Of a DNA stretch of 32,000 nt, positions 1-32,000 are shown in pieces. The notes under the pieces were generated by a model. It was not told the origin of the DNA. It saw only the letters and a list, made by a program, of their open reading frames with translations, and made no database searches. The stretch spans positions 1,830,001 through 1,862,000 of the forward strand of contig NC_003450.3 of assembly GCF_000011325.1 (NCBI RefSeq), read 5' to 3'. Source of the DNA: Corynebacterium glutamicum ATCC 13032 (GTDB lineage Bacteria; Actinomycetota; Actinomycetes; Mycobacteriales; Mycobacteriaceae). The position numbers and the translations under genes are program-made. Within the stretch, counting starts at the first letter, position 1, and each line of letters opens with the position of its first letter.

Positions 1-764
1 GCGCGGCCCTCATAATCGTTGTGACGATTCTTCGTTGCCCGCTGCGCCCGCGACGCGCCTAAAAGCAATCACCTTTGCACGGCTGCTGCTCCGTTCTTCG
101 AACTCCCACATCAGCTCGCACAGCCCGTTGAAGGCGCGCTAAAAGATGAAAAGATCCTGCAACAAAAACGGTTGCAAAAAACTCAAGGGAAGCTCGCTAC
201 GAAACCTCTCGTTTCTTCGCAAGCGGTGCGCGACGCACACTTAAAAAACACTCTCGCAACACTCGCTCAATTACTACGTTCAAGAGTCCAACCAACACAA
301 CAAACCAAGCTCTAAGAATCCGAAAATATCAGATAATTATGCACCCCTTTTAATATCAACAAAGGTACTCAGAAGTTCATTAATTACTCACCCACATAAT
401 TTATGAAAACTCTGTCCCCGTAGGCGCACAATGGATGCCGTGGATTAGTAGCAAAAAGTCTGACTCAAGGCAAGCGCTCGCAACCTACGGTTGCTTCTCG
501 CGCTTGTGCACGTGTAGTGAGTTGGGTTCTTTTTTTGCCCGAGGTTGAGGTAAGCGATTCTCGGTTTCACCGATCATCGCGCCAGGCGGTGCCTGGCCGG
601 ATGAACTTGGGAGTGTTGGGTGCGCAGCCTCGCCGCCCGGTGGGTGGTTGCTATGAAAGAAAAGCAACCCGCCCCACAAACACATACAATTAACTTCTAT
701 ATTTAGTAAATAAATAACTAGTATTTTTAATGACTTACAAATATCAAGAAAGAATCTATTCCTT

Positions 765-2066
765 ATGTCCGCATTATCTAGACCGCACAAGATCGCCACC
801 GGCGTTGCTGTCGCAACTCTTACCCTCACCTTGTGTACCTCTGCTGCCGGCGTTGTCCATGCAGCGCAACAATCCATCAGCGGTCCAGAATCCTCCTGTG
901 CTTTTAATCAACAGCGTTGGGATGACAGCAAAGTTAAGCTTGACGACACCATCGCTACGGCCAAAAACTCATTGGTACAAACAGGCGAACTGCACCGCAA
1001 CGAACAGGATCTACTTACTGGCTATCTTTTCCAGCAACCGCACAGCAGCAATTACCTTGCACTCAACAACGCTTATGCCGATGCCGTAGCAATCAAAGAC
1101 AGCTTTGTCCGCCCAACATGTGACGGTTCTAAAGAGTCCAAGATTGCCAGCGAACACGCCGTGTCTGAGGTTGTGGGTGCAGTGAATGTACTCGCCCGAG
1201 CACAAAAAGCGCTGCAGATTAACTCCGACACCTACGAACAGCAACGTCGTTGTGATGCCCTTCGTCTAGCAAGCCGAGATGAATCAGATGTTCTTATGCG
1301 CATTGATCGCACCATGCTGCAGCTTCGTCGCACACTAGCTGACATTGACCAGGCGTCCACAGACATTCGCGATATTCGGGCTCAAACAACAAGCTTTGAA
1401 CGTGATCTTGCCCGCGAGCAAAAAGAGGCCGACGCAGCAGCACGTGCTCAAGCTGTAGACACTTCGACCACACCAACATCAAGCACAGAAGATCGTGTCA
1501 ACGACATTCTTAAAGAGTCCCGTACCGATCACAGTGGCGACAGTTACACGCGCTCAACGACAACGAGCGCACAAAGCACTGAGCCGGATTCTGCAACCAA
1601 CACCTCATATCTGTCACGTCGTCTCGACAGCCTGGAACGCAGTGCGCAGCATATTGATCTCAATACCCAGTGCGACAACCTCGATGATCTTCGTGAACTC
1701 ACCAACAATGACACGCGTGATCACACCGGCTCCGTCATTTCCATTGCCGATCAACTCACAGACATCACCAATGAAATCAATGAATTACGCGATAGCACTT
1801 TTGCCACCAGAGACAGTGCCCAACAAGCACAGGATCAGGTAATTGCTCAACGTGAAGAACTGCAACGAGCAAAGGAAGCACGACTAGAAGAACAGCGACT
1901 CGCCAAAGAAGCAGAAGAGGGCGCTCGCAACGCAGCAATTCAGGAACGTGACGCGGCCGAAGCAGCACTGCGTGAAGCACAAGACCTCCTCAGTCGCCTC
2001 GATGACACAGGCAACGCAACCAGTGATGACACAGCAGCGCTAGTAGACGGTCTTCTCAATAACTAA
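765..2066 (+). CDS. secreted coiled-coil protein, function unknown
   Basis: 433-aa ORF. The N-terminus MSALSRPHKIATGVAVATLTLTLCTSAAGVVHA/AQQ looks like a Sec signal peptide with a VHA (AXA-type) cleavage site. The C-terminal third is E/R/A/Q-rich and heptad-like (EELQRAKEARLEEQRLAKEAEEGARNAAIQERDAAEAALREAQ). An AAGAAAG purine box lies at 746-752, 12 nt before the ATG, and a hairpin follows the stop. Confidence 0.6.
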   Translation: MSALSRPHKIATGVAVATLTLTLCTSAAGVVHAAQQSISGPESSCAFNQQRWDDSKVKLDDTIATAKNSLVQTGELHRNEQDLLTGYLFQQPHSSNYLALNNAYADAVAIKDSFVRPTCDGSKESKIASEHAVSEVVGAVNVLARAQKALQINSDTYEQQRRCDALRLASRDESDVLMRIDRTMLQLRRTLADIDQASTDIRDIRAQTTSFERDLAREQKEADAAARAQAVDTSTTPTSSTEDRVNDILKESRTDHSGDSYTRSTTTSAQSTEPDSATNTSYLSRRLDSLERSAQHIDLNTQCDNLDDLRELTNNDTRDHTGSVISIADQLTDITNEINELRDSTFATRDSAQQAQDQVIAQREELQRAKEARLEEQRLAKEAEEGARNAAIQERDAAEAALREAQDLLSRLDDTGNATSDDTAALVDGLLNN

Positions 2067-2076
2067 CAATCAGCAA

Positions 2077-2123
2077 CACCGCTCACCGGATACCTTATGA
2101 AACACCTGGTGAGCGGTGTGTTT
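2077..2123 (+). terminator. hairpin terminator after the secreted-protein gene
   Basis: caccgctcacc (2077-2087) pairs perfectly with ggtgagcggtg (2108-2118), an 11-bp stem. It is followed by tgtttc, a weak U tract. It lies 10 nt after the stop at 2066. Confidence 0.55.
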
Positions 2124-2184
2124 CACCCCAACAACCGAGTAAAATATATCTAGTACTATTTTACGATTGAAAGTAGATTTTTCT

Positions 2185-4047
2185 ATGACCGTTACCTCAC
2201 CAGCAGCGCTCGCACTCAGCGACATGTCCTATGTGGACATCATTAAGAAGAAGCGCGGATGGACAACCGAGTTTTTCCACAGCACCATCAACACCGGTGA
2301 AACCACCACACCGCTACCAGACAGCGACCGTGCCACAGCACTAATCCATGACCACATCACCAAGGCTCAAGAGATAACCATCATCACCGACTTTGATATG
2401 GACGGTATTTCAGCCGGTGTCATTGCCTATGCAGGTCTTGCCGAACTGGGCGCACAGGTCAATATGGTGGTGCCCGACTATCGTGGCGAACGAAATGTCA
2501 CAGCCAGCGATATTGATCGTGCGCTAGAGCTCTACCCTGCAACCTCACTCATCATCACCTGCGATGTCGGCATCGGCTCCCATGAAGGTATTGCCCGTGC
2601 TCACGAACGCAGTATCGCCGTCCTGGTCACAGATCACCACATGGAGGTCGAACCCTGCCAGGCCGATGTGGTTCTTAACCCCAACAGAATTGACTCTGAC
2701 TACCCCAACAAAGATATTTGCGGTGCGCAGGTCATTTTCGCCACATTGAGTGACTATGCACGTCGTTATCGGGCGGACAAGATTATCGACATTAATTTGT
2801 TGGCTGTTTTCTCAGGCATTGGTGCACTCGCCGATGTCATGCCTCTCACCCGTGACACTCGACCAACAGTGAAGCAGGCTATTGCGTTGCTTCGGCTTGC
2901 TATCCCACAAGTAAGTAAAAACCGTTTCGGCGGTTGGGATACCTATGCTGCACGCTCTGTTAATCCTGATACGTCCACACTCATGCATATTGTCAATGCC
3001 AGCCAGCATGATCACCGCTTCATTGCAGCCTTCCAAGGCATCTCAATTCTTCTTGGTGAACTGATTGCGCAAAAGAAGCTAGTAAACATCGACAATATTT
3101 CTGAGTCATTCATTGGCTTCACTCTTGGTCCGATGTTTAACGCTACTCGTCGTGTTGGTGGCGACATGCACGATTCATTTCTCGTGTTTGCGCCCCATGC
3201 CGCACTAGCATCACAGCCGTCGATGAATCCAAATCGACATGCTGCGATCTCTCGCATCATTGATAACAACGAACGTCGCAAAGAGCTCTCCAAGTCCTCT
3301 TATGCTGCCGTACACAGCTCAGATCAGCCCTACGCGCCCTTTGTGTGGCTCTCTGAGGCACCAAGCGGCATTCTTGGTCTCATTGCCTCACAGCTCACTC
3401 GTGAGTCTGACGTGCCTGCCATTGTCATTAATCCAGATACCTTGTCCGGTTCAGCTCGCTCACCTGAGTGGGCACCGATCATCACCCAAGTAAACACCCT
3501 CAGCGCACAAGGTCACGGCGGTATTCATGCTGCAGGCCATGAGTACGCCTGTGGTATGCGTTTTGATAACCATGATGACATTGTGACCTTTGTTGCAACA
3601 CTCGACGCACTCGATAAAAACACGCCACGGGAAGCACAGCCGGCAGATCTGCATTTGGTTGACATTGACCACGCGCGTCCTGTGCTTGATAACCCCTCAC
3701 TCACCCAAGAGCTCAGTACGGTCGATGCTGCAGTGGATGCTGCACAGTTGCTTGTTCTCATTGATCAGCTTGATCAACTGCAGCCATTTGGACATGGTTT
3801 TACCTATCCGCGCATCGACGTGACGTTCAGGCCGGCAGAAACAGAATTCAAGGTTATGGGTCAGCACCATCAACATCTCAAGGTGATCACTCACTCAGGG
3901 TTGACCTTATTGTGGTGGAATAAGGCTCAGCAGCTCGATGAGATCGCACAGTCTGAATTAGTCACCATGTCTGTGGAGCTCGATGTCAATATGTTCCGTG
4001 GGTTTATTTCCCCGCAAGGCATTGTCTCTGCGTGCACAGTTATCTAG
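2185..4047 (+). CDS. RecJ-like DHH/DHHA1 single-strand DNA exonuclease
   Basis: DHH motifs are in canonical order: DFDMDG (motif I), CDVGIG (II), VTDHH (III, DHH codons 2632-2640), ADVMPLTRDTR (IV). A DHHA1-like GIHAAGHEYACGM follows near residue 450. The track ORF starts at TTG 2167; the in-frame ATG 2185 preceded by gaaag is preferred. Confidence 0.85.
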   Translation: MTVTSPAALALSDMSYVDIIKKKRGWTTEFFHSTINTGETTTPLPDSDRATALIHDHITKAQEITIITDFDMDGISAGVIAYAGLAELGAQVNMVVPDYRGERNVTASDIDRALELYPATSLIITCDVGIGSHEGIARAHERSIAVLVTDHHMEVEPCQADVVLNPNRIDSDYPNKDICGAQVIFATLSDYARRYRADKIIDINLLAVFSGIGALADVMPLTRDTRPTVKQAIALLRLAIPQVSKNRFGGWDTYAARSVNPDTSTLMHIVNASQHDHRFIAAFQGISILLGELIAQKKLVNIDNISESFIGFTLGPMFNATRRVGGDMHDSFLVFAPHAALASQPSMNPNRHAAISRIIDNNERRKELSKSSYAAVHSSDQPYAPFVWLSEAPSGILGLIASQLTRESDVPAIVINPDTLSGSARSPEWAPIITQVNTLSAQGHGGIHAAGHEYACGMRFDNHDDIVTFVATLDALDKNTPREAQPADLHLVDIDHARPVLDNPSLTQELSTVDAAVDAAQLLVLIDQLDQLQPFGHGFTYPRIDVTFRPAETEFKVMGQHHQHLKVITHSGLTLLWWNKAQQLDEIAQSELVTMSVELDVNMFRGFISPQGIVSACTVI

Positions 4048-4070
4048 CTTGGTTGCATAAGCACCAAAAA

Positions 4071-4108
4071 CAACCCCCAACAGCCTCTACACAGGCAGTT
4101 GGGGGTTG
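4071..4108. terminator. bidirectional terminator between convergent genes
   Basis: caacccccaac (4071-4081) pairs with gttgggggttg (4098-4108), an 11-bp stem. On the minus strand it is followed by tttttggtg (strong U tract), on the plus strand by ttgctatgttt (weaker). Confidence 0.65.
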
Positions 4109-4145
4109 TTGCTATGTTTGTGGTCGTTAAGGTCTGAAAAAGTCT

Positions 4146-4928
4146 CTACACAGGCGCAGATGATGCGCGTAAACGGGTTGCCATAGAAAACGGTTGTCCT
4201 GATTTCATGCCAGGGATACGCCCCTCATCGACAGTGACCACCACATCACTAAAAACTGTCATGGCTGCCGTCACAGCATCACCGGTGAGTTCTTTCCCGA
4301 ACACTGTGCCTTTAAGCAACCAACCGTGATGTGCAGTGGAATCCTCACCCGCACGTGCCTGGTGTCGCACATGGCGATCCTCTCGAAGTGCGTGACGACC
4401 ATAACCGTCTTCAAAGCGGCACCCTGCAGCCCACATGACAAAATGCTCACGACCTTTAATGGTGTTGGCCTCCCCGGTGAGACCATCGCCCCATGGCGTG
4501 CCCATAATCGCCACGCTGTCATCCCCAAGACCGGAGACTGCATTAAGTGTGAGTAACTGCCCCCGCGTCTGCTCACGCAGCTCTCGTTGCCACAGATCGT
4601 CGTGCACAGTGTCAAAGGAGTTTCCATAATCAGCAAGAAGATTGAGACTAAGCTTCACAGGCTCAGAAAGCCCCTTCACTGGCACAGTGACTGTGCCCGT
4701 GGACGCAAGACCAGCCTTAGTGCGGTTGTGGCTGTACGTACTGCCTTCAGGCGCACAAATGATCAAAGAGTCAGTGTGAATCTCTACAGCCGTGCTGTGG
4801 CGTCGCCTGACCTTGGTGGTGTGCTCTAAATAGTCATCGCCTGCTGGTACTTCGCACAGATCCCACGGGCCGATACTAATGCCACGTTGAAATTCGTCAG
4901 CGATTCGTTGTGCGGTGGTCACAGTCAT
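4146..4928 (-). CDS. hypothetical protein (260 aa), reverse-oriented cassette gene
   Basis: Long ORF with ATG start. aaaggga lies 13 nt upstream on the minus strand. Codon usage looks like its neighbours, and the alternative-frame ORFs inside it are shorter. I recognise no diagnostic motif. Confidence 0.6.
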   Translation of the reverse strand: MTVTTAQRIADEFQRGISIGPWDLCEVPAGDDYLEHTTKVRRRHSTAVEIHTDSLIICAPEGSTYSHNRTKAGLASTGTVTVPVKGLSEPVKLSLNLLADYGNSFDTVHDDLWQRELREQTRGQLLTLNAVSGLGDDSVAIMGTPWGDGLTGEANTIKGREHFVMWAAGCRFEDGYGRHALREDRHVRHQARAGEDSTAHHGWLLKGTVFGKELTGDAVTAAMTVFSDVVVTVDEGRIPGMKSGQPFSMATRLRASSAPV

Positions 4929-5034
4929 AGTTATTTAAAAGTCCCTTTACTTACATTACTTAGTTATTCATTAATTACTCTAACAAACTTAAAGCTAGGT
5001 AACACCAGCAAGAAAGGTAGTTCTCCTACATTCC

Positions 5035-5085
5035 AGAAAAAGACAAAAAGTAGAGCCACTGGGTCACTACTCCCAATGGCTCTAC
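5035..5085 (-). terminator. minus-strand intrinsic terminator with no ORF upstream of it
   Basis: gtagagcca (5050-5058) pairs with tggctctac (5077-5085), a 9-bp stem with an 18-nt loop. Read on the minus strand, the hairpin is followed immediately by ctttttgtctttttct (plus-strand 5049 down to 5035). Confidence 0.55.
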
Positions 5086-5462
5086 ACTCTTCTCGCTCCG
5101 TTAAAGATTCCTACTGTTCACCATCCCTGCCGGACTATCTGCACACCAGGCAAGTAAAGGAAAACTGATCGCGGTCCTGGACAGGGCAGCAGTAAATGTT
5201 TAACTCACTTTTCAGTATAGACAAACTTTAAAGACAATGCAACTAGTTTATAAATCTATTTCAAAGTCAATTACTTACTCACTAAGAAGAATTATCCATA
5301 TCCTGTCGCACCCATGCCCGAAACCATTTTTATGGGCCATAAAGTGTACGCAAACTTTTTAGATCACGCAGAAACTAAAAATTCCCATAAGTTTCAATTA
5401 ATGAACACAGTAACTACTTGATTATTGAAATAGAACAAATGTGTGCATAACAGCCATATATA

Positions 5463-5508
5463 TGAATTTAATTATGAACGTAACGTTACAAACGTTACGT
5501 ATCGTTAC
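5463..5508. repeat. outer left arm: TGAATTTAATT plus three tandem 9-10-bp iterons
   Basis: tgaatttaatt occupies 5463-5473. It is followed by GTAACGTTAC (5480-5489, a perfect palindrome), AAACGTTAC (5490-5498) and GTATCGTTAC (5499-5508). Confidence 0.8.
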
Positions 5509-5636
5509 ACCTCAAAAACATGCCTTGAGCTGCTGTAAAGGTGAATCTGTAGCGCTACGGTGTAACGATACGAAAAAGCTAAAGTTACACCTAAAAGTAC
5601 GCTTTAACCTGCTTCTATAGTTCTAAAATTGTGGTT

Positions 5637-5656
5637 TGTAACGTTGTAACGATACT
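5637..5656. repeat. inner left arm of an exact 20-nt inverted repeat
   Basis: tGTAACGTTGTAACGATACt is the exact reverse complement of 5878-5897. The midpoint of the pair is 5767. Confidence 0.9.
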
Positions 5657-5877
5657 TTTGCAACTTTAATATAGACAGAAGAGAAAGAGAGAAAACATAT
5701 AAACATGATATAGGACACATAAGTGCATAAAAGCACATATGCGCGTCATGTCATGTCGTTTTACTACCTACGACCACATAAGCGTGCACATGAGCACTGC
5801 CACTCCGCACAGTGGTGATGATAGGTAAATAAGATAACCCTGTATGAGCTACTCCCGCGCGTATAGAAAACATGCAC

Positions 5878-5897
5878 AGTATCGTTACAACGTTACA
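5878..5897. repeat. inner right arm of an exact 20-nt inverted repeat
   Basis: aGTATCGTTACAACGTTACa is the exact reverse complement of 5637-5656. Confidence 0.9.
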
Positions 5898-6025
5898 CTT
5901 TTACATTCATGCAGTTCACAGTGTGTTTTTCATGTAACTTTGATGTAACGCTTATATTATTTTAAGAATTAACTTTAATATAATAAAAGGGTCTTTGACG
6001 TGCATCTTTAGTGCTGTAACACTGT

Positions 6026-6071
6026 GTAACGGAACGTAACGATACGTAACGTTACGCTCGAATTAAATTCA
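6026..6071. repeat. outer right arm: three tandem iterons plus AATTAAATTCA
   Basis: GTAACGGAAC (6026-6035), GTAACGATAC (6036-6045) and GTAACGTTAC (6046-6055) are followed by aattaaattca (6061-6071). That last element is the exact reverse complement of 5463-5473. The midpoint of 5463 and 6071 is 5767, the same as the inner pair. Confidence 0.8.
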
Positions 6072-6551
6072 CGTTTTTACGGTTTTTTAGCGTTCATCTC
6101 ATTATGTGGAATTTCCGTCCCATAAATCGACCCCACCGCAGCACCCTTTAAATTGACTAAACCTATCAGTCGGCGTGCACCTGCAGCCTCTAAAACACTC
6201 CCCTCACTCCATTACGCACACAGTTATGGTTCGTAACGCTCGATCACGTGCAGCAGCACTCCCCTACCCACCACGCGCATATGTGTGCACGTGCAACTGT
6301 GCGCTAAATGCGTCTTAATAAACCGTTGAGTTTCTTTATTACTAAGCTTGTTTAAATTGAAACTTCGTTATATTCTGATTAAAGAAAGTAAGTAATTAAG
6401 TACTTCGGCTCCACGGCCACCCGCACCGTTGTTCACCCACAGTGCACAAGAAAAAGCAACTCACTTCGTGCTTTTTTCACCGACCCCGGCTGTGTGGATG
6501 CCACCCACTTACACCGCACAATCGAAAATAAAAGTAAAGGATGTTCACCTT

Positions 6552-8327
6552 ATGTCTGACACCACAGACAGCCACGACCCAGCAACCTCCCCTACAGTCG
6601 ATTCAGCCGCATCCGGTACTTCTGACCCCAACCAGCAACCCAAGAAGAAATTCACCATCATTAAGCAGGTGAACATGATTGCGCGTACTGCCATTGATGA
6701 CTGCATTAATCGACTAGGCCCAGATGTTGTCACCATGTCCAGCGAAGACATTGCTGATCAAGTGGTCAACTCCATTAACGTTGCTATTGCCAGAGAAAAC
6801 ACACGTGCCCAAGATGCCAATGCTGCGGTGCGTTACACACCTATCTTTAAGCTCGATTTCTCCCATGTCGCTGTCCTTATGCGCAGACTGCATGTGATTA
6901 TCAACATCGCGCCATCGCATAACTCTGATCCTGACAGCGATATGTTGGCTATTTACGACCCCAACCCACGCAGCGAGCATTACGGGATCTATCGCACCTC
7001 AGAGGCTGAAATACGCCGCGTAGCCCGTGAATACTGCCCTGACCTCACCTCAGCGCAGTTTAGAGAACTGCAGATGGCACTCTCAGATGCTGCACCTCGT
7101 AAAGTCCGCCACAAGCAGCGTGACTTGATTCCCGTGAAAAACGGCATCTTTAATTACTCGACTAAACAACTAGAACCGTTTTCTCAAGAGTTTGTCTTTC
7201 TTGCTAAATCTGCAGTGAACTACAACCCAAATGCACAAAACCCTGTCATCACTCATCCCCAGGATGGCTCTGTCTGGGATGTTGAATCATGGATGAACGA
7301 TCTCTCCGATGACCCTGAAGTCGTTAACCTGCTGTGGGAGATTATCGGCGCTATCGTGCGCCCCTATGTGTCCTGGAACAAGTCTGCCTGGTTCTACTCA
7401 GAGGCCGGCAACAACGGTAAAGGCACGCTCGTTGAGCTCATGCGCAACATCTTGGGCGCAGAGGCCTATACCAGTATCCAGCTCTCGGACTTCTCTAAAG
7501 AGTTCCACCTTGAATCACTGACTCGTGCACAAGCAATCCTTGTTGATGAGAACGATGTCGGCGCCTTCTTAGAAAAGTCAGCAAACCTTAAAGCGATTGT
7601 CACCAATGACGTCATCTCCATTAACCGCAAGCACAAAACCATGCTCAGCTATCAGTTTTATGGCTTTATGGTGCAGTGTATTAACGGCTTCCCCAAGGTC
7701 AAAGACCAGTCGGAGTCATTTTTCAGGCGCCAACTCTTTGTGCCGTTTGAGAAAAGCTTCACCGGTGCCGAGCGCAAGTACATCAAAGACGACTACATGT
7801 CGCGCACTGATGTCCTCGAATATGTACTGCACCGCGTACTGCATATGAACTACGACAATCTCTCCACCCCTGCTGCAGCTCTCGCTGTGCTGGATGAATA
7901 CAAAGAGTTTGTCGATCCTGTGCGCGCATTCTGGAATGAATTCAGCGATCAATTTGTCTGGGATCTTCTTCCCCTGCAATTCCTCTACGAGTTTTATCGC
8001 AAGTGGTTTGACCGTGACAGCCCATCCGGGTCTGTGCTCGGCAAACGCAGCTTCATTCAAAAAATCACCACCATCGCCGTTGATAGCGGTCAGTGGGAGT
8101 ATCCGCTGACAGCACAGCGTCCCGGTGGCGATATGGCCGTTCCTGAGCCATTAGTCATTGATTATGACCTCACCGAGTGGCAAAACGCCACTGTACCTAA
8201 AGGTCACGTCAACAAGGGGCTCCCTCTACCACTCAAGGCTAATTATCGAGGACTGCTCCGCAAACCTCTAACAACACCTGCTACTCCCCCTGCAGCGCCG
8301 CTCAACCCCACACCACCCACCCCTTAA
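6552..8327 (+). CDS. D5/P4-family SF3 replicative helicase (primase-associated NTPase) with proline-rich C-terminal tail
   Basis: Walker A GNNGKGT lies at 7407-7427 and Walker B ILVDE downstream. A D5_N-like segment precedes them (IPVKNGIFNYSTKQLEPFSQEFVFLAKSAVNYNP). No primase domain is evident. The track ORF opens at TTG 6429; the in-frame ATG 6552 with aaagg upstream is preferred. Confidence 0.8.
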   Translation: MSDTTDSHDPATSPTVDSAASGTSDPNQQPKKKFTIIKQVNMIARTAIDDCINRLGPDVVTMSSEDIADQVVNSINVAIARENTRAQDANAAVRYTPIFKLDFSHVAVLMRRLHVIINIAPSHNSDPDSDMLAIYDPNPRSEHYGIYRTSEAEIRRVAREYCPDLTSAQFRELQMALSDAAPRKVRHKQRDLIPVKNGIFNYSTKQLEPFSQEFVFLAKSAVNYNPNAQNPVITHPQDGSVWDVESWMNDLSDDPEVVNLLWEIIGAIVRPYVSWNKSAWFYSEAGNNGKGTLVELMRNILGAEAYTSIQLSDFSKEFHLESLTRAQAILVDENDVGAFLEKSANLKAIVTNDVISINRKHKTMLSYQFYGFMVQCINGFPKVKDQSESFFRRQLFVPFEKSFTGAERKYIKDDYMSRTDVLEYVLHRVLHMNYDNLSTPAAALAVLDEYKEFVDPVRAFWNEFSDQFVWDLLPLQFLYEFYRKWFDRDSPSGSVLGKRSFIQKITTIAVDSGQWEYPLTAQRPGGDMAVPEPLVIDYDLTEWQNATVPKGHVNKGLPLPLKANYRGLLRKPLTTPATPPAAPLNPTPPTP

Positions 8328-8348
8328 CAACCACAAGAAAGATTTATC

Positions 8349-16680: not shown

Positions 16681-17314
16681 GTCCATAGTCCTAACCAATC
16701 ATGTAATAAATGTAATAACTTAGTGTCACATAATACTACATAATTTATTGTGTTTAGGTTATGTCAAAGTTATTGACATACTTTCTTAAAGCTCGTGATT
16801 GAACATCTAGCTAGATAAAAAACTTCTTTCATCAAGCCTTTTCTTCACTAGTTGCTCTTATTCTCCATTAAATCACTAAATTACCTAATAATGCAATCTA
16901 ATCGACTCTTATTGGTCAATTAAGTGTCAATTAAAGGAATTTTCTTAGGCTTAATGAAAAGTACTGTCGCATATCTACTTTTAACTACGACACCAATACC
17001 TACAGCGAAACTGTTTAATAACCTAAATAACGACACCACTTCGACAAAAACAATAATAAAGTCATGTCATTTTTTAGTCGCAGCGTGCGCACACCATAGT
17101 GGGACCTGGTAGGGCTCCCACGTCTACGCTCAAACGCGCGCAAGTACGCTCACGCACACTGTAGCTACACAGACGACCAGTTAAAGCACAGTCAATCCGC
17201 GGATACCACCAGCATAGGCACACGCCGGCAGTGATGCACCGCACTTGAGAAAAATAAATCATCTCAAGAAACAAACTAATACGTTATTATTGTAATTTAA
17301 TTAGAGAAAAGAAA

Positions 17315-17935
17315 GTGACTTTTAAAGTGCTTATTCGCATCGCCGAGCATCAAGGCCGGCTCCATGTCCATAGCCCCTACTCAAAGGCTTTTGCCGCCCG
17401 CGCTCGAAAGCTCAACGGTCTCTGGTCACCCGAAACGAAGACCTGGCATTTCAGCCCCGATAAAGAACAACCGGTGAGACGCGCACTCAAGGATGTCTAC
17501 GGCTGGGATGAATTCACCACACCCGAGCTATGCACGGTGCAGCTCACTGTGACCCCAGAGGCAGTGCTCAACAAACACACACTCACCATCGCTGGTGTTA
17601 CACTTCTGAGCCGTTTACGCAGAAATTACTCGGTGTGGTTGGGTGATAATGTCCGCATCATCAGTGGCAATTTCCCAGAAGCAGCAGGATCACCCCAGTA
17701 CCCCCTCATCATGGGTGTGAAGGCTCAACCCGTTGTTATCCATGTGCAGGAATTCCCTGTAGATGCTGTTTCGACTATTCCCCCGCGATTTAATCCTATT
17801 GTTATCACTGCACCGCCGAGCATTGATATTGCTGCTCTTCGAGCTGAACGCGAACAGCTCACCCGACGCATCAGCGAAATTGACAAGAAAATCGCACGTG
17901 CTGTGCATCCAACCATTCAGACTGAGGCTGCCTAA
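17315..17935 (+). CDS. hypothetical protein with C-terminal coiled-coil segment
   Basis: 206-aa ORF from GTG 17315. The AAGAAAG box at 17309-17315 fits better with the in-frame GTG at 17327 (11-nt spacing). The C-terminus reads AALRAEREQLTRRISEIDKKIARA. The stop is 2 nt from the next start. Confidence 0.6.
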   Translation: MTFKVLIRIAEHQGRLHVHSPYSKAFAARARKLNGLWSPETKTWHFSPDKEQPVRRALKDVYGWDEFTTPELCTVQLTVTPEAVLNKHTLTIAGVTLLSRLRRNYSVWLGDNVRIISGNFPEAAGSPQYPLIMGVKAQPVVIHVQEFPVDAVSTIPPRFNPIVITAPPSIDIAALRAEREQLTRRISEIDKKIARAVHPTIQTEAA

Positions 17936-17937
17936 TA

Positions 17938-18477
17938 ATGATGCAGACTCTCAAGCGGAAAATTCCGCTCATCTCATGCAATGACCTCAAAGAAGTGCAG
18001 TTACTTTTTCTTAAAGGTCAGATGCACACAGTCGGCTACAAGCTAGATACCGATCTTCGCAAGCTCACTAATACCGATGTGCTTGATCTTATTAACGCGC
18101 TCTTCGGCACCACTGTGACCAGCGCAGATGACGAAGCAGCAGATTTCATTGACTCTGATCCTCAGTTTGCAGTGCTCGTTGAGCTGGCCTACCACGACTG
18201 TGCACGCCGCGCTGCCATGGGTCTATCCAGGGTACAGCAGCTCATCTATGACAATGCGGCTAAATCAACCTACTACCGCAGCGTCGCAGCTAGACATCGC
18301 AAACACATCCGTGAACTCCACGAGCAAACACAGCGAGATGGTATTCACTTCGACAACCCGTTGTCTCGTGCAGTCATCAACGATCTCAGCATGTCCATGA
18401 ACCGTGCTCGACTAAACCGCATCGCTTCATGGAAATCAGCCGGCGTACAGCGCTATCTCAACCCCACTATCTCTTAG
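17938..18477 (+). CDS. hypothetical protein (179 aa)
   Basis: The ATG lies 2 nt after the previous stop (taataatgatg). The ORF runs uninterrupted and is consistent with the operon. No recognisable motif. Confidence 0.55.
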   Translation: MMQTLKRKIPLISCNDLKEVQLLFLKGQMHTVGYKLDTDLRKLTNTDVLDLINALFGTTVTSADDEAADFIDSDPQFAVLVELAYHDCARRAAMGLSRVQQLIYDNAAKSTYYRSVAARHRKHIRELHEQTQRDGIHFDNPLSRAVINDLSMSMNRARLNRIASWKSAGVQRYLNPTIS

Positions 18478-18508
18478 AACCACACACAACCAAGAAAGCA
18501 GTCACTAC

Positions 18509-19039
18509 ATGACCACCTCATCACCCCTTAAGTCCAAAAATTCCCTTAACGGCGCGCAGACCACATTTGTCCGCAATTGTGTTGCAGACGGCCCAACCGA
18601 GGTAAAAGCCACCATTGATGCACGTGGCGGTATCGAACAGCTCCGTGACAATGAGATTTCACAGCTCCCCGACAAGCTGTGGTTCAATAGCGCAACCTCC
18701 GCATCCAATGACGAGTTCACCACCGATAACATCCGACTTGGGTTGCTCTACAACATGGCACTGAATAAGGCATCGGCTCATCGCTATGAGCTTGCTGCCC
18801 GCTGGTACGCCATTGTTAGCCCTCAGCCATCGCAAGAAGCTAGCCACAAGCGCATCGCGTCCTGGCACCTTACCCAGCTGCACGCACTGGTGACCCTATC
18901 TCGCACCCTAGGGGTCATCATTCCTGGTGATGAGATCGACGCTCTAGCGCAGTCTATGGAGAATGCTCGTCAAGTTGGCACCGAGAATTGGTCCACTGTC
19001 ACCATGCGCACCTACGTGACCAACCGCAAGGCATCCTAA
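18509..19039 (+). CDS. hypothetical protein (176 aa)
   Basis: ATG with AAGAAAG at 18492-18498 (10-nt spacing). Its stop overlaps the next start (TAATG at 19037-19041). Confidence 0.6.
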   Translation: MTTSSPLKSKNSLNGAQTTFVRNCVADGPTEVKATIDARGGIEQLRDNEISQLPDKLWFNSATSASNDEFTTDNIRLGLLYNMALNKASAHRYELAARWYAIVSPQPSQEASHKRIASWHLTQLHALVTLSRTLGVIIPGDEIDALAQSMENARQVGTENWSTVTMRTYVTNRKAS

Positions 19040-19788
19040 TGACTCGCGATATTTTCCACGAGGCTGCAAAACTCATCGCACACCTGGGGTGGAGGGACGC
19101 TTTTCCAGCACTACAGCGCACTGACCCAGCGCCAACACATGCTGTGCCGATCAGGGCCTTTGATCTCAAGGCGGGCGCCGTCATCACCGATGAAAATCGA
19201 AGCAATGCTTATATCTATGACACCCTTGTCATCACGCAGCCATATAAGCACGAGTTACCTCATCAAAACACCCACCCTTTTGAGTGGGCCCTGGAACAAA
19301 TTGCCACGCTTGATCCGGCGTTCTCGATCAAGCTCGATCGCTCAGTGACCGTCCCTGAAATTGGACTCTACGCCCGCACACTGCATGACCTTAATACTCG
19401 GCATCAAGACTTCTTGGCACAGCGCAACGCCATGTTGCTTGTTGTTGCCCGTCGTGGTGTTGATCCAAAAAATATCGCAGACGTACTTGGTTTAACCACC
19501 AATCAGATACATCGGATTCTCAGTGCTACTCCGGCTGATTCCCCTACTGATTTAGGCGTTAACCCCGCCACAACAATGGGTGATGTAGTGAGGTTTATCA
19601 AGAAACGTCGCACCACTATGCAACTACGCGGCACCGCTGTCCGTGCACTGCTCTATCACGGCCTTACGCCGGCAGTCATCTCCCGACTAAGCGGCATGTC
19701 GCGTGCGGGTGTCATCAACGCAGCCAAGGCATTCCCCACCACCATCAACCACAAGGTCAAGAAAAGAAAGCAGCACTTCCATGTCTAA
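19039..19788 (+). CDS. DNA-binding protein with two helix-turn-helix segments
   Basis: Start chosen at the TAATG overlap (MTRDIFHEAAKL). The two HTH-like segments are PKNIADVLGLTTNQIHRILS and PAVISRLSGMSRAGVINAAK, which look like sigma-70 region-4 or MerR-type HTHs. Confidence 0.55.
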   Translation: MTRDIFHEAAKLIAHLGWRDAFPALQRTDPAPTHAVPIRAFDLKAGAVITDENRSNAYIYDTLVITQPYKHELPHQNTHPFEWALEQIATLDPAFSIKLDRSVTVPEIGLYARTLHDLNTRHQDFLAQRNAMLLVVARRGVDPKNIADVLGLTTNQIHRILSATPADSPTDLGVNPATTMGDVVRFIKKRRTTMQLRGTAVRALLYHGLTPAVISRLSGMSRAGVINAAKAFPTTINHKVKKRKQHFHV

Positions 19789-19969
19789 TCTCGGCACATA
19801 CTATGCAGCACGACGTGCAGTTATTGGGCAATTGCTCAATGAAGGTCTTGATGCTGAGCAGATCGCAACACGATTGCAACTCAGCCCGGATCTCATTAAC
19901 GCAGATTTTGAGGCTCTAGAAAAAGAGAAAGGTGAGGCCCAGAAAAAGTCTCAACAGCCTGGTTTCTGA
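19781..19969 (+). CDS. small HTH protein (62 aa)
   Basis: ATG 19781 overlaps the upstream stop by 8 nt (ATGTCTAA). AAGAAAG lies at 19764-19770 (10-nt spacing). The HTH-like segment is LDAEQIATRLQLSPDLINADF. Confidence 0.55.
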   Translation: MSNLGTYYAARRAVIGQLLNEGLDAEQIATRLQLSPDLINADFEALEKEKGEAQKKSQQPGF

Positions 19970-20000
19970 TCCCTCTAAACAAAACCACCAATTCGCACGC

Positions 20001-20039
20001 CACAACAGCCCAGCAGCATCATGTTGCTGGGCTGTTGTG
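20001..20039 (+). terminator. 15-bp perfect hairpin after the HTH operon
   Basis: cacaacagcccagca (20001-20015) pairs with tgctgggctgttgtg (20025-20039) around a 9-nt loop. It is followed by catttct, a poor U tract. Confidence 0.55.
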
Positions 20040-20073
20040 CATTTCTACACACGCTTTGAAAGGAGAACCAACT

Positions 20074-20409
20074 ATGACCACCCAACCACTTGTCATACTC
20101 TTCACCCTCCACGCCAATCCCTCCCATGACCACAAAGAACGCGCCACCACTATTACTGGCTCGCTGAGCTCCATCCGTCGCTGGTTGGTTTCGCAGGCAG
20201 ATCTCTACGGCTGGAATCTCGGTAATTTCTCTGCTTGGAGTCTTGATCGACGCGATCATGACCCTGGTGAAATCATCCCTGAGCTCAATCAAAATACCCT
20301 GCTCGCCTGTGCATCCCTGGTCTGGGATATTCCACCAGCTCATATTGCACTGCAGGCTGTAATACCCAAGCCAGAAAATATCCCTCTGATGAGAGCAGCG
20401 ACGCTCTAA
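20074..20409 (+). CDS. hypothetical protein (111 aa)
   Basis: ATG 20074 is preceded by aaaggag (20059-20065). A strong bidirectional terminator follows. Confidence 0.55.
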   Translation: MTTQPLVILFTLHANPSHDHKERATTITGSLSSIRRWLVSQADLYGWNLGNFSAWSLDRRDHDPGEIIPELNQNTLLACASLVWDIPPAHIALQAVIPKPENIPLMRAATL

Positions 20410-20413
20410 GCAC

Positions 20414-20453
20414 AAAAAACAGCCATCAACATAACGTTAATGGCTGTTTTTTT
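20414..20453. terminator. bidirectional rho-independent terminator
   Basis: aaaaaacagccat pairs with atggctgttttttt. The core stem is 20419-20426 with 20440-20447. An A run precedes it and a T run follows, so it can work on both strands between convergent genes. Confidence 0.75.
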
Positions 20454-20470
20454 AACCCTCTACCACTACA

Positions 20471-21049
20471 TTACTGTATCGCAGCAGCAAGTTCCTGCTC
20501 AGTCGGAATCGCCAATGGCGTGCCTGCATAGATCAGGTCTGGATCAACAAGCTTGTTGCGATCAATGATCAACCCAACCGGCACACCACTGTCCTGAGAA
20601 ATAGAGGACAAGGTTTCGCCATTCTCAATGACGTGCACCGTACCTGGACGGGCAGGTCCTGCGACAGCATCAAGTGCTGATACTGGTGTGTCACCGTTGC
20701 CGGTAATGGTCAAGGTGGGGTCGGTCGGAGCCGTTGGCTCTTGAGCACTGTCGTGCTCACGGGGTTCTTTGTGATCTGAGTCTGCGCCTTCGGCGGTGCC
20801 TGTGTTGCTGTCAGCATCACTGGCGTCAGATGAAGAAGGATCGTGAACCTTCGTGACAATTTCGGTTTCTGTCACGACCTGATTTTTTACCTCGTCCTGT
20901 GGCTCGACGACGGCCACTGTATTGACATCACCACCGCCTTGGGCGAGAAAGGTCACGCCTGATCCACCTGCAATAACGGCAGCAGCAATAAACGCACCTG
21001 CTGCCACACCTGGTACTCGATTTTTCGGCATTGCGCCTTTAATCGCCAT
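20471..21049 (-). CDS. membrane-anchored LysM domain protein
   Basis: N-terminal TM segment VPGVAAGAFIAAAVIAGGSGVTFLA. An acidic S/D/T-rich linker follows. The C-terminal LysM reads HVIENGETLSSISQDSGVPVGLIIDRNKLVDPDLIYAGTPLAIP. aaagga lies 9 nt upstream of the ATG. Confidence 0.8.
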   Translation of the reverse strand: MAIKGAMPKNRVPGVAAGAFIAAAVIAGGSGVTFLAQGGGDVNTVAVVEPQDEVKNQVVTETEIVTKVHDPSSSDASDADSNTGTAEGADSDHKEPREHDSAQEPTAPTDPTLTITGNGDTPVSALDAVAGPARPGTVHVIENGETLSSISQDSGVPVGLIIDRNKLVDPDLIYAGTPLAIPTEQELAAAIQ

Positions 21050-21219
21050 GTTCGTTTGTCCTTTACCTTTACCCGTTTAATGTTCCCTGGATACTACAAA
21101 TTAAACTCTAGTATCTTATTAATTTCTGTTACTATTAACATATAGGTTTTTTAAAGTTTCGTCTACATAAACCTGCAACAGAAATCACTACACCCAGTTC
21201 TCGAAAGGCTTTTTCTCTC

Positions 21220-22443
21220 ATGACCTACCCAGTTACCCCTCAACCTGTGCAGCCAGCACCAGTCGCCGAAAAGATCAAGGCATCAAGCCTCAAAGAAGGC
21301 ACTCAGGTATTTATCAAAGGTCGGGTTAATTACTCCCGCATCGCAAGCTTTATTACTGGTACCGAGCGCGAAAACCGTAATCGCGACAGGCTTCACCCAA
21401 TCGAATTCGACTACACCTCCCTGACTTTGAGCCACCCTGAAATCATCTACGGCAACCCGCAACAAAAGACCAATGAAGAACTCTTCCTTGAGCAGCGAAT
21501 CTTTGTCGGCAAGAAGCGTCCTGAAGAGGGTCCAAAATTCTCCATTGACAACAAGAGCAACCGTCTACCACAGGTTTGGGTGCCATCCACCAATGCTGAT
21601 GGTACTTATGAGCAGCTTGAAGGTCTCGAAGGTGAGCTCGACGCAGGGCTCAACGTCATTATTCTCATCGAGTTCTATAAGCCACGTACACAGGTTAATC
21701 GCGGCTCCCGCCTCAACGCCGTGTTCCTGCAGGAGCCCATTCGTTACTACACCCCTGGTTACAATGCAGATAAGCTCGCTGCCCTCGGAATCGTACTTAA
21801 CGCACCGCCAAAGGACACTATTCAGCTCGTTCCTAATGAGGTCGCTGCAGGACAAGACCAGTCCACCACCGATGCATCCGGTCTCCCGCTTCCAGGCCAG
21901 GGATATAGCGCACCTGATCAGCCATATCAGGCGCAGCCTCAGTATCAGCAGGCAACCCCAGCGGCTGCACCTCAGCAGTACCAGGCCCCACAGCCCCAGT
22001 ACCAGCAGTCAGCTCCACAGGCACAACCTGCACCGGCACCAGTTGCGCAGTTCCAGCAGGCAGCGCCTCAGGCACCTGCTCAGCCAGCACAGCAGCAGTA
22101 TCAGGCACCACTTCCTGCCGGTAATCCTCTTGCAGCAGGTCAGCCAGTTGCACCACAGGCTCCACTCAACCAGCCAACTCCGGCAGTACAGCAGGCAATG
22201 CCTACCCAAGCCCCACAAACACCGGCACAACCAGTTCAGCCACCAGCACCACAAGCCGGTTCTGCATTTACCGATGCTCCGGGTGCTGTGCCACAGGCAC
22301 CAGCAGTTCAGGCTGCTCCCGCTGTAGCTCAGGCGCCTGTCGCGCCAGTAGTTGATATGACCGAGCCAGCATCCCCATGGGATCTTCCAGCTGCACCTAG
22401 TCAGCCAGCGCAGCCAGCTCAGGGCATCACCTACCCGGCATAA
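21220..22443 (+). CDS. gp2.5/DUF2815-like single-stranded DNA-binding protein with long P/Q/A-rich tail
   Basis: The N-terminal ~200 aa show the family pattern (KGRVNYSRIASF ... LNVIILIEFYKPRTQVNRGSRLNAVFLQE). Residues ~210-395 are P/Q/A low complexity. The terminal DMTEPASPWDLP could be an interaction tip. The family call is from memory of the pattern only. Confidence 0.6.
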   Translation: MTYPVTPQPVQPAPVAEKIKASSLKEGTQVFIKGRVNYSRIASFITGTERENRNRDRLHPIEFDYTSLTLSHPEIIYGNPQQKTNEELFLEQRIFVGKKRPEEGPKFSIDNKSNRLPQVWVPSTNADGTYEQLEGLEGELDAGLNVIILIEFYKPRTQVNRGSRLNAVFLQEPIRYYTPGYNADKLAALGIVLNAPPKDTIQLVPNEVAAGQDQSTTDASGLPLPGQGYSAPDQPYQAQPQYQQATPAAAPQQYQAPQPQYQQSAPQAQPAPAPVAQFQQAAPQAPAQPAQQQYQAPLPAGNPLAAGQPVAPQAPLNQPTPAVQQAMPTQAPQTPAQPVQPPAPQAGSAFTDAPGAVPQAPAVQAAPAVAQAPVAPVVDMTEPASPWDLPAAPSQPAQPAQGITYPA

Positions 22444-22460
22444 CAACCAGCACAACCCTT

Positions 22461-22501
22461 AGACCCCAGACTCGCATTTTGCAGGGTTTGGGGTCTTTTT
22501 T
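22461..22501 (+). terminator. rho-independent terminator
   Basis: agacccca (22461-22468) pairs with tggggtct (22489-22496). It is followed by a T run to 22501. Confidence 0.7.
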
Positions 22502-22595
22502 CACCAGGGTCGAGGCGCGGTCTGTGTGCCCACCTCGACCCACTTTTCGCCCACCACTTTTCGTCAACCTACCAACAACAAAGCCCAGGTCACTT

Positions 22596-23876
22596 ATGGT
22601 CAACCCTTTTCACACGCTTGATAACTCACCGTTTGATCCGGTGGCACAGTTTCCTGCGTTTTATCACAACCCGCTTATCAATCACTTGGGCCGCCGTCGC
22701 GCCTGGACAATCTCAGACATCAACAAACGCCCCATCAATGTCCAACAGATGCTGACCACGGCCACCTACGGTAGCCCCGTTATTCATGGTGCCCGCATTG
22801 AAGACGCAGCAACCTCCCTACTTACCCTGGATGAACTGCGTACACAGATTCCCACCGCTGCCAACAATGCGTTTTATCTCGATGCTGTCCAAGATGGCTG
22901 TCTTATTTTAGATATTGAAAAAACCTGTCCCCCCGAGGTCGCAGCCACACTACTCACGCTCTCCCCCACCGCCTTTTACACAGAGGTGTCCATGAGTGGT
23001 CGTGGCTATCACCTCGTTATGCCGATACCAGAGAATTTTGCAGCGTTTCCTGCCGTACACAACAAACCCAGTATCAAACACCCCAAGCGCTGGTTCGAAA
23101 TTCTTACCTCACAGTGGATCACCTTCACCCGACAACCAATCCCAGAGCATGTTCTCCATCACAGTGAATCTGCTAACACAAGTGCTGTGCCATGGTTGAA
23201 TGATCAACCACTTACATGGGAAAACGTCTTTGCAGACTTAGCTAAAACTGTTGCACCCAACTTAAAAACCGGTGCCGGACTTACCATCACACCCAATGCA
23301 CTGATGCCACCAGATCTCAGCGATGCTGAGCGCATTCGCGACGATGAAGTCATCGACTCGACCTGTCGATTATTTGCCGAACATTACTCGAAAACACTTG
23401 CGGACTTCTATGATGATGCATCCCGGTTCGAGTTCAGCCAAATTGGTGTCATTATCAATCTACTGCTCCCCACTATGAGGATGCATCCCACCACGATCAG
23501 TCTCGACAAACCCATCAACTCCGATCACATCATCAGACTTCTGTTCGCTGTCGCTACTCGCGTGATCACTCACCGCAGCAAACATGATGAGGAGCGATCT
23601 GGCGTTCCGTATCTGATGTATCAGGTTATTTCCTGCCTTGACATGCGAGAACACCCCGACAATGGCGACTACCGTGTCGTACCCTCCCGGCATAATAGAG
23701 ACCAACACAGCAACAACCCCTCAGCTCATGTGGTCCACCAACAACCACAACCCCAGCCCAGCGCAGCAGATTCGCCACATCACTACCGTGCACTACCCCA
23801 AGAAAACACGGTGTCCGAACACAGTTTTAAAATCTATAACCCACCAGCCACACCCCCTCTAGGAGGTGAAAATTAG
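22596..23876 (+). CDS. AEP-superfamily primase-polymerase (PrimPol-like)
   Basis: CLILDIEKT (D-x-E at 22911-22919) and SMSGRGYHLVMPIP (SGRGYH at 22995-23012) match the acidic metal motif and the sGxGxH motif of archaeo-eukaryotic primases. Start chosen at ATG 22596, because the terminator at 22461-22501 overlaps the track ORF start at 22479. Confidence 0.6.
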   Translation: MVNPFHTLDNSPFDPVAQFPAFYHNPLINHLGRRRAWTISDINKRPINVQQMLTTATYGSPVIHGARIEDAATSLLTLDELRTQIPTAANNAFYLDAVQDGCLILDIEKTCPPEVAATLLTLSPTAFYTEVSMSGRGYHLVMPIPENFAAFPAVHNKPSIKHPKRWFEILTSQWITFTRQPIPEHVLHHSESANTSAVPWLNDQPLTWENVFADLAKTVAPNLKTGAGLTITPNALMPPDLSDAERIRDDEVIDSTCRLFAEHYSKTLADFYDDASRFEFSQIGVIINLLLPTMRMHPTTISLDKPINSDHIIRLLFAVATRVITHRSKHDEERSGVPYLMYQVISCLDMREHPDNGDYRVVPSRHNRDQHSNNPSAHVVHQQPQPQPSAADSPHHYRALPQENTVSEHSFKIYNPPATPPLGGEN

Positions 23877-24281
23877 ATTTATTATTAAAACACTTGTTCT
23901 AAACATAAGGAACGCGCTACCATTCATAGTTAGTGGGCATTCCGCCCCATAACAAACAGTAGAAAATTAAGTAGCACAGCATTGTAAATGTCGGGGAAAC
24001 AAAATTATTCAACACTTTTCCAACTAATTGTTGATATGCACACTTTGTCGAACAATTACAGGAGCTACATGCACTTTTACATTTTCTATCAGCTTGTTAT
24101 TAGTAATTATTTATCTGATTAAAATATCGGAGTTTATTTATGTGATTTGACCGGTAATTGCACAATAAAGTAATAGTTAATTACTAGGTATAGCAACGGA
24201 TTAAATAATCACTATAATTAATTCTTTCCGTACTCATTTTAATCACTACCTATTCACCACTTGAACGGAGCGTTTTTCGCC

Positions 24282-24857
24282 ATGTTGAAATTCCGCATCA
24301 TCTCCACAGTCACTACTGGATCTCAGCCAACTCCACGAAAAAGCTGGAGCCACCCCGACACCACTCTCCTGGTCACCATGGTCACTGCACCATCGCTGTG
24401 CTCAGCCATCAACGTGTGGAACGCAACTGAGCGTATTCCCGCTCAAAAAATCCTTAATGTCGAAGAAGTACACGTTCTTGGTGAGTGCAGCGACGCCATC
24501 ATCTCTACGTCACTAACCAAAAAGGACAATCCGCACGCACTTGTGCCCGATGATTTCGACCAAATCGGCGATGTGTTTGGCTATGCGCAAGACAATGTAG
24601 CTGTTTTTGATGTCATTGTCGCAGCACTGGGCGGTGCTGGTTATGGCCTGCTACCCGGACTGGTCATGCACCACATTGATGAGCACACCGTTGCACTTGT
24701 CTTTGATACTGATTCCCCTACTGGGACGCATATCCTCGGTGAGCGCTGCGTGTACTCCGACATCATTCACATGACTGACGATAAGTCTGCCCGTGGCTGG
24801 GGTGCAGTCATTGCCATAGCACGAGCCATCATCCTCAAAGTCGAACAGATCATGTAG
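24282..24857 (+). CDS. hypothetical protein (191 aa)
   Basis: First gene after a 400-bp AT-rich gap. ATG 24282 has ggag 11 nt upstream. No recognisable motif. Confidence 0.55.
   Translation: MLKFRIISTVTTGSQPTPRKSWSHPDTTLLVTMVTAPSLCSAINVWNATERIPAQKILNVEEVHVLGECSDAIISTSLTKKDNPHALVPDDFDQIGDVFGYAQDNVAVFDVIVAALGGAGYGLLPGLVMHHIDEHTVALVFDTDSPTGTHILGERCVYSDIIHMTDDKSARGWGAVIAIARAIILKVEQIM

Positions 24858-32000: not shown

Follow-up and report, generated by a model that had tools for sequence, protein, structure and literature searches.

Where does replication of the prophage CGP3 of Corynebacterium glutamicum ATCC 13032 begin? CGP3, a cryptic and degenerate prophage of roughly 185 kb (cg1890-cg2071), replicates once induced and begins to do so while still integrated (PMC6173762; PMC4446434), and the amplified region spans ~690 kb, from ~cg1619 to cg2311. 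Although CGP3 replication and 'regional replication' are described, no origin was reported in the literature that we searched. The 32-kb stretch of DNA analysed here (the window) is part of CGP3, as exact protein matches and a published table showed, and contains, between cg1957 and priP (cg1959), a repeat-filled gap that a sequence-only reading had proposed as a candidate replication origin. We infer that a 609-bp array in this gap (5463-6071; BX927147 1,836,935-1,837,543) is very probably the vegetative replication origin of CGP3 and that it is of the SaPI5 type, an enlarged form of the origin known in staphylococcal pathogenicity islands (SaPIs). This reading is supported by the homology of PriP, by a SaPI5-like layout, by a family-wide association of arrays with helicase genes and by conservation of the array's two arms.

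The repeat array between cg1957 and priP

The sequence-only reading had counted 19 GTAAC/GTTAC cores in the gap, and we found 19 at the positions that it implied, all in 5379-6240 and 17 of them within 5480-6055. This amounts to 22 cores per kb in 5379-6240 compared with 0.74 per kb elsewhere in the window (30-fold). When the region was simulated 5000 times with a first-order Markov model, the average was 3.8 cores and the highest count 13. The enrichment also held against shuffled sequence, a check that had been suggested: of the 20 GTAACG copies in the window, 15 fall within 5480-6238, and a count of 20 was reached in none of 100 shuffles. With up to one mismatch allowed, GTAACGWTAC has seven sites, all in 5480-6055 (14 strand hits versus 2.0 expected). 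No second array was found in the 32-kb window, where the next best 7-mer cluster has five copies versus nine here.

Two inverted repeats in the array are exact, one of 20 nt (5637-5656/5878-5897) and one of 11 nt (5463-5473/6061-6071), and they do share the midpoint attributed to them, since both pairs have the coordinate sum 11534, which places the centre at 5767 and gives arms of 194 bp each. A further inverted repeat of 18 nt (5491-5508/6036-6053) has the sum 11544 and is shifted by one iteron. The description of the whole as a 735-bp quasi-palindrome, on the other hand, was overstated. Ungapped mirror complementarity about 5767 is just 36%, which is the best value in the window, yet 35.8% is found elsewhere in it, and we rejected a global palindrome on this basis. 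Symmetry is confined to three conserved blocks within the two arms, 5463-5656 and 5878-6071, which are diverged inverted copies. The outermost matches (5379-5390/6102-6114), from which an extent of 5379-6114 had been derived, have another centre (sum 11493), sit in DNA of low conservation (81% and 69% identity to Corynebacterium suranareeae) and look like chance; the larger extent is not supported and the element is 5463-6071.

Of the smaller traits, the purine tract at 5677-5695 is present, and so are the CACATAAG direct repeats at 5716 and 5775, although the second copy is lost in C. suranareeae. The T tracts described as phased turned out to be merely two, one of which is broken in that species. 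The repeat unit had been taken for a palindromic 10-mer bound by a dimeric HTH protein, which is less likely than an asymmetric iteron: relatives have asymmetric cores (TGCTACA, GTTGCA, GTCACA) in a matching layout. The unit is more likely (T)GTAACG, an asymmetric iteron of 5-7 nt that we predict to be bound by the helicase's own winged-helix domains.

Conservation in relatives, which the sequence-only reading had asked about, was found in C. suranareeae, where the arms are selectively conserved. They are 90.7% and 94.8% identical, compared with 87% for the left part of the spacer, 73.9% for its right part and 69.4% at 6072-6300; no indels were found across 5207-6071, and the arm lengths are exactly kept. 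In total, 16 of the 19 cores are retained, identity at core positions is 93.7% versus 83.6% at other positions (Fisher p=0.009), and two C. suranareeae substitutions improve iterons (Table 1).

Table 1. Elements of the array and the genes downstream of it, in window positions
Feature	Position	Strand	Description	Conservation
Outer left boundary block TGAATTTAATT	5463-5473		Exact 11-nt inverted partner of 6061-6071	No change between the arms or in C. suranareeae; shared by a third lineage (L046)
Left outer iteron cluster GTAACGTTAC, AAACGTTAC, GTATCGTTAC	5480-5508		Three CGTTAC cores, 9 and 10 bp apart	Core at 5494 lost in C. suranareeae, remaining cores retained
Convergent iteron pair, GTAACGATAC at 5562 and GTTACAC at 5584	5562-5590		22 bp apart; '<22>' element of the SaPI5 pattern	Identical in C. 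suranareeae
Inner left iteron doublet TGTAACGTTGTAACGATACT	5637-5656		Cores 8 bp apart; left arm of the exact 20-nt inverted repeat; matches the '<8<' spacer-adjacent doublet of SaPI5 and relatives	Invariant in C. suranareeae
Central spacer between the opposed doublets	5657-5877		GC and stability profile: left third (5657-5735) 29% GC with the purine tract, candidate melting region A; right part (5736-5877) 48% GC	Right part fast-evolving
Inner right iteron doublet AGTATCGTTACAACGTTACA	5878-5897		Right arm of the 20-nt inverted repeat	Invariant in C. suranareeae
Iterons GTAACT and GTAACG	5934-5950		First one 42 bp from the inner right doublet, the '~44' element	GTAACT reads GTAACG in C. suranareeae, closer to consensus
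Least stable 40-bp duplex of the 32-kb window	5951-5990		dG -37.1 kcal/mol, 17-20% GC; flanked by iterons; inside the published CgpS-bound area 5941-6782; candidate melting region B	One substitution in C. suranareeae
Right outer iteron cluster	6016-6055		Four GTAAC cores with exact 10-bp spacing (6016, 6026, 6036, 6046) and an inverted core at 6051	In C. suranareeae core 6026 lost, core 6016 improved to GTAACG
Outer right boundary block AATTAAATTCA	6061-6071		Inverted partner of 5463-5473	Conserved in C. suranareeae; shared by a third lineage (L031)
priP (cg1959), proposed initiator-helicase	6552-8327	+	PriRep5/P4-family SF3 helicase without primase domain; published transcription start 6356	
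cg1960, 1263-aa polymerase-like protein	8349-12140	+	Directly after priP	

The array gap is the sole non-coding DNA adjoining priP, the interval between priP and cg1960 being 21 bp, and therefore no alternative site for an origin exists near priP. By our own interpolation from published coordinates, the midpoint of the amplified region lies near 1.855 Mb, ~18 kb from the array at 1.8369-1.8375 Mb, the published copy-number map having a resolution too coarse for locating an origin. Cumulative GC skew showed no turn or inflection at the array. Neither the gap nor the replication module had a DNA match among 50,697 phage records; the 18-mer GTAACGTTGTAACGATAC matched a single viral contig, inside a coding region, and we attribute this match to chance.

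The earlier statement that the locus is not explained by any gene needs to be qualified, because the gap contains a very strong published transcription start at 5206 (minus strand) with its terminator (5085-5050), as well as the start site of priP (6356). The start at 5206 is the strongest in the published CGP3 start-site table, lies 260 bp from the left end of the array and yields a structured RNA of 171 nt (5206 to 5036), which we did not find in the part of the supplements available for a C. glutamicum small-RNA paper. An Rfam scan of 4800-6700 returned no credible RNA family, a tRNA scan found none, and a sigma-70 pattern scan, using a pattern not tuned to corynebacteria, found no promoter. 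The idea that the RNA masks the priP ribosome-binding site through a 10-nt match was rejected, as the duplex energy was no better than that of shuffled RNA (p=0.11 for priP, p=0.70 for cg1957). We also rejected a 59-aa ORF (5441-5620) as a gene: the frame stays open in C. suranareeae, but 10 of its 59 residues differ there and no ribosome-binding site is visible, so that it carries no sign of coding constraint. Likewise, we discarded the idea of a CgpS site, since the CgpS motif consists of A and T only and both of the published areas of CgpS binding either lie beside the array or reach no further than its right third. As a separate observation, TGTTCACC is present in three copies in the intergenic gap and four in the window, versus 1.3 expected, a count that was equalled by 3 of 100 shuffles and that we regard as too weak.

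PriP and the arrays beside its homologues

By sequence comparison, PriP is a clear homologue of SaPI5 PriRep5 (PDB 7OLA; phmmer E=1.4e-56), and a family profile built from 19 members matched PriRep5 with E=1e-144 over residues 295-757 of 797, reaching the C-terminal domain. PriP has Pfam matches to DUF5906, Pox_D5 and D5_N, scores 191.6 bits against TIGR01613 (cut-off 108.7) and contains a winged-helix region at about residues 440-520, where Pox_D5 covers 455-516. We propose from these similarities that PriP is an iteron-binding initiator-helicase. The protein encoded by cg1960, which matches PHROG 1252 'DNA polymerase' (E=1.6e-18) and had no significant match in Pfam or NCBIfam and no sequence match in the PDB, is probably the partner enzyme of the replication module.

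We surveyed 100 PriP-homologue loci in 38 clusters, defining a strong array as a 7-mer present at least eight times in 600 bp. Such arrays were found in 20 clusters, in 17 of which they lie at most 800 bp from the helicase gene. Upstream is the commoner position in the family, with 12 of the 17 adjacent arrays at 229-787 bp from the gene (497 bp in CGP3) and five directly downstream, and the helicase gene is the sole constant neighbour of the arrays in relatives. About a third of the clusters had no obvious array within 1.3 kb. Iteron cores are lineage-specific; in lactococcal satellites all copies change together, from GTAAC to GATAC. No link between the winged-helix recognition segment and the iteron sequence was obtained, and four loci (L011, L013, L015 and L016) have a CGP3-like winged-helix segment but lack GTTAC arrays.

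The Reps of SaPIs are initiator-helicases that load themselves and bind iterons of 5-6 nt through a winged helix at the C terminus; in SaPI-type origins, a central region is flanked on either side by two or more iterons, in opposite directions, and PriRep5 bound its origin in gel-shift assays (PMC9371898; PMC7581432). We measured the SaPI5 origin on the fetched locus L131 (100% PriRep5). With > and < denoting iteron orientation and numbers the bp between cores, its spacing is <10<10<22>45<8<[99]>8>44<22>21>, and that of CGP3 is >9>10>58<22>54<8<[238]>8>42<11<71<10<10<10<. A matching spacing module was found at six further SaPI-like or phage loci, and at L012, L072, L026 and L017. The traits that characterize SaPI-type origins are largely found at the CGP3 array. 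It has a neighbouring gene for a Rep helicase with a C-terminal winged helix, 17 cores where 6-12 or more short iterons (5-6 nt) are typical, and at least two opposed iterons on each side. As to an AT-rich central region, only the left 79 bp of the CGP3 spacer are AT-rich, and the least stable DNA sits in the right arm and not in the centre.

Alternative readings and a proposed mechanism

Instead of an origin, the array could represent operators of a phage transcription factor that controls the divergent promoters of cg1957/the small RNA and of priP, for which the HTH proteins encoded at 18988-19969, cg1957 or PriP acting on its own promoter would be candidates. The array does lie in a divergent intergenic region, between published starts at 5206-5335 (minus strand) and 6356 (plus strand), and as the published start-site table reaches 500 bp upstream of each gene, 5428-6052 is outside that survey. 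Moreover, initiators of many replicons repress their own genes too, which we count in favour of operators. However, the iterons keep a distance from both promoters, the closest cluster being ~285 bp upstream of where priP transcription starts and ~130 bp past the outermost cg1957 start in the table (5335), and the motif occurs at no other promoter in the 32-kb window. In addition, the arrays of five relative clusters are located downstream of the helicase gene, among co-oriented genes and with no divergent promoter, domain and profile searches detected no DNA-binding domain in cg1957, and the layout matches that of a bona fide origin, SaPI5. Taken together, we consider an operator array improbable.

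Since CGP3 is degenerate, parts of the array could be relics. That the whole array plays no part in replication today, being either what remains of a decayed inverted duplication or DNA that inverts or forms a cruciform, is in our view very unlikely. The cryptic state of CGP3, the nature of the arms as diverged inverted copies and the three cores that differ between species would fit this idea, and short-read assemblies often break in the array (5487, 5936, 6049, 6082), possibly because of heterogeneity; such breaks are expected at clustered short inverted repeats, however, and are not diagnostic. On the other hand, the non-coding DNA on either side is far less conserved than the arms, whose lengths are exactly kept, two of the substitutions in C. 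suranareeae are improvements, a recombinase gene is absent next to the array, and CGP3 still replicates when induced (PMC6173762; PMC4446434). We give hardly any credence to a centromere-like site for partition or anchoring of the excised CGP3 circle: iterated short repeats in two clusters do resemble parC/parS-type sites and CGP3 has the actin-like segregation system AlpAC, but the AlpA repeats (alpS, TTAAnnG) differ from the array motif and are located at the alpAC promoter ~55 kb away (PMC4446434), no par-like gene adjoins the array, and it is the helicase gene that arrays in relatives constantly accompany.

For the preferred reading, a SaPI5-type origin, we infer the following course of binding, melting, double-hexamer loading and bidirectional replication. 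Upon induction, PriP would be made from its own promoter (start 6356), and its C-terminal winged-helix domains would bind the (T)GTAACG iterons. The opposed inner doublets (5638/5646 and 5884/5892) may place two PriP hexamers face to face across the spacer, and the outer iterons, with spacings of about 22, 42-54 and 10 bp, may stabilise the complex. Easily melted DNA would then open, the candidates being a stretch beside the left doublet (5657-5735) and one within the right arm (5951-5990); the melting site is uncertain because the CGP3 spacer is long and 41% GC. PriP helicases would self-load without a separate loader, and replication would proceed bidirectionally, with synthesis by cg1960 and host enzymes.

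More tentatively, we raise the possibility that an origin layout is conserved across the PriRep5/PriP family and that CGP3 has a stretched, regulated form of it. The common layout might comprise a doublet with 8-9 bp spacing, an inverted iteron at ~43 bp and a pair at ~22 bp, with mirror symmetry about the spacer, and might serve as a fixed scaffold for loading two hexamers in Firmicutes and Actinobacteria, from islands and satellites to phage contigs of >100 kb. The stretched form in CGP3 would have a 238-bp spacer that is not AT-rich, with the CgpS silencer peak (5941-6782) lying over its right arm and its most easily melted stretch. Firing of this origin could then depend on the lifting of xenogeneic silencing, and possibly on the 171-nt RNA as well.

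CGP3 is the model for how prophages are silenced and spontaneously induced in a bacterium that is a workhorse of industry. A named initiator, PriP, and a precise candidate site make its replication, including that of hundreds of kb of flanking chromosome, directly testable, and could provide an engineering handle for inducible in-situ amplification or for clean inactivation of CGP3 replication. Beyond CGP3, our comparison extends the SaPI5 origin layout to many uncultured phages and to Actinobacteria, which offers a simple rule for origin prediction beside PriRep5-type helicase genes.

Comparison with known origins

Origins of iteron plasmids of the RepA/Rep_3 type (F, R6K, pPS10) consist of tandem direct iterons of 17-22 bp by a RepA-type gene, usually with DnaA boxes. 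The CGP3 array does not belong to this type, as its iterons are 5-10 bp long and mostly inverted, and no Rep_3/RepA-like protein is encoded by the flanking genes. In phage P4, the alpha protein binds iterons through a C-terminal winged helix, and PriP falls into the P4-family primase C-terminal/helicase family (TIGR01613). P4 differs in requiring two separate cis elements (ori and crr), in having another iteron and a primase domain in alpha, whereas a single array was found within the 32-kb window. The origins of SV40 and papillomaviruses (large T antigen, E1) are similar in their pentanucleotide-type sites, dyad symmetry and two SF3 hexamers beside easily melted DNA (PMC7581432), but the likeness is an analogy only, since the origin-binding domain is N-terminal and unrelated and these origins are much more compact.

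Streptococcus thermophilus Sfi21-type phages and lactococcal bIL310-like satellites have helicases that are PriP homologues (31-35% identity), with a non-coding repeat region adjoining the helicase gene, and bIL310-type elements carry six GTTAC iterons. Two publications ascribe origin-like properties to the Sfi21 non-coding region (PMC6356513; PMC13575424). These origins are much shorter (about 100-250 bp) than the CGP3 array and lie downstream of the gene.

The origin ori5 of Staphylococcus aureus pathogenicity island 5 (SaPI5), bound by PriRep5 (PDB 7OLA/7OM0), differs from the CGP3 array in several respects. CGP3 is a ~185-kb prophage in an actinobacterium and SaPI5 a ~15-kb island, and PriP is without the N-terminal primase domain of PriRep5. 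While the SaPI array directly follows the helicase gene, the CGP3 array precedes it by 497 bp and spans ~610 bp versus ~300 bp. Its inner cores are 238 bp apart versus about 90-110 bp, giving a spacer of 2-2.5 times the SaPI-type length and a GC content of 41% (window 50%) compared with 18-31% in SaPI5-type origins (relatives 16-32%, L072 48%). One spacing in the left arm is 54 bp where SaPI5 has 45, and tandem clusters at both ends form extra outer arrays. What the two have in common is a homologous initiator-helicase and short asymmetric iterons. In both, opposed tandem doublets with 8-bp spacing flank a spacer, an inverted iteron is found at ~44 bp, two iterons converge at ~22 bp, and a series of iterons spaced 10 bp apart forms an end of the array. 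A SaPI5 relative (L143, 64% PriRep5 identity) and L012 even have the GTTACA core of CGP3.

An iteron array in the cg1957-priP gap

The iteron-filled stretch at 5463-6071 is very probably the replication origin of prophage CGP3 and would belong to the SaPI5-type class, a reading well supported by homology, common architecture, family-wide association and conservation. The gene positions listed by Wiechert et al. 2020 (PMC7002338, Table S1) fit exactly if genome coordinates equal window coordinates plus 1,831,472; they identify the leftward gene as cg1957 and the helicase gene as priP (cg1959) and place the region within CGP3. The gap between them has a GC content of 37-38%, compared with 50% for the window. 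An Lsr2 gene is found near the locus in the 3.3-Mb chromosomes CP115148.1 and CP020658.1 (exact protein matches), the second of which is a C. glutamicum genome.

The sequence-only reading had claimed 19 GTAAC/GTTAC cores, and our recount in 5379-6240 also gave 19, corresponding to 22 per kb versus 0.74 per kb in the rest of the window. The enrichment also holds against randomised sequence: 5000 first-order Markov simulations of this region yielded a mean of 3.8 and a maximum of 13 cores. The array region further contains 15 of the 20 window copies of GTAACG, all seven window sites matching GTAACGWTAC with at most one mismatch, and a 7-mer present in 9 copies, where the next best cluster in the window has 5. 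Both exact inverted repeats, of 20 nt and 11 nt, were confirmed together with their common centre; they share a coordinate sum of 11534, and hence both arms are 194 bp long. A further 18-nt inverted pair is shifted one iteron off. The proposed global quasi-palindrome, by contrast, was not borne out: ungapped mirror complementarity is only 36%, and when one arm is reverse-complemented and aligned to the other, three conserved blocks remain, with diverged DNA between them. We take as chance the outermost weak mirrored matches, which are centred elsewhere and fall in DNA of low conservation, the two T tracts on the right flank and the CACATAAG direct-repeat pair. Once the element is trimmed to 5463-6071, the observation is real.

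The array sits between two peaks of the silencer CgpS, overlapping the right one from 5941 onwards, and lies 285-900 bp upstream of the priP transcription start. An operator set for a transcription factor is an unlikely main role for it, as the motif is missing from every other promoter in the window, the clusters are distant from mapped start sites and the homologous arrays of several relatives sit between co-oriented genes.

C. suranareeae has the same module, and the expected conservation in a related genome was found there, with both arms more similar than the neighbouring segments (see table) and zero indels over 5207-6071. Sixteen of the 19 cores are kept, two substitutions yield better GTAACG cores, and identity is 93.7% at core positions versus 83.6% at others (Fisher p=0.009). 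This selective conservation does not fit a relic or an invertible segment, a reading favoured by the frequent breaks of short-read assemblies inside the array. Such breaks, seen in many samples, are likely caused by the clustered short inverted repeats, culture heterogeneity being the other possible cause. In one metagenome contig (L038 1-178; ENA ERZ27241518 contig k141_3774) the window match ends just where the purine tract begins (junction 5676/5677), beyond which follows unrelated coding-like sequence absent from the window and all fetched loci; this contig could derive from a rearranged variant of the prophage or from chimeric assembly.

Coordinates of the array and its surroundings (window positions; identities refer to C. 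suranareeae)
Feature	Position	Strand	Remarks
cg1957	4146-4928	minus	260-aa protein, transcribed divergently from the candidate origin
Gap	4929-6551		1623 bp, between cg1957 and the helicase gene
Probable abundant small RNA or processed cg1957 leader	5036-5206	minus	transcription start at 5206
Left arm	5463-5656		90.7% identity
Right part of spacer	5736-5877		73.9% identity
Right arm	5878-6071		94.8% identity
Segment right of array	6072-6300		69.4% identity
20-nt inverted repeat	5637-5656/5878-5897
11-nt inverted repeat	5463-5473/6061-6071
CgpS-bound areas	4560-5112, 5941-6782		PMC7002338 Table S1
cg1957-direction start sites	4945-5335		PMC7002338 Table S1
priP transcription start	6356		PMC7002338 Table S1
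priP (cg1959)	6552-8327	rightward	helicase gene
cg1960	8349-12140		1263 aa, starts 21 bp past priP; residues 784-953 weakly match a 'DNA polymerase' PHROG
TGTTCACC	5115, 6430, 6542	plus
TGTTCACC	6668	minus
Assembly ends	5487, 5676, 5936, 6049, 6082		L039, L038, L009/L010, L031-L036, L030, respectively

A transcript and a motif beside the array

In the published CGP3 start-site table (PMC7002338 Table S1), the Cappable-seq relative read score at 5206 (genome 1836678) is 290,005 and exceeds the runner-up (28,397) tenfold. The RNA, 171 nt long, has a folding energy of -62.6 kcal/mol (z=-4.0) and contains an intrinsic terminator (5085-5050) followed by a T run. With 97.6% identity to C. suranareeae it is better conserved than any other part of the gap; no Rfam match was found. 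Its predicted 15-nt loop holds UCCUUUACUU, the complement of AAGUAAAGGA in the ribosome-binding region of priP (6532-6541), and a test of this duplex was non-significant. The cg1957 protein is present in more than 190 contigs, with the C. suranareeae homologue in the same 90%-identity cluster, and had no matches in Pfam, PHROGs, NCBIfam or PDB sequences.

Three copies of TGTTCACC, which is also the phage P4 type I iteron, lie in the cg1957-priP gap; one of them fills the space from the ribosome-binding site of priP to its start codon. The window count of 4 versus 1.3 expected was equalled in 3 of 100 shuffles and is too weak to interpret.

PriP homologues and their arrays

PriP carries DUF5906, Pox_D5 and D5_N domains and scores above the cut-off of TIGR01613 ('phage/plasmid primase, P4 family'). 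Its sole relative of solved structure (PDB 7OLA/7OM0, E=1.4e-56) is PriRep5 of SaPI5 (PMC9371898), and a 19-member family profile matched residues 295-757 of the 797 in PriRep5 (E=1e-144), covering all but the N-terminal primase domain and extending into the C-terminal domain. SaPI Reps are self-loading initiator-helicases in which a winged helix of the C-terminal domain recognises 5-6-nt iterons, and gel shifts showed binding of PriRep5 to its own origin (PMC9371898); the related SCCmec helicase Cch2 likewise binds iterons via its C-terminal domain (PMC7581432). Since PriP is without a primase domain, priming may reside in cg1960, by analogy with the polymerase-like primases of SCCmec (PMC7581432); searches with cg1960 gave nothing significant in Pfam or NCBIfam and no match among PDB sequences.

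We grouped 100 PriP-homologue loci into 38 clusters at 85% identity and scored an array where a 600-bp stretch held 8 or more copies of one 7-mer. Arrays were present in 20 clusters, 17 of them no more than 800 bp away from the helicase gene, either upstream (12, at 229-787 bp from the start codon; 497 bp in CGP3) or directly downstream (5); about one third of the 38 clusters had no obvious array within 1.3 kb. The core is lineage-specific (TGCTACA, GTCACAA, GGTGACA, TGCCACA, TGGGACA, GTACACA and others), and trying to derive the iteron from the winged-helix segment was unsuccessful. Lactococcal bIL310-like satellites carry six GTTAC iterons after the helicase stop codon, and in some variants every copy is changed together to GATAC, as expected if initiator and origin form matched pairs; these variants offer a natural series for studies of initiator-origin specificity. 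In the 300 bp past the helicase stop, these satellites (loci L099-L130) show concerted GTAAC/GTTAC and GATAC/GTATC variants as well as mixed forms.

Three single viral contigs of 130-250 kb each contain two PriP-type helicase genes: IMGVR_UViG_3300045988_182539 (L082 and L084), IMGVR_UViG_3300008133_000273 (L001/L002) and IMGVR_UViG_3300021431_004083 (L066/L074). In the first, each copy has a separate upstream array with its own iteron (GTAACAC x12, TGGGACA x11). These may make up two initiator-origin pairs within a single genome, or belong to two elements on one contig.

CGP3 replication and the SaPI5-type class

After induction, CGP3 replication begins while the prophage is still integrated and flanks are amplified from about cg1619 to cg2311 (PMC6173762); we found no map of its origin in the literature searched. 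With gene coordinates interpolated from PMC7002338 Table S1, and at poor resolution, the amplified region extends over about 1.51-2.20 Mb and is centred near 1.855 Mb, and the array at 1.837 Mb lies about 18 kb off the midpoint of this ~690-kb span, which coarsely fits bidirectional replication from the array. Full copy number requires the segregation system AlpAC, and a partition site for AlpA is excluded because the AlpA motif differs (PMC4446434). For the proposed origin, candidate melting sites are 5951-5990, the least stable 40 bp of the whole window, which lies between iterons of the right arm and is nearly invariant between C. glutamicum and C. suranareeae, and the left 79 bp of the spacer (29% GC).

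SaPI origins have 6-12 iterons adjoining rep, at least two per side in opposite orientations, and an AT-rich centre (PMC9371898). We fetched SaPI5 itself (L131, PriRep5 100% identical) and relatives and wrote out iteron layouts, with > and < for orientation, numbers for bp between cores and brackets for the central spacer. SaPI5 (core GTTGC) reads <10<10<22>45<8<[99 bp, 18% GC]>8>44<22>21> and CGP3 (core GTTAC) reads >9>10>58<22>54<8<[238 bp, 41% GC]>8>42<11<71<10<10<10<. CGP3 differs from the class in its unusually long and not very AT-rich spacer, in the position of the array upstream of the helicase gene and in its additional terminal arrays. The module '<22> ~44 <8< spacer >8> ~44 <' recurs in L134, L137, L139, L141 and L143, the last with CGP3's core GTTACA, and in the phage or prophage loci L012, L072, L026 and L017 reached through PriP. 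In L012, a Bacilli MAG whose helicase is ~50% identical to PriP, TTCGTTACA iterons lie 585 bp upstream of the helicase gene, with doublets at 9 bp spacing on either side of a 17% GC spacer.
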